IMG/VR virus record: IMGVR_UViG_3300032322_000399
Location: 1-52,820 of that record
DNA from: a virus
Lineage: Duplodnaviria > Caudoviricetes
Length of the DNA: 52,820 bases
Strand: one strand, 5' to 3'
Part shown: one piece after another, positions 1 to 52,820 of the stretch
Position numbering within the stretch: position 1 is the first letter of the stretch
Layout: each line of letters begins with the position of its first letter
Notes under the pieces: generated by a model
What the model was told of the DNA's origin: nothing
What the model saw: the letters and a program-made list of their open reading frames with translations, nothing else
Databases searched by the model: none
Position numbers and translations under genes: made by a program

Positions 1-221
1 CCGATCCCGGCGTCCCACGCCCGGTACTGCACCGGCTCGATGACCTCATACTCGGCAGGGTCGAGATCCCACACCGCGAGCAGTTCAGCCCAGTCCCGAG
101 GCGGAGCGTCGAGCGGGCTCGTCGTAAGGGTGCCGGAGTTACCGTCCCACGCGACACCGGGCTCCCAGCCCGCAGGCGGGCGAGGCGCTGCGGCCCCGCG
201 ATAGTCCGAGGTCGGGCCCGG
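1..221. repeat. Terminal direct repeat, left copy (circular overlap)
   Basis: 1-221 matches 52600-52820 with 4 mismatches (positions 81, 123, 126, 168). Confidence 0.95.
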
Positions 222-257
222 TGACAGGAGAGCGTCGAGGTCTTCGTCAATGGACAC
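1..257 (-). CDS. N-terminal part of the metallophosphoesterase that continues across the circular junction into 51663-52820
   Basis: GTG at 257 reads MSIDEDLDALLSPGPTSDY...WAELLAVWDLDP, in frame with ORF 51663..52673. Confidence 0.8.
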   Translation of the reverse strand, partial: MSIDEDLDALLSPGPTSDYRGAAAPRPPAGWEPGVAWDGNSGTLTTSPLDAPPRDWAELLAVWDLDPAEYEVIEPVQYRAWDAGI

Positions 258-507
258 GACGGCTCCTCATCGTCTCTCGCGCTTCCATACCGGCGAGAGT
301 GAGACTGTCGGCGATCTGGCGCAGCGCATCGGAAACCGCCAACGCTGCCGTGTGTTTCCACGGATCCCCGGCAGCCTTCGCAGCCTGCCCGTGTTCGTGG
401 CCTTCGGTCTCGACGTTGCGTAGGTAGACGATCATCGACTCGCAGTCGAGCCACACGCGATCGTCACCCTGCACCATGAGCGTGATGTCTTTCAGGGGCA
501 CAAGCAT
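247..507 (-). CDS. Hypothetical protein
   Basis: Overlaps both neighbours; protein-like composition. Confidence 0.65.
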   Translation of the reverse strand: MLVPLKDITLMVQGDDRVWLDCESMIVYLRNVETEGHEHGQAAKAAGDPWKHTAALAVSDALRQIADSLTLAGMEARETMRSRRVH

Positions 508-758
508 CCTGTCCCGTTCGTCCTACGGCGACGGTGCCTCGTGAGCGACGAGTACGAGACGTTGTAGCCGTGGCGTTCGAGCACCTGAGAGATACGGGCC
601 GAGGACACGCTCTCCTTCAGCAGGAGGGCCTCGACCTTCTCGCGCACATCCTCGGGCAGCGCCGCGATCACGACACCCGCCGTACACGGTGTCTTCGGCC
701 TCGACGGGGAAGTCAGTAGGTCATCTAGATCCGCTAGGAGATCCTTCGAGTCGGACAC
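492..758 (-). CDS. Small putative HTH/Zn-binding protein
   Basis: Helical core, SARISQVLERHGYNVSYSSLTRHRR, terminal CLC. Confidence 0.65.
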   Translation of the reverse strand: MSDSKDLLADLDDLLTSPSRPKTPCTAGVVIAALPEDVREKVEALLLKESVSSARISQVLERHGYNVSYSSLTRHRRRRTNGTGCLCP

Positions 759-762
759 GCGA

Positions 763-915
763 TCACGACTCGCTCTTGTTGTCGGCCTTGCACCGGGAGC
801 ACCTGATCTCCCACGGCCTAGATACGCGCACGGCTAGAAGCCTATTGCATCTCCAGCAACGGGGGGCCTCATCTGTCACAACGCCACGCCCGTAGGCGTC
901 CGGCTGCCCGCTCAT
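763..915 (-). CDS. Mu Com-like zinc-ribbon protein (50 aa, not in ORF track)
   Basis: MSGQPDAYGRGVVTDEAPRCWRCNRLLAVRVSRPWEIRCSRCKADNKSES; ATGA overlap with upstream gene. Confidence 0.7.
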   Translation of the reverse strand: MSGQPDAYGRGVVTDEAPRCWRCNRLLAVRVSRPWEIRCSRCKADNKSES

Positions 916-1115
916 CCCTGCTCCTGACAGTCAGGGCACATCCAGCCGTCAGGGTTCGTGAAAGTCGCCAGGGACACCCGGTTCCGATGCGTGCAGCCCG
1001 GCTCCCCGTCGAGAACCGCCACGAGCATCTTCCTAGCAGCGAACAGACCCGCGATCGCCGCGTCGAGCGCCCCGACCGCCGCCTCGGCAGCCACGCGCTC
1101 CTTTCTTACGCTCAC
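912..1115 (-). CDS. Small Cys/His protein
   Basis: CTH...CPDC; GTGA and ATGA coupling to neighbours. Confidence 0.65.
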   Translation of the reverse strand: MSVRKERVAAEAAVGALDAAIAGLFAARKMLVAVLDGEPGCTHRNRVSLATFTNPDGWMCPDCQEQG

Positions 1116-1513
1116 GGCAGCACCATAGCCTCGAAGTTCACCGACACGAGCGGACGATCATTCTGGTCAGGGCCGAGCGGGTTCACCGAGCCCACGGGCC
1201 GGATCCGCATAATCCGGATCCCCGAGAGGGTCGTGTCCGTGATCGCCCCCACGAGTGCCCGCAGCGTGTGCGCCTTGTCCCGGGCCGTGGGGTAGTCGTC
1301 GCGACCTGCCCGGCACATGATCTGGATACGGGGCCGGTCGATCGCCGTCGCCGCAGCCCCGAACGTCTCATCGGGCAGACCCCCCTCGTACTCGAACACG
1401 CCCACGCACACGTCAGGGCTCGACGGCATCCGCCCCAGGTACAGGTTCGTCCCGAGGGTGCCGTGCCCCTGCGCTTGCAGGTAGTTGCCTACCGCCTCTA
1501 ACACCGTGCTCAT
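1112..1513 (-). CDS. Tail terminator / tail completion protein
   Basis: LGTNLYLGRMP...RPRIQIMCRAGRDDY...DQNDRP..SVNF; last gene of neck block. Confidence 0.75.
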   Translation of the reverse strand: MSTVLEAVGNYLQAQGHGTLGTNLYLGRMPSSPDVCVGVFEYEGGLPDETFGAAATAIDRPRIQIMCRAGRDDYPTARDKAHTLRALVGAITDTTLSGIRIMRIRPVGSVNPLGPDQNDRPLVSVNFEAMVLP

Positions 1514-1914
1514 GCGAGTCCTCTCATCGCCGCGTCCACGCGGTCAGCGATCCTCGACGCGATATCTCTCGCGCCCTCGACCACGGGCTGCTCTAGGAAC
1601 TTCGCCTGCGTCGGAGAGTCGTGGGACGTGTCTAGCCGTTCGTGGACATACGTCGCGTACGGGGCAGCCGCGCCGCCGTAACCCATCTCGACCTCGATAT
1701 CCGAACCCGACACCTTCGGCGGAAGCACCTGACCGGAAGCCCGCAGCGCACCCGTCCGCACCGGGACGAGCCTCTGCGACTCCGCGAAGATGATCTGCGC
1801 CTCCTCATAGATCGCGCGAGCCGTGGCCTGCGCCGCCGCAGGCCCACCCTTAGCAAGCAGGTTTAGAAGTTTCTCCTCACCGAGGAGGTCGATGCTGACG
1901 CGAACAGTCGCCAC
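1510..1914 (-). CDS. HK97 gp10-like neck protein
   Basis: VPVRTGALRAS, YATYVHE, QAKFLE motifs. Confidence 0.8.
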   Translation of the reverse strand: MATVRVSIDLLGEEKLLNLLAKGGPAAAQATARAIYEEAQIIFAESQRLVPVRTGALRASGQVLPPKVSGSDIEVEMGYGGAAAPYATYVHERLDTSHDSPTQAKFLEQPVVEGARDIASRIADRVDAAMRGLA

Positions 1915-1917
1915 GGG

Positions 1918-2244
1918 TCACCGACCTAACGTGACAACGGTGTGATGATCCCCGGCCTCATCGCCCACCACGTCCACGGCGACGATGATCGGCGACGTGC
2001 CGTCCGGCAGCACGATCCGGTGGTTCGTTGTAAGCGCCGGAGCCCCATACAGATACACGACCCCGATCACCGCGACCTCACGGCCCTGATCGTCACGAGT
2101 CAGCCGCGAGTCCGCCTGGATCCGCGCGTTGTACGTCGTCCCCGACGCGCTGAACGTGCGCTTCCCGTAGGCATCGGTCGAGGACTGCGGATACACCGTC
2201 ACGGTGTCCACCATCATCGACAGGAACTCAGACTCGATCGCCAC
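1918..2244 (-). CDS. Head closure (stopper) protein
   Basis: DAYGK motif, beta-rich, 108 aa, position in neck block. Confidence 0.7.
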   Translation of the reverse strand: MAIESEFLSMMVDTVTVYPQSSTDAYGKRTFSASGTTYNARIQADSRLTRDDQGREVAVIGVVYLYGAPALTTNHRIVLPDGTSPIIVAVDVVGDEAGDHHTVVTLGR

Positions 2245-2247
2245 GTC

Positions 2248-2664
2248 TCACCCTCGCAGGTTGTCGAGCATCCCGACCGCGAACTCGGTCCCCGTGTTCG
2301 TGGTGCGCTTCTCCGAGCGCACGATCGCGTCCGCCTTGATCCACGGCTCGGGAGGCGCGGTGCGGTTCCGCTGCGACGCGAGCCTGTCAGCCACGTCACG
2401 GAACTGTTGCGCCGCCGACGAGTAGTCCTTCGACAGGGACAGGTCACCGACCGACTTCGAGGTCGTGGCCTTCCCCGAGTACCGGGCCGCGAGACCCTCC
2501 GCTGCCGCGCGAGCGGCCTCGTACACGTCAGGCCAAGATTCGAGAAGGTACTCGATCTCCTCGTCCGTGAGTGTCGCCTCGGCGGTCGAGGACACGTCAC
2601 CGACAAGGAAGCGCACCTTGTCACGGTCGGAGACCGAAGGATCCCCGGTGTATGTCCAACTCAT
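2248..2664 (-). CDS. Head-tail adaptor
   Basis: DKVRFLVGD...LTDEEIEYLL...SKSVGDLSLS. Confidence 0.75.
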   Translation of the reverse strand: MSWTYTGDPSVSDRDKVRFLVGDVSSTAEATLTDEEIEYLLESWPDVYEAARAAAEGLAARYSGKATTSKSVGDLSLSKDYSSAAQQFRDVADRLASQRNRTAPPEPWIKADAIVRSEKRTTNTGTEFAVGMLDNLRG

Positions 2665-2672
2665 GCCGACTC

Positions 2673-3533
2673 CTAGTAGTAGATGAGGACGCGACCGTCG
2701 CCGCCCGCAGCACCAGCGCCTCCGGTGCCGGAGCCATTACCGCCGCCCCCACCGCCGCCTCCGCCAGCGCCACCCGCACCACCGGCTCCGCCGACTGTCG
2801 TAGATGCCGCCGCGCTTCCGTTCGATCCGGCAGCGACCATGCCAGCGCCGCCACCGCCACCGCCGCCAGCGGTATTAGCCGTGCCGCCAGTAGATGCGGC
2901 GAATGAGCCAGACTGCCCGCCAGCGCCGCCAGCCGCTCCGGCCCCCCCGCCGCCGCCGCCGCCGATAAGTCCCGCACCCCCGGCACCGCCCGCCGTGGTA
3001 CTAACACCGGAACCGCCGCCGCCGCCCGAGATGCCCGCGCCCCCAGCGCCGCCGCCACCGCCACCGCCAGCACCGCCGTAGGTGATCAGGAACGTGCTAG
3101 CAGCGCCCCCCGCTCCTGGGTTCCCGGAACTACCCCCGGCACCGCCGCCAGCGGAGCCAAGTGCTCCCGCAGTTCCAGCGACACCATTTGCTCCGACGAT
3201 ACCCGCCCCGCCGCCGCCAGCGACAAGCGAGGAATACTGACTCACTCCGCCAGTTCCACCAGCGGCTCCAGCGCCCCCAGCGGCACCCCCAGAGCCAATG
3301 ATGACTCGCGTGACGGCAGGAACCCATGCCTGCATGACCGCTCCGGCGCCGCCACCCGTACCTGGGTTCGTGGTGCTGGCACCGGCGCCACCCCCGCCAC
3401 CGCCGATGCAGACCGCATACACGAACGTGACACCCGCCGGTATCGTCACCGTACCCGTAGACGTAACCGTGTGACGCAACGTCAACCTAGACGGGTCAAC
3501 ACCCGCAGAAGGAGGGAAGGATGAGACGCCCAT
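2673..3533 (-). CDS. Glycine-rich fibre protein (paralogue 3)
   Basis: VTIPAGVTFVYAVCIGGGGGG...GGDGRVLIYY. Confidence 0.75.
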   Translation of the reverse strand: MGVSSFPPSAGVDPSRLTLRHTVTSTGTVTIPAGVTFVYAVCIGGGGGGAGASTTNPGTGGGAGAVMQAWVPAVTRVIIGSGGAAGGAGAAGGTGGVSQYSSLVAGGGGAGIVGANGVAGTAGALGSAGGGAGGSSGNPGAGGAASTFLITYGGAGGGGGGGAGGAGISGGGGGSGVSTTAGGAGGAGLIGGGGGGGAGAAGGAGGQSGSFAASTGGTANTAGGGGGGGAGMVAAGSNGSAAASTTVGGAGGAGGAGGGGGGGGGNGSGTGGAGAAGGDGRVLIYY

Positions 3534-3838
3534 CAGGTGATCTCCACTCCTGAGACGTGCAGATCCACGGACGTAGCCGACGCGCCGCCCGTGATCGTCT
3601 CTGTCGTCGCGAGAGGCTGCTTCAAGTCGAGGACGTACGTCGTATTCGCAGGCACCGCCGCGGCGTTCAGGATGTCAATACCGTTCAGGAACATCGTCGC
3701 CGTCTGCGTCGAGGCTGACGTGTTCACCACGGCGATCTGCGTCACGATCGTGGTCGTGGACGCCGGGGTCGTGTACAAGACCGTCGCCGTGTTAGTAGTA
3801 GCCGCCCCTCGGAACAGGGCCTTCGCAGTAGCAGCCAT
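3533..3838 (-). CDS. Small beta-rich fibre adaptor (paralogue of 5721-6050)
   Basis: LYTTPASTTTIVTQIAVVN...SGVEIT; TAATG coupling at 3838. Confidence 0.7.
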   Translation of the reverse strand: MAATAKALFRGAATTNTATVLYTTPASTTTIVTQIAVVNTSASTQTATMFLNGIDILNAAAVPANTTYVLDLKQPLATTETITGGASATSVDLHVSGVEIT

Positions 3839-3969
3839 TAGGCCCACGCTCCCATTAGGGTCATGATCTCGATCTCATTCGCGTCATCCGCGAGGAACTG
3901 GATGTCGCGCGGCACGTTCGGGGTGTCACTACCCGCGGGGTAGCGGAAACCCACGTTCGTCTCAGGCAT
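3838..3969 (-). CDS. 43-aa fibre anchor peptide
   Basis: MPETNVGFRYPAGSDTPNVPRDIQFLA resembles N-terminus of 8507-9094; ends IMTLMGAWA. Confidence 0.6.
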   Translation of the reverse strand: MPETNVGFRYPAGSDTPNVPRDIQFLADDANEIEIMTLMGAWA

Positions 3970-4186
3970 CGCTCTCGGGCTCCTCGACGGGCTCGGGCTC
4001 CTCGACCGCAGGCGGCTCGGGAGCCGGAGGCGCGGTCCACACGCCGTCCACGAGTGTCCAGCCGATCCACGGATCGCCCTCAGTCTCAACCGCAGACAAA
4101 CCCGTGACCTCCTCAGCGATATCCTGCGAGTCCGCCACGATCACGTTCACTACCGTCGAACCGTCGTGAATAGCGAAGTTAGGCAT
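3962..4186 (-). CDS. Fibre-associated small protein (paralogue of 7420-7749)
   Basis: MPNFAIHDGSTVVNVIVA...IGWTLVDGVWTAP; GAGAGGGA RBS. Confidence 0.65.
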   Translation of the reverse strand: MPNFAIHDGSTVVNVIVADSQDIAEEVTGLSAVETEGDPWIGWTLVDGVWTAPPAPEPPAVEEPEPVEEPESDA

Positions 4187-4197
4187 ATTTCCCTCTC

Positions 4198-4884
4198 TTA
4201 CCTGTATTCCTTGCGCGACCAGAACTGACGCTTGTACGAGTTGAACCAGAGTGAGCGCAGCCTCACAGCCGCTCTCGCCTGAGCGCGGCGATCGTCGTTT
4301 CCGCCTAAGGTCATCTTCCACGAGTCACGCCTAAACGGGATCACCTGAGCGATCGGTGTACCGGCGGGGATTAGGCCCTGCCACTTAGAGTCATTGAGAA
4401 CGAATGGGAAGTTCACCGGAGCCGTGTATCTATCTGTGTCCACGATGCCCGGCAGGATAGTGAACATACCGTTGGGGTTGTGCATAGGTGGGACGAACAG
4501 GCATGAGTGCCCACGCGGAGTCCTAATCGCCCACGGGTTCATCCACTTCGGGTATGCGGGCATAGAGTTCGCCTGCGGATGCTTGTCGGCCTGCTCTATG
4601 GGATGGAACGAAAGCATCTCAGCGAGAGTCCACTCGTACCAAGGCATACCGTCGCGCTGAGTCACCTGCACATCCGCGTAGGTGCGAAGTATGTATCCAG
4701 CCGTCATAGCGTCGAAGACCGGGATGCACTTCTTCACGGTATGCGGTGTCTGCCCGAAGTCAATAACACGCTTACCGCCAATGTACTCCGGCGTTGCCTT
4801 GTACCACTCAGGCAGCAAGCGGCTAGCAGGGACAGGAGCGTACTGCTCATCTATCCCTACGGTGTCCGTGAGTGTGATCTGCAT
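4198..4884 (-). CDS. DUF6065-like protein (possible dUTPase-like fold)
   Basis: PEWYK, TVKKCIPVFDAMTAGY, GIVDTD, IPAGTPIAQVIPF. Confidence 0.55.
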   Translation of the reverse strand: MQITLTDTVGIDEQYAPVPASRLLPEWYKATPEYIGGKRVIDFGQTPHTVKKCIPVFDAMTAGYILRTYADVQVTQRDGMPWYEWTLAEMLSFHPIEQADKHPQANSMPAYPKWMNPWAIRTPRGHSCLFVPPMHNPNGMFTILPGIVDTDRYTAPVNFPFVLNDSKWQGLIPAGTPIAQVIPFRRDSWKMTLGGNDDRRAQARAAVRLRSLWFNSYKRQFWSRKEYR

Positions 4885-4899
4885 CAGATAGTTCGCCCG

Positions 4900-5721
4900 T
4901 CACACCAGCGGTAGAACATAGACGACTCCGGCACTACCGGCAGCCCCGGCATTACGAGCGGGCCACACCCCGCCGCCGCCCGCGCCGTATCCGCTTCCGG
5001 CACCACCGGCAACATTGAAGGTAGCGTGGGCACCTCCCGTGCCGATGCCACTTCCGGCTCCGCCGCCCCCTCCCGTAGTGGCGAAGGCGAGTGTGGTCGT
5101 GAACCCGGGTGATGATACGAGACCGGACCCGGCTCCGCCCGGTGTGCCGCCTACCCCGTTGAAACTACCGCCGTTAGCCGTGAGGGCACCGAACGATGTT
5201 GCTCCGCCCGCTGCACCGTACAGTCCAGCCGCTCCGATGGTCACCGAAGTCGTGGCGTTGGTCGTTATCTTCTGCACAAGAACTCCCCCACTACCTCCGC
5301 CAAGACCCTGCACATTCTGGCTTCCGCCTCCGCCGCCGCCGACGACACACACGAACATAGTTCCGGTCGTGGTGTAGTTACCCGTAGCGGTGATAGTCGC
5401 GGGAGTCCCGAATGTTGTAGAGCCTGCGGTTACAGACGCGAGGCGCTCAATCGCAAGGATGCCTGCCGACTGAAGCGAGTACATGATCTCAGTTGCGTCT
5501 GCCGTGAGTTCCACGAGAACCTCGGCGGTTCCTGTGGCCCCGGCGATCCTTGTGCTAGAAGAGTCGAAGAAGATTACGTTGAAGGTCTGTCCGGGGGTGC
5601 TGAACTTCACCGCATACGCGCCTGCGGGCAGGTTGACCGTAGCCCGAGCGACAGCGGTGCTTCCTACCGTGGCCCACGCTCCTACCCTGCTTACGAGGGG
5701 AGCGACCCGTGAGATACCCAT
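4900..5721 (-). CDS. Glycine-rich fibre protein (paralogue 2)
   Basis: VCVVGGGGGG...GSAGVVYV. Confidence 0.75.
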   Translation of the reverse strand: MGISRVAPLVSRVGAWATVGSTAVARATVNLPAGAYAVKFSTPGQTFNVIFFDSSSTRIAGATGTAEVLVELTADATEIMYSLQSAGILAIERLASVTAGSTTFGTPATITATGNYTTTGTMFVCVVGGGGGGSQNVQGLGGGSGGVLVQKITTNATTSVTIGAAGLYGAAGGATSFGALTANGGSFNGVGGTPGGAGSGLVSSPGFTTTLAFATTGGGGGAGSGIGTGGAHATFNVAGGAGSGYGAGGGGVWPARNAGAAGSAGVVYVLPLV

Positions 5722-6050
5722 CAGGTGATCTCCGTTCCGTACAGGTTGAACGTTAGATTCGCATTACCCCCGTACACGGTCACCACATCTGCCGCGTCTA
5801 CGGTGATACCAAGAGACAAGGCCACGATGTCATTCGCGGCGATAGCGGTGTCGAAGGCGATGTAGTGCTGATTCGCCAGCGTCGCCGCGTTAGGGCGGAC
5901 GGCGATTCTGAACGTGGTAGCCGATGCCGCCCGGTTAGCGACCACGATGGAGGAGATCACGACCTGCGTCGATGCGGTCACCGTGTAGATGTCCGTGTTC
6001 GTCGTGGCGCTCGGGGCTGACTGCCCCAACACCTTGTACGCGATCGGCAT
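5721..6050 (-). CDS. Small beta-rich fibre adaptor
   Basis: MPIAYKVLGQSAPSATTNTDIYTV...YGTEIT; AGGAGAGG RBS. Confidence 0.75.
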   Translation of the reverse strand: MPIAYKVLGQSAPSATTNTDIYTVTASTQVVISSIVVANRAASATTFRIAVRPNAATLANQHYIAFDTAIAANDIVALSLGITVDAADVVTVYGGNANLTFNLYGTEIT

Positions 6051-6111
6051 TAGCCTCTCCTAACCCGGGTTACCCGCTCTATCACGGGGATGGTGTTCAG
6101 TCTACCGCCGG

Positions 6112-6870
6112 TCACGCCGCACCCGTGAACACGAACGGATGCGGATCCCGCACCTCCGCGGCCTCCGCTGCCGCCCTACCGGCCTGCGCCGTAGCCTGCG
6201 ACGCCTGCGCCGCCGTCGCGTAGTTCTGGATCGCCGCAGACGTGGCGAGGATCTGCGCGGTGATGAGCGCCGTGTACGTCGCAGGTCCGCTCGACGCGAG
6301 CAGCGTGTACGTCGCGTAGCCCACGGGAACCGAGTTGTACACGCTCGTCATGATGATCCCGGTCGTGGGCGGGGTCGTGTCCACGGTCGCTTCGGCAGCC
6401 GTGACCCGGATCGCCAGCGAAGCGTAGATCGCCTGCGACGCGAGCGAGACGTGCGGGGTCACCGCGGCGGCAGGGGCAAGGTCTGCCATGTCCGCGCTAA
6501 CCTGCGTCGCCTCTCCGTACGACTCGCCTAGCGTGATCCAGTAGGCGTACGTCTGCTGCCCGAACTCCGTGTATGTCAAGGGAACGGGTAGAACCATCGA
6601 GAACGTCCGGCCCGACGCGAAGGACTCCGTGACCGTGTAGGTGAACGTCTCATGGAAGTCCGGATCATTCGTTGAAGGTAGCGTCGCCGAGAACTGACCG
6701 TTCGCATCCAACGTCGCGTAATACGCCGAGGGAACAAGGATCTGATCCGCGAGCGCGTTCCGCAGCATCTTCGGCACCCGGAAGATAACCTGACCGGCTA
6801 TCGCGTTCCCCTGGAAGTCCACATACGTCCCCGTCACGACCACCGTGGACACGTTCGATGCGAGAGGCAT
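6112..6870 (-). CDS. Structural/fibre protein (paralogue of 6872-7417)
   Basis: Shared N-terminal domain (G.YVD..G.AIAGQV.F...LDANG.F...LP.T.DPD) and C-terminal HPFVF.G. Confidence 0.7.
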   Translation of the reverse strand: MPLASNVSTVVVTGTYVDFQGNAIAGQVIFRVPKMLRNALADQILVPSAYYATLDANGQFSATLPSTNDPDFHETFTYTVTESFASGRTFSMVLPVPLTYTEFGQQTYAYWITLGESYGEATQVSADMADLAPAAAVTPHVSLASQAIYASLAIRVTAAEATVDTTPPTTGIIMTSVYNSVPVGYATYTLLASSGPATYTALITAQILATSAAIQNYATAAQASQATAQAGRAAAEAAEVRDPHPFVFTGAA

Positions 6871-6871
6871 G

Positions 6872-7417
6872 TCAGATCCCCAGGAACACGAACGGGTGCA
6901 GGATCCTGGCCTCCGCTGCCGCCGCAGCGTTCGCCGCCGTCGTCGCGGCAGCCGACGCCGTAGCGACCTGCCCCGCCGCCGTCTGCACCGAAGTGGTCAC
7001 CGTCTCGATCGTGCCGACCCGCGTCTCCAACGCCCCGAACGTCGAAAGCAGGACGTAAGTGTTCGCTTCAGACGAGCCCGCCGGAACCGCCGGAGCCAGA
7101 TCCGCGAGGTTCTGTGTCGAAGGTGCAGCAGAGAGCGTGATGTCGAACGTCCGCCCCCCCGTGAACGCCTCCTCGACCCTGTAAGTGAACGCCGTGGGAG
7201 ACACGTCCGGGTCGTCAGTTGCCGGGAGCACCGTAGTGAACGCACCGTTCGCGTCGAGATCCACCACGATCGTCTTAGGGACGATGATCTGATTCGCTGT
7301 CGAGTCCGTGAGGATCGCCCGAGGCGTGAACTTCACCTGGCCCGCGATAGCGGCACCAGATACGTCCACGAACTGCCCGCCCAGGGTCACCGTAGATAGG
7401 TTAGGTGTTAGAGGCAC
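6872..7417 (-). CDS. Structural/fibre protein
   Basis: Paralogue of 6112-6870; Ala-rich coil; ends HPFVFLGI. Confidence 0.7.
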   Translation of the reverse strand: MPLTPNLSTVTLGGQFVDVSGAAIAGQVKFTPRAILTDSTANQIIVPKTIVVDLDANGAFTTVLPATDDPDVSPTAFTYRVEEAFTGGRTFDITLSAAPSTQNLADLAPAVPAGSSEANTYVLLSTFGALETRVGTIETVTTSVQTAAGQVATASAAATTAANAAAAAEARILHPFVFLGI

Positions 7418-7419
7418 AT

Positions 7420-7749
7420 CTACTCCTCACCGTCAGACTCAACGATCCACGAGTAAGTGTCCGTGTCGAACACGGCATCCGCTGACGGCCTCGGCAGAGG
7501 GACGAACATGTCCAGTTCAGCGTCGTAGCACGATCCCGGCCCCGGGTAGGTGCCGCGAAACGGTGTGCCGCCCGCAACATGCTTACCGAGGATCGTGTTG
7601 TAGGAGCAGCGCTTCCAAGTTCCGGGCATCCCGCACTCCGCGAGATACACATTCACCGCAGTCTCGTCATCCTCATTCACAGACACGCTATTGACCACGA
7701 CGACCTCCTCCACGATGCTGTTTTCAGCGAGCCGTGCGTAATGCGCCAT
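7420..7749 (-). CDS. Fibre-associated chaperone-like protein
   Basis: MAHYARL..N.IVEEVVVV...WKRCSYN...FRGTYPGPG..YD..LDMF.P. Confidence 0.7.
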   Translation of the reverse strand: MAHYARLAENSIVEEVVVVNSVSVNEDDETAVNVYLAECGMPGTWKRCSYNTILGKHVAGGTPFRGTYPGPGSCYDAELDMFVPLPRPSADAVFDTDTYSWIVESDGEE

Positions 7750-8507
7750 TAGCCGATCACCACAATCACGATTCCCGACCCGCCTGTACTAACGATCGCC
7801 CCGCCGCCGCCGCCCCTGTTAGCGGTGCCGTTAGTGCCGTTGGGGTTACCCGCACCGCCGCCACCTCCTGTTCCGCCTGCGCCGAACCCGCCTGAGTTGT
7901 TGTATCCTGCGCCACCGCCTGCGTAGAAAACCGAAGATCCGGTGATCGAGTTCGATGCACCCGCGCCGCCGTCCAGCCCAATGCCAGCCGCTCCGGCACC
8001 CCCGCCGCCGCCGCTCTGAGTACCCGTGCCTGAAGTGCCGTTATTGCCCTGCGTCAGAATAGCCAGCCCACCCGCGTTCTGCGACGCGCTACCCCCCCCG
8101 CCTGACCCGCCCCTGACGGCGGGCTGTGCCGTCCCACCGCCACCTCCGCCTACCGCGACATAGGGGCCAAGCCGCGAGTCACTACCGAAGTTGGCAATCC
8201 CAGAGCCACCCCCCCCGATAGTGACGGTCTGCACGCCAACTGGAAGCCACACGGTAGTGGAGTAAACATAGCCACCCGCACCTCCACCCCCGGGCTGCGA
8301 ACCATTGTTCGCTCCGCCCCCGCCGCCGCCGACGATAAGCGCCTCCACCATGCCAGCAGCACTAACCGTGATAGACCCTGATCCGGTGAACGTGTAGATC
8401 GTCTTTCCCGGCCTGTTAGTCGTGTTAGTCGTGGCCCCAGACGAACCAGAGACGACCGCAAGCGGTGTGCCACCACCACCGAACGCGAACCCTGCAAACG
8501 TAGGCAT
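7749..8507 (-). CDS. Glycine-rich fibre protein (paralogue 1)
   Basis: YTFTGSGSI...LIVGGGGGG...YAGGG...GGSGIVIV. Confidence 0.8.
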   Translation of the reverse strand: MPTFAGFAFGGGGTPLAVVSGSSGATTNTTNRPGKTIYTFTGSGSITVSAAGMVEALIVGGGGGGANNGSQPGGGGAGGYVYSTTVWLPVGVQTVTIGGGGSGIANFGSDSRLGPYVAVGGGGGGTAQPAVRGGSGGGGSASQNAGGLAILTQGNNGTSGTGTQSGGGGGAGAAGIGLDGGAGASNSITGSSVFYAGGGAGYNNSGGFGAGGTGGGGGAGNPNGTNGTANRGGGGGAIVSTGGSGIVIVVIG

Positions 8508-9094
8508 CAGGCAGCCCTCGCCAATCCCTCGATGACCGTGAACGTAGCGTTCGCGGTCTTGATTATCGTCGCCGTGTAGATGTCGATCGAGTTCGCATTA
8601 CCGGCGCTGGGAGCGGTGCCGCCGATCCAACGCGGAGTGACAGCGGAGCCGTCCACCTGAAACGCTGTCTGGTAGTAGGCGGTGCCGCCGTTCGTCACGA
8701 GGAACGCGATAGTGATGGACTGGCCCGTGGAGAGGAGCGAGTTCAGAGTTGTACCCCCGTTGCCGCGTACGTTCAGCGTCCAGTTCGCAGAAGCGTTCGT
8801 CGTGTAGTAGACGACGCTCGACGTGATCGCATCGAAAGCGATCGTGCCAGTCGCAGCCGTGGCGGAGATCGTGATTGTCTCCTCCGGTGCCGTCAGCACG
8901 GGCGACGTGAGCGAGGCGTTCGCGAGTGTCGCGTATGTCGAAGCCGCCGAGGACTGCGACAGGTACGTCGAAGCCGCCGTCGCAGACTTCAGATACGCAC
9001 CCTCCACGCCGAGCGCGAGCGCCTGCAAGTCCGCGGGCACATTAGCGGCGTCCGAAGAAGACGGGAACGGAAGCCCGCCCGGAGTCGTAGGCAC
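8507..9094 (-). CDS. Fibre base protein
   Basis: MPTTPGGLPFP...NVPADLQAL; PRWIGGTAPSAGNANSIDIY. Confidence 0.7.
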   Translation of the reverse strand: MPTTPGGLPFPSSSDAANVPADLQALALGVEGAYLKSATAASTYLSQSSAASTYATLANASLTSPVLTAPEETITISATAATGTIAFDAITSSVVYYTTNASANWTLNVRGNGGTTLNSLLSTGQSITIAFLVTNGGTAYYQTAFQVDGSAVTPRWIGGTAPSAGNANSIDIYTATIIKTANATFTVIEGLARAA

Positions 9095-9118
9095 TTATGA
9101 ACCTCCCCTAGATGCGCC

Positions 9119-9162
9119 GAGCGGCGGGGCCAGCGAGGATCACCCGCTGAATCCCGCCGCTC
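9119..9162 (-). terminator. GC-rich hairpin after capsid/decoration genes
   Basis: GAGCGGCGGG / CCCGCCGCTC arms with inner CAGCG / CGCTG; no clear U tract. Confidence 0.55.
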
Positions 9163-9181
9163 AGGCTGAACTAACTACCTA

Positions 9182-9601
9182 TCAGGTTAGGTCAACCCAC
9201 AGGTAACGGAACGTATGAGACGCCTCGTTGATCGGTGAATTAGTCGCATTGACCGCGTACACCGTGACCGTGTTAGCGCCAGTCACACCAGCACCCGCGA
9301 AGGCGAGTCCCGATGTGAGCGCCGGAGGGTTCACCACAATGATGTCACCGACAGCAGCGCCCGTGACCGTGATAGTGCCCGATCCGGTAGCCCCGGCAGA
9401 GATCGACGGGAGGTCGATAGCGCCGGTGCCCGTGCTAATGCCCTTAACTACGGAACCTCCGCCCACGGCGAGCGTACCCGCCGTAAGGTCTCCCGTCACC
9501 GTAGCGTCGTCACCGACCGTGAGGTCATCGGTAGCAGCCACATCGTCGTCGGACTGTAGCCGACCTACAAGTGCTTCTCCCTTAGTGAGACGGTTAGACA
9601 T
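9182..9601 (-). CDS. Putative capsid decoration protein
   Basis: Coupled to MCP stop; TVTGAAVGDIIVVNPP...TGANTVTVYAVN. Confidence 0.6.
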   Translation of the reverse strand: MSNRLTKGEALVGRLQSDDDVAATDDLTVGDDATVTGDLTAGTLAVGGGSVVKGISTGTGAIDLPSISAGATGSGTITVTGAAVGDIIVVNPPALTSGLAFAGAGVTGANTVTVYAVNATNSPINEASHTFRYLWVDLT

Positions 9602-10578
9602 CAGGCCACCACGGTGTTCATGAAGTAGCCCAGGTCGCTCGACACGACCTTGTTGTCGAAGGCCACCTCGGCCTCGACGCGGCTAGCCTTCAGGTGCTCC
9701 ATGCGGAACTGCGAAGTGCCGATCGTCTGACCGAGACCGCCGCTGACGCCGGTCCACGAGAAGATGTATCCCGCGGACGGGGTGAGCAGGCCCGGGTTCT
9801 GGGCGACGTGCATGAGGCACGCAACCTTGCCCGTGGCGAAGCCGTAAGCCTCCGCAGCGCCCTCGGCGTTCGTGGCCTTGACCGACTTCGCGACGAGAAC
9901 ACGATCGACCTCGAACATGCGTGCGAGCATGTCCGCCGTGACGGTCTGAGCACTCGTGTACTTGATGCGGTCCACGATGTCGGGGTGGTTACGCAACTTC
10001 CGGAACACGTCGTAGCCGAGGACGAGGGTGTTCGCCTCCATGCCCGTGTTCGAGAGGATCTGCGCCTTGCCAGCCTCGACAGTCTCGATCGGATCCGAGT
10101 TCGCGTAGTCGCTCCACTGCTTGAACTCGCCCGCACCGGGAGAGCCTGCGACACCGGCAACGTCGGTGCCCCACACGCCCGTGGTGAGGAAGTCCGAGAC
10201 GAACTGAAGTTCGCGACGCACGAGCATACGCATCGTGACGAACTCGGCAGCCTCGCGGAGCGGGTTCAGCGGAACGTCAGCGTTCGCGAGGGTCTGATCG
10301 TCCACGTCCTTGTGGAACGCGAACACGTCAGCGGAGTAGGTGTCCGTGGTCAGGCCGTATCCGGAGCCCGCGGACTCGGTGCCGGGAGCGCGGCGCTGGG
10401 CCTCGTCACGGAACCAGTCATTCTTGGTGTACTTGAAGTACTTGTCGGACTTCTTCTCGACAGGCACGACAGGGAACACCTTGTCTGCGATGAAGTTCTC
10501 CGAACGCTGCATGTACGCGACCGAGATGTTGGTCAGGATCGCATCAACGTGAACGGAGTTGATGTGCGGCTGTGGCAT
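9601..10578 (-). CDS. Major capsid protein
   Basis: 325 aa; VDAILTNISVAY...FIADKVFPVVPV...WSDYANSDPI; strong codon bias; follows scaffold and cement genes. Confidence 0.9.
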   Translation of the reverse strand: MPQPHINSVHVDAILTNISVAYMQRSENFIADKVFPVVPVEKKSDKYFKYTKNDWFRDEAQRRAPGTESAGSGYGLTTDTYSADVFAFHKDVDDQTLANADVPLNPLREAAEFVTMRMLVRRELQFVSDFLTTGVWGTDVAGVAGSPGAGEFKQWSDYANSDPIETVEAGKAQILSNTGMEANTLVLGYDVFRKLRNHPDIVDRIKYTSAQTVTADMLARMFEVDRVLVAKSVKATNAEGAAEAYGFATGKVACLMHVAQNPGLLTPSAGYIFSWTGVSGGLGQTIGTSQFRMEHLKASRVEAEVAFDNKVVSSDLGYFMNTVVA

Positions 10579-10609
10579 GTCTTATGCCCTTCCCTTCAGG
10601 TTGTGCGAA

Positions 10610-11002
10610 CTAGGCCGCGCGACCAGCGGACGCGCAGTTCACGACGACGGTGATGATCTCGGCGGAAGCACCCTCGGTGAGAGCCTGCCCGACGACGAAC
10701 TTGGTGGTGTCGGTGCCGAAGGTGAGGGCAACGCCCGCACCAGCAGCCGACGTGCCCACGGCAGCGCCCTCGGCGACTGAGCCGCCGAGCACGACCTTGG
10801 TGCCGCCGATGACGGTAACCTCGGCCTCCTGACCGGAGAGCGGGGCGTTCTGGAGAACACCGATCGGCTTGTCAGTCACGGCAGCGCACAGGATGGCCTG
10901 CCCGCTAGCGTTCAACTTGACGAACTTGTACTGTGCGCTGGAGAGATCCGCCCCCGCGACGAGGGTGATCTTCAGCGCGTTAGGGTTGATCTCGTAGGCC
11001 AC
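10610..11002 (-). CDS. Capsid cement protein (DUF2190-like)
   Basis: AGADLSSAQYKFVKL...PIGVLQNAP..G...EV. Confidence 0.75.
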   Translation of the reverse strand: MAYEINPNALKITLVAGADLSSAQYKFVKLNASGQAILCAAVTDKPIGVLQNAPLSGQEAEVTVIGGTKVVLGGSVAEGAAVGTSAAGAGVALTFGTDTTKFVVGQALTEGASAEIITVVVNCASAGRAA

Positions 11003-11004
11003 GA

Positions 11005-11811
11005 TTAGGCCCCCTTCTCGCTCGTGTACTGCGCGTACAGTTCCGGATTGCTCGTCGCCACGTCGGCGAACGCCTGCTCGAAGGTAGCGGCGCGGCCCTC
11101 GGTGACGAGGCTCTTAGCGAGGCTCGTCAGGCGGGCGTAGGCGTCACCTTCCACGACCGGGGCTGCCTTGCCGATCTCCGCGAAGATCGCGCCGGACTCG
11201 GCCTGCGCGTTAGCGGCGGACAGGGCATCCTCGACCGACTTAGCGAGGTCTGCGTCGTGGTCGGCGAGGTGGCGCAGGGCCGGGCCGATCACGGTCGGGT
11301 CGATGCTCAGGTTCTCCCACGAGCGTGCCTTCTCGATCGCCTCGGCGTCGAGAGCGGCCTCGCGCTCCTTGCGGAGAATCTCCTCGGCCTCGGCAGCCTT
11401 CGCCACGGCCTCCTCGCGCTCGGCGCGAAGGGTCTCGACCATCTTGACGACGGCCTCGGGGGCTGACTTCAGGAGGTCGTCGTCGGACGGCTCCTGAACG
11501 GGTGCGGGGGCGAGATCGGTGAGGCGTGCCTCCAGATCCGCGATCTTCTCCTCCGCCTTAGCGAGCGCATCGGTGAGTGTCTCCACCGTGGGCTCCTCGG
11601 ACACCACGGGGGCGTCCTCAGTAACGGTCTGGTCGGGCACGGGTTCCTCCTCGGTTCCCTCGGTCTCGGCGACGAGTGCCTCCACGATCTGGTCGGCCTC
11701 GGCCTGGTCTGCCGCTTTCACGACGAGCCAGCCCTCGTGCAGATGCGCGGGGTGATCGACACCCGAGGTCTCCTCGATCGCGAGGTTGACCATCTTGGGG
11801 GCCTTCGCCAC
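11005..11811 (-). CDS. Scaffolding protein with N-terminal protease-like E-x-S-x-V-D-x-P-A segment
   Basis: Acidic coiled coil, repeated K-A/K-S, ends NPELYAQY; AGGAGGAG RBS. Confidence 0.8.
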   Translation of the reverse strand: MAKAPKMVNLAIEETSGVDHPAHLHEGWLVVKAADQAEADQIVEALVAETEGTEEEPVPDQTVTEDAPVVSEEPTVETLTDALAKAEEKIADLEARLTDLAPAPVQEPSDDDLLKSAPEAVVKMVETLRAEREEAVAKAAEAEEILRKEREAALDAEAIEKARSWENLSIDPTVIGPALRHLADHDADLAKSVEDALSAANAQAESGAIFAEIGKAAPVVEGDAYARLTSLAKSLVTEGRAATFEQAFADVATSNPELYAQYTSEKGA

Positions 11812-11892
11812 GTTGCTCCTCCTAATGACGAACGGGCCGTCGCATCGAGTCGATCTGACTCGTACGACGACCCGCGGGTCTCGCCATGAGGA

Positions 11893-11903
11893 AGCGTAGC
11901 ACG
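11893..11903 (-). promoter_or_regulatory. Putative late promoter CGTGCTACGCT (extended -10), capsid operon
   Basis: Identical 11-mer at 50364-50374 upstream of tail operon; TG-n-TACGCT. Confidence 0.55.
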
Positions 11904-11944
11904 GCTGACGGGGAGTTATGAGTTCCTCTACCCGGGTATGCCGA

Positions 11945-11977
11945 AGCCCCCGCCCGCTGGAGGTCAGGACGGGGGCT
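11945..11977 (-). terminator. Hairpin ending the early island
   Basis: AGCCCCCG / CGGGGGCT arms just after 11993 stop. Confidence 0.55.
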
Positions 11978-11992
11978 CCGGGGATCGTGGGG

Positions 11993-12199
11993 CTAGTTGC
12001 CGCTGATCTCGTCGCGATAGTAGCGGGTCGCGTCGATGAGGGTGCGGAACTCGCCGAGCCGCTCGTAGCCGTAGGGGGTGCGACGGACGAGAGCCCACTT
12101 CCGGCTGCCCTCGGGGCTGCGCTTCACCCAGTAGCGGCCTCCGACCGTGGCGTAGGCGGTACCGACGCGGCGGAACGGGCCGATGTCGAGGCGGGTCAT
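11993..12199 (-). CDS. Hypothetical protein
   Basis: ATGA coupling to 12196-12450. Confidence 0.65.
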   Translation of the reverse strand: MTRLDIGPFRRVGTAYATVGGRYWVKRSPEGSRKWALVRRTPYGYERLGEFRTLIDATRYYRDEISGN

Positions 12200-12450
12200 C
12201 GTGCGGCCTCGGTGTCGATCGCGGCCTGCTGGATGTAGATCATCGCGAACGCGGCGGAGCGAGCGGCAGGGGTGAACATCGGCTCCTCGGCTACGACGCG
12301 CTCGAACCCGAGGAACAGGGTGTCGAGCCCGCCGGGGAACTCGGCGACCGCGGCGATCGCGTCGCGGATCTTCTCAGCGAGACCGCTCGTGTGCGCCTCG
12401 TAGGGGGTGTATGCCTGACGGGTAGCGGTGTCGGGGACTGCGTAGATCAT
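12196..12450 (-). CDS. Hypothetical protein
   Basis: AGGAGCCAC start sequence at 12452-12460. Confidence 0.75.
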   Translation of the reverse strand: MIYAVPDTATRQAYTPYEAHTSGLAEKIRDAIAAVAEFPGGLDTLFLGFERVVAEEPMFTPAARSAAFAMIYIQQAAIDTEAAR

Positions 12451-12491
12451 TGTGGCTCCTTCGGGGTGTAGGGGTGTCGGGGTGTAGGGGA

Positions 12492-12776
12492 CTAGAAGCC
12501 GAGACGCTTCAGGTCGGCGTTCGCTCGCTTGCCCATGACGCGCGAGGTGGCTGCGACGTAGGTCGCGCCGGTGTTATCGGTGCGGATCTTCGCGTCGGTG
12601 TAGACGGCCTGCGCGTTGATCGCGGCGACGAGGCGCTCGGCGACCTTCTTATTCGTCAGGAGGTAGCCGTGCGTGCTCGGGCGATCGACGGCTGCATCCC
12701 ACGTCGTCGTGACGCGCCAGCAGGAGGGATCCCACTCGGTAGCGGGGGCGACGGTGAGGGTGGCGGTGGCTCGCAT
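12492..12776 (-). CDS. Hypothetical protein
   Basis: AGGAGCCAC at 12779-12787; directly behind promoter. Confidence 0.75.
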   Translation of the reverse strand: MRATATLTVAPATEWDPSCWRVTTTWDAAVDRPSTHGYLLTNKKVAERLVAAINAQAVYTDAKIRTDNTGATYVAATSRVMGKRANADLKRLGF

Positions 12777-12818
12777 TAGTGGCTCCTAGCGGTCTCGGCG
12801 GTGTTGCCGTATGAGGAG

Positions 12819-12848
12819 ACTCTACCTAACCCCCGTTAGGTCTGTCAA
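12819..12848 (-). promoter_or_regulatory. SigA-type promoter with palindromic operator in spacer
   Basis: TTGACA-N18-TAGAGT; CTAACGGGGGTTAG at 12826-12839. Confidence 0.85.
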
Positions 12849-13144
12849 GCGGGTTCCTCCGGCGAGTCCTGAGAGACCGGCGTCAGGTCGATCCGGGTCA
12901 TGATCCCGGCCTTCGCCCGCTCGTAGGCGTACCGCAGACACTCCCCGTACGAGGCCCACCCGAGGCCCGTAGCGAAGGCGTAGCCCGGCTCCCCTGCGTA
13001 GCAGGCCGTCGTGCAGTACCGGGCCGAGCAGCGGCGACAGGACAGGCCGGGCCCGTCGTAGTGACAGAGGCCCGCTCCGGGCCCGTATCTGCCCGGGTTC
13101 TGGTCGTAGGTGATGTACGCCGTGAGGTCGAGGATCCCGTCCAT
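12845..13144 (-). CDS. Cys/Tyr-rich hypothetical protein, probably leaderless
   Basis: TAGACT-N7-ATG next to operator 13158-13171; CRRC...C...C. Confidence 0.6.
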   Translation of the reverse strand: MDGILDLTAYITYDQNPGRYGPGAGLCHYDGPGLSCRRCSARYCTTACYAGEPGYAFATGLGWASYGECLRYAYERAKAGIMTRIDLTPVSQDSPEEPA

Positions 13145-13167
13145 ACCCAACAGTCTACTAACCCGGG

Positions 13168-13269
13168 TTAGAAGCGGCGATCGGTCGAACGTCGTACGAG
13201 CCAGTCCCCGAACGCGAACCCTACGAGCGCACCGAACAGGAACACCCCGACCGTCACCCGATCAGTCAC
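13168..13269 (-). CDS. 33-aa single-TM peptide (not in ORF track)
   Basis: MTDRVTVGVFLFGALVGFAFGDWLVRRSTDRRF; GTGA overlap. Confidence 0.55.
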   Translation of the reverse strand: MTDRVTVGVFLFGALVGFAFGDWLVRRSTDRRF

Positions 13270-13454
13270 GGCTCCACCATCGACTGCGGCCCGCCGTTCA
13301 CGATCACCGTGGGCCGAGCCCGCACCTTCCCCTTCGATGCCGATAGGCGCACGTCCACCTGACCGTCAGGGAACGCCGACACCACGGCGAGCACCTCCGG
13401 GCTCATGAGTTGCTCAACCCACGCACGGATCAGCGGAGGGATCTCCTCATTCAC
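13266..13454 (-). CDS. Hypothetical protein
   Basis: GTGA overlap with protease stop. Confidence 0.65.
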   Translation of the reverse strand: MNEEIPPLIRAWVEQLMSPEVLAVVSAFPDGQVDVRLSASKGKVRARPTVIVNGGPQSMVEP

Positions 13455-15736
13455 GCAGCGGGCTCCCCTTCAGCGCCGGGCAGATCCGCGAGCACCCGGT
13501 CGGCCTTACCGCCGATCGAGTAGCCGCGCAGTTTCCCGGCCTTCACCATCTCCCACGCCCACGGCTCCCACACGACGCCGAGGAACACCGTGTTCGCCGG
13601 GTAGGTCAGTTTCCGACCGTCCATCTCCGCGCCGAACATCGGCACCGTGACCTCGTAGGGCCACGCGAGTACCTCGACCCACTCGCCCGCGACCACGGAG
13701 CGGTTGTGCTGAAGCCGGATCCCACGGTCACCCGCGCGGACGTACTCCCAGACTGCGCTCTGCAACTCGTCCGGATCAGTCCACTCGCCGTGAGCGTCCA
13801 CCATGTTCGGGACATACATAGGGCCCATCGTGTAGCGGCGCTCGTCGGCCTTCTGCACGAACGCAGCCGACTTCCCGAGCGACATCTCCTCGGGCTCTGC
13901 CTCGGGGCTCTCGCCCACGAGATGCTCGGGGATGATCCACAACTTGCACGCGCCCTCCGGTTCCACGGGCATCGACAGGATCTCGCAGCCGCCGCCGCCC
14001 TCGAAGTACACGCAGTTCGCGCACTTCATGCCCTTCTCAGCGAACACGTTCTCCGCCGCCGGGATGTAGTGAGCACCCTCCGCACCGACACCGCCGTCCC
14101 ACGGTCCGAACGCCTCCGCGATCATCTCGTAGGCGTCGTACATGACCTGCTGGCGCGGCGACAGGGCGTCCTCGGGGTCGTAGGTGCCTTCGGCCTCGGC
14201 CTTCTCGATGCGCTGCCACAGACCGTTCACCCACGAGCGACCGGCGTCTCCGCCCCAGGCGTCCCAGGCCACGCGGCCCGGAGACGGGAACCCGTCCTCA
14301 CCGGAGGAGAAGCCCTCGGCCTGCCGATCGACCTCGTGGCGGGCGAAGTACGAGCGCATCCGCCCGATCGTCTCCCGCGACACGGCGTCACCGCGGGCGA
14401 GTTGCGCGGCACGGGCCCGGCCTACGTCGGTGAAGTTCGCCCCGGCCTTCCCGTCCTTGATCCAGTCGAGCGCACGTCGAGCGGCCTCACGCACGCCCTG
14501 CGGCGGCGAGTAGGTCTCGGCCTTCAGGACGGCGGGCGGCTGGTCACCCTCGTCGTGGACTGAGCGCCACGCCGCGAGGATGCGGCGCTTCACACCCGGC
14601 AGATCCTCGGCAGGGATCTCGACACGGTTCCCGCGGAACCCGCCGGGCCCGAGTGCAGCGACAGCGCGGCCCACCTGAGCAGCGGTCACCTTCTCGTCGG
14701 GCGAGTCCCACAGGCGCAGTTTCCACGTCGAGGGTCGCTCGGGATCGGGGACGTACGCGAACGCCTCCGCCGGGTACTGCTCCCCGTCCTCGGTCTTCAT
14801 CGGTGCGGCCTTCCGTAGGTCAGAGATCCGGCGCAGCGTGGACGCCTTATGCCCGACGACGACCTCGGTCTCCCGCCAGCCCTCCGGGCCCCGCTCCCAC
14901 ACACGGATCGCCACCGCAGGGTTACCGGGCTCGGCTCGCACGCTGAAGTCTGAGTCCGGCACACCGAACACGCCCTCGGTCATGACGTGCTCGACACGTC
15001 CACGGGCGGTACCGCCGGACGAGTTCCACGACACGAAGTCGCCGACCTTCACGTCCGCAGCGGCCTTCGTGTAGCCGAGACCTGAGCACGCGCCCTTCTC
15101 GGGCTCTCCGCCTCCGCACATCACGCAGCGCACACGCCCGTCGCGGGTGACATACCGGGACGGCTTGAACGGGTGCGGGTCTTTCGCGCCCTTGCGCTTC
15201 TTATTCCTGGCGATGAGACGGTTCTCGATCTCGAAGGAGTAGCCCTTCCGCAGCGCGAGGGCATCCATGACACGGCCTCGTAGCCTGTCGAGCACCTCGT
15301 ACTCGGTCTCGTCGTCGTACTCGGGCTCCTCGTCGTACTCAGTCTCGATCCCGGCGAGAGAGGCGAACTGCTCCTCGGGGTCATCGGTCGGCTCACACGG
15401 CAGCACCCGGATCTCGTAGCCGCGGGGCCCGAGGACCGACGCCACGTCAGCGAGCGGCACACCGGCCTCCCACGCCTGCCTCAGCGCCGCTACGACCTCG
15501 ACAGGGAGATCCTCACCGTAGGACTCGGGGTCGGTCGAGAGGCCCTGAGCGCGGTCGAGGATGAGCGCCTCGACCTCGGAGCACTCGACAGCACCGCCGC
15601 GGCCCGCGATAGCCGCGGTGATCTCGTGGTGCGCCACCTTCTCGGCGTCGCTCGCGGTGGTCGCGTGGTAGCGGGTATGCCAAGACGAGTGCGCGGCGTC
15701 GAGCCGGTCAAGCGTCAGGGTCGAGATCACAGACAT
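13451..15736 (-). CDS. Multidomain head protein with C-terminal XkdF-type prohead protease
   Basis: GAGGAGG RBS before ATG 15736; C-terminal YVPNMVDAHGE...LQH...GKLRGYSIGG; upstream Tudor-like, HiPIP-like and other modules. Confidence 0.8.
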   Translation of the reverse strand: MSVISTLTLDRLDAAHSSWHTRYHATTASDAEKVAHHEITAAIAGRGGAVECSEVEALILDRAQGLSTDPESYGEDLPVEVVAALRQAWEAGVPLADVASVLGPRGYEIRVLPCEPTDDPEEQFASLAGIETEYDEEPEYDDETEYEVLDRLRGRVMDALALRKGYSFEIENRLIARNKKRKGAKDPHPFKPSRYVTRDGRVRCVMCGGGEPEKGACSGLGYTKAAADVKVGDFVSWNSSGGTARGRVEHVMTEGVFGVPDSDFSVRAEPGNPAVAIRVWERGPEGWRETEVVVGHKASTLRRISDLRKAAPMKTEDGEQYPAEAFAYVPDPERPSTWKLRLWDSPDEKVTAAQVGRAVAALGPGGFRGNRVEIPAEDLPGVKRRILAAWRSVHDEGDQPPAVLKAETYSPPQGVREAARRALDWIKDGKAGANFTDVGRARAAQLARGDAVSRETIGRMRSYFARHEVDRQAEGFSSGEDGFPSPGRVAWDAWGGDAGRSWVNGLWQRIEKAEAEGTYDPEDALSPRQQVMYDAYEMIAEAFGPWDGGVGAEGAHYIPAAENVFAEKGMKCANCVYFEGGGGCEILSMPVEPEGACKLWIIPEHLVGESPEAEPEEMSLGKSAAFVQKADERRYTMGPMYVPNMVDAHGEWTDPDELQSAVWEYVRAGDRGIRLQHNRSVVAGEWVEVLAWPYEVTVPMFGAEMDGRKLTYPANTVFLGVVWEPWAWEMVKAGKLRGYSIGGKADRVLADLPGAEGEPAA

Positions 15737-15794
15737 GCGGGCCTCCTCATGGCATTGTGCCAGTAACCGGGGGTGATCTATCACTAACGCCGGG

Positions 15795-16022
15795 TCAGCG
15801 AGGCCAGGGCCAATCGCGGGGCATCATGTTGTCAGGCATCTCGCGGACGCCCTCCTCCGGCTCCTCGGGGATCTGCGAGGCAGGCGAAGCAAGCGGAAGC
15901 CCCTCCGCACGCTCGGCAGCGTTCTCGGCGACCGTGACATACCCGCCGCCGCCGACCGGAAGCACGAGGAGTTCGTCAGGTGAGACCTCCTCGATCCATG
16001 ACACACCGTCTTCGGGGCTCAT
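15795..16022 (-). CDS. Small acidic protein, candidate immunity/antidote for the MuF effector
   Basis: Directly after ART domain; own TAAGAT-N6-ATG; function inferred only from position. Confidence 0.5.
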   Translation of the reverse strand: MSPEDGVSWIEEVSPDELLVLPVGGGGYVTVAENAAERAEGLPLASPASQIPEEPEEGVREMPDNMMPRDWPWPR

Positions 16023-16026
16023 ACCG

Positions 16027-19000
16027 CTATCTTACTCCTACCGGGGTTAGGGCAGTCAGGGTCGAACTCGGCAGCCGACGCTTCGCGAAGATCGCCACGT
16101 TAGAAGCCGAGGGTGCCTTCGTCGGGCTCTGATCCACGACCGTCGCCTCGACCACGATCTCGCCGTTGTTTCTCTTGTACACCTTGTCCACGCGCAGCGT
16201 CGTACCCGCACCGAGCAGGAGTTCACCCTCACGGTGACCGAAGGACGAGTGCGCTCCCTCGCCGAGGTACGCGCCCTTAGTGCCGCGCGGAGCGCGGATC
16301 ACGAACAGGACACCGCCGGAGAAGCCCTGCGCCGTGCTCGGGTTCAGCGACGTAGACATCACCGAGTGGTCATGCACGAGGTCGCCAGGTTGTAGGGACG
16401 CGTAGGCGTCGCGGGAAGTCCCGGCGACTTGGATACCACGGAACAGGGTCAGATCCTCCGGCAGCGTTGACCTGTTGATCGCCTGCACGGTCGCCTTCAG
16501 TCCGGGGGACATCTTGCCAGGGTCGGTAGATCCTCCGTTACGCATCACCCGGTTCCATGTGCGGAACGACGAGCCCGTGTACCGGGAGAGACCGCTGATC
16601 TCGGTGCTCTTCAGTCCTCGACGCCACGCGTCGAACGCCTGCTGTCCCCACGAGCGCCAGTCCGCGGAGCCCGAGAAGTCGTGCGTGCCCGATAGGTTCA
16701 GCGGGAAGTCGGCCTGCTGCGTGAGCGAGTCGGTGTAGGTGGTGCTGCCCGTCGTGACGCCGGTCTTCGTCGCGGGTGACAACTGATCCCACGGAATCTT
16801 CTTTCCGCCAGGGATGACGACGAACTTCCCAAGCGGGTCGATGCTCTGGATCTCGTATTTCGTGCTCCCGACGTAGACGACGGTGCCCGCCTGGACCGGC
16901 TGCACATCATCGGGCGACGACGTGAACTTCTTCCCCGTCTTCGACTCGATGACGAACGAACCGTCTGGCTTGATCTCCACGACCTTGTACGAGTTCGCAG
17001 GAAACTTCTTCGAGGACACGATGAAGCCGACCTGCGGCTTGAACGGGCGAGCCGAAGCGAACGGGGAGATGCCCGCGTTGCCGGTCGCGATGTAGTCGAA
17101 GTCCACCTTCGACCACACGCTCGCGCTCGTGTATCCATCTGGGTAGATGAAGGTCACGTTCCACGATCCGTCACCGTTGTCTGCGGTGAGTTCGATCACC
17201 ACCGCGTCCTTCTTGTACTTGTCACCGAGCAACGGGTTCTTCGGGTCCGGAGTGTGCGAGGAATCCAAGACCGCGGGCGGCGGCGTCGGGATGTCGGAGT
17301 CGAGGGCCTTCACCTTGTAGTTCGGACCCGCCTTCGAAGCCTGCCAAGTCTTGAACGTCGCGGCGTCCATCCAATCGCCCGACCCCATCGGCGTGTCGCC
17401 GTTGTACGTCAGAATCTTCACCTTGCCGCCGGACTTCTCCGCCACGAGGAACTGATACTTCGTAGCGCCGACCTTGCCTTCGAGCAGCAAGCCCGGCTCC
17501 ACCGCGTCGAAGTCGAGGGTGTCCAGCGTTTCCCCGACCTGCGGCTTCCCGGTCGCGATCGACTTCGGCGGGTACTTCGCTTCGAGCGACTTCAAGCGGG
17601 CCTCTAGCAGATCCGCGAGGACACCGAGATCCGGCTTCAGCGGAAGCGGCAGCCCGTAAAGTTGCGCTTCCTTCCACGTCGCCTCGTACAGGTCGTCCAC
17701 GATCTTCTTCGTGCCCCCGGCTTCGTCCACCGTCTTCCGTAGCAGCGCGACCTGATCGGCGAGGTCGAGGTCGTCCACGGACTTGACTCCGGCCTTCGTG
17801 AGCACCTGCTTGTAGTACTGGTTCTGCGTGAAGAACGCCCCAAGATCGACCTCGTGCAGGTCGGTCGGATCCTTCACCTTCAGGTTGCCCTGCGCCCGGA
17901 ACAGAAGCGAGCCGCCCGCGTCGATGCGTGCGATCGTGCCGTCCGCCAGGACGACGATGTTGTCGAGGCCGGTGCCCACGGCGTCGAAGTTCGCGAGCCA
18001 AGCATCGGCGGCGAACCCGTCCACCGTCTTCTTCGCGCGAGCCGCGGTGAGCCCGAGAGATCCCACGGTGCCCTGGTTGTCGATGATCTCTGTCGCGATG
18101 AGCACCTTCTCCTTGCCCGTGTCAGGATCGGTCCACGTCGAAAGCGTGGTCCGCGGAGCCTTCACACCCGCGGCTGCGTACAGGCGGTTAGCCAGCATCT
18201 CTTGGAAAGCCTGATCCGGGTTCGCGTACGCCTTGACGTAATACTTCTTCCCGTCCTTACCTGTCCAGAATCCGCCGGGCTTGCCGGTGTTCGAGCCCGT
18301 GGGTCCGCCTGTCTGCGTGCCGAGGAGATCGAAGGAGTCCGTGAACGGCGGGAGGTAGTCGCCCTCGGTGGGCTTCAGCGTGCCGTTCGGGTTCGTCGTA
18401 GGGGTCGGGTCGGGCACCGTGACAGGAGCAGCGTCCGGGGTCTTCGGCGGTGCGACCGTCACCGTGTCCGGCGTCGTCTTCATCGTCGCCGACGCGGGGA
18501 TCATCGAGCCGTCGCCGAACGTCGTCTGCGTGCCGTCCGTGAACTTGACGATGTTCCCGTCGATCTGGTGAACCTGCTTGACCTCGCCCTGGTAGTACAT
18601 GAGCGAGCCCGTGGGCATCCCGAGGCACTCCTCCGGGCCGATGATCTTCTCCGTGTACTTCGGGTTCCCGTCCGCGTCCACGCCGATCGCGTACTTCACC
18701 TTCACGAAGCCGTTCGGCAGGATGTCGATGATCTCGCCCGTGCCGCCGTTGCCGTCCTTCAGCGCCGTGTAGCGCCACAGTTTCGGCTGCCACATCGTCG
18801 GGTTCGGGTCTCCGCCTGCGATGACGCTCGGGCCCGGGGGCTTCGCTGACGGGCCGAGGGTGCCGAGGACGTGCTGCGTCTTCTCCGGGCCCGGCACGAT
18901 CGCGAACGCCGTCTTGCCGGATTGCGCGTCGATGTCGATCTCGAACTTTTTCTTCGCTCCCGGCGAGTAGTACAGGATCCCGCCGTTCGGGCCGGTGCCG

Positions 19001-20460
19001 AGCACCGTGTAGCCCTCGGCGTTCTTCTGCTTCGACGTGTACAGGATGTCGCCGGGATGAACCTGAGACGCCTTCGTGATCGGGATCGCCCCGGCGGGTG
19101 CGAGCGGTGGCAGAGGCGCGTCAGGTGTGCCGGAGAAAGCCTGCGCCTTCGCGATCTTGATCGGCCCGGGTACGAGCCCGAACTTCTTCCCCTTCGCTGC
19201 CTGCGCCGCGAAGGATAGGTCGTATGTCGAGCCCTTCGAGCCCGACGACTTCACCTTCAGGGTGCCGGGCTTCGCGCCGGGGCCGATGACTTGCAGACCG
19301 GACTCTCCGCCCGTGGAACCGTCGAAGTAGATCACGTCGCCCGGATCGACTTCCTCGATCTTGTCCACGGGCACCGCGTTCTCCGGTGCCGAGCCGGGTA
19401 GGCCCGAGCACACCGTCAGCGACTTGATGACTCGCAGGTTCACGGGGAAGCGGCGTCCGCAGTTGCCGGGGCAGAGGTCGCAGCGGGTGCCCGCGAACGT
19501 CTGCCCGTCGTCCTCCCAGCCTTCGCCCTTGCCGAGTTCCCCGTTGTCGGTGATGCCCTTATCGGGGGGCAGGATCACGGCGGTGCAGCGGCAGTTCGGG
19601 TGGAGCGGCGGCATCATCGCGCCGTTCGAGAACGGCTGATCCCACTTCGCGCGGATCCCGTTGTAAGGCAGACAATGCACGCACGGGGGGCCGTAGCGGG
19701 ACATGCCCGGGGCGGTGCGCCACTCCTTCACCGAGTCCGGGTCGATGAGTCCTTCGTTCACGCCCTCCTGCCACGCGAGATACCTGCCCTGGTTCGATGC
19801 GGCGAGGATCTCGGTGCGGGCGATCGTGGTCGCGCGGGACTGAAGGAGCCGCTGACGGTAGGAGTCGGCGAGCGCGTCCGCGCGGGAGGCTGCCACGGCA
19901 GGGCTCAGACCCGCCTTGATGAGCGACTCGTAGGTGCGCTGCCGAGAGTTCATCACGGCCTGCGCGTAGCGGTCATGCAAGCCCACGACTTGCTTGATGC
20001 GGGCAGCGGTCGCGTCCACGGTGATGCCGTCGCGCAGGGCTTCGGTGATCATGTTCCGCACGAGCCCGCGCTGCTGGTCCGTGATCTCTACGATGAGTTG
20101 ACCGGCGCGACGCTGCGCCCACGCGATCGCTCGCGGGTCGGTCATCTCGAACGCGCCCGTAAGGTTCAGGCCCGGCCCGAGGTTCGTCGCCCCGGCGGAG
20201 GCGACCACTTCAGCCGCGAGGGTCTCCGGTAGCCCTTCGAGGGCCCCGGTCATCTTGTCCCAGCCGAGTCCCCGCACCACGGCGTCAGCGTCGCGGCGAA
20301 TAATCGCCGACACCACGGCAGCCGAGCCCGCCGCACCGATGACGTACGACCACGAGCCGAGAAGCATCTCGACCAGCGACATCTCCGCCGGAGTAAGCGA
20401 GGACGCCTCGTCCCGGTTCACGGGATCGTCCCACGTCCCGGCCTTGCGGACGACGAGCAC
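16027..20460 (-). CDS. MuF (gp7-like) minor head protein fused to HipA/PI3K-like kinase and VIP2-type ADP-ribosyltransferase
   Basis: RATTIARTE...PPLHPNCRC; YYVK...EMLANRLY...DAWLANFD...NI...IDAG; YTG...LFRG...STS...EGE. Confidence 0.85.
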   Translation of the reverse strand: MLVVRKAGTWDDPVNRDEASSLTPAEMSLVEMLLGSWSYVIGAAGSAAVVSAIIRRDADAVVRGLGWDKMTGALEGLPETLAAEVVASAGATNLGPGLNLTGAFEMTDPRAIAWAQRRAGQLIVEITDQQRGLVRNMITEALRDGITVDATAARIKQVVGLHDRYAQAVMNSRQRTYESLIKAGLSPAVAASRADALADSYRQRLLQSRATTIARTEILAASNQGRYLAWQEGVNEGLIDPDSVKEWRTAPGMSRYGPPCVHCLPYNGIRAKWDQPFSNGAMMPPLHPNCRCTAVILPPDKGITDNGELGKGEGWEDDGQTFAGTRCDLCPGNCGRRFPVNLRVIKSLTVCSGLPGSAPENAVPVDKIEEVDPGDVIYFDGSTGGESGLQVIGPGAKPGTLKVKSSGSKGSTYDLSFAAQAAKGKKFGLVPGPIKIAKAQAFSGTPDAPLPPLAPAGAIPITKASQVHPGDILYTSKQKNAEGYTVLGTGPNGGILYYSPGAKKKFEIDIDAQSGKTAFAIVPGPEKTQHVLGTLGPSAKPPGPSVIAGGDPNPTMWQPKLWRYTALKDGNGGTGEIIDILPNGFVKVKYAIGVDADGNPKYTEKIIGPEECLGMPTGSLMYYQGEVKQVHQIDGNIVKFTDGTQTTFGDGSMIPASATMKTTPDTVTVAPPKTPDAAPVTVPDPTPTTNPNGTLKPTEGDYLPPFTDSFDLLGTQTGGPTGSNTGKPGGFWTGKDGKKYYVKAYANPDQAFQEMLANRLYAAAGVKAPRTTLSTWTDPDTGKEKVLIATEIIDNQGTVGSLGLTAARAKKTVDGFAADAWLANFDAVGTGLDNIVVLADGTIARIDAGGSLLFRAQGNLKVKDPTDLHEVDLGAFFTQNQYYKQVLTKAGVKSVDDLDLADQVALLRKTVDEAGGTKKIVDDLYEATWKEAQLYGLPLPLKPDLGVLADLLEARLKSLEAKYPPKSIATGKPQVGETLDTLDFDAVEPGLLLEGKVGATKYQFLVAEKSGGKVKILTYNGDTPMGSGDWMDAATFKTWQASKAGPNYKVKALDSDIPTPPPAVLDSSHTPDPKNPLLGDKYKKDAVVIELTADNGDGSWNVTFIYPDGYTSASVWSKVDFDYIATGNAGISPFASARPFKPQVGFIVSSKKFPANSYKVVEIKPDGSFVIESKTGKKFTSSPDDVQPVQAGTVVYVGSTKYEIQSIDPLGKFVVIPGGKKIPWDQLSPATKTGVTTGSTTYTDSLTQQADFPLNLSGTHDFSGSADWRSWGQQAFDAWRRGLKSTEISGLSRYTGSSFRTWNRVMRNGGSTDPGKMSPGLKATVQAINRSTLPEDLTLFRGIQVAGTSRDAYASLQPGDLVHDHSVMSTSLNPSTAQGFSGGVLFVIRAPRGTKGAYLGEGAHSSFGHREGELLLGAGTTLRVDKVYKRNNGEIVVEATVVDQSPTKAPSASNVAIFAKRRLPSSTLTALTPVGVR

Positions 20461-20468
20461 GGGGCCTC

Positions 20469-21758
20469 CTAGACCAGCGGCGAGGTCGGGGCCTCGGTCT
20501 CAGCGGGCGGCAGACCCGCCACGCCGCGGAGGTAGTCTTCCAGGCGCACGTCAGGAGTCAGCGCACCCGCCCCGGCGAGTTTCTGCACGAAGTCGCCGAG
20601 TTCGGCGAGATCCACATGCGCCACCTCTCCGTAGGCAAGCGTCGGAGGCGTCTCCACGTCGATCGCGTTCAGTTGGAGCAGGCGCGGGATCGCGTGCGTG
20701 TTCACGACCTCGGCGATCGACTTAGCGATCGCGTCCACCGCCATAGTCCACAGATCCATCTTCGAGGAGCCGAGAGAGAAAGATCCGACGCGCTCGTGAC
20801 CGAGCAGAATGAAGTCCGCGAGCACGGACATCGCGATCCGCTGGTCGTAGCGGGTGATCACCTTGTCGGTGTCGAACTGGCGCTGTCCGCCCGTGGATAG
20901 GAGCGTGAGGTCGAACAGTTTATGTCCGGACTCGTCGTAGACCGTGGGGAATACGACGCCCTCCTGCTCATTCCGCTTGATCGAGGTAACGATCTGCTGG
21001 ATCGCGGCGAGCACCTGCTGCTGGTCCGACGTCGCGTTCGAGGACAGGTACTCCGGGGGAACGTACGCGACCGGCAGACCGGCGAGGTCACGCTCGATGC
21101 CCACGGCCTCGATCTCCTCGATGCGCCGCTTGAAGTACCACGGGCGGTAGGCGTTGCGGAGCAGGGAGCGGCCCTCGGGGTTGCCCTTCGCTGTCGTCGT
21201 GCGGAACAGGAGCGCCTTGTCGATCGGGATCGTCACGGCCCCGTAACCGCCGGAGGGATCGACTTGGATGAGGCCCTGGATGCCGCCTGCGCGGTCGAAC
21301 TGCCACATCCACAGGGTGTCCTGCGACCGGATAGGCCACTTCCGCCACCCGATGCGCCCGTCCGTGAACCGGGAACGCTTCGCCGGATCTTTCTGCGCGG
21401 GCCCGAGGCGGCGCTTGTAGACGATCTCGTGGTACGACCACCCGTAAGTCAGCATCGACAGGACCGCGGACAACGTGGCGTCCCAGGAGTCGCTCATGTC
21501 GTCCATGCACTCCTGCACGAACTTAGCGACCTCGGTGTCTGCTTCGTCCTCCGAGGCGGCGTCGATGCGCCACTCCAAGCGGGAGATGACCTTCTCGATC
21601 GCGAACAGGATCGACCCCACGACGGGATCGTTGTCGCTCATGTCGCGGTAGACCCTCACGCCCCGGGTGCCGTGAAGGTTCGAGAGGAACTCGTCGATGA
21701 TCGCGCCGCCGGAGCGACGCAGACCTGTCGTGCCGAGTTCCGTTAGGTCCGGTGCCAT
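20469..21758 (-). CDS. Portal protein (DUF935/Mu gp29-like)
   Basis: MLTYGWSYHEIVY, NPEGRSLLRNAYRPW, GIERDLAGLP, LEDYLR...GLP. Confidence 0.9.
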   Translation of the reverse strand: MAPDLTELGTTGLRRSGGAIIDEFLSNLHGTRGVRVYRDMSDNDPVVGSILFAIEKVISRLEWRIDAASEDEADTEVAKFVQECMDDMSDSWDATLSAVLSMLTYGWSYHEIVYKRRLGPAQKDPAKRSRFTDGRIGWRKWPIRSQDTLWMWQFDRAGGIQGLIQVDPSGGYGAVTIPIDKALLFRTTTAKGNPEGRSLLRNAYRPWYFKRRIEEIEAVGIERDLAGLPVAYVPPEYLSSNATSDQQQVLAAIQQIVTSIKRNEQEGVVFPTVYDESGHKLFDLTLLSTGGQRQFDTDKVITRYDQRIAMSVLADFILLGHERVGSFSLGSSKMDLWTMAVDAIAKSIAEVVNTHAIPRLLQLNAIDVETPPTLAYGEVAHVDLAELGDFVQKLAGAGALTPDVRLEDYLRGVAGLPPAETEAPTSPLV

Positions 21759-21762
21759 GCGC

Positions 21763-21933
21763 CTACCTTCCGGGGTTGGAGCCGTTCAGGGTGGAGGTCA
21801 CGATCTGCCCGACGAGGTAGAGCGCCTCCTCCGCGGTGAACCCGGCCTCCGTGAACGCGAGATAGAGTTCGTGGGTCGCGGTCGCGGCCTGCATGAGGGG
21901 TCCGAAGTCTGGCCCGTGCGGTTCCGCGTCCAC
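21763..21933 (-). CDS. 56-aa hypothetical protein (not in ORF track)
   Basis: MDAEPHGPDFGPLMQAATATHELYLAFTEAGFTAEEALYLVG...; TACACT-N6-GTG. Confidence 0.65.
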   Translation of the reverse strand: MDAEPHGPDFGPLMQAATATHELYLAFTEAGFTAEEALYLVGQIVTSTLNGSNPGR

Positions 21934-21974
21934 GTCCGTAGTGTACCGGGGGTAGCGGTTCTCCTACCCCGGGT

Positions 21975-22181
21975 TCAGCGTCGAGGGCCCCGGGGGCGTT
22001 CTAGCCACATGATGTAGTCACCGTCTTCGTCGTCTTCGTCGTCGGCGAAAACGTCGAGCGGATCGAAGTGGCGTAGGCGCTCGCCCATAGAGCGGAGCGC
22101 CCACGCCACGACGAGAGCGCAGGCAAGGAACGCGACCGAGCCGAGACAGATGTAACCGATGACCTGCGCCACGGTGCCCAC
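21975..22181 (-). CDS. Small membrane protein
   Basis: TM VIGYICLGSVAFLACALVVAWAL then acidic tail; start uncertain. Confidence 0.55.
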   Translation of the reverse strand: MGTVAQVIGYICLGSVAFLACALVVAWALRSMGERLRHFDPLDVFADDEDDEDGDYIMWLERPRGPRR

Positions 22182-22185
22182 CTGA

Positions 22186-22347
22186 CTACTCGATGAAGCC
22201 GAGGCAGACGCACTCGTACGTCTCATCCTCGCCCGGTGCGGGGTGCTTGCAACCGAGGGCGGGGTGATGCTCCTCGATCTGGTGGCGGCACTCGCGGCAG
22301 ACCTCTATGACCTGCGTGCCTTCGGTTCCTTCGATGAGGATCGGCAT
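22186..22347 (-). CDS. 53-aa Cys/His Zn-binding protein (not in ORF track)
   Basis: GGAGGGAGG RBS; CRECRH...H...C...CVC.GF. Confidence 0.6.
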   Translation of the reverse strand: MPILIEGTEGTQVIEVCRECRHQIEEHHPALGCKHPAPGEDETYECVCLGFIE

Positions 22348-22378
22348 GGGTTTCCTCCCTCCTGCGTCTCGGGGTTTC

Positions 22379-22804
22379 CTAGAACGGCGGGATGTCGTCC
22401 GCGGGGGCGTCCCACGGGTTGTCGGCGGGCTTCGGGGATCCGCCGCTGCGCTCCATGCGCTCGGAGCGGGCGGGGTGCCACTTCAGGGACACGGCTACGT
22501 CGGTGGCGGTCACCTCGACGCGGCTGCGCTGCTGGCCTTCCTTGTCGGTCCACGAGTTCGTGGCGGCGTATCCGGTGACCGTGACCGTGGTGCCCTTTAC
22601 GAGTGACTCGGCGACGTTCTCCCCGAGCCTGTCCCAAGCGGTGACGGGCCACGCTGTCACATCGCTGTCCTCCCACTCCCCGGAGGGAGTCTTCTTGCGG
22701 CGGGAGGTCATGACGGTGAACTTCACGACGGCTTTCCCTGCGGATGTGAACCGCAGTTCGGGGTCGGCGGCGAGGTTGCCGGTGAATGAGATCGGTGCGG
22801 ACAT
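22379..22804 (-). CDS. ssb: Single-stranded DNA-binding protein
   Basis: GNLAADPELRFT...; acidic C-terminus DDIPPF. Confidence 0.92.
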   Translation of the reverse strand: MSAPISFTGNLAADPELRFTSAGKAVVKFTVMTSRRKKTPSGEWEDSDVTAWPVTAWDRLGENVAESLVKGTTVTVTGYAATNSWTDKEGQQRSRVEVTATDVAVSLKWHPARSERMERSGGSPKPADNPWDAPADDIPPF

Positions 22805-22826
22805 GCTGGCGTGTTTCCTCTCGGTG

Positions 22827-23159
22827 TTAGGCGACGTGGTTTCGTGATGCCCGGTAGGCCCGCTTCTGCGCGGCTTCCCGGGACGGTGAGGCGACCTCGA
22901 ACGTGGACACGATCGGGATCGGGATGATGTCGCGCTCGCGGCGCAGGCGCTGGCGTTCTCTCGGTGACGTGCCGCCCCATACTCCTTCGACGTTCACGCG
23001 CAGGGCGTATTCGAGGCAGGGCTCTCGCCACTCACAGATCGAGCAGACACGCTTCGCGGCGGTGTACTGACCGTCCTCGGCGAAGAAGGCCTCGGGGTCG
23101 GTTTCGGCGCACGGCTGCGTGCCGTCGAACCGTGGGGCGGGGGGCAGGTTGCGTGTCAT
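22827..23159 (-). CDS. whiB: WhiB family transcription factor
   Basis: CAETDPEAFF...AKRVCSICEWREPCLEYAL...GVWGG; AGGAGCCAC at 23161. Confidence 0.9.
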   Translation of the reverse strand: MTRNLPPAPRFDGTQPCAETDPEAFFAEDGQYTAAKRVCSICEWREPCLEYALRVNVEGVWGGTSPRERQRLRRERDIIPIPIVSTFEVASPSREAAQKRAYRASRNHVA

Positions 23160-23167
23160 CGTGGCTC

Positions 23168-23443
23168 CTAGAACAGTTGCGGGTCGAGGGATCGGGGTCG
23201 AAGGAGGGACGCGATCGAGCGTCCGTTGCGCCACACGGTCCCGGCTGCCACGCCGTCGTAATACGACGTGGACGGCTTCACGACCTGGCGGCAGAGAGCG
23301 GTGACGGGGCATCGCTTGCAGTAGTCGAGGGCCTCGTAGATGTGGGGGCCCTCGGTCTGGTCGAAGATCCACGGGTTCGCGTCGGAGCAGGCGGCGTCTC
23401 GGGCGAGTCGCGCGACTGCGTAGCGCGGCGGGCGTGCGGGCAC
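23168..23443 (-). CDS. Divergent WhiB-like protein
   Basis: AACSDANPWIF...ALDYCKRCPVTALC...GVAAG; TACGCT-N6-GTG. Confidence 0.7.
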   Translation of the reverse strand: MPARPPRYAVARLARDAACSDANPWIFDQTEGPHIYEALDYCKRCPVTALCRQVVKPSTSYYDGVAAGTVWRNGRSIASLLRPRSLDPQLF

Positions 23444-23646
23444 GAGGCCAGCGTATCTAACCCGGGGTAGGTCGCACAACCCCGGTAAGGGTGTCCGCGT
23501 CGGAACCGTATCGGGCCTTCTGCGAGGGCGTACGGCTCCGCTCACGAGCGAGGGTAGTCAGATCCCCGTACCGCTCCGATCGGAGGTCTACGGGGCTCCT
23601 ACGGCCCGGGAACCGCTCGTCCAGCACCGCAGACAGGTCGCGACCG

Positions 23647-23907
23647 TCAGTCGTCTTCGTCGTCTTCCCACTCGTCGTCATCGAGTTCTTCCTCGTCCAG
23701 GGCGTGCTGCAACAGGCCCTGGTGACGCCACGGCGGGTTCCTGTCGTCGCGCTCGACGTGGGTCCAATAGTCCCCGTCCGCGTCCAACCACTCGGAGATC
23801 ACGATCCACCCGGTGCAAAGGGCTCCGCCCTTGAACGCGTTCTTGCGGATCTCGGCGAGGACATGCTCGATCGTGGGCGACTCGGGGGGCTGATCCGCGG
23901 GGTCCAC
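23647..23907 (-). CDS. Acidic hypothetical protein
   Basis: TGWIVISEW.D.DG...PPWRHQGLL; GGAGG upstream. Confidence 0.65.
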   Translation of the reverse strand: MDPADQPPESPTIEHVLAEIRKNAFKGGALCTGWIVISEWLDADGDYWTHVERDDRNPPWRHQGLLQHALDEEELDDDEWEDDEDD

Positions 23908-23992
23908 GCCTCCAAGAGTAGGGGGTCACGAAGGCTCCTCACCGGGGGTTGGTCGAGTGATCTCGGCGATCTTCAGGGCGGCGGCGGTGCCG

Positions 23993-24352
23993 TCACGCAT
24001 CGGTCCTCCTCAGTACCCCGAGGAGCCTATCGACCACGGACTCGTGGGCCCGCAGGGTCGTGAGCGTCTCGGCGATCTCGTCCTCCGGCGGGGCCGGGAG
24101 AGGCGGTAGTGCGATCGAGGTCGGCTGCCCGTACTCGAAGCGGTGACAGGGGCAGACCACGCGCCGGTAGGGCGACAGGGCCGCGCGGACGGGCGTGCAG
24201 CACCCGTAGATCGCGAAGTCGCTGCCGTGCTGCCCGAGGACGTGTCCGCAGTTCCGGCATATGGCGTCGCGGCAGGGCCACGGCTTCAGGCAGGAGGCGC
24301 AGAAGTCGCGGATCCCGGGGGGCGCTACGTCGAGGCCGGGTCGGTGCTCCAC
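23993..24352 (-). CDS. Cys-rich Zn-finger protein
   Basis: CASC.KPWPC; CRNCGH...H...CC...CPC; start after AAGGAGGGG. Confidence 0.6.
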   Translation of the reverse strand: MEHRPGLDVAPPGIRDFCASCLKPWPCRDAICRNCGHVLGQHGSDFAIYGCCTPVRAALSPYRRVVCPCHRFEYGQPTSIALPPLPAPPEDEIAETLTTLRAHESVVDRLLGVLRRTDA

Positions 24353-24609
24353 GATCCCCTCCTTTCGATCCGCTCGATCGCATCCGTGAGCGTGTTCCAC
24401 GGCAGGGATCCGCCGGGGTAGCGGTTCCGCTCGGCGACGAGATCACGGACGATCCCCTCACGCTCGAACCTCGTGCTCATCCAGTACCGCTCGGCCCCGA
24501 GGGCGTCGGACAGGGCGTCGAGGGCGACCCTCGCCTGCGCCTCGGGCGTAGAAGGCGACCGCCGCCGCAGCGCGTCGGCTACGACGGCGGTCAGGTCCGC
24601 GATGCTCAC
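24325..24609 (-). CDS. Hypothetical protein
   Basis: GTGA overlap with 24606-24884. Confidence 0.6.
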   Translation of the reverse strand: MSIADLTAVVADALRRRSPSTPEAQARVALDALSDALGAERYWMSTRFEREGIVRDLVAERNRYPGGSLPWNTLTDAIERIERRGSWSTDPAST

Positions 24610-24884
24610 TCGGGGAGACCGTTAGCGAGCAGGATCCGGGTCTCGTAGGCGGTCTGCCCGATGCCCGCGAACTCGCGAACGATCATCCGGTAACGGTTCA
24701 CGGCCTCGGCGTGACCCTGCGCTCCGCGGCGCTCCGCGGTGGCGATGCAGGCGGCTAGGTACATGCCGAGCGCGTCGAGGATGCCCTCGGCGTTGTCGCT
24801 CGTGGCGATCGCGGCGGCGAGGGAGTCGCGTGCTCCTTGGCGCTGCTCCTCGGTGACGGTGACGGGGTGGAAGGTGATGCTCAT
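24606..24884 (-). CDS. Hypothetical protein
   Basis: AGGAGCCAC at 24888-24896. Confidence 0.75.
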   Translation of the reverse strand: MSITFHPVTVTEEQRQGARDSLAAAIATSDNAEGILDALGMYLAACIATAERRGAQGHAEAVNRYRMIVREFAGIGQTAYETRILLANGLPE

Positions 24885-24895
24885 GGTGTGGCTCC

Positions 24896-24985
24896 TTAGA
24901 TGTGAAGGGCGGTACGGGCGATCGTGACGGCGAGTCGTCCGTAGTGGCGGGTGATGAGGCTGACTGCCTCGCGTGCGGTTGTCAT
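24896..24985 (-). CDS. 29-aa micro-ORF (not in ORF track)
   Basis: MTTAREAVSLITRHYGRLAVTIARTALHI; AGGAGCCAC at 24988; first ORF behind promoter. Confidence 0.65.
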   Translation of the reverse strand: MTTAREAVSLITRHYGRLAVTIARTALHI

Positions 24986-25010
24986 CGGTGGCTCCTTTCT
25001 GACAGACCCG

Positions 25011-25040
25011 AGCCTAGACCTAACCGGGGTTAGGCGTCAA
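25011..25040 (-). promoter_or_regulatory. SigA-type promoter with operator
   Basis: TTGACG-N18-TAGGCT; CTAACCCCGGTTAG at 25020-25033. Confidence 0.85.
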
Positions 25041-25569
25041 GGGGTAGGGGTCGGGACAGAGGAACGCGGTGGATCGACCCGATCGAGTCTTCCCACTCCT
25101 CCTCGTAGTACGGGGTGCCGGACGGCTCGACCGTCAGGGGCGTCGAGGACGGGCCGAACGGGGCAGGGCCCGAGGGCAGCGGATCCTCCGGGTACGAGGC
25201 GCGGCCCCGCCACGGCTCGAACGGCAGAGGCTCGTCTTCGAGACGGTGCAGCACGGCCCACACCGAGTGATAGACGTGGGACCGCTCCGGACCGATACGC
25301 TGCGACACGGCGGACTTGAAGTTGTCGTAGTCGATGTCCTCGGCTGCCGTGGCGACGTAGTGCGCCCAATGCGACACGTTCAGGGTCACACGGCAGGGGT
25401 AGTCCGCTTTCGGTGTCTCCTCGATGAGGTCGTGGGGGCGGACGCCGGGGATCGTCTTCTCTATGAGGCGCACGAGGTCGTCGTAGTCGCGTGCTCGGAC
25501 GATCATGAGTTGGGGGTGCTGGCGGTGCTGGACGGCTGAGTAGAACCCGTCGATGGTCATGATCCACAT
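25030..25569 (-). CDS. Conserved-looking hypothetical protein
   Basis: MWIMTIDGFYSAV...VRAR...ADYPCR...IDYDNFK; AGGAGCCACCT at 25571-25581. Confidence 0.75.
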   Translation of the reverse strand: MWIMTIDGFYSAVQHRQHPQLMIVRARDYDDLVRLIEKTIPGVRPHDLIEETPKADYPCRVTLNVSHWAHYVATAAEDIDYDNFKSAVSQRIGPERSHVYHSVWAVLHRLEDEPLPFEPWRGRASYPEDPLPSGPAPFGPSSTPLTVEPSGTPYYEEEWEDSIGSIHRVPLSRPLPLDA

Positions 25570-25704
25570 GAGGTGGCTCCTTCGGTTGTCGGTGCGGTGG
25601 AAGTCCGGCGGGGGCAGCGAGTCGGGGGTGTCGCATGGCCCCCGCCGGGGATCGGGGTGGGGTTACCTCCGGATCAGGGGTAACCCCGGTTAGGGATCGT
25701 AGTC

Positions 25705-26265
25705 CTAGAAGTGCGGGTCGCGGTAGTCCTTCGCGTAGCCGACCACGAGGCTGCCGTAATCGTTGCCCTTCTCCACGAACCGGGGCTGCTGCTGCTCCCA
25801 GCATGGGAAGCAGTCGGCGGGGTCGGTGTCGAACTGGCTCGGCGTGCGGTCGGGGCGGTGCTGCCAGCATGTCGCGGGTCCGCGGCGCTCCCGGCGGGTG
25901 AACGTCTCGACGCCGTAGACGTAGGTCGGTTGCTCGCCCGTGAAGTCCCACTCGACCTCGGGGCGGACGCTGCCGTCGTAGTTGCGGTGGATTGCGTGGA
26001 TCGCGGACACCTGACCCTTCTTCGCGCCGGACTTGTAGCGGTCCACGGCGACGATGAGCATCGCGTAGGAGTCGCTGCCGATGTACAGGGTCGCGGGTGC
26101 TCCGGGCTCGTAGGAGGCGTTGCGGCGTGCGGCCTGACGCTGCTCCCAGGGCCAATCATTCGAGTTGTAGGCGAGGTAGTCCTTCGACGCCTTGTGCGCG
26201 GCGACGATGCGCTCGTCCCACGGGCCGGTGAGGCGGCGGGGATCTGTCGATGCTGCGGTGTTCAT
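25705..26265 (-). CDS. Hypothetical protein
   Basis: GAPATLYIGSDSY...LVVGYAKDYRDPHF; AGGAGCCAC at 26267. Confidence 0.75.
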   Translation of the reverse strand: MNTAASTDPRRLTGPWDERIVAAHKASKDYLAYNSNDWPWEQRQAARRNASYEPGAPATLYIGSDSYAMLIVAVDRYKSGAKKGQVSAIHAIHRNYDGSVRPEVEWDFTGEQPTYVYGVETFTRRERRGPATCWQHRPDRTPSQFDTDPADCFPCWEQQQPRFVEKGNDYGSLVVGYAKDYRDPHF

Positions 26266-26274
26266 GGTGGCTCC

Positions 26275-26508
26275 TCAGTTACTCGTGCGGGTGTAGGTGT
26301 CGTAGGTGCGCCAGAGGACGGTGACGATCGCGCCGTCCTCGGTGTAGCAGACCGCGATGCGGTCGCTGGTTGCGATGCGTCGTCCGGGGTAGCGGTCGTC
26401 GCAGGGGTAGTCGATGACGGGGCGGGCGATGACCGCGCGAACCTCGTCGGCGGTCACCCCCATCTCGGTCATGCGCTGAAGCGCGTGGAAAGTGATCCGC
26501 GGGCTCAC
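26275..26508 (-). CDS. DUF4258-like (RelE/BECR-fold) putative RNase
   Basis: ITFHALQRMTEMGVTADEVRAVI..P...IVTV; GTGA overlap. Confidence 0.6.
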   Translation of the reverse strand: MSPRITFHALQRMTEMGVTADEVRAVIARPVIDYPCDDRYPGRRIATSDRIAVCYTEDGAIVTVLWRTYDTYTRTSN

Positions 26509-26693
26509 GAGAGATCCGCGGGGGTCGGGTCGATGTAGCCGAGGTTCTCGTCCCACTCGCGGGTCTCGACCACGCGGTGCTGCTTGATGTTCGCCTGCCA
26601 CTCCTCTAGCGGGATCTCGGTGCGGTCGAGGAGTTCGATCATGACCTGCCCGGTCTCGGTGCGGCGGGCTCGGCGGTAGGGGGTGCGGTACAC
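26505..26693 (-). CDS. Hypothetical protein
   Basis: CGGAGCCAC variant start sequence; first gene behind promoter. Confidence 0.65.
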   Translation of the reverse strand: MYRTPYRRARRTETGQVMIELLDRTEIPLEEWQANIKQHRVVETREWDENLGYIDPTPADLS

Positions 26694-26729
26694 GGTGGCT
26701 CCGTTCTGTCGGTGGTGCTCGATGGGGCA

Positions 26730-26759
26730 ACTCTACCTAACCGGGGTTAGGTCTGTCAA
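26730..26759 (-). promoter_or_regulatory. SigA-type promoter with operator
   Basis: TTGACA-N18-TAGAGT; palindrome at 26737-26750. Confidence 0.88.
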
Positions 26760-26929
26760 GGGGGCGGGGCAGGGAGCCCCGAGGGCGTGTCCCCCGGGGC
26801 CGCATCGAGCAGACCGAGCACATCACGGACAGCCTTCGCGTAACCCCGCCCGAAGTCCCGCGAACCCGTCGCAGACTCCTCGGGCAGGGCCGCGATCGCA
26901 GCCCGCATCCACTCCACGGTCCCGCTCAT
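26756..26929 (-). CDS. 57-aa hypothetical protein
   Basis: GGAGGAGG RBS; MSGTVEWMRAA...FGRGYAKAVRDVL. Confidence 0.6.
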   Translation of the reverse strand: MSGTVEWMRAAIAALPEESATGSRDFGRGYAKAVRDVLGLLDAAPGDTPSGLPAPPP

Positions 26930-26931
26930 CC

Positions 26932-27060
26932 CTACCTCCTCCAATAGATCAGCCTTGCTAGCAGTAGGCACCGACGCTCGTGCCTGTCCATCCAGCGATC
27001 CGCGCCCCACCCGGTCAGGCGAGTAGCGGACTCCCCGCAGATGCACGAGATCCGTGTCAC
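26932..27060 (-). CDS. 42-aa Cys/His protein
   Basis: CICG...W...H...C; GTGA overlap. Confidence 0.5.
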   Translation of the reverse strand: MTRISCICGESATRLTGWGADRWMDRHERRCLLLARLIYWRR

Positions 27061-27239
27061 GGGGCCACGGCCCGGCGCTGAATCCGCGAGAGCCGCAGGT
27101 ACGACTCGTGGCGCGACCGACACGGCTTGCACTTCGGGGTCGTGCCAAGCCTGCCCCCACGGTTCGGGGTGAACTCGGTCAGCGGCTTGTCCACGCCGCA
27201 GGCGTTGCACACCTTCGAGATCGCGATCGTGGTCTCCAC
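27057..27239 (-). CDS. Zn-finger protein
   Basis: CNACGVDKPLTEF...CKPCR. Confidence 0.65.
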   Translation of the reverse strand: METTIAISKVCNACGVDKPLTEFTPNRGGRLGTTPKCKPCRSRHESYLRLSRIQRRAVAP

Positions 27240-27244
27240 GGCGG

Positions 27245-27517
27245 TCAGTTCTCCGGCAGGACGATCGGCTGACCGGCGGTGTACTGCTGGTCGATCAGGG
27301 CGTACAGGGCGCGGCGCTCGGTCGTGGCGATGTCGGCGAGTTCGGCGCGGTACTTCCAGCGCAGGACGTAGTAGGCGCGGCGGCTAGCGAGACGGTTCGC
27401 GACCTTCCGGGCGGCACGCTGCTCGTCCGAGAGGCGGGGGCGTCCCTGCCGCTTGATCTGCGGGGTCGTCCCGGTCTCCTTCGCGGCGAGCATGATCTGG
27501 TACGGGGTCATGGACAT
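27245..27517 (-). CDS. Basic hypothetical protein downstream of the ribozyme
   Basis: AGGAGCCCC RBS; GRPRL motif. Confidence 0.7.
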   Translation of the reverse strand: MSMTPYQIMLAAKETGTTPQIKRQGRPRLSDEQRAARKVANRLASRRAYYVLRWKYRAELADIATTERRALYALIDQQYTAGQPIVLPEN

Positions 27518-27540
27518 GGCGGGGCTCCTAACGGTTTCCT

Positions 27541-27600
27541 GACAGGCTCGTCAGCACGGGTACTCACCCGCGGACCCCCCGGTCGGGGGGTTTCGCCCTG
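27541..27600 (-). ncRNA. Hammerhead ribozyme (type II, helix II open)
   Basis: GGC-GAAA-CCCCCC(GACC)GGGGGG-UC-CGCGGG(UGAGUA)CCCGUG-CUGACGA-GCC: all core motifs and three helices. Confidence 0.88.
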
Positions 27601-27643
27601 GTCGTGCCTCCTCACTAGGAGAAGGCGTCGGAAGGTGCGGGGA

Positions 27644-27673
27644 ACAGTATCTAACCCCGGTTAGGTCTGTCAA
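27644..27673 (-). promoter_or_regulatory. SigA-type promoter with operator, driving the ribozyme leader
   Basis: TTGACA-N18-TACTGT; palindrome at 27651-27664. Confidence 0.82.
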
Positions 27674-27713
27674 GGGGGTGTCGGGATCGGCGTGTCAGAC
27701 CTCCGGCTAGGGC

Positions 27714-27983
27714 CTAGGCGGCGGGCCGCATCCGGCGGGCGACGTGGACCGTCCGAACCCGGTCGAGGCGGAAGGCCCGGTACTGCCCGTTCGGGCCTAC
27801 GCAGTCGATCCACGAGGTCGTGGGGGTGACGACGTAGCGCAGGAACCGGAAGCGGCCCCGCTCACCACGGATCCGGAACTCGACGCCGGGCCGCAGGTAT
27901 CGGCCTCCGGGTGCGGCGACCTCGGTGAGGCGCTGCCAATCGGGGTGTGCGGGGGTCGGGTGGTACTTCTTCCGAGCGATCAT
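27714..27983 (-). CDS. Hypothetical protein (SH3-like beta fold)
   Basis: GVEFRIRGERGRFRF...WIDCVG...RAFRLDRV; AGGAGCCAC at 27986; TAGAAT -10 beside operator variant. Confidence 0.75.
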   Translation of the reverse strand: MIARKKYHPTPAHPDWQRLTEVAAPGGRYLRPGVEFRIRGERGRFRFLRYVVTPTTSWIDCVGPNGQYRAFRLDRVRTVHVARRMRPAA

Positions 27984-28100
27984 CGGTGGCTCCTCTCGTG
28001 TGCTCGTACCCCTATTCTACTAACCGGGGTTTAGCGAGCATCGAGTTTCGAGCCCGATCTATGAGGCAGAACAGCCGCGACACGCCGCGACTTGACAGCG

Positions 28101-28229
28101 TTATCGAGGTTTACGCGCAGACCGCTCCGGAGCCGTGTAGTGCTGACGTGCGTAGTGCATCTTCCACAGAGCAGTCGGATCCACGCCGTCGCCCACGGCA
28201 CCGCAGATCCGACAAGTGAACGAACCCAC
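28101..28229 (-). CDS. 42-aa C2H2-type Zn-finger peptide (not in ORF track)
   Basis: MGSFTCRICGAVGDGVDPTALWKMHYARQH... Confidence 0.5.
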   Translation of the reverse strand: MGSFTCRICGAVGDGVDPTALWKMHYARQHYTAPERSARKPR

Positions 28230-28234
28230 CGCGG

Positions 28235-29842
28235 TCAGAGTTTCCAGTCATTCGTCTGCGTGAACCCGATCGGCGCGACCGTGGGGATCGAGCGGCCCGG
28301 CGGCTCGTACACGGCGAGGAGCATCGCGTCCGCACGGTCAGGCGATCCGACGCCGCGGCGCTTCATGTCCTTCTTCGACTCGATCACGATGCGGCCCGAT
28401 GAGTCCGACCGGTACGTCGGTCCCGACAGTTGCGATAGCCCACGGCGGTCGGTGTCGATGCGGAGACGCTGCGCCCCATCGGCGGCGGGCTGAAGCATCT
28501 GGCGGGCGTTCCACCACATCTCGGCCCGCTGGTTCGCGAACTTCGTCGGCTCGCCGGACTTCTCGGCGACGTTCACGGCGATGATGTCGGCGGCGTGCAT
28601 CTGCTCGTCCCGCCACCGTTGCAGCACCGATACCACGGCCCAGCCGACACCGATCGAGTCCACCTTGACACGGACAGGGCTCGACACCTGGCGGGCCTGC
28701 TGCTCGGCTTCGGCCTGCCGGATCTTCTCCAACACGACCCCAGCGACATCCACGGCGTTCGCGTTCGCCTGCCCCGAGGAGCGATGCCACACCGACACGG
28801 TGCCCCGGTCATAGGCAGCGATGACGAACTCGTCCCCACCGTCTGAGGCCACGTCCACGCCGAGGCGGATCGTGTCGTCGGTGTCGGGCTCGGCGTTGTC
28901 GAGGGCCTGCTCCGCCCAATGCAGGGGGATGACCTTGTTCGCGGTCTGCCGCGGGAAGCGGGCGTGGACGCGGGCCTCCACGAACGCGGAGTCCTCACCG
29001 AACTCCTGCATAACGTCCTCGACCCACTCGCGATCCACGAGGTGCGATGCCACCGAGTGCTTGGGCACCTCGGGCGGGCAGGCATGACAGATCCCGGCGT
29101 CCTCCCCGGTCCAGTTAGGTGTCGCCTCGACGGGGATCGGGATGACGTTGTACAGAGGCGACTCGCACGCCTGCTCGAACCACGTCCCCTCCGCGTCCAC
29201 CGGAGGGTTCCCGAGGACGAGGAGGCGCGTATGCCCGCCTGTCATGAGGGCCTCTAATGCGCGTCCGAGGATCGGGGAGATGCCGCCCGCCTCGTCTACG
29301 ACGATCAGGAGATGCGGGGCGTGGATACCTTGCACGGCGGTCTCGTCGTGGTCGGCGGGGCTGAACCCGTCCGCAACCGTCTCACCCGCGATCTTCCACT
29401 CCACGAGGTTCGTCTCACCCGGCAGATCGTGGCGGGCGATGACCCGGCGCAGGTGAGGCCACAGGACGTTCTTCACCTGCCGGAACGTCGAGGCCGTGGT
29501 CACGACTCGGGCGGTCCCGGGGGGATGCACGGTGCCCCACCACGCGATCACGCGGGAGGCGACGTGAGACTTGCCGGGCGCGTGACAGGCAGGGACCACG
29601 GTGCGCTTGTTGTCCCGTACGGACTCCATGATCTCCCGCTGCTTCGACCAGACGGTCTCGTGCAGCACGTCCCGGGTGAAGCCCACGGGGTCGTCGGCGT
29701 AGCGGGACCACAGGGCAGACGTACCGGCCTTCGACAAGGCCGCGACAGCGACAGCCCGCTCCTCGGGCGAGAGGGCCTCTAGGGCTTTCCTGCGGGCATC
29801 CGGGGGCGCTGCGAGGAGAAGCCCGGCGAGCCGGTCACTCAC
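28235..29842 (-). CDS. terL: Terminase large subunit
   Basis: Walker A ACHAPGKS, Walker B VVDEAG, GNP, nuclease LGVDVA and SPDRADA. Confidence 0.93.
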   Translation of the reverse strand: MSDRLAGLLLAAPPDARRKALEALSPEERAVAVAALSKAGTSALWSRYADDPVGFTRDVLHETVWSKQREIMESVRDNKRTVVPACHAPGKSHVASRVIAWWGTVHPPGTARVVTTASTFRQVKNVLWPHLRRVIARHDLPGETNLVEWKIAGETVADGFSPADHDETAVQGIHAPHLLIVVDEAGGISPILGRALEALMTGGHTRLLVLGNPPVDAEGTWFEQACESPLYNVIPIPVEATPNWTGEDAGICHACPPEVPKHSVASHLVDREWVEDVMQEFGEDSAFVEARVHARFPRQTANKVIPLHWAEQALDNAEPDTDDTIRLGVDVASDGGDEFVIAAYDRGTVSVWHRSSGQANANAVDVAGVVLEKIRQAEAEQQARQVSSPVRVKVDSIGVGWAVVSVLQRWRDEQMHAADIIAVNVAEKSGEPTKFANQRAEMWWNARQMLQPAADGAQRLRIDTDRRGLSQLSGPTYRSDSSGRIVIESKKDMKRRGVGSPDRADAMLLAVYEPPGRSIPTVAPIGFTQTNDWKL

Positions 29843-30305
29843 TCGTCTCCCCGGACAGCATCGCGGCGATCTTCGCCTCTACCTCGTCCACCGAGACGGT
29901 GAGCCGCACGGGGGTGTCTGTACCTGCGACCTCGACTCGGCGGGCGTACCGCGAAGGCATCCGGCGCTCCAGCCACCACGCTGCGGCCTGCCATGTGCCC
30001 CCGGCGGCGGCGTTCTGGATCACGGAGATGTTTCGGATCTCGGCGTCGGCCTGCGCCTTCTTTACGGACTCCCATATCTCCCGGTACGGGGTCTCGTCGG
30101 GGTCCGGTTCTGCGCCGTCTGCGATGCGCTCCTCCTCGGTGCGCCCTCGATCCATCCAGCGGTAGAACGTGGTCGTGCCGATGCCGACGTGAGCGGCTGC
30201 GCCTTCGTGGGTCGCCCCGGCGCGGATAGCCGCGCATAGGGTCTTCTGGATCTCGGGGTCGAGGAGTTTCGGTCGTCGGCCCTTACGCTTCGGGGTCTCT
30301 GACAT
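29835..30305 (-). CDS. terS: Terminase small subunit
   Basis: GRRPKL, HTH AAAHVGIGTTTFYRW, WQAAAWWLERR; upstream of TerL. Confidence 0.8.
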   Translation of the reverse strand: MSETPKRKGRRPKLLDPEIQKTLCAAIRAGATHEGAAAHVGIGTTTFYRWMDRGRTEEERIADGAEPDPDETPYREIWESVKKAQADAEIRNISVIQNAAAGGTWQAAAWWLERRMPSRYARRVEVAGTDTPVRLTVSVDEVEAKIAAMLSGETSE

Positions 30306-30309
30306 GTGT

Positions 30310-31011
30310 TCAGTCTACGGGGGTTAGGGATCGGGCGGGCAGTTCAGGGAGTTCGGGTCGGTGTAGCGGGGGGCGTTGCCACGACGGTTCCCAGGTGGCG
30401 AGTTCTTCGTCCTGCGGGCGGTATTCGATGTGCCCGGCGGTGTTCAGGGTGTCGAGCACGTCGAGGATGAGCCGCACGCCCATTGGGGCTAGGCGTTCCC
30501 TCCACAGGGTCTCGGGGGTGTCGTCGGGATGGACGTGGCACCAGTCCTGCGCTGCGATCGGCCCGGCGTCCACGGTATCGGTGAGGTGGTACACGGTGCC
30601 TCCGGTGATCCTGTCGCGGTCTCGGATCGTCCACCGGATTGCGTCCCTGCCGCGGTGTAACGGGAGGAGGCTCGGGTGGTAGCCGATCGCGTAGGTGCAG
30701 CGGAGCCGGGCGACACGGGAGATGAAGGCGTGACTGTGAGCGGATACGAGTACGTCGGTGCTCGGTGGTAGTCGGTCGGCCCGCAGTTCGAGGGCATCGA
30801 GCCACGGGACGCCGACAAGACCGGCCCACGCACGGAGGCGGTCGTGGCGGAACCCCTCCTCCGCGGTGCCGTAGGTGTAGTGCAGCCCGTCGTGGGGGGC
30901 GGAGAACGCGGGCGAGATGACGAGGGCGAGGTCGTAGCCTGCCTCCCCGATCGCCGCGGCGACGGCCTGCCCGAACGCTCGGGAACCTGAGACGACGACG
31001 CGGATGGTCAT
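30310..31011 (-). CDS. Formyltransferase (Fmt/PurN-like)
   Basis: GYHPSLLPLHRGRDAIRWTI...GGTVYHL...DAGPI; ATGA coupling at 31008-31011. Confidence 0.88.
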   Translation of the reverse strand: MTIRVVVSGSRAFGQAVAAAIGEAGYDLALVISPAFSAPHDGLHYTYGTAEEGFRHDRLRAWAGLVGVPWLDALELRADRLPPSTDVLVSAHSHAFISRVARLRCTYAIGYHPSLLPLHRGRDAIRWTIRDRDRITGGTVYHLTDTVDAGPIAAQDWCHVHPDDTPETLWRERLAPMGVRLILDVLDTLNTAGHIEYRPQDEELATWEPSWQRPPLHRPELPELPARSLTPVD

Positions 31012-32156
31012 GCGGGGGTCCGTTCCCCAAGGTAGCGGAAGCCTTGAACGGCCCGCATGTGTCCGCCGAACCCGGCGATTCGGGCCCCGGACTTCTTCAT
31101 CGACTTCAGGGACGCGGCCTTCGATGCCCCGTACAGGCTCGCGGACACCTGAACCCACTTCGGGTCGCGGCGTAGCGCGGCGCATAGTTGCGGATGCGAC
31201 GTGTGGAAGATCGTGGTCATGCGGCGCGGCAGCACACCGTCGCCGAGGCGCTGCATCTCGCAGACGTGGTTCAGGAACTTCAGCCCTAGCCCTGCTCCTT
31301 GCCATTCGGGCATGACGACCATGCGGCAGGCGCGGGCTTCCACGGACTGCACCGTCTTGCCCCTGTGCTTGACAGGGACGTTGCGGGTCGCGATACCGAG
31401 ATGCGCGACAGGTTCACCGTCCACGAACGCGACGTACACCTTGCCCGCGAGCATCGGCCCGGCCTCTAGATAGTGATACGGCTTGAAGGTCTCCCATAAC
31501 TCCCAGCCTCCGAGCCGGATATCGACTTCGATCGGTGAGCGACGTTGATGCCACCCCCAGGCGAACTCGTCCTTGCCGGTGTCGTACACCCAATCGGGTT
31601 GCAGCCAGTCGAGCACGTCATAGTGGCACGTCAGGAGCACGGCCTGACCTGCGTCACGTCGCCAGCCCTTAGCGAACGCCTGAGCGCCGATCTTCGCGAT
31701 CTGCCGATCGACCACGGACGTGAACTCGTCCACGACCACGCGGGCCGGACGCTCGGCGAGGACACGGGCGAGGTCGGCTCGGAACTGTTGCCCCGTCGAA
31801 AGGACCGAGTAGGGGCGGAGCCACGCGCGTACCTCACCGAGCCCGACCTGACCTAGGGCCCCGGTCACGGCATCGAAGTCTTCACCCTTCCCGATCACGT
31901 CGATGATCGGTGCATCCTTAGGCCACCGGAACTGCGACGCCTTGTACGGTGCGCCGTCCCACAGGGCCTTGCCGATGCTCGACTTCCCCGAGCCGGACGG
32001 GCCCACGACCACGCCGATCTGCCACTCCTTCTCCTCGATCGGCAGGTCAGCCACGAGGTCGAACGCGGTCGCGTCCTCACAGTTGAACAGAGACTTGACA
32101 CGGGCCGCGCGGTACGAGTCGAAGTCGCTCGTGCGATGCGCGATCTCGACCTTCAC
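31008..32156 (-). CDS. ABC-type ATPase fused to GNAT acyltransferase
   Basis: GPSGSGKS, LSTGQ, VVVDEF, TCH; RMVVMPEWQGAGLG acyl-CoA motif; GTGA coupling. Confidence 0.88.
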   Translation of the reverse strand: MKVEIAHRTSDFDSYRAARVKSLFNCEDATAFDLVADLPIEEKEWQIGVVVGPSGSGKSSIGKALWDGAPYKASQFRWPKDAPIIDVIGKGEDFDAVTGALGQVGLGEVRAWLRPYSVLSTGQQFRADLARVLAERPARVVVDEFTSVVDRQIAKIGAQAFAKGWRRDAGQAVLLTCHYDVLDWLQPDWVYDTGKDEFAWGWHQRRSPIEVDIRLGGWELWETFKPYHYLEAGPMLAGKVYVAFVDGEPVAHLGIATRNVPVKHRGKTVQSVEARACRMVVMPEWQGAGLGLKFLNHVCEMQRLGDGVLPRRMTTIFHTSHPQLCAALRRDPKWVQVSASLYGASKAASLKSMKKSGARIAGFGGHMRAVQGFRYLGERTPA

Positions 32157-32758
32157 GTCGTCACGACCTTGCACTTGTAACCGTCATCGAGGAGCCGCTG
32201 GTAGGTATCGGCCTGATCCTGCTCGGTGTCGCACATCACGATGACCCCGTACTGCTGGCGGTACTTGTCCTCGACCTCCACGTCATCGAAGTAGTCCGCA
32301 GAGTCGGGGATCTCCTCGTCCTCGGCGTGCTCGTGGAGCAGGAGCGCGGCCTCCTCCGGTGTCCAACCGATGTCTTCGAGCATGTCCATGTCCGAGGCGA
32401 AGTCGGACAGCATGTCAGCGAGGAGAGCGTCGTCGTAGGAACCGATGTCGCCGAGGCGGTTGTCGGCGAGCGCGAACGCGCGAGCGGTCCAGCGGTCATC
32501 GTCCACGAACACGACCGCGATCTTGTCCCAGCCGAGTTCCACGGCGGCGGCGTAGGTGTGGTTGCCTGCGATGATCTCGCCGCGGGCTCCGGTGCCGTCG
32601 AGTTTCCGGACCACGATCGGCTTCCGCTGACCGAAGCGGCGCAGCGACTTCGAGATCCGAGACACGTCACCCCGGCGAGGGTTCCCCTCCAAAGGGAGGA
32701 GTTCCCCGACCGGGGTGAGGAGAGGTTTCAGAGAGTCGGGAACCTTAGGGGATGCCAT
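32153..32758 (-). CDS. ParB/Srx-like N-terminal domain protein
   Basis: NPR...SLRRFGQRKPIVV...IIAGNHT...ALADNR; small C-terminal QYGVIVMC...GYKCKVV domain. Confidence 0.85.
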   Translation of the reverse strand: MASPKVPDSLKPLLTPVGELLPLEGNPRRGDVSRISKSLRRFGQRKPIVVRKLDGTGARGEIIAGNHTYAAAVELGWDKIAVVFVDDDRWTARAFALADNRLGDIGSYDDALLADMLSDFASDMDMLEDIGWTPEEAALLLHEHAEDEEIPDSADYFDDVEVEDKYRQQYGVIVMCDTEQDQADTYQRLLDDGYKCKVVTT

Positions 32759-32793
32759 GCGGGCATCCTATCCGGGGTTATGGACTCACACGC

Positions 32794-33153
32794 CTAGAGA
32801 CGATGCTCGGGGCATATCGCGACGATCGCGGCTGCCACGAGGGCTGCGGCGTCGTCAGAGTCGAGGCCGGAGGACAACGTGACATCCCCGATGTCCTCGA
32901 CCGAGTAGCCCTCATCGAGAGCACCGCAGATCCCGCGGCCCACGTCGAGAAGCGTCCGCCGGTCGAGGAGGGCGAAGTCCCTACTCTCGGCGTACAGGAG
33001 CATGAGGAACTCATCATCGTCACTCATCGCGGGAACGTCCGCGGCCTTGCTCGGAGGTGTCGCGGTGACGGTCACGGTCGTAGCGGCTCCGGGGGTAGCG
33101 CACGCGGCGACCGCGACAGGAGCGGCGAGGACAGCGAACAGGCGGCGGTTCAC
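32794..33153 (-). CDS. DUF732-like lipoprotein
   Basis: Lipobox AVAAC; DDEFL...GRGICGALDEG...AAIVAICP. Confidence 0.75.
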   Translation of the reverse strand: MNRRLFAVLAAPVAVAACATPGAATTVTVTATPPSKAADVPAMSDDDEFLMLLYAESRDFALLDRRTLLDVGRGICGALDEGYSVEDIGDVTLSSGLDSDDAAALVAAAIVAICPEHRL

Positions 33154-33212
33154 GCAGCCCCCACGGTGAGCACGACGGTTCCGTCGATGTATCGCGTGAC
33201 ATGGTAGTTCAC
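33150..33212 (-). CDS. 20-aa coupling micro-ORF
   Basis: MNYHVTRYIDGTVVLTVGAA; AAGGAG RBS; GTGA overlaps at both ends. Confidence 0.45.
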   Translation of the reverse strand: MNYHVTRYIDGTVVLTVGAA

Positions 33213-33808
33213 TTCTTCTCCTTCGGGGGGAGGGTCTTGCAGGGGTACAGAGAGAGGCCGGTGCGGAACGGGGCCATGATCCAGTTCTCGTGCTGCCAAG
33301 ATGACCAGCCGCCGTAGTGTGAGGCGTCGAGGTTGCCTTCAGCGGTCAGACCCCACGGAGCCCAGTAGCGGCCCTTGTTCGTCATGTGCTTGTAGACGAT
33401 GCGGGACTGCCGTAGCGGGTCGAGCATCGCGGAGCGCGACCACCACGACTTCCCCGAGTGCGCGGAGGTCTGTACCTGCCAATATCCCAGAGCACCTGTG
33501 AACCACGGGCTCGACTCGTCTAGGTTCTGGTGCTTCGACTCACGGTAGGTGATAGCCCACGCCTGCTTATGCGCGTAGCCGCGGAACCCGGCCTCGTACA
33601 GGATCTTCGCGGCGGTGTCGCGGCACTTCCACGGCTCGGGCTTCTTAGCGGAGCGGGCGTCTAGTACGGACTCCTGAACAGGGGGCGGGGGCGCTGCGTC
33701 GGCTACGTCGAGAGACGCGAGAGCGGCGACCGGGAGCAGCGCGAGGGTGATCGCGATGTTCGCGGCGATGCGACCTCGGCGGGTCAGGCGGACGGGTGGG
33801 CGGTTCAT
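33209..33808 (-). CDS. Membrane-anchored lytic transglycosylase-like protein
   Basis: N-terminal TM; AGF...AITYRES...GYWQV...WAPW. Confidence 0.65.
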   Translation of the reverse strand: MNRPPVRLTRRGRIAANIAITLALLPVAALASLDVADAAPPPPVQESVLDARSAKKPEPWKCRDTAAKILYEAGFRGYAHKQAWAITYRESKHQNLDESSPWFTGALGYWQVQTSAHSGKSWWSRSAMLDPLRQSRIVYKHMTNKGRYWAPWGLTAEGNLDASHYGGWSSWQHENWIMAPFRTGLSLYPCKTLPPKEKK

Positions 33809-34206
33809 GCGTACTCCTTCGTCAGGGCTGCGGCGTGATCCGCGGCCTCGGCGGCGTCGTGCGTCTGGAAGCGGTCCTCGTATGAGCCGGTGAAGTCGTC
33901 CCACGTCTGCACGATGAAGTCGCAGCGCCACGCGATGATCTGCACGTCGTCATTCCCGAGCAGCAGGTGAAAGTCGGCGGAGCGGCGGGGTAGGTGCTCA
34001 CGGGCCCACGTCCACGAGGTGTCGGAGGCGTTCAGGGCGTCGGCTACGGGAGCGAGGAGGATCCACGCTGCGGTAGCGATCTCGCGGTGATCGGCGTCGA
34101 ACGGAGAGCAGTTGGGGCAGGCGCAGTATTCGTTGCAGCGGTCGAACTCGCGGCACTCCGGGGAGGGGCAGGGCATCGGGGCGACGAGGTTCATGGGGCG
34201 GTTCAT
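33805..34206 (-). CDS. Cys-rich hypothetical protein
   Basis: AGGAGCCAC at 34208; behind promoter. Confidence 0.7.
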   Translation of the reverse strand: MNRPMNLVAPMPCPSPECREFDRCNEYCACPNCSPFDADHREIATAAWILLAPVADALNASDTSWTWAREHLPRRSADFHLLLGNDDVQIIAWRCDFIVQTWDDFTGSYEDRFQTHDAAEAADHAAALTKEYA

Positions 34207-34247
34207 GGTGGCTCCTAACGGTCGGGCGGGGTTGCCTTGACAGATCA

Positions 34248-34277
34248 ACCTTAGCCTAACCCGGGTTAGGAAGTCCA
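34248..34277 (-). promoter_or_regulatory. Promoter with operator
   Basis: TGGACT-N18-TAAGGT; perfect palindrome CTAACCCGGGTTAG at 34256-34269. Confidence 0.8.
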
Positions 34278-34346
34278 GGCCCTAGGGGGCACGCGGGCGT
34301 GTCCAGGCATGTTGCAGCCCTCGTAGGAGGCCGTTACACGGCGGTG

Positions 34347-34604
34347 TTACAGGTCGCGGATAATCTTGTACACGGCCTGCTCGGAGACGCCCATCGCCTC
34401 GGCGATCTCCCGGTACTTCACGCGATGATCCCGCAGCCGGAGCACGATGCGACGGCGACGTTCCCCGAGTCGCTCGATCGAAGCCTGGTGCTCCCGCATC
34501 ATCTGCGTGAGCATCTGAACCTCATCGAGCCCGTTCAGGTCTCGCTTGTCCATGTCCTCCTCGAAGGTGGCAGCGAGCGGCTCCACCTCGGCGGCGATGG
34601 TCAT
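34347..34604 (-). CDS. HTH DNA-binding protein
   Basis: Coiled coil then VKYREIAEAMGVSEQAVYKII. Confidence 0.8.
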   Translation of the reverse strand: MTIAAEVEPLAATFEEDMDKRDLNGLDEVQMLTQMMREHQASIERLGERRRRIVLRLRDHRVKYREIAEAMGVSEQAVYKIIRDL

Positions 34605-34638
34605 CGTGTCTCCTGGGTATCGTGAGTGCGGACGGTTA

Positions 34639-35076
34639 CTAGGCGGTTTCGGTCGAGCCGGTGACGTACAGGACGAGCGAGTTCTTCCCACGCTGCGGTG
34701 TCGCGAACGTGACGAGCCGCAGGTACTCCGACGAGTCGTCCGGAGCGATGCCCGCGTCCACGAGCCCGTCGATCGCGGCTTTCACCGCCGGGGCGCATCC
34801 GGCTACGTCCTGCAACCGCCCGCCCTTCTGGTACGGCTCGGCGATCACGGTGAACCACGACAGCGGCGGGATTCGCTGCGAGCGAGCGAGGAGTGTGAAC
34901 GCCATGCGCCACTCCTTCGTCAGTTTCGCGCGTTCCCAATGGTTGCCCTTCCGCTCGGCGTTCGTCGTCCACGGTCGCGCCGGGTATTCGAGGCGGTAGG
35001 TCATGAGCGCCTCCGAGCATCCCGGCATGTGTCCCTCCTGCTCCCCGCAGAGAGCGCAGGGGGGAGATATGTCCAC
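34639..35076 (-). CDS. RusA-like Holliday junction resolvase
   Basis: PWTTN...QDV......KAAIDGLVDAGIAPDDS; start 35076 (leaderless) or 35004. Confidence 0.78.
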   Translation of the reverse strand: MDISPPCALCGEQEGHMPGCSEALMTYRLEYPARPWTTNAERKGNHWERAKLTKEWRMAFTLLARSQRIPPLSWFTVIAEPYQKGGRLQDVAGCAPAVKAAIDGLVDAGIAPDDSSEYLRLVTFATPQRGKNSLVLYVTGSTETA

Positions 35077-35085
35077 TCGAAGATC

Positions 35086-35535
35086 CTACCCCGGGTTGTA
35101 GACGCCGGAGGCTTCGAGATACACGCGCCGCTTCCGATGTAGCAGCACCGGAGTTTCGAGCGCGTCATCACCCGAGCGCAGGAGGTAGCCGAGGACTCGT
35201 GCGTCGTTGCGGTTCGACTCGATCCAGCCGTGGCAGCCCGTAGTGCCGGATCCGCAGAGGTACATGAGGTTCGTAGGCGAGTTGATCTCAGGGTTCCGAG
35301 TGCCGCCCATTCCGCGGGGGCGGCGGTGGTGGATCGACCAGTCCCGCGTCGGCTTCTCCCCGCAGACCTCGCACACGCCACCGGCCCGAGCGATCACGAG
35401 GGCCCGGGTGTCCTCAGAAGGCCCCGTGGAAGCCCCAGAACGGCCCGTAGGCGGCTTAGAGCCCGGGGTAGGGGTCTTCGGCCCTGCGGAGCGCTTCATG
35501 GGCGTACGGCGGGCCGGAGGCCCTGACCGCTTCAC
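35086..35535 (-). CDS. HNH endonuclease
   Basis: CEVCG...HHRRPRGMGG...NLMYLCGSGTTGCHGWIE. Confidence 0.85.
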   Translation of the reverse strand: MKRSGPPARRTPMKRSAGPKTPTPGSKPPTGRSGASTGPSEDTRALVIARAGGVCEVCGEKPTRDWSIHHRRPRGMGGTRNPEINSPTNLMYLCGSGTTGCHGWIESNRNDARVLGYLLRSGDDALETPVLLHRKRRVYLEASGVYNPG

Positions 35536-35882
35536 GCCTCCACCCGAGTCTTCGAGCGGAGCGCGGCGATCTGCTCACGGATCTCGTCGGGCATCGGAAC
35601 GCCCGGCACGGTGTCGAGCGCACGGCGTGACGCCTCCCGCTCGGCCTCAGCCCGGCGATGCGCCCGCCACGCCCGGTTGACATGCGCGGGCATAACGGCC
35701 TCGGTCGTGTCGGCATAGTGCTTCACCACGGCCCGCTGCGCCCACTCCGGCGACATGTCCGCGTCCAGGGCACCGGCCCACGCAAGCGAGCGGGCCTCGG
35801 CGTCCTCCGGCGTCGGCGGGCGCAGTCGCGGGTCGAATGTTCCCGCCACGGCGAGCAGCCGAGCCGCATCCGCGGGGGTCAT
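35532..35882 (-). CDS. Helicase loader/inhibitor-like protein
   Basis: AARLLAVAGTFD.R...AW...L...AVVKHY...MPAHV; follows initiator. Confidence 0.55.
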   Translation of the reverse strand: MTPADAARLLAVAGTFDPRLRPPTPEDAEARSLAWAGALDADMSPEWAQRAVVKHYADTTEAVMPAHVNRAWRAHRRAEAEREASRRALDTVPGVPMPDEIREQIAALRSKTRVEA

Positions 35883-36667
35883 GCCCTAATCTCTTTCAGC
35901 GCCGAGGCCGCGAGAGCGGCCTCACTCCTGTCGAGCCGATCGGCAGCCTCGACGTACATCCGAGTCCCCGACGCCTTCGCCTGCGGCCCACCGTTCACCG
36001 CGAGGATCCGCGTCAGCGCCGAGGGCAGATTCGGATGACCGAAGCGAGCAGCCTCCTGAGCGGCAGCGATGACGATCTCGGGATCCCGATGCTCCTGAGT
36101 CAGCATGATCCGCGCGTCCCGTCCGATCCGGGCGAGTGCCTGCCTCGGAGGCTCCGCACCGTGGACCGCTCGGAACTCGTCCGTGAAGGCAGCGACGACG
36201 GTCCCGGCGTTCGCCTGCTCCGCGACCGCAGGGAGCGGGATAAGTATTTCGGTTTCTATTGACGGTTCTACTGACGGTTCGGGTGACATAGGCGTCACCC
36301 CGTCAGCGACACGGGCGTCACCCCGTGGCGTCACGGATGTCACCCCGTCAGCCGCTCGGGGTGACACGGGCGTCACCCCGTCAGCGGGCCTCCTGACGAG
36401 CACCCTATAGCGATTCGGGCGGCGATCTGAGCGAGTCCCGTCCGAGCCTCCGGCCTGCCGATCGACAGCGAGTTCACCGAGGGCCACGAGGTTCGCGATC
36501 GACCGCTGAACGGTGCGCTCGTCCACGTTCGCGTACCGGGACAGGGTGGCGACTGAGGGCCACGCTCCCCCGTCGCCTTCGTGGTTCGCGATCCCGATGA
36601 GCACCACCTTGTCGGTGCCGCGGGCCTGCGAGTAGTTCAGGACTAGGGCGATCTTCTCGACGCTCAC
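35879..36667 (-). CDS. Replication initiator (HTH_36-like)
   Basis: KVVLIGIANH...AWPSVATLS...ERTVQRSI..L...G...NRY; internal ADGVTP repeats. Confidence 0.78.
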   Translation of the reverse strand: MSVEKIALVLNYSQARGTDKVVLIGIANHEGDGGAWPSVATLSRYANVDERTVQRSIANLVALGELAVDRQAGGSDGTRSDRRPNRYRVLVRRPADGVTPVSPRAADGVTSVTPRGDARVADGVTPMSPEPSVEPSIETEILIPLPAVAEQANAGTVVAAFTDEFRAVHGAEPPRQALARIGRDARIMLTQEHRDPEIVIAAAQEAARFGHPNLPSALTRILAVNGGPQAKASGTRMYVEAADRLDRSEAALAASALKEIRA

Positions 36668-37074
36668 GCGCTCCTCGCCTCGAACACGGCGAGAGCCTCA
36701 CCCGTAGCAGCGGAGACCATCCGGGGGACGCCTGCGGTGCCCTCACGGTGCAGGATCACGCCGGGAGATACCTCGACCTCACGGAGCATCCCGTCCTGGC
36801 GCAGTTCCCCGCACCGCTTCGAGTATTCGGATGTCAGGGACACCCCTGCCCGCATCGCTGCCTCCTCGTCTGTCAGACCCTCGGGCCACGACCTGACGAA
36901 CGCCTCGAACAGGAGGGCCTTCTGAGTGCCCGAACGGTACCCCACGGCCCGGGCCCCGGCGATGGAGCCCGCGCGGTCATTCTTGCGGTGTCGGCCCTTC
37001 CGGGCCTCGTAGACGATCGGCTCGCCTTGCGTGTCGAACATGGGCATATCGAACTGCCCGCCGGTAGAGTTCAT
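36664..37074 (-). CDS. Winged-helix-like protein
   Basis: GLTDEE...SKRCGELRQDG; AGGAGG RBS. Confidence 0.65.
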   Translation of the reverse strand: MNSTGGQFDMPMFDTQGEPIVYEARKGRHRKNDRAGSIAGARAVGYRSGTQKALLFEAFVRSWPEGLTDEEAAMRAGVSLTSEYSKRCGELRQDGMLREVEVSPGVILHREGTAGVPRMVSAATGEALAVFEARSA

Positions 37075-37151
37075 GATGCGCCACCTCCTATGCGGTGAGT
37101 GCCACGCCCCCGGATCGTTGCCCGATCGCGGGGGCACTTCTTATTCGTGTG

Positions 37152-37176
37152 AACCTAGCCCACTAACCCCGGTTAG
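37152..37176 (-). promoter_or_regulatory. Operator and putative -10 (TAGGTT) for the replication operon
   Basis: CTAACCGGGGTTAG at 37163-37176; leader hairpin about 37106-37136. Confidence 0.6.
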
Positions 37177-37195
37177 GGAACTCGACGCGCCGACG

Positions 37196-37819
37196 CTACG
37201 ACGCCACGGTCTGCGCTAGGGCGTCCTTCGCGTCGAGGTACTCCCTCCGCAGACGCTCCCGCTGATCCTCAGAGAGGCGCAACTGTGCGACCTTCCGGCC
37301 CAACTGATCGAGATCCACGACCGACAGAGCCGATCGCATCGACTGCGCGTACTCATCGACCTCGGAGTCGTCCACGACCGTAGGCCCGTCCGACCGCTCG
37401 TAGGAGTACGAGTCCGGATCCGGCTCATCCGTGGGCAGCGCGAGGGCCTGCAACAGCACGGTACGGAACGCGACCGACATCGCCTTAGCAGTCGCCTTGT
37501 CTCCGGAGTCCATCGCCTCACCCGGAACAGTCGCGGCGAGCGTGTCACCTGCCGGGCCCACGAACGTGTACCGAACCCGAAGCCGGACGTGGCCCATCTG
37601 CGTGTTATTCCGACCGATCGAGACCGAGCCGTACTCGTAGTCGAGCACCTCTGGCAGCACGACCACTCCATGCTTCCGTAGCGCCGGGCCGACCGCGTTC
37701 ACCACGGCGTCGATGCCGCGGAAGTTGAAGTTCTGCGCGGTGTTCTTGTCTGACTTACGGACCTCTCGAACGTCTGCCATAACGGCGGCGAGCGCGGCCT
37801 GAACGGTGATGCCTGTCAT
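37196..37819 (-). CDS. ERF family ssDNA-annealing protein
   Basis: FNFRGIDAV...GEAMDSGDKATAKAMSVA...DPD; AGGAGCCAC at 37822. Confidence 0.85.
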   Translation of the reverse strand: MTGITVQAALAAVMADVREVRKSDKNTAQNFNFRGIDAVVNAVGPALRKHGVVVLPEVLDYEYGSVSIGRNNTQMGHVRLRVRYTFVGPAGDTLAATVPGEAMDSGDKATAKAMSVAFRTVLLQALALPTDEPDPDSYSYERSDGPTVVDDSEVDEYAQSMRSALSVVDLDQLGRKVAQLRLSEDQRERLRREYLDAKDALAQTVAS

Positions 37820-37829
37820 CTGTGGCTCC

Positions 37830-38381
37830 TTACTTCGTGTCGATCGTCACGGACGGGGGTAGATCGGATGCGGCGAGGCCGGGCACGATCTCCCCGGTCT
37901 CCACCTCGATAACGTGACCGTCACGCACATCGAGGCAGACCTCGAAGTTCGACTTGTGCGGTGCCTCGGTTACGCGGATGAGGACGGGAGCGTTCTCACG
38001 CGCCCACGACAGGAACTCGTCGGTGTCGGTCACGTCGTACTTCCGGTTCGACGCGCGAGTCTTGACCGTGCCGTGGGGCAGGCTGATCGACTTGCGGTCG
38101 GCGTCGTAGCGTTGCCGCAGCGCATACTCGCCGAGTACACCCTCGAAGTAGGAGGCGTCACGGGTCAGGCTTTCGTTCGCGTGCTCTAGCCACGAGTCGA
38201 TGCGCTCACGTTCGGCCTCGGCGATGCGGCGGTTCTCGTCCATCTTGCCGCGCAGGCTGGCTAACTTCCGGAGCGCCCACTCGGCGGCGGAGTCGTCTTC
38301 GATGCGCCACCGCTCGCGGTCCAGCGAGTTCACGGGCGGGGCGGGGTCGTACTCGTCCAGAGGGACGGCGGGTAGGGACAT
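37830..38381 (-). CDS. Mu Gam-like host-nuclease inhibitor
   Basis: IEDDSAAEWALRKL, coiled coil, KSISLPHGTVKTR. Confidence 0.75.
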   Translation of the reverse strand: MSLPAVPLDEYDPAPPVNSLDRERWRIEDDSAAEWALRKLASLRGKMDENRRIAEAERERIDSWLEHANESLTRDASYFEGVLGEYALRQRYDADRKSISLPHGTVKTRASNRKYDVTDTDEFLSWARENAPVLIRVTEAPHKSNFEVCLDVRDGHVIEVETGEIVPGLAASDLPPSVTIDTK

Positions 38382-38412
38382 GGCTCCTCCTAGGGGTTGT
38401 CGGACGCCTCAC

Positions 38413-38442
38413 ATCCTACCTAACCGGGGTTAGGGAAGTCCA
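38413..38442 (-). promoter_or_regulatory. Promoter with operator (early recombination operon)
   Basis: TGGACT-N18-TAGGAT; palindrome at 38420-38433. Confidence 0.82.
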
Positions 38443-38552
38443 GGGGCTCCGGATGCCTTGCACGCTACATCGGGGGTATGACACTCTGACCCCGCGCCGA
38501 CATCATGAGCGCCCGCGCGGCAGGGGTAAGGGGTTGCCGAGCCGCGCACGAG

Positions 38553-38594
38553 AACGGCCCGCCCCTCGCATAAGGAGAGGCGGGCCGTTTCGTT
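38553..38594. terminator. Bidirectional intrinsic terminator after the lysis cassette
   Basis: AACGGCCCGCC / GGCGGGCCGTT arms, T-rich flank. Confidence 0.75.
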
Positions 38595-38604
38595 AGCGGA
38601 GAGG

Positions 38605-39552
38605 CTAGGGCTTGATCTTCCCGAACATGCGCCGCTGCGTGTTAGGCCCGAACTCGCCGGTCACGTTCTGCCACCCCTGAGCGGCCTGGAACCGCATCAC
38701 CGCCGCCGCCGGGTACTTCTGCTTTCCAGCGGGAGCGGGCTGCGGTCGGAACCCGAGGTCGTACAGGCGGCAAGCCACGCGCCACGCTGCCTTATTCGCG
38801 AGACCCTCGGCGTCGGCCTTCTGCACCGCCGCGAGGCTCGGCACGGTGCCGTCCCACGTCTCGGGGCGACGAGCCCACCGATTCGCCTGCTCACGCCAGT
38901 ACGGGGCGTTGTAGGGCTTCACGTCAGACGAGGCGGGCCACTCCGCCCACGCGCCGTCGATCGTGTCATTCTTCCGCCCGCGCGTACCGCCTGCCGCGAC
39001 CGTAGGAACGGCCTTCGGCTGCCAGCCGTGGCACCCGTCCGTGTAGCACTTATGCGTGCCCACGGCCTCGGTCACGTCCCACCCGGCGAGCGCCGCGAGC
39101 GCCGCGAGCGTGCGGCCCACGTTCTCGATCTGGTAGTCGGTGAGGCTCGACGTGGACGTGCCGGGGTCGTCAATCTCGATGCCCCATAGGCGCGTCTGCC
39201 CGTAGTAGCCGCGCTGCGATCCCAAAAAGTGCGGGGTCACGCCGTCGCCACAATGGTAGGCAGACCCTCCCGAGAGCAGGTAGGTATCTCCGGGGCCTCG
39301 ACCGACGAGGAGGTTGCACACCGGCAGTTCGTAAGCGGTGACCGCCCAGTACAGGCTAGGGCAGCCCTTCGAGCCCGTAGCGGATGCGGTGCTGGTGTGG
39401 TGTACGACTGAGCCCATGAGCCCAGGAGAGCCGTCAGGGCCCTTCCACGGGCGTCCTACGGTGTCCCAGTCCTTGTACGTCTGCACGTCCACGCCGTAGT
39501 CCCGTAGCGCCGCGAGGATCTGCGAGGGCGTCGGGTTCGGGTTCCCGCTCAT
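38605..39552 (-). CDS. Endolysin: N-acetylmuramoyl-L-alanine amidase plus peptidoglycan-binding domain
   Basis: VVHHT, GIEID, GTHK, RKND; AVMRFQAAQG...TGEFGPNT. Confidence 0.85.
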   Translation of the reverse strand: MSGNPNPTPSQILAALRDYGVDVQTYKDWDTVGRPWKGPDGSPGLMGSVVHHTSTASATGSKGCPSLYWAVTAYELPVCNLLVGRGPGDTYLLSGGSAYHCGDGVTPHFLGSQRGYYGQTRLWGIEIDDPGTSTSSLTDYQIENVGRTLAALAALAGWDVTEAVGTHKCYTDGCHGWQPKAVPTVAAGGTRGRKNDTIDGAWAEWPASSDVKPYNAPYWREQANRWARRPETWDGTVPSLAAVQKADAEGLANKAAWRVACRLYDLGFRPQPAPAGKQKYPAAAVMRFQAAQGWQNVTGEFGPNTQRRMFGKIKP

Positions 39553-39686
39553 TCGCCCGCCTCCACGTTGAAGTCGAGCACGTCAGCCGGAGCCGGATCA
39601 TCGTCCGTAACCTCCGGGGCCCAACCTGCGGGAGGGTCCGTGACCACGATGTCCGCTAGATCGAGCGAGCCGTCGTGCCCGGTCAC
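39549..39686 (-). CDS. 45-aa acidic micro-ORF in the lysis cassette (not in ORF track)
   Basis: MTGHDGSLDLADIVVTDPPAGWAPEVTDDDPAPADVLDFNVEAGE; 4-bp overlaps at both ends. Confidence 0.55.
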   Translation of the reverse strand: MTGHDGSLDLADIVVTDPPAGWAPEVTDDDPAPADVLDFNVEAGE

Positions 39687-39982
39687 TCGTCTTCCCACTC
39701 GAAGTCCATGTCTACCTCATCGGAGACGATCGCCTCATCAACCAGCGACGGGCCTTCCCACTTACCGAGCCGCGCCGAACTGATCGAGGTCAGGTAGGAC
39801 AGGACGAAGCCGCCCACGGCGAACCCCAGGACAGCGAGCCAGTCCACGGTGAAGGCGTTGATCTGAGCGTCGGCGGCAGCCGCAGCGCCCGTTCCGATGA
39901 TCGCGAGGATAGCGACCTGGGCCGCAGTCTTTAGCGCCCGCTCCAATGCTGCAAGCGTGAACGCGCGGGTGAAGATGAGCAT
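39683..39982 (-). CDS. Holin (r1t-like)
   Basis: FTRAF..AALERALKTAAQ, two TMs, VLSYLTSI. Confidence 0.8.
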   Translation of the reverse strand: MLIFTRAFTLAALERALKTAAQVAILAIIGTGAAAAADAQINAFTVDWLAVLGFAVGGFVLSYLTSISSARLGKWEGPSLVDEAIVSDEVDMDFEWEDE

Positions 39983-39996
39983 GAGGGATCCTTCCG

Positions 39997-40689
39997 TTAG
40001 CGGAGCGTGTTCCATGTGTAGCGGTTTACCTCTCCCGTCACGGACATACCCTTCGCCTGCTGGAAGCGACGTACCGCGAGGGAGAGGTCATAGGTGAACC
40101 GCCCGTTGATCTCGCCCGTGTAGTAGTCCAGGGCGTGCAGGCGATTCTGTACCCATCGTACGTCTTCCCCGTAGTCCGCCCGAGTCAGCGCCCGCCGGAA
40201 CTCCGGGGAGCCTTCCTCGGTGCGCTCCTCCTTACGGAGGGTGACTGCGATAAGACGCATGTCTGGGAGCGGGTGCCCGACCTCGAAGTGCATCGGATCG
40301 GGTCGGCTCGTCCAGTTGTAGCCCCAGACTAGGCCGAGATCCTTCGCGAGCCGCTGCGTCTTCCGCACCGGGAAGGTCGTCTTCTTGACTCCCATAGGGT
40401 TCTTCACGGAGTCGAGGTCGATCGCTCCGCCGACTGAGTGCCATGACTTAGTGCCGGGCACCCCGCGGATGTCCCGGTTCTCGTAGCCCCAATCGTCGCG
40501 GATCCCGGTCTCGAACTCGTACCCCGTCTCCTCGATGCCCTCGATCAGGGCGGTGAAGATCGGGACGAGCGACTTGTGCGCGGTCAGAGTGATCCCGCCT
40601 GCCGTGAACGTGTCGATGTTCTCGACAGCGTAGTCGGGGGCGTCCGGGTCACCGAAGCCCCGCTCGGCGAGTTCCTTCTTGGTTGGCAT
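39997..40689 (-). CDS. Endolysin: M15 peptidase plus peptidoglycan-binding domain
   Basis: WGYENRDIRG...SWHSVGGAIDL...DPMHFE; GEDVRWVQ.RL...AVRRFQ. Confidence 0.85.
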   Translation of the reverse strand: MPTKKELAERGFGDPDAPDYAVENIDTFTAGGITLTAHKSLVPIFTALIEGIEETGYEFETGIRDDWGYENRDIRGVPGTKSWHSVGGAIDLDSVKNPMGVKKTTFPVRKTQRLAKDLGLVWGYNWTSRPDPMHFEVGHPLPDMRLIAVTLRKEERTEEGSPEFRRALTRADYGEDVRWVQNRLHALDYYTGEINGRFTYDLSLAVRRFQQAKGMSVTGEVNRYTWNTLR

Positions 40690-40743
40690 CCCACGATCCT
40701 ACCGGGGAAAGCGACTGCCCCGGACTTATTGACTAACCCCCGT

Positions 40744-41082
40744 TTAGGAAGCGCGTGCCTTCCGCATAATCTCGCGCTGCCGAACCTCGATCGTGTCCAG
40801 ACGATGCTCGAACGTCCGCACCCGGTCGTCCGTGTCGCACACCTTGTCCTTCATCGAGTGCCCCCCGTTACGTTGCAACTCACCGTCGATACGGTTCAAC
40901 CGCTCCATAACACCCGGCACCCGTGCCCGCCCCGGCTCCTCGGGCTCCCCTTCCCAGTCCCGCTGAAACTTTCTCCACCACGCGCTGAACTCACGCAGTT
41001 CCCGAAGGGCCCGCCGGAACAGGAACGCGAGAAGCGTCAGCACCGATAGGCAGCCCGCAGCGAAAGCGAAGAACTCCTGCAT
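40744..41082 (-). CDS. Membrane protein of the lysis region
   Basis: N-terminal TM; PGVMERL...NGGHSMKD. Confidence 0.7.
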   Translation of the reverse strand: MQEFFAFAAGCLSVLTLLAFLFRRALRELREFSAWWRKFQRDWEGEPEEPGRARVPGVMERLNRIDGELQRNGGHSMKDKVCDTDDRVRTFEHRLDTIEVRQREIMRKARAS

Positions 41083-41147
41083 GATCACAACATGACCCCG
41101 GCGAGCATCACACTAGTGTGCCTTATCCCTGACATGTTCAACCCGGG

Positions 41148-41819
41148 TTACGGGCCGATGTACTGCACGGACAGGGAAGGCGTCCACGTCTCAGCCGTCA
41201 CAGAGAGCGCCAAGTTTCCGCCCGAGTTCTGCGACACCATGAGACGCACCGTGTCACCGATCGCAAGGTTGAACGCGGGAGCGGCGACCGTAAACCGAGT
41301 TGGAGAGGCCGCAGCCGAGGCGATGATGTCAGCACGAGCGAGCGTCGTCGTAGCGTTGCGCTCGATCCACGCCGCACGGAACCCGGTGCCGTTCGCCGCG
41401 AAGCGCACGTTCGCCGTCGCCGTGTAGATCCCAGGCACCACGCACGTCAGCACCGTGGGAGCACCGACCACCCACATACCCGCGTTGTCATTAGCATCTG
41501 CTTCCCACGTCACCGCAGTATCGACTGCCGTCGTGAGCGTCTGATCCGTGGTCCGGTACACGCGCGGAGCGATCGTGGACGTAGCCGTCCCGAGGGAGCC
41601 GAGCGCCCACAGATCCGAACCGTCCGACACCACCCACACGTTCGCGCCAGGTACCGGGGTCATGCTTGCCAGATATCGCACCCCTGACACCGCAGTCGTA
41701 GAGCCAGCGATCGTAATCGTCAGAGTTCGACCCGCCTGCACCGACGAGATCACGCCCTGCCGGAACCGCAGACGCGACGACGGGGTGAACTCACCTACGA
41801 ACTCATCGAGCGGGTTCAT
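41148..41819 (-). CDS. Minor tail / tip protein
   Basis: Short OB-like N-terminus then C1q-like beta domain (PGIY...VRF...GDTVRL.V.QNSG). Confidence 0.7.
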   Translation of the reverse strand: MNPLDEFVGEFTPSSRLRFRQGVISSVQAGRTLTITIAGSTTAVSGVRYLASMTPVPGANVWVVSDGSDLWALGSLGTATSTIAPRVYRTTDQTLTTAVDTAVTWEADANDNAGMWVVGAPTVLTCVVPGIYTATANVRFAANGTGFRAAWIERNATTTLARADIIASAAASPTRFTVAAPAFNLAIGDTVRLMVSQNSGGNLALSVTAETWTPSLSVQYIGP

Positions 41820-42946
41820 GATGTGACCGAACTCGACACGGTACGGATCGTACGGGCGGTCGCAGACATCACGTCCGTGGGCGACAGCGGGATCGTGATC
41901 GAGTCGAGGATCACCAGCCGGTCCACCTTCGCGCCTGTGTTCACCAGAAAGATCACGTCATTCGCGTCGAGCGACGGATCCACGATCTGCTGCCACGATA
42001 GCGCCTGCTGCGCCCCGAGGTACTTCGAGAGCAGCGCCGCCGCCGACGACTGCGCCGTCGCGAACTGCGTCACCGCCGACTGCGACAGGAACGTGGGCCG
42101 CTGCCCGAACGGGCCGTAACGGTAAGTAGGAGAGGTCGGATCCTCATCCCACACCTCTACCCGGAGCGGAGTGTCGATCGCCGATCCCTCCGCGATGAAC
42201 ACGACCCCGTTGTACGTCTGCTCCACGGTGTCCTGACGATCAAGCGACAGCACCACCCCGTCCGAGCCCTCCGCGTACGTCGCGTCCACCGACGCCGAGT
42301 CCCGGTCGGGGAACCGCTCCAACGTCACGACGCCGGTCGGGTCGAAGTAGAGGTCGTAACCGCACGCCTCCGCGATGCCCACCGCGTCCTTCCACGGGTC
42401 ATTGTCGGAGTCAAGTCCGAGCACCTGCTGGGAGATCGTCTCAGGCACGGTCGGGAAGTTGATGACCACGTTCGAGTAGCGGTCCTGCAACAGGTTCGTG
42501 AGCGCCGTCGTCAGAGACCCCGCGGTCACGGTGTACGGGTTCAGCCACGAGTTATTCGCCACGACGATCGAGCGATCCTGCCCGTCGATCGTCATCTCCA
42601 CGCCGTCCGCATCGTCTTTCACACTCACCCGCGTGATGACGAACACGCCCAGGGGTACTAGTTCCTGCGAGCCGTCAGCGAACCGGATCCCCCGATACAG
42701 GCGCAGTTCGTTACCGAAAGGGGTGATCGCATCGAAGCCCGTATCCGGTACAAGATCGGAGCCACGAGACGTGGACAGAGTAACCGTGCATGAGCGCCGA
42801 ACAGACGAGTTCGCCGACACCGAAACAGACCCGCCGGAGATGTCGAGGTCGAGAAGTTTCAGGCTCCCGGCCCACACTTCAGCCGTGGACACCGCGACAT
42901 GCGTCGAGCGGATCGCCGCCTTGTAAGTGTCGGAGGTCGGATACAT
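41816..42946 (-). CDS. Minor tail protein (baseplate hub, DUF5047-like)
   Basis: GGSVSV...VRRSC...PFGNELRLYRG...VPLGVF...SPTY...FG. Confidence 0.75.
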   Translation of the reverse strand: MYPTSDTYKAAIRSTHVAVSTAEVWAGSLKLLDLDISGGSVSVSANSSVRRSCTVTLSTSRGSDLVPDTGFDAITPFGNELRLYRGIRFADGSQELVPLGVFVITRVSVKDDADGVEMTIDGQDRSIVVANNSWLNPYTVTAGSLTTALTNLLQDRYSNVVINFPTVPETISQQVLGLDSDNDPWKDAVGIAEACGYDLYFDPTGVVTLERFPDRDSASVDATYAEGSDGVVLSLDRQDTVEQTYNGVVFIAEGSAIDTPLRVEVWDEDPTSPTYRYGPFGQRPTFLSQSAVTQFATAQSSAAALLSKYLGAQQALSWQQIVDPSLDANDVIFLVNTGAKVDRLVILDSITIPLSPTDVMSATARTIRTVSSSVTS

Positions 42947-42949
42947 GCG

Positions 42950-44464
42950 CTACTCCGAAACCTCGACGTAGTTCACCTGCACCGTTCGCAGCGAGCGTCT
43001 GCCCTGCCACTCCTGCGTCATCTGACGCCCCGTGATCCGGATGTACTTCTGCTCCCCGGAAGGCTCCTGCGCGAGCAGCGTGCCCTGGTGTAGCAGGATC
43101 CCGCTCACGTCGTCCCACTCGTCTCCCACGATGGAGATGCGGTATGAGCCGTCGTAGCCGCCGATGAGCCCTGACACGACCACGGGAAGGCTCCTGCCGA
43201 GGGGGCGGAACACCGTCACGGGCTCCTCGACCGTGATCCCGAGGGCCGTCGAGATCCGCAGCCCGCCGACGTTCAGAGCCGGAGCCTCGATCGCCTTCAG
43301 CCACCAAGTCCCGTCATTCGTGACGAGCACCTGCGACACGACCGAGTAGGCGGACGGGATCCGGTTCTCACCCGCGACCCCGACCGAACGCACCCGATAC
43401 CGCACCGTCACATCCCGTGGTGCCTCGTAGTCGAACACCGTCGCAGCCGTGCCCGTGGGAAGGATCTCAGAGCCGTCACGGATCGTCGCATACGTCGAGC
43501 CGCCGTCGTCTGAACGCTCCGCCGAGAAGTACTGGCGCGTGTAAGGGGCACCGATAGACGAGCCCGTGATCGAGAGAGTCGCCTTGCCGAGCGCCGAGTC
43601 CCACGCCACCGAAAGAGTCGGAACCGAAGGCGGTGTCAGGTTCAGCACGAACTGCGAGAACGCCCACGCCGACCAGAACGGCTGCCCGTTGATGTCCTTC
43701 GCGACCTTGACGTACGCCCGGTACGTCCCCGAAAGAAGCAGCGACGACACCGTGCCCGAAGCATCCGAGGAGCCCACGACACCGGAGTCCCACGTCGCCG
43801 TCGAGGTCTCAGGGTCGAACCCGCCCGCGCCGTACTGCGCCGCCGTGAACACCCTGATCTCATAGAACGCCTGCGGCTGCTCATTGTCGGGATCGGTGTA
43901 CGTCCACGTCACATCCGGGGTCGCCGTTGTCGTCAGCGTGCCGGTAGGAGCCGTAACCGTGACCGTGGGCTGCGAGGCCACGTCCACATCGACGTACACC
44001 TCGTAGAAGAACCCGCGATCCGTGGTGTCCCGGTACTCCGTGATGACCGACCGCAGGCCGTTCACCCGGTCCTGATCCCACGACTGACCGTCAGGTGACG
44101 CCGTGAACCACGGGCCCACGAACTCCTGCGGTGACGTGTACTGACCGCGGACTGCCGTAGCCGAATGAAGGTAGTTCACACCCGCTAGGCGAGTGCCGAG
44201 CGCGAAGTCAATCTTTCCGATCGACGTAGGCGTAGAAGAACGCACACGAGCCCGCACACGCTTGACCCGCTGCGTCGCCGTAACCGTCGTATCAGCCACG
44301 GTCACCGTAAGTTGGTAGGTGCCCAAGAGTGAGTTCGACTTGCGAATGAAGGTCGAATCCGAGTTATCGTTCAGCGCCGCCTGAACCGTTGCCGAGCCAC
44401 CCGAGATCGTCCAGTTCGACGCTCCCGTGCCCGTCCCGTCAGGGCGTACCGTCGTGACCGCCAC
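42950..44464 (-). CDS. Minor tail protein (distal tail-like, with Ig/FN3-type domains)
   Basis: Follows tape measure; DYEAP...YRVR...WWLK. Confidence 0.7.
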   Translation of the reverse strand: MAVTTVRPDGTGTGASNWTISGGSATVQAALNDNSDSTFIRKSNSLLGTYQLTVTVADTTVTATQRVKRVRARVRSSTPTSIGKIDFALGTRLAGVNYLHSATAVRGQYTSPQEFVGPWFTASPDGQSWDQDRVNGLRSVITEYRDTTDRGFFYEVYVDVDVASQPTVTVTAPTGTLTTTATPDVTWTYTDPDNEQPQAFYEIRVFTAAQYGAGGFDPETSTATWDSGVVGSSDASGTVSSLLLSGTYRAYVKVAKDINGQPFWSAWAFSQFVLNLTPPSVPTLSVAWDSALGKATLSITGSSIGAPYTRQYFSAERSDDGGSTYATIRDGSEILPTGTAATVFDYEAPRDVTVRYRVRSVGVAGENRIPSAYSVVSQVLVTNDGTWWLKAIEAPALNVGGLRISTALGITVEEPVTVFRPLGRSLPVVVSGLIGGYDGSYRISIVGDEWDDVSGILLHQGTLLAQEPSGEQKYIRITGRQMTQEWQGRRSLRTVQVNYVEVSE

Positions 44465-44466
44465 CG

Positions 44467-48288
<3,822 letters not shown>

Positions 48289-48299
48289 GGGCTACTCCT

Positions 48300-48826
48300 T
48301 CACTTCCTCTTCCGCGCCTGCTCCATCTCCCAGATGCGGATCCGCTCTAGGGCCTCCCACTCCGTGAGTTCCTCAGACGAGAGGGGCCGGTGGGCCGGAC
48401 TGCCGTACAAGAGTTCCTCGACAGTCCGGCCCAACCGCTCCGCTAACTCGAAGACGAACCTTCGGTGTCCGGCTCGGAGGAGTCTTTTCCCGCTTCGTCA
48501 GCGGCCTCCTTCGTGAACCCGGACAGCCGCATCCCCGCCAGGGCGATACGGTCCACGGCGGTAGCGGCCTTACCGAGGAGCGCGTCACGATCGCTCGGCT
48601 CGAACACCTGCATCCCAGTCTCGGGATCGAAGGACGTTGCGATCACGATCTCCGGATACACCATCTGGAGGTCAAGATCACCGCCGTCCTTCATGGCGAG
48701 GTTCATGATGCGGGTCCGCTCGGCAGCGGTCATCCCACGAACCTCGACGGTGAGTTTCCACTCGGGAACTTCCACCGACTCAGTTGCGATGTCCTTTACG
48801 GCGAGGATCTGATCGCGCAGGGACAC
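48300..48826 (-). CDS. Tail assembly chaperone G-T (programmed -1 frameshift product)
   Basis: Slippery GGGAAAA at 48485-48491; -1 frame RRFVFELAERLGRTVEEL...SSEELTEW runs to TGA at 48300. Confidence 0.85.
48443..48826 (-). CDS. Tail assembly chaperone G
   Basis: LRDQIL...VEVPEW...VRGMT...; between tail tube and tape measure. Confidence 0.85.
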   Translation of the reverse strand: MSLRDQILAVKDIATESVEVPEWKLTVEVRGMTAAERTRIMNLAMKDGGDLDLQMVYPEIVIATSFDPETGMQVFEPSDRDALLGKAATAVDRIALAGMRLSGFTKEAADEAGKDSSEPDTEGSSSS

Positions 48827-48886
48827 TAGGTCACTCCTTCGGTTAGGCCACTAGGGCACGGATTACGCGGTGTGGGTATTCAGTTA

Positions 48887-49315
48887 TCAGGCGACGGCGC
48901 GGGTGATCGCACCCGTGACCTGGGCCTCGGCGGAGAACGTCACGGCGTCGCCAACGGAGCCGGTGATCTCGTAGGAGGTCAGGAGGCACTCGCCCGTGTA
49001 CTTCGGGTTCGTGGACGACGCCGAGCCACCGCCGGGGGTGTAGGCGAAGGACACCGTGGCGTCCTGACCCAGCACACCCGAGAGGACAGCATCGACAGTC
49101 GAAGCGCCAGCGGCGTCGAACTTGCCGGAGATGCTGATCGTCGCGTCCGAGAGGCCCATGATGTACTCCTTGGCGTTGTCGCCGAAGGTAGTGACCTCTG
49201 CGGTCTCCAGGGACCGGCTGAACGTAACCTCATCGCAGAACGCGGAGATGTCGGTCAGCGTACCGCTGGAGTTGTCGATCTCGAACTTGGACTTCTTGCC
49301 GTGAATGTATGCCAT
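48887..49315 (-). CDS. Major tail tube protein
   Basis: ETAEVTTFGDNAKEYIMGLSD...GECLLTSYE...VGDAVTFSAE.QVTG. Confidence 0.85.
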   Translation of the reverse strand: MAYIHGKKSKFEIDNSSGTLTDISAFCDEVTFSRSLETAEVTTFGDNAKEYIMGLSDATISISGKFDAAGASTVDAVLSGVLGQDATVSFAYTPGGGSASSTNPKYTGECLLTSYEITGSVGDAVTFSAEAQVTGAITRAVA

Positions 49316-49327
49316 GTGCTTTCTCCT

Positions 49328-50047
49328 TTACCGGCGGGCGAATGTCATCGAGTAGGTGACTGACCCGGTGGACCCACCGGGGGCGTGCGAGGCACGGAGG
49401 TAACGATTCACCGTGCCAGAGACCACGACACGCTCGGCGGTCGTGGACGATGTGCCGACCGACGTGAACGTGGCGAGATCCACGAAGGTCGTGTTGTCGG
49501 ACGAGTGCTGCACCTTGAAGGTGCTAGATCCGTTGCGGGTGTTCGCGGTGACGTGGAGGTACGCGGCTCCGCCGTTCGCGCTCGAAGCGGTGTTGTCCTG
49601 CGATGCTCCGGTGCCGTTCGAGGTCACCGCGGCGTTCCCGGCGAGCACGACTGCGCGATCGACGCCGCCGTCCGCCTGCACTTCCAGGCTCGCCGCTACA
49701 ACGTCGCCCACGGGCGACGATATCTCGTAGGAGGTCTGCTTCACCGCGGCGGAGAAGGCGACCTTCCCGGCGGTCAGGCCCTCGGGGGCCACGGAGATGA
49801 CATCGTTCGCGTCTGCTCCGATCGTGGTCGAGAGCGTCTCGTCCACGGCGGCGGTGTTCCCGTCGAACATGCCGGACAGGGACAGGGTGCCGTCCTGAAG
49901 TCCGACGATGTACGTCTTCGCGGAGTCACCGAACGCAGTCGTCTCCGCGGTCTCCACGACGCGGCTCGCGGTCGCCTCATTGAAGAAGGCGGACAGGTTC
50001 GCGGCCCCGTACAGGACCGCCGTGTTCTTGCCGTGGGTGTATGCCAC
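49328..50047 (-). CDS. Tail tube paralogue with extra C-terminal beta domain
   Basis: N-terminal ~130 aa aligns with 48887-49315; C-terminal KVQHSSDN..F.D...RYLRA. Confidence 0.75.
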   Translation of the reverse strand: MAYTHGKNTAVLYGAANLSAFFNEATASRVVETAETTAFGDSAKTYIVGLQDGTLSLSGMFDGNTAAVDETLSTTIGADANDVISVAPEGLTAGKVAFSAAVKQTSYEISSPVGDVVAASLEVQADGGVDRAVVLAGNAAVTSNGTGASQDNTASSANGGAAYLHVTANTRNGSSTFKVQHSSDNTTFVDLATFTSVGTSSTTAERVVVSGTVNRYLRASHAPGGSTGSVTYSMTFARR

Positions 50048-50049
50048 CG

Positions 50050-50265
50050 CTACTCACTCTCCTCGGGCTCGGGCTCCGGCGTGGGCTCGGGCTCGGGCTC
50101 CGAGGCGGGAGCGGACTTCGACGGCTTGCCCTCGGCGGGCTCGATGTAGCCCTGTTCGAGGAGCCACTTGATGCTCTTAGACGGGATGTCGCCCGTGATC
50201 TCGCCTGCTTCGACGCGGCGGTCAGGGGGAAACTCGATCCCTGCGAGCGCCCGGTACTGGGCCAC
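50050..50265 (-). CDS. Small tail-region protein
   Basis: GAGGGAGG RBS; YRAL.GI...G...D.P...KWLLEQGYIE plus PE repeats. Confidence 0.7.
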   Translation of the reverse strand: MAQYRALAGIEFPPDRRVEAGEITGDIPSKSIKWLLEQGYIEPAEGKPSKSAPASEPEPEPTPEPEPEESE

Positions 50266-50363
50266 TTCGCCTCCCTCGGGGTATGACGCAGCCCCGCACC
50301 GTCGCAGGGCCACAGGGGGCACGTCGAGGGAGACGGCTAGGGGCCACTAGGGCACGCAGGACG

Positions 50364-50374
50364 AGCGTAGCACG
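50364..50374 (-). promoter_or_regulatory. Putative late promoter CGTGCTACGCT, tail operon
   Basis: Identical to 11893-11903. Confidence 0.55.
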
Positions 50375-50399
50375 CTGCGAGAGGGATCTAACGGGAGTA

Positions 50400-50494
50400 G
50401 ATAAGCCTCTCCCCCCGGTAGGAGCCACCTAGACCGGGGGGAGAGACGGGCCGATCTCTACCCGAGGGACGGGGGAGAACCTCGGGGAGATCGG
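50400..50494 (-). ncRNA. Candidate two-hairpin sRNA / terminator with a loop antisense to the AGGAGCCAC start sequences
   Basis: 13-bp stem 50407-50419 / 50433-50445, minus-strand loop CUAGGUGGCUCCU; second hairpin 50451-50494 with C-rich loop. Confidence 0.55.
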
Positions 50495-50512
50495 AGCCTT
50501 ACGGGGGTTAGG

Positions 50513-51244
50513 TTACCGAGCGGTGAGGACGCCCGCAAGGGACGCCTCGACCTTCGAGGTGATGAACTGATCGACGGTGAGGCCCGCCTGACGCGCCGCG
50601 GCCTCGATCATCTCGGGCATGTCCTCGGCGGTCTGCGCCCACCCCGCGGTGAGGCGCTCACGCTCGGACTCGACCTTCGCCTGTTCCCGCGCCTCCACGG
50701 TCGCAGGATCGACGGTGACGACGGGGCGCTTGCCGAACCCGAACATCGGGTCGCGGTCGGAGCGGGTGATCGTGGCGGTGAAGGTGATCCGGTCGCCGAC
50801 CTCGACAGTCGGGCGGACTCGCGCCGGGTAGCCGGTGAACGCGGTGAGTGCCTGCGGGACAGTCATCCACGCGGACCAGCCCTCGTCGGTCTGCACCGTC
50901 ATCTTCCACTCGGGGAAGTGCTCGTCGCCCTTGTTCGCGATCTTCGTCACGACTGCGGCGATGTCGCGGACGCGGCCCTCGGGGGCGACCGTCCCGGCCT
51001 CGGCGGCGGCTGCCTTCTCGGCCTTCAGGGCATCCTCGCGAGCGGTCTGCTCGGCGCGAGCGGCCTGCCACGCGGGGTTCGGGATGCAGCGGTGCGAGGG
51101 CCAGAAGGTGCGGAGGGATCCGAAGTCGCTCCCGCACCAGTCTTTGCGCTGCGCGAGGTACTTCGAGCCGGACTTGCTTTCGGTCCAGCGGACGGTCGCG
51201 CCGCAGTCGCGGCAGGGAAACTCGGGGGAGAGTGCTCGGGTCAT
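50513..51244 (-). CDS. Zn-ribbon plus OB-fold-like protein
   Basis: CRDCG...H.C; VEVGDRITFTATI...FGFGKRP; AGGAGCCAC at 51247. Confidence 0.75.
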   Translation of the reverse strand: MTRALSPEFPCRDCGATVRWTESKSGSKYLAQRKDWCGSDFGSLRTFWPSHRCIPNPAWQAARAEQTAREDALKAEKAAAAEAGTVAPEGRVRDIAAVVTKIANKGDEHFPEWKMTVQTDEGWSAWMTVPQALTAFTGYPARVRPTVEVGDRITFTATITRSDRDPMFGFGKRPVVTVDPATVEAREQAKVESERERLTAGWAQTAEDMPEMIEAAARQAGLTVDQFITSKVEASLAGVLTAR

Positions 51245-51284
51245 CGGTGGCTCCTTCGGTCGGTTGCCCTTTCGGGATACCCCG

Positions 51285-51314
51285 AGCCTAACTAACCCCG
51301 GTTAGGTCTGTCAA
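51285..51314 (-). promoter_or_regulatory. SigA-type promoter with operator
   Basis: TTGACA-N18-TAGGCT; palindrome at 51292-51305. Confidence 0.88.
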
Positions 51315-51418
51315 GCGATACGGCAGGGAGTGTCCAGCCCTCACAATCCCCCGAACCCGAGCCCCCTCCTAGGACACCGCCCACGCCCCGATAGTGCCCC
51401 TACGGGCCCCCTAGAGCC

Positions 51419-51652
51419 TCAGAAGGGCACTAGGTCGCGGATCTGCCTCACCCGTATGTGCAACTGACAGGCGTACACGACGAGATCCTCGATCTCCTCT
51501 AGGGCGTCCTGCACGATCGCGTCCGCGGGCCGCTTCTCGAACCGCTGCACCCCGGACCCGTCGTCGTACTGGATCATCCCCGGCCCCAAGATCCGATCGG
51601 TCAGCCGGTCCACGATCGCCGCAACCTCGGCGGCGTGCTCCTCGGAAGTCAT
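51419..51652 (-). CDS. Small all-alpha NTP-pyrophosphatase-like protein
   Basis: G..QY...DALEEIEDLVVY (EExxD). Confidence 0.55.
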   Translation of the reverse strand: MTSEEHAAEVAAIVDRLTDRILGPGMIQYDDGSGVQRFEKRPADAIVQDALEEIEDLVVYACQLHIRVRQIRDLVPF

Positions 51653-51662
51653 GCCCCGGAGC

Positions 51663-52820
51663 CTAGAGCACGGCTAGGTCAGCCCACCCGCCGTCGCCGA
51701 TCACGATCGACACCATGCCCGCCGGAGAGTCCTGACCCGTGCGATGCCGCCACCACGTCGAGCCCCCGTCGAGCGCCGGGATCTGCATGAAGGACTTCGC
51801 CCCCGACTGCTCGACCCGCAGGTGGTGAAGGTGCGCCGCGAGGAGCATCGTCGCCGAGCCGATCGGCTGCATCCCGTGGGCCTGACCCGCCCACCACTTA
51901 ATCGGATCCCGCCCGAACTGGTGCCCGTGCGCGAACCCGACCGCCGTGCCCGCCACGTCGAGCGTGATCGTGAGTTCGTCATGCTGCGGGAACACGAAAG
52001 ACACATGGTCGTAGCCCTCCGCGAGTTTCAGGGCGTCAGCGACCGCGGCAGCGCCTTCCACGGCCCACGAGTCGTCGTAGCGGCGCACGACCTTGCCCTC
52101 GCGCTGCGCCTCATCGTGGTTGCCCGGAACCACCGGGACCACGATCCGCTCGGCTAGCGGTGCGAACTGCTGCACTTGATGGAGCATGAGCCGCCGATAC
52201 ACCCGCAACTGCTCGGTCATCGTCAGGTCGAGACGGCCCCCACGGGCCAGCGCCCCCCCCTGCGACACGAGACCCTCGATGCAGTCACCGAGCCACGCGA
52301 GCGTAATCGAGTCGATCTTCCGCCCGAGCCTGCGAAGTTCCTTCAGCCGCCGCACCGACAGGTCAGTCTTCACGAGGAACCGCTCGATCGTGCCCTCGGT
52401 GCCGTCCCCGTCCGGCTTACCGAGTTGCAGATCCCCAGCGAGGACGCAGTAGGACAGGCCCTCACCCGTTGCCGCCACGGGAGGCTTCGGCTTCCGCTTC
52501 CCGATCGCCGCCACGAGTTCATCTATCGAGGCCCCGTCACGGAACCGCCGCCGGATAATGTTCGCCCGGTAGTAGTAGAGCCGCTGCACGTTGCCCTCGC
52601 CGATCCCGGCGTCCCACGCCCGGTACTGCACCGGCTCGATGACCTCATACTCGGCAGGGTCGAGATCCCACACCGCGAGGAGTTCAGCCCAGTCCCGAGG
52701 CGGAGCGTCGAGCGGGCTCGTTGTCAGGGTGCCGGAGTTACCGTCCCACGCGACACCGGGCTCCCATCCCGCAGGCGGGCGAGGCGCTGCGGCCCCGCGA
52801 TAGTCCGAGGTCGGGCCCGG
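51663..52820 (-). CDS. Calcineurin-like metallophosphoesterase (start at 257 across the junction)
   Basis: GDLQLG, LGDCIEG, PGNHD, HGH, HLHH; frame open to the window end. Confidence 0.88.
   Translation of the reverse strand, partial: PGPTSDYRGAAAPRPPAGWEPGVAWDGNSGTLTTSPLDAPPRDWAELLAVWDLDPAEYEVIEPVQYRAWDAGIGEGNVQRLYYYRANIIRRRFRDGASIDELVAAIGKRKPKPPVAATGEGLSYCVLAGDLQLGKPDGDGTEGTIERFLVKTDLSVRRLKELRRLGRKIDSITLAWLGDCIEGLVSQGGALARGGRLDLTMTEQLRVYRRLMLHQVQQFAPLAERIVVPVVPGNHDEAQREGKVVRRYDDSWAVEGAAAVADALKLAEGYDHVSFVFPQHDELTITLDVAGTAVGFAHGHQFGRDPIKWWAGQAHGMQPIGSATMLLAAHLHHLRVEQSGAKSFMQIPALDGGSTWWRHRTGQDSPAGMVSIVIGDGGWADLAVL
52600..52820. repeat. Terminal direct repeat, right copy
   Basis: Matches 1-221. 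Confidence 0.95.

Follow-up and report, generated by a model that had tools for sequence, protein, structure and literature searches.

RESULTS

Genomic context of the ribozyme

The window, meaning the whole stretch of DNA analyzed here, is an entire IMG/VR virus record of 52,820 nucleotides; it is estimated to be 87% complete, has a GC content of 66%, and carries nearly all of its genes on the minus strand. By terminase comparison, its best cultured relatives are Arthrobacter phages (54 to 56% identity), and no close DNA relatives were found among cultured phages. A hammerhead ribozyme lies in the block of small genes that runs from the terminase to the portal gene, in the intergenic stretch between a DUF7246 gene and a 90-amino-acid (aa) open reading frame (ORF) (Table 1). 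A reading of this locus made from the sequence alone (here, the sequence-only reading) had placed it between a promoter-like site and the ribosome-binding site (RBS) of the ORF at 27245-27517, and these sequence elements are indeed present.

TABLE 1 Features of the ribozyme locus and neighboring genes
Feature	Position	Strand	Remarks
Terminase small subunit	29835-30305		
Terminase large subunit	28235-29842		
DUF7246 gene (Pfam PF23904)	27714-27983		
Promoter-like site	27644-27673	-	-35 TTGACA at 27673-27668; palindrome CTAACCGGGGTTAG at 27664-27651 in the spacer; -10 TACTGT at 27649-27644
Leader hairpin	27606-27626	-	8 bp, loop CUAGU, no U tract; fold prediction
5' flank GAC-CA	27599-27603	-	GAC can pair with GUC of the tail, extending helix II past a 2-nt bulge
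Hammerhead core and helices	27544-27598	-	RF02276, 33.8 bits; subclass model, 55.1 bits; MFE structure of the isolated element
Stem II, 5' strand	27598-27595	-	GGGC
GAAA	27594-27591	-	
Stem III	27590-27575	-	C6/G6, loop GACC
U16.1	27574	-	
C17	27573	-	
Stem I	27572-27555	-	7 bp, loop GAGU
CUGACGA	27554-27548	-	
Stem II, 3' strand	27547-27544	-	GCCU
3' tail GUCAG	27539-27543	-	Complementary to catalytic CUGAC 27554-27550 (alternative hairpin of 5 to 6 bp) and partly to GAC of the 5' flank
Shine-Dalgarno (SD) AGGAG	27525-27529	-	7 nt 5' of the ATG at 27517
90-aa ORF, conserved partner of the ribozyme	27245-27517	-	No family; three homologues; 64% identity in L286
60-aa CxxC...CxxC zinc-ribbon ORF	27057-27239	-	Weak matches to the N-terminal part of endonuclease VII/HNH PHROGs
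Third small ORF, ~98 aa	26756-27052	-	Start chosen by homology with L286:2967-3263
Next promoter, TTGACA-18-TAGAGT plus palindrome	26730-26759	-	Ends the transcription unit of three genes headed by the ribozyme
Portal gene	20469-21758		

Searches of Pfam, PHROGs, and ESM Atlas gave nothing usable on the function of the 90-aa ORF. Its three homologues in a large protein collection led to a single syntenic locus, designated L286, on a 54-kb metagenome contig. We considered whether the zinc-ribbon ORF is a frameshifted endonuclease VII gene and rejected this explanation, as L286 carries a matching 59- to 60-aa ORF with the same end; with its length conserved in L286, the zinc-ribbon ORF reads as a whole gene. 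Elsewhere in the genome, the minus-strand genes just upstream of the terminase genes (30310-31305 and 31008-32174) are unusual cargo for that position: they encode a protein with a formyltransferase domain (PF00551; PHROG 9240) and one of 388 aa that combines ABC-ATPase-like with GNAT-like parts (PHROG 11143).

A promoter consensus scan called the site upstream of the ribozyme as TTGACA-16-GATACT, with 10 of 12 matches. We prefer the register with an 18-nt spacer because it matches the TTGACA-18-TAGAGT promoter at 26759-26730. Judged by the position of the -10 element, transcription would start near 27638-27636. Allowing up to two mismatches, the window contains 16 copies of the 14-bp palindrome in the spacer (CTAACCGGGGTTAG / CTAACCNNGGTTAG), versus 0.65 expected, at sites including 12826, 13158, 25020, 26737, 27651, 34256, 37163, 38420, and 51292. 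Its minus-strand copies lie mostly in the spacer of TTGACA..TAnnnT promoters that precede gene cassettes, and five copies are found in 5.3 kb of L286. This enrichment and the location of most copies inside promoters therefore mark the palindrome as a putative genome-wide promoter/operator motif. On the same grounds, the description of the operon as operator controlled is plausible but unproven. No terminator-like site was found within 26200-28300.

The intergenic stretch encodes a canonical type II hammerhead

From its 5' end, the element reads A27599, GGGC, GAAA, CCCCCC-GACC-GGGGGG, U, C17, CGCGGGU-GAGU-ACCCGUG, CUGACGA, and GCCU (ending at 27544), followed by the tail GUCAGG. The invariant core nucleotides C3 U4 G5 A6 N7 G8 A9 and G12 A13 A14 are present in CUGACGA and GAAA, respectively, as is the A15.1-U16.1 pair (A 27591/U 27574), after which H17 is the C at 27573. 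Stems I and III (7 bp, and 6 bp plus the A-U pair) are closed by loops, while stem II (4 bp) is open and contains the G10.1-C11.1 pair; the minimum free energy (MFE) structure of 27605-27544 is exactly this three-way junction, and the isolated element keeps the canonical fold when the tail is included. By the rule that hammerheads cleave 3' of H17, and by the Rfam alignment, the predicted cut falls between 27573 and 27572. The full type II hammerhead that had been described on the minus strand was thus borne out, with every listed element present and the core canonical throughout, and the cut site predicted for it agrees with the cleavage rule.

An Rfam scan of the whole window at gathering thresholds returned no match. 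Once the filters were made permissive, RF02276 (Hammerhead_II) gave a 33.8-bit match to 27597-27546 (E value, 3.1e-5 in 401 nt and 9.6e-7 for the whole 52.8-kb record) that ends at model position 58 of 66; the scan with a hammerhead model that had been suggested as a check therefore recovers the ribozyme, below the gathering score of 37. The RF02276 scan of the whole record shows it to be the only hammerhead copy in this genome. We also searched with a structural descriptor (GAAA, stem III hairpin, UH, stem I hairpin, CUGANGA, and a helix II of at least 2 bp). The ribozyme is its sole match in 87 sequences (676,776 bases) from the phage and its relatives. Among 200 dinucleotide-preserving shuffles of the whole window, the descriptor matched in one, and in none at the observed stem lengths.

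Inspection of the 3' tail found no complement of four or more bases to loop I (GAGU) that could form a loop I-tail pseudoknot. In type II hammerheads, the usual pseudoknot of this kind gives fast cleavage at low Mg2+.

The ribozyme is conserved together with the downstream ORF in one syntenic relative

L286 shares with the window the DUF7246 gene (86% identity), the 90-aa ORF (64%), the zinc-ribbon ORF (69%), and four further small genes, none of which is carried by any of the other 84 terminase-related loci. It also carries a hammerhead, at 2423-2480, directly before the orthologous 90-aa ORF. The two loci do not differ in any core base, in the tail GUCAGGAAACCG, or in the SD region. The differences lie in the helices and loops: stem III is two pairs shorter in L286, the loops are changed, G2.U17 and U7-A12 of stem I become A2-U17 and U7.G12, and a G.U pair of helix II becomes G-C.

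The region upstream of the ribozyme is arranged differently. A near-identical promoter (TTGACAgaCCTAACCGGGGTTAGTACTGT) lies at about L286:1316-1345, roughly 1.1 kb upstream of the ribozyme, and is separated from it by three ORFs (1387-2388, about 1 kb; 73, 138, and 137 aa) that are absent from the window. A breakpoint at the last codons of the third of these ORFs falls within 27606-27640 of the window; the leader hairpin aligns there, and its counterpart in L286 is not a hairpin. The link between the ribozyme and a promoter or leader, assumed in the sequence-only reading, is thus not conserved. Judged from this one syntenic relative, either a deletion that removed sequence from the window or an insertion that L286 acquired appears to account for the leader position, along with the hairpin and the 5' fragment of 66 nt. 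The freed 5' RNA of about 65 nt that had been predicted would measure about 66 nt with a start near 27638-27636, and both it and the leader hairpin appear lineage specific and are probably incidental. Because the distance to the promoter differs while the place of the ribozyme before the ORF is kept, the conserved unit is the ribozyme, RBS, and ORF. The occurrence of the same module behind different upstream RNAs argues that the ribozyme acts for the cistron downstream of it rather than for the promoter.

Further searches added no relatives of the locus. An IMG/VR peptide-pattern search for relatives of the 90-aa ORF or DUF7246 and a tblastn search of the 90-aa ORF against phage records both returned none. 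An Rfam scan of the terminase regions of four cultured relatives found no hammerhead, and RF02276 matched none of 30 whole records of terminase relatives, a weak negative, as controls gave no match either. With the descriptor and the covariance model described below, no hammerhead was found in the 84 nonsyntenic loci, a result that is uninformative on gain or loss because the seven small genes are absent there. Contigs of four freshwater or lake DNA runs that were compared with the window are pieces of 89 to 334 nt, none of which spans 27544-27593; they carry no information on the ribozyme, and the small proportions of sequence words in common do not point to a habitat.

The ribozyme belongs to a subclass without the loop I-tail pseudoknot

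To place the element among its relatives, IMG/VR was searched with two sequence patterns that left the 3' tail unconstrained (at least 119 stretches, then 79), and the descriptor identified 499 hammerheads in 191 loci, with up to nine per locus. The second pattern also matched 83 stretches in genome contigs, about half of which lack stems by eye (chance or unrelated matches), and the descriptor found hammerheads in 32 of the genome-contig loci; the titles of these records include Lentzea, Actinosynnema, Umezawaea, several actinobacterial metagenome-assembled genomes, Synergistaceae, and Tautonia. With the genome-contig loci added and duplicates removed, the set comprises 469 unique hammerheads: 308 with a long stem I loop and 161, including that of the window, with a short stem I. 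We refer to the 308 as pseudoknotted, a label defined by the long stem I loop; inspected examples can form the published loop I-tail pseudoknot by eye.

The short-stem-I members have a stem I hairpin of 16 to 20 nt, a helix II of 4 bp in 131 of 161 cases, and an unpaired A 5' of helix II in 94% (n = 161). U occupies stem I position 7 in 96 to 99% of the 17- and 18-nt hairpin classes and in 82% of the 19-nt class. As defined here, the subclass has a 4-bp helix II of the form A-GGGC/GCCY with an unpaired A on its 5' side, a stem I of 6 to 7 bp closed by G-C with U at position 7 and a loop of 3 to 4 nt, and a GUC cleavage triplet. The window element conforms to this definition, with A at 27599, GGGC/GCCU, U at stem I position 7, and GUC. 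Both nearly invariant, the unpaired A and the U at stem I position 7 may contribute a tertiary contact in place of the pseudoknot.

RF02276 run on four other records with subclass members gave seven matches, all seven at 31 to 34.6 bits and hence below the cutoff of 37. The subthreshold score of the window ribozyme is thus a limitation of the model, with no defining feature of the class absent, and the Rfam threshold systematically misses the whole pseudoknot-less subclass. A covariance model (R1) built from 47 subclass members, with the window and L286 left out, scores the window at 55.1 bits (E value, 3.3e-13) and L286 at 62.5 bits; with E values up to 10 admitted, one further match turned up in 675,943 bases, a noise match of 10.2 bits. 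In the alignment of these 47 sequences, helices I to III are 98 to 100% paired with many double changes, figures that are descriptive, as selection by the descriptor demands pairing.

Two other groups of sequences appeared in these searches. In one "Deltaproteobacteria bacterium TL4" assembly, 11 or more contigs (L287, L299, L302, L323, L335, L337, L343, L349, L353, L364, and L366) share a nearly identical stretch of about 60 nt (GGGCGAAAC...GTC...CTGACGAGCC) that lacks hammerhead stems and is therefore some other multicopy element. IMG/VR contigs of about 50 kb with 65 to 67% GC (L089, L090, L093, L100, L108, L193, L199, and others) carry 5 to 9 pseudoknotted type II hammerheads per 5 to 15 kb, one before almost every gene of a block; these arrays are far denser than the triple arrangements described in 2011.

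Hammerheads in phage contigs lie at a narrow distance from start codons

Among 392 phage-contig hammerheads that could be evaluated, 238 are followed on the same strand, within 80 nt, by an SD sequence, a start codon, and an ORF of at least 50 aa, compared with 507 of 2,090 random positions in the same loci. The median distance from helix II to the start codon is 24 nt (10th to 90th percentile, 17 to 33); in the window it is 26 nt.

The 3' tail can pair with the catalytic strand

The MFE structure of the full leader is not the hammerhead. It instead joins CUGACG (27554-27549) to UGUCAG (27544-27539) and GGGC to the GCCC next to the SD sequence; by nearest-neighbor energies, the inactive fold has -41.1 kcal/mol and the enforced active fold -35.8 kcal/mol, a difference of 5.3. 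For RNA that extends up to and including the tail, the MFE structure is the active fold, with helix II extended by the GAC/GUC pairing. Because no linker separates helix II from the tail, helix II and the tail helix should, on topological grounds, be unable to coexist. The tail is also present in L286, and its exact pattern had no matches in IMG/VR.

We looked at the tails of the whole set for the underlying 5-bp helix between C3-N7 and the tail (RUCAG with CUGAY). This helix occurs in 34 of the 161 short-stem-I members and in none of the 308 long-stem-I members; when tails were shuffled, it was found in a mean of 2.5 and a maximum of 8 members in 1,000 trials. Of 32 members whose tail reads NUCAG, 30 have a variable core base N7 that pairs with the corresponding tail base (21 C:G, 7 U:A, and 2 G.U or U.G), a number reached in none of 10,000 permutations. 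The 34 members do not represent one clone, as 31 distinct sequences are found among their stems I and likewise 31 among their stems III. Tails of the form GUCGG, which pair only through G.U, point to RNA pairing over a DNA palindrome as the basis of the complementarity.

The 5' flank may also take part. In the sub-lineage of the window, sequences that could extend helix II take the forms GAC-UA-GGGC (in low-GC contigs), GAC-CA-GGGC (in the window), and CUGAC-UGA-GGGC (in L286). We examined whether such extension is a property of the class and rejected this, since runs of at least 4 bp occur in 24% of members versus 14% with shuffled flanks and are not enriched; extension by the 5' flank is thus a lineage-specific possibility. 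The hammerhead most similar to that of the window outside L286 is found in L281 (the record of L104), about 1,500 nt along the reverse strand. It shares the CUGACGAGCCCGUCAG alternative hairpin, and 15 nt downstream of it begins a protein of about 145 aa that, by eye, resembles a helix-turn-helix at its C-terminal end.

Taken as a whole, the pairing suggests, at somewhat short of an even chance in our estimation, that about one-fifth of pseudoknot-less type II hammerheads, including that of the window, are bistable, with the tail-core helix serving as an OFF state or as a postcleavage trap. As an OFF state, it could make cleavage conditional, with the GAC or CUGAC copy in the 5' flank as the competing ON partner; as a trap, it could make cutting irreversible and cap the mRNA with a second hairpin. 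Passages of PMC3088659 and PMC6155905, and the titles and abstract beginnings returned by full-text searches of openly accessible articles, gave no description of the tail-core helix, and the fold is possibly unreported.

Conditional cleavage had been raised before on another basis, the short helix II. This argument does not hold, as 4 bp is the norm in the subclass; should cleavage be conditional, the alternative pairing of the 3' tail with the catalytic CUGAC is the better candidate. In its explicit form, the idea is that the tail GUCAG toggles between two partners: pairing with GAC of the 5' flank (ON) would extend helix II and leave the core free, and pairing with the catalytic CUGAC (OFF) would destroy both the core and helix II, such that folding kinetics, temperature, Mg2+, or the binding of 30S near the tail would govern cleavage and hence expression of the three ORFs. 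The restriction of the alternative helix to the pseudoknot-less members, its covariation and wobble pairs, its conservation in L286, where the 5' flank holds a full CUGAC copy able to pair with the tail, and the OFF fold as the full-length MFE structure all speak for a switch of this kind. We nevertheless regard it as unlikely: 127 of the 161 subclass members do without the helix, which is thus not needed for function, and the 5'-flank pairing shows no class-wide enrichment. Moreover, the ON fold is the MFE structure up to the tail, and cleavage may precede the OFF fold; a postcleavage product trap explains the alternative helix equally well; and the sequence suggests no ligand or factor.

The stability of the inactive fold in the full leader also bears on whether the ribozyme works at all. 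It could be a decaying or nonfunctional relic that is carried along with the ORF cassette and does not cleave at a useful rate, and the Rfam score under threshold, the absence of a pseudoknot or other obvious tertiary contact, and its status as the only hammerhead in the genome would fit such a history. We consider this very improbable, because no core nucleotide has been lost and none differs in L286, even though the protein of the adjacent ORF has diverged by 36%, and because the stem changes between the two loci keep pairing. The low Rfam score is a property of the subclass as a whole, and the subclass features, the A at -5 and the U at stem I position 7, have been kept. Finally, that a coding stretch, an attenuator, or a protein-binding structure resembles a hammerhead by chance is barely credible: small ORFs do overlap the element (27551-27673, 40 aa; 27508-27615, 35 aa) and the whole-leader fold has a z-score of only -1.58, but these ORFs start inside the -35 box or without an SD sequence and have no family match, no terminator-like site is present, and both the shuffled-window controls and the R1 score speak against a random match.

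DISCUSSION

Proposed function of the ribozyme

We judge it fairly probable that the element is a functional type II hammerhead of the pseudoknot-less subclass which, as a module with the RBS of the 90-aa ORF, fixes the 5' end of the mRNA. From its sequence, fold, conservation, and class membership we infer cleavage in vivo, the fate of the products, and an effect on expression, as follows. The three-way junction would fold during transcription, and the RNA would be cut after C17 (27573). The upstream piece, held by helix II only (4 bp plus up to 3 bp), would then depart with a 2',3'-cyclic phosphate, and the mRNA of the 90-aa ORF, the zinc-ribbon ORF, and the third ORF would begin with a 5'-OH flush on the stem I hairpin. 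The freed CUGACGAGCCU would be able to pair with the tail GUCAG, giving two adjacent 5' hairpins and leaving the SD sequence unpaired. Indeed, the 3' product is predicted to fold into stem I and the CUGACG/UGUCAG hairpin, with the SD sequence unpaired in the centroid structure. The hairpin-capped 5'-OH mRNA of the sequence-only reading agrees with this model, in which the 5'-OH end of the 3' product would sit directly on the stem I hairpin. The outcome would be a fixed, protected 5' end and a translation context independent of the upstream RNA.

In view of 5'-end-dependent RNA decay, a structured 5'-OH end would be expected to be more stable, and the ribozyme may thus confer a benefit in stability and insulation. 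A similar arrangement is used in synthetic biology: the insulator RiboJ, engineered from a type III satellite-RNA hammerhead, places a hammerhead and a downstream hairpin before the RBS. In RiboJ, the variable 5' leader is lost on cleavage, and what remains is a structured 5'-OH end with a hairpin and a free RBS behind it; we propose, by analogy, the same for the window; unlike in RiboJ, the second hairpin would be made from the ribozyme's own catalytic strand.

Relation to known hammerheads

Type II hammerheads between phage genes have already been published (PMC3088659), and the window ribozyme is another ordinary example. Passages of that study (Perreault et al. 2011) describe type II hammerheads as abundant in bacteria and prophages, with arrays that flank single genes, propose that they cut phage transcripts into gene-length mRNAs, and report that multiple prophage hammerheads cleave during in vitro transcription of native polycistronic fragments. 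The window element resembles this class (RF02276) in its circular permutation, with stems I and III capped and stem II open, in its invariant core, and in its intergenic phage position before genes, and the proposed role of cutting phage transcripts into gene-length mRNAs would apply to it as well. It lacks the loop I-3' tail pseudoknot reported there for the majority and differs further in its short stem I (7 bp, 4-nt loop), its 4-bp helix II preceded by a conserved unpaired A, and its score under the RF02276 gathering score. Unlike other phage contigs, with up to nine hammerheads per locus, the window holds a single copy.

HHphage of haloviruses HF1 and HF2 is a precedent for a phage operon whose mRNA has its 5' end set by a ribozyme. 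In the account given in passages of PMC3088659, the mapped 5' end of an early polycistronic transcript lies within 3 nt of the hammerhead cut; as in the window, the hammerhead immediately precedes the first ORF in a polycistronic phage transcript. HHphage, however, is a variant hammerhead of an archaeal virus, for which salt dependence is discussed there, whereas the core in the window is canonical and its leader position, as judged by L286, is recent.

Evidence that predicted elements of this kind cleave in cells comes from Desulfovibrio vulgaris. Sections of PMC8782182 report that three type II hammerheads near phage-like genes cleave in vivo, with both products, the 2',3'-cyclic phosphate and the 5'-OH, captured from total RNA by cyPhyRNA-seq. 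The window shares the type and the proximity to phage genes; the host phylum differs, and the comparison serves solely as such evidence. A 2017 review (PMC6155905) lists the role of prokaryotic hammerheads as an open question and stresses their link to phages. Hammerheads in the 5' untranslated regions of fungal and plant RNA viruses are needed for translation, according to a 2026 paper (PMC13725137), and they are likewise self-cleaving ribozymes in a viral 5' untranslated region that act on translation of the downstream ORF. Those systems, in contrast, are eukaryotic, with type I hammerheads, RNA genomes, and cap-independent translation, and no homology is implied.

Implications

Together, the two loci offer a natural comparison, in which the same module stands behind a 66-nt leader in the window and behind a 1-kb polycistronic RNA in L286. 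The covarying alternative helix offers a concrete target for mutation in asking whether these ribozymes are regulated. The tight spacing between ribozyme and start codon over hundreds of phage copies turns the idea that the ribozyme defines the 5' end of the message into a testable general rule.

Follow-up and report, generated by a model that had tools for sequence, protein, structure and literature searches.

A twin hairpin of probable 6C-like ancestry at the likely end of a phage operon, with one loop antisense to the phage's own start motif

In a 52,820-base stretch of phage DNA (the window, by which we mean the whole stretch analyzed; 66% G+C), two tandem hairpins, A and B, lie between the gene for a 243-aa protein and the tail genes, and the loop of hairpin B is exactly antisense to a 10-nt motif, AGGAGCCACC, that stands at gene starts of the same genome. 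Folding and comparison with related contigs indicate that the hairpins are probably a real, conserved operon-end element of 6C-like ancestry; judging from the relatives' covarying twin hairpin, the element is very likely transcribed as RNA on the minus strand. The explanation that we favor treats the pair as a twin-hairpin module at the 3' end of an early operon with a single gene, with loops that would pair with start regions, and taken as a package it seems to us evenly poised between right and wrong. Its structural and operon-end part can be held with reasonable assurance. An action of loop B on the start motif is a tentative and somewhat doubtful proposal, though the loop is real, conserved, and able to pair.

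Layout of the operon boundary

Nearly all genes of the window are carried by the minus strand. The first 221 bases are repeated at the end with 4 mismatches, so the window probably represents a whole genome of ~52.6 kb in circularly permuted form. Read along the minus strand, PHROG matches place an exonuclease gene first, followed by the 243-aa protein gene, the intergenic region with the hairpins, a small gene, two major tail protein genes, and genes for a chaperone, the tape measure protein, minor tail proteins, and endolysins. Gam-like and Erf-like recombination genes, a ParB-like gene, terminase, and small genes come next, and portal, a MuF-like giant protein, and capsid are last in order. 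Among named phages, those of Arthrobacter and Microbacterium come closest, with 31–40% identity in the tail protein. Along the boundary itself, the following features were located.

51285..51314, minus strand: likely early promoter of the 243-aa gene, sigma-70-like (TTGACA, 18-nt spacer, TAGGCT), read from the sequence
Within the spacer of the promoter at 51285..51314, minus strand: palindromic operator CCTAACCGGGGTTAG, likewise read from the sequence
51246..51255, minus strand: start motif AGGAGCCACC, followed by G and then by the ATG of the 243-aa gene (motif scan)
50513..51244, minus strand: gene for the 243-aa protein (open reading frame), with the hairpins in its 3' untranslated region
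50497..50512, minus strand: operator-like palindrome CCTAACCCCCGTAAGG right after the stop codon (sequence; 17/17 identical in the closest relative, L224)
50452..50495, minus strand: hairpin A, with the C-rich, 6C-type loop UUCUCCCCCGUC (folding)
50405..50447, minus strand: hairpin B, with a 15-bp stem including 13 perfect pairs (sequence and folding)
50420..50432, minus strand: loop of hairpin B, CUAGGUGGCUCCU, antisense to AGGAGCCACC (sequence; 13/13 identical in L224)
50364..50391, minus strand: putative tail-operon promoter, TTAGAT, 16-nt spacer, TACGCT (read from the sequence)
50266..50357, minus strand: conserved leader of the tail operon, with boxes GTGCCCTAGTGGCCCC, GACGTGCCCCCTGTGGCC, and GGTGCGGGG, then a Shine-Dalgarno sequence (comparison with relatives)
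50050..50265, minus strand: small gene, 71 aa from the GTG at 50265, first of the tail module (PHROG)

The order of stop codon, palindrome, hairpins A and B, promoter, and leader places the hairpins where a one-gene early operon gives way to the tail operon, a conclusion that we regard as probable. The hairpins start 18 nt past the stop codon of the 243-aa gene, and the −35-like hexamer TTAGAT of the putative tail promoter lies ~13 nt past hairpin B. L224, a metagenome contig whose tail protein is 88% identical and whose layout is that of the window, keeps both hexamers with a diverged spacer, and other relatives carry TAGACT or TACACT at the corresponding place. A 37-nt block (50337–50373), which begins shortly before the −10 hexamer and extends through box 1 of the leader, is identical in L224 at 36 of 37 positions. 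On the early side, the promoter-with-operator layout of the 243-aa gene recurs before other motif-bearing genes and is also kept in L224. The 243-aa protein itself matched solely PHROG families of unknown function (phrog_4265, E = 8e-12); it had no Pfam match, and no relatives were found in IMG/VR or JGI metagenome contigs.

Neither hairpin has the make-up of a canonical intrinsic terminator, namely a GC-rich stem, a short loop, and a U-tract. The loops are 12–13 nt long and the tail that follows hairpin B, GCUUAUCUACU, contains no U-tract, which is why a consensus scan of positions 49900–51500 returned 0 terminator-like sites. The scan found no promoter at this boundary either; since it overlooks the clear TTGACA promoter, its silence carries little weight.

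Three other readings of the region were rejected. An open reading frame on the plus strand (50283–50432) is not conserved, its frame being broken by indels relative to L224. The reversed motif does not mark the start of a plus-strand gene, as no start codon lies downstream of it. An RNA-based replication origin, of the kind described for parABS prophages in PMC7157519, was discarded because the ParB-like gene (32153–32758) is 18 kb away.

Hairpin structure and conservation

The core of hairpin B pairs positions 50407–50419 perfectly with 50433–50445 (13 bp), and the stem extends to 15 bp over 50405–50447 when one G-U pair is counted. On the plus strand its loop has the sequence AGGAGCCACCTAG, and on the minus strand the reverse complement, CUAGGUGGCUCCU. 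The predicted folding energy of the 250-nt intergenic RNA was −120.4 kcal/mol, compared with −98.1 ± 5.3 kcal/mol for shuffled sequences (z = −4.2), and hairpins A and B were predicted in the minimum-energy and centroid structures alike. Inside loop B, AGG and CCU are predicted to pair with a probability above 90%. The bases left clearly free are UGGCU and the bulged first loop base C (unpaired probability 0.99–1.0); the next base, U, is unpaired with a probability of 0.70. A 10-bp helix within a 13-nt loop would also be expected to be sterically strained. The window contains another strong intergenic hairpin, at 38553–38589, with the unrelated loop CUUAUGC.

An earlier note, made from the sequence of the window, had described this perfect 13-bp stem, a loop antisense to a start motif, a neighboring hairpin with a loop of its own, an operator half-site ahead of both hairpins, and the location of the whole in the 3' untranslated region of a gene that itself carries the motif. 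All of this agrees with what we found: the antisense match is exact for the 10-mer AGGAGCCACC, the neighbor is hairpin A with its loop UUCUCCCCCGUC, the operator-like palindrome CCTAACCCCCGTAAGG occupies 50497–50512, and the motif of the 243-aa gene is at 51246–51255. The caveat that AGG and CCU could pair within the loop was likewise well placed, given the pairing probability predicted above.

Comparison with L224 revealed very uneven conservation. The linker together with hairpin B is identical at 46 of 47 positions (98%), including 13/13 in the loop, whereas identity is 75% in the upstream gene, 85% in the tail gene, and 71% in the stretch that follows hairpin B. Similar near-identity is seen in the operator-like element (17/17) and in the leader block (36/37), and the spacers between these blocks have diverged. 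Near-invariance amid divergent flanks places hairpin B under strong constraint at every base, which is compatible with function as RNA or as DNA. Hairpin A is identical in 33 of 46 alignment columns, with its pairing kept and its loop still C-rich. The stem of hairpin B, in contrast to that of hairpin A, carries no compensatory changes, a pattern that fits a DNA or protein site as well as an RNA. In L224, AGGAGCCACC is retained at the gene that opens the upstream operon; this gene is an extra small open reading frame that lies between the motif and the homologue of the 243-aa gene, so that the motif no longer precedes the latter.

Further variants of the locus were sought by exact matching and in sequencing runs. 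Run X2 contains a 7.2-kb contig that covers the hairpins with ~94% identity. A look for RNA runs with sequence from positions 46000–52820 returned none. An exact scan of IMG/VR with the loop 14-mer gave scattered single matches in unrelated contigs, and none of the 28 loop-pattern loci that were checked had flanks forming a comparable stem. The same kind of scan with the motif-plus-ATG 14-mer likewise gave isolated matches in unrelated IMG/VR contigs and no locus with at least three motif copies. The genome collection contained no match to the hairpin-B 23-mer or to the tail protein.

More distant relatives were found through the tail protein, which identified 43 loci in IMG/VR. When the upstream regions of 21 of these loci were folded, 8 showed, just past the stop codon of the upstream gene, hairpins whose loops are C-rich (UCCCCC), and in 5 of these 8 the hairpins formed a tandem pair; the gene upstream of the hairpins varies from relative to relative. 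A covariance model (R1) built from four of the relatives (L003, L004, L006, and L009) finds 7 distinct twin hairpins in 7 related contigs, at the pre-tail position. In the alignment of these seven elements, 95.8% of the cells were paired and 11 of 22 pairs had changed on both sides, figures that lean towards structure because the model itself fitted the alignment, in which one reverse-strand echo is also included. No shuffle among 500 reached this score, and in slid controls 33–60% of the cells were paired. That the twin hairpin keeps its pairing while its sequence changes points to selection at the RNA level. At E ≤ 1, R1 had no match in the window or in L224, and the window's element belongs to this family by position alone.

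The relatives' elements resemble the actinobacterial small RNA 6C. The Rfam 6C model (RF01066) gave full-length matches in 4 of 5 related genomes, with 31.2–43.1 bits and E = 2e-6 to 3e-4 per genome, all of them under the 6C gathering score of 47 bits. The pre-tail position accounts for three of them, and the fourth lies at a second site in the relative G005. At the window locus the 6C model had 0 matches at E ≤ 1 (the best in the window, 10.4 bits, is elsewhere), and it had no match at the L224 locus. Of the two hallmarks of 6C, hairpins A and B display the first, since they are two adjacent hairpins. The second, C-rich loops in both hairpins, is present in the relatives; in the window it is found in loop A but not in loop B, since the second run of C makes up the 5' arm of stem B. 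PMC6486639 describes 6C as an actinobacterial small RNA that needs no chaperone to bind, with its C-rich loops, G-rich sites in many mRNAs, and whose overproduction stops host growth. Phage copies could therefore serve host takeover or the timing of phage genes. The relatives show that actinobacterial phages carry look-alikes of the 6C small RNA, and our literature searches found no report of a phage-encoded 6C.

The start motif and its antisense loop

The 9-mer AGGAGCCAC occurs 13 times in the window, compared with 0.59 copies expected, and 0 of 100 shuffles reached this number. Eleven copies are on the minus (gene) strand, and each of the eleven is sited 1–3 nt before an ATG, as the earlier note had counted. 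The 10-mer AGGAGCCACC has 7 copies against 0.11 expected; six are at gene starts and the seventh is the reversed copy in the loop of hairpin B. That this loop holds the only copy in the opposite orientation, another claim of that note, is correct for the 10-mer but not for the 9-mer, since a second reversed 9-mer lies at 50159–50167, inside the coding sequence of the small gene, where it encodes K-W-L-L and is common to two relatives at the same place. Nor did the description of the motif-bearing genes as an early set survive: they are not simply early and are dispersed among terminase, portal, and capsid genes.

The window also has motif-free starts of leaderless type (TAGGAT-N6-ATG, at 40689 and 32758), and the spacing (T/A)AGGAG-N5-7-ATG is that of leaderless −10-N6-ATG starts. 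The CCAC of the motif presumably lacks complementarity to the 16S 3' end that is usual in actinobacteria. With ~0.055 reversed 10-mers expected per strand and ~0.3% of the genome in loops of hairpins with stems of at least 12 bp, the chance of a reversed 10-mer in such a loop is ~1e-4, a naive and post hoc value that overstates the true surprise.

Pairing between loop B and start regions was evaluated as duplex energy plus opening cost. This measure replaced RNAcofold of hairpin plus target, whose result of ~0 kcal/mol was discarded because the program cannot form loop-target pairs that cross a stem. Duplex energies of loop B with the 11 motif-bearing start regions ranged from −18 to −22 kcal/mol (mean −20.0), compared with a mean of −12.2 kcal/mol for the 54 other starts. 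After opening costs, with the loop-topology penalty left out, the net energies for the 11 motif-bearing starts remained favorable (−6.6 to −14.3 kcal/mol). The site on the element's own mRNA, with its full 10-nt match, was among the best (net −13.3 kcal/mol).

If the loop acts on the start motif, loops and motifs might be expected to change together, and the earlier note had named such covariation as a check; what we saw leans negative. Within the flanks that were fetched, AGGAGCCAC is absent from the gene strand in 43 of 43 relatives. The relative G001, with a complete genome of 61 kb, has AAGGGAG at 18 starts, 13 of them in the orientation of the tail genes and 5 on the opposite strand. Its loops UACUCCCCCUG and AUCCCCCCG complement only GGGAG (5 nt) of this motif. 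Hence, as far as the sequences tell, the relatives' loops look like general anti-ribosome-binding-site loops rather than specific antisense of a start motif.

A second comparison came from Cluster K mycobacteriophages, whose start-associated sequences (SAS) were first described in 2011 (Pope et al., PMC3203893). As reported there, SAS are present in 11–19 copies, a few nucleotides before mostly ATG starts and in one orientation, and K1 phages have a single reversed SAS away from gene starts. Anaya has 16 sense copies and 1 reversed copy when up to 2 mismatches are allowed. The reversed copy, between genes 96 and 97, reads CCUCCUAUCC on the sense strand and fills a 10-nt hairpin loop. The hairpin region is conserved in 165 phage records; when 15 records were aligned, the inner stem proved to be preserved, with compensatory changes in the outer stem. 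The loop is antisense in 8 of the 15 rows. In Tierra and Krueger it reads UUCUCCCUUCCC and is not exact antisense; the other five rows comprise two with pyrimidine-rich loops, one without a loop, and two that are unrelated. Krueger has the same motif as Anaya, in 14 exact sense copies, together with a different loop and no reversed copy (up to 2 mismatches). The Cluster K parallel to the window hairpin is real but not strict.

Competing explanations and known systems

According to the favored explanation, transcription from the early promoter would end or pause at the hairpins, which would insulate the tail operon and leave a nuclease-resistant RNA of ~100 nt. The loops of this RNA would base-pair with translation start regions in the manner of 6C: loop A with ribosome-binding sites of the GGGGAG type, and loop B with AGGAGCCAC(C) of 11 phage genes, its own mRNA included. 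Pairing of loop B could in this way exert a delayed negative feedback on the set of motif-bearing genes.

The most far-reaching form of this idea, which the earlier note had put forward, makes the element a discrete ~100-nt RNA whose loop B shuts off all AGGAGCCAC genes while leaderless and late genes escape, with the corollary that CCAC is conserved because it is the target of that RNA. Such a silencing RNA would account for a perfect 10-nt antisense match in the sole reversed 10-mer, for a loop that is invariant in L224, and for favorable net energies; the covarying 6C-like scaffold of the relatives, the existence of motif-free starts of leaderless type, and the Cluster K1 parallel agree with it. 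The same reading must cope with a loop that is predicted to be mostly closed and with a stoichiometry in which one RNA per early transcript has to serve at least 11 mRNAs. The motif-bearing genes form no coherent early block, the co-variation in G001 and Cluster K leans negative, and the conservation of CCAC could equally follow from a protein or from promoter-like geometry. The claim finds support in scaffold, loop, and energies and falters as to loop accessibility and motif tracking, and we consider the full model rather doubtful.

Hairpin B may instead matter as double-stranded DNA: a 43-bp palindrome with its center ~69 bp upstream of the likely start of the tail operon, bound by a phage regulator (a late activator or the operator-binding repressor), with the reversed motif as a by-product of the site. 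Both arms resemble the operator/promoter half-site CCCCGGT(T)AGG, although the half-sites in hairpin B are arranged opposite to those of the true operator. The gene strand has one copy, near 16046, of the plus-strand 12-mer CCCCGGTAGGAG, and the loop CTAGGTGGCTCCTA resembles box 1 of the leader, CTAG-TGGCCCCTA, which is conserved in relatives without the motif; this resemblance requires an indel. Blocks of near-perfect identity to L224 separated by diverged spacers are a pattern typical of protein-binding sites. Since half-site and palindrome together leave only ~3 central bases (CCA) free, the chance of a match to the motif rises to an estimated ~0.02. On the other hand, the hairpin of the relatives changes in sequence and keeps its pairing, G-U pairs included, and its C-rich loops. 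We judge a DNA site of this kind to be unlikely.

Plain tandem terminators or mRNA-stabilizing hairpins, with an antisense match that is a coincidence or the leftover of an inverted duplication, appear improbable to us. Their position at the end of an operon and directly before a promoter would suit such a role, and other hairpins in the window have unrelated loops. In addition, CCGGTAGGAGCCACC on the plus strand agrees at 14 of 15 positions with CCGTTAGGAGCCACC, the surroundings of the motif at 34208, as a duplication would leave it. Yet the C-rich loops are kept in the relatives despite changed stems, loop B is invariant in L224 while its neighbors are 71–85% identical, a match has a naive chance of ~1e-4, and the hairpins have no U-tract. 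Very improbable is pairing in cis, by which loop B would bind the motif of its own mRNA ~800 nt upstream to autoregulate the 243-aa gene or circularize the mRNA: the 10-nt match at −13.3 kcal/mol and the presumably high local concentration of an intramolecular partner speak for it, but in L224 the hairpin is unchanged although the extra open reading frame separates the motif from the 243-aa homologue, and the conservation of the other 10 copies would be left unexplained.

Among known RNAs, the element with its loops directed at start regions is closest to 6C (B11 in mycobacteria), which consists of a pair of neighboring GC-rich hairpins, each with a C-rich loop at its apex; a loop of this type is present in hairpin A, and the sequence of loop B differs from 6C loops. 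The targets of 6C given in PMC6486639 are G-rich sequences near the ribosome-binding sites of several mRNAs. Unlike 6C, which is found at a conserved chromosomal locus, the window's element sits in the 3' untranslated region of a phage gene.

GC-rich hairpins between a stop codon and the next promoter are also reminiscent of intrinsic terminators and of small RNAs derived from 3' untranslated regions, in which stable 3' fragments can act in trans. In Staphylococcus aureus RNAIII, hairpin loops pair with the Shine-Dalgarno regions of several mRNAs and block their translation; RNAIII is a large effector of quorum sensing that has a promoter of its own, whereas the window's element is a ~100-nt element at the end of a phage operon. 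The c4 RNA of phages P1 and P7 is an antisense RNA that originates from the transcript of its target and masks a ribosome-binding site through short complementary stretches. It is cut by RNase P and has one downstream target in an immunity circuit, compared with the ~11 dispersed targets proposed for the window. Stoperators are the model for the alternative at the DNA level, as many short asymmetric sites, oriented with transcription and spread genome-wide, are bound by the repressor as DNA; unlike the window's motif, they are not at a fixed distance from start codons.

The motif itself is most like SAS. Both are short asymmetric repeats that contain AGGAG plus further conserved bases, and the window shows copies far above chance, 11 of 11 gene-strand copies before ATG, and one reversed 10-mer, as expected of an SAS-type motif. 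The Cluster K consensus GGGATAGGAGCCC and the window's AGGAGCCAC(C) share AGGAGCC alone, the phages are unrelated, and the copies in Cluster K are confined to the non-structural arm, whereas those of the window are found among head genes; the window's motif is thus an analogue of SAS, not a member. Still, two unrelated systems each have one reversed start motif in the loop of a conserved intergenic hairpin (the window for AGGAGCCACC, Cluster K1 for GGGATAGGAGCCC). By analogy, SAS of actinobacteriophages could be the targets of a phage-encoded antisense hairpin loop, retargeted on a 6C-like scaffold from G-rich sites of host type to the phage's own start motif, with a self-timed translational shut-off of dispersed genes as the outcome. 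We rate this generalization as improbable too. Papers of 2024–2025 (PMC11373665, PMC12699233) still call the function of SAS unknown; if the idea is true, the antisense loop would be the first concrete mechanism for SAS, and it can be tested in Cluster K1 phages of M. smegmatis, for which phage engineering and RNA-seq already exist.

Promoters, putative operator and start signals

The window carries a set of sigma-70-like promoters of the TTGACA-N18-TAGGCT type, in which the spacer holds a 16-bp palindrome, CCTAACCCCGGTTAGG. This palindrome looks like a repressor operator over the genes that bear the repeated AGGAG-containing start motif. Four window genes have a -10-like hexamer (TAGGAT, TAGACT or TACACT) exactly 6 nt upstream of the start codon, which suggests that their mRNAs are leaderless; CCCCGG lies upstream of the hexamer in all four.

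Promoters and -10-like hexamers in the window
51285-51314: sigma-70-like promoter with the palindrome in its spacer
near 34265, 28029, 26746 and 25029: similar promoter sites, sense
near 12831 and 27655: similar promoter sites, read on the plus strand
40689, 32758, the 30305 region and 21933: genes with a -10-like hexamer 6 nt upstream of the start codon

Because the spacing in the start motif, (T/A)AGGAG-N5-7-ATG, equals that of the hexamers at the four leaderless-type genes, the motif might also serve as a -10-like element.

The related genome G001 (loci L198-L201) repeats a start motif of a different sequence, gAAGGGAGa (for example, at sense positions 20143, 32359 and 35189). It stands at 13 starts that share the orientation of the tail genes and upstream of five opposite-strand genes, often with a promoter-like element, TACACT/TAAACT-GGGGTTA, ahead of it. 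In the closest relative, L224 (region of about 4020-4200), the start motif is separated from the 243-aa gene's homologue by an additional small ORF with a GTG start; the motif therefore goes with whichever gene is first in the operon and not with a particular protein.

Tail operon leader and tail genes

The tail operon leader is strongly conserved and contains two direct repeats (CGTGCCC-N2-3-GTGGCC), spaced by about 33 nt, and a GGTGCGGGG box.

Tail operon leader and major-tail-protein genes
window 50266-50357: conserved leader
L003 336-440, L004 905-1009, L007 5675-5779 and others: conserved leader in relatives
window 49328-50047 and 48887-49315, minus strand: two neighbouring paralogues of the major tail protein (239 and 142 aa)

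Between the leader boxes lies a small hairpin whose sequence varies among relatives, with little covariation by RNAalifold; it may act either as RNA or at the DNA level. In G001, a second copy follows the tail-tube genes. The same pairing of major tail proteins is seen in Arthrobacter phage matches, with two matching places per record.

Genome ends and further window features

Positions 1-221 and 52600-52820 form a terminal repeat of 221 nt with four mismatches. Because the record ends repeat each other, the contig is probably a complete, circularly permuted genome; the collection classifies it as linear and 87% complete.

A 1477-aa protein (16027-20460, minus strand) has a MuF-like head-morphogenesis part at its N terminus. 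In its C-terminal part, residues 1236-1444 match a PHROG family with the annotation ADP-ribosyltransferase exoenzyme toxin (E = 3e-9), and this part may be a virion-carried effector domain. A further 15-bp intergenic hairpin (11941-11981, minus strand) has the loop UGACCUCCAGC, which includes the anti-Shine-Dalgarno core CCUCC.

6C look-alikes and the Cluster K structured region

Contigs of related phages contain look-alikes of the actinobacterial 6C sRNA, with two hairpins whose loops are both C-rich.

6C look-alikes
L047 1501-1576 (= G005 contig 8739-8814)
L006 5604-5683
L007 5570-5648
L010 2217-2301
L003 230-310
L004 802-877

A second copy in G005, distant from the tail operon, reached 43.1 bits, short of the 47-bit cut-off. 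No report of phage-borne 6C was found in the literature searched.

A conserved structured region, mostly without annotation, is common to Cluster K mycobacteriophages and lies towards the right genome end (165 records). It is represented by L197 48780-48990 (= Mycobacterium phage Anaya record 59779-59989), with homologues L209-L222. Compensatory changes are seen in one hairpin of this region, and in K1-type phages the loop of this hairpin is the sole reversed start-associated sequence, known since 2011.
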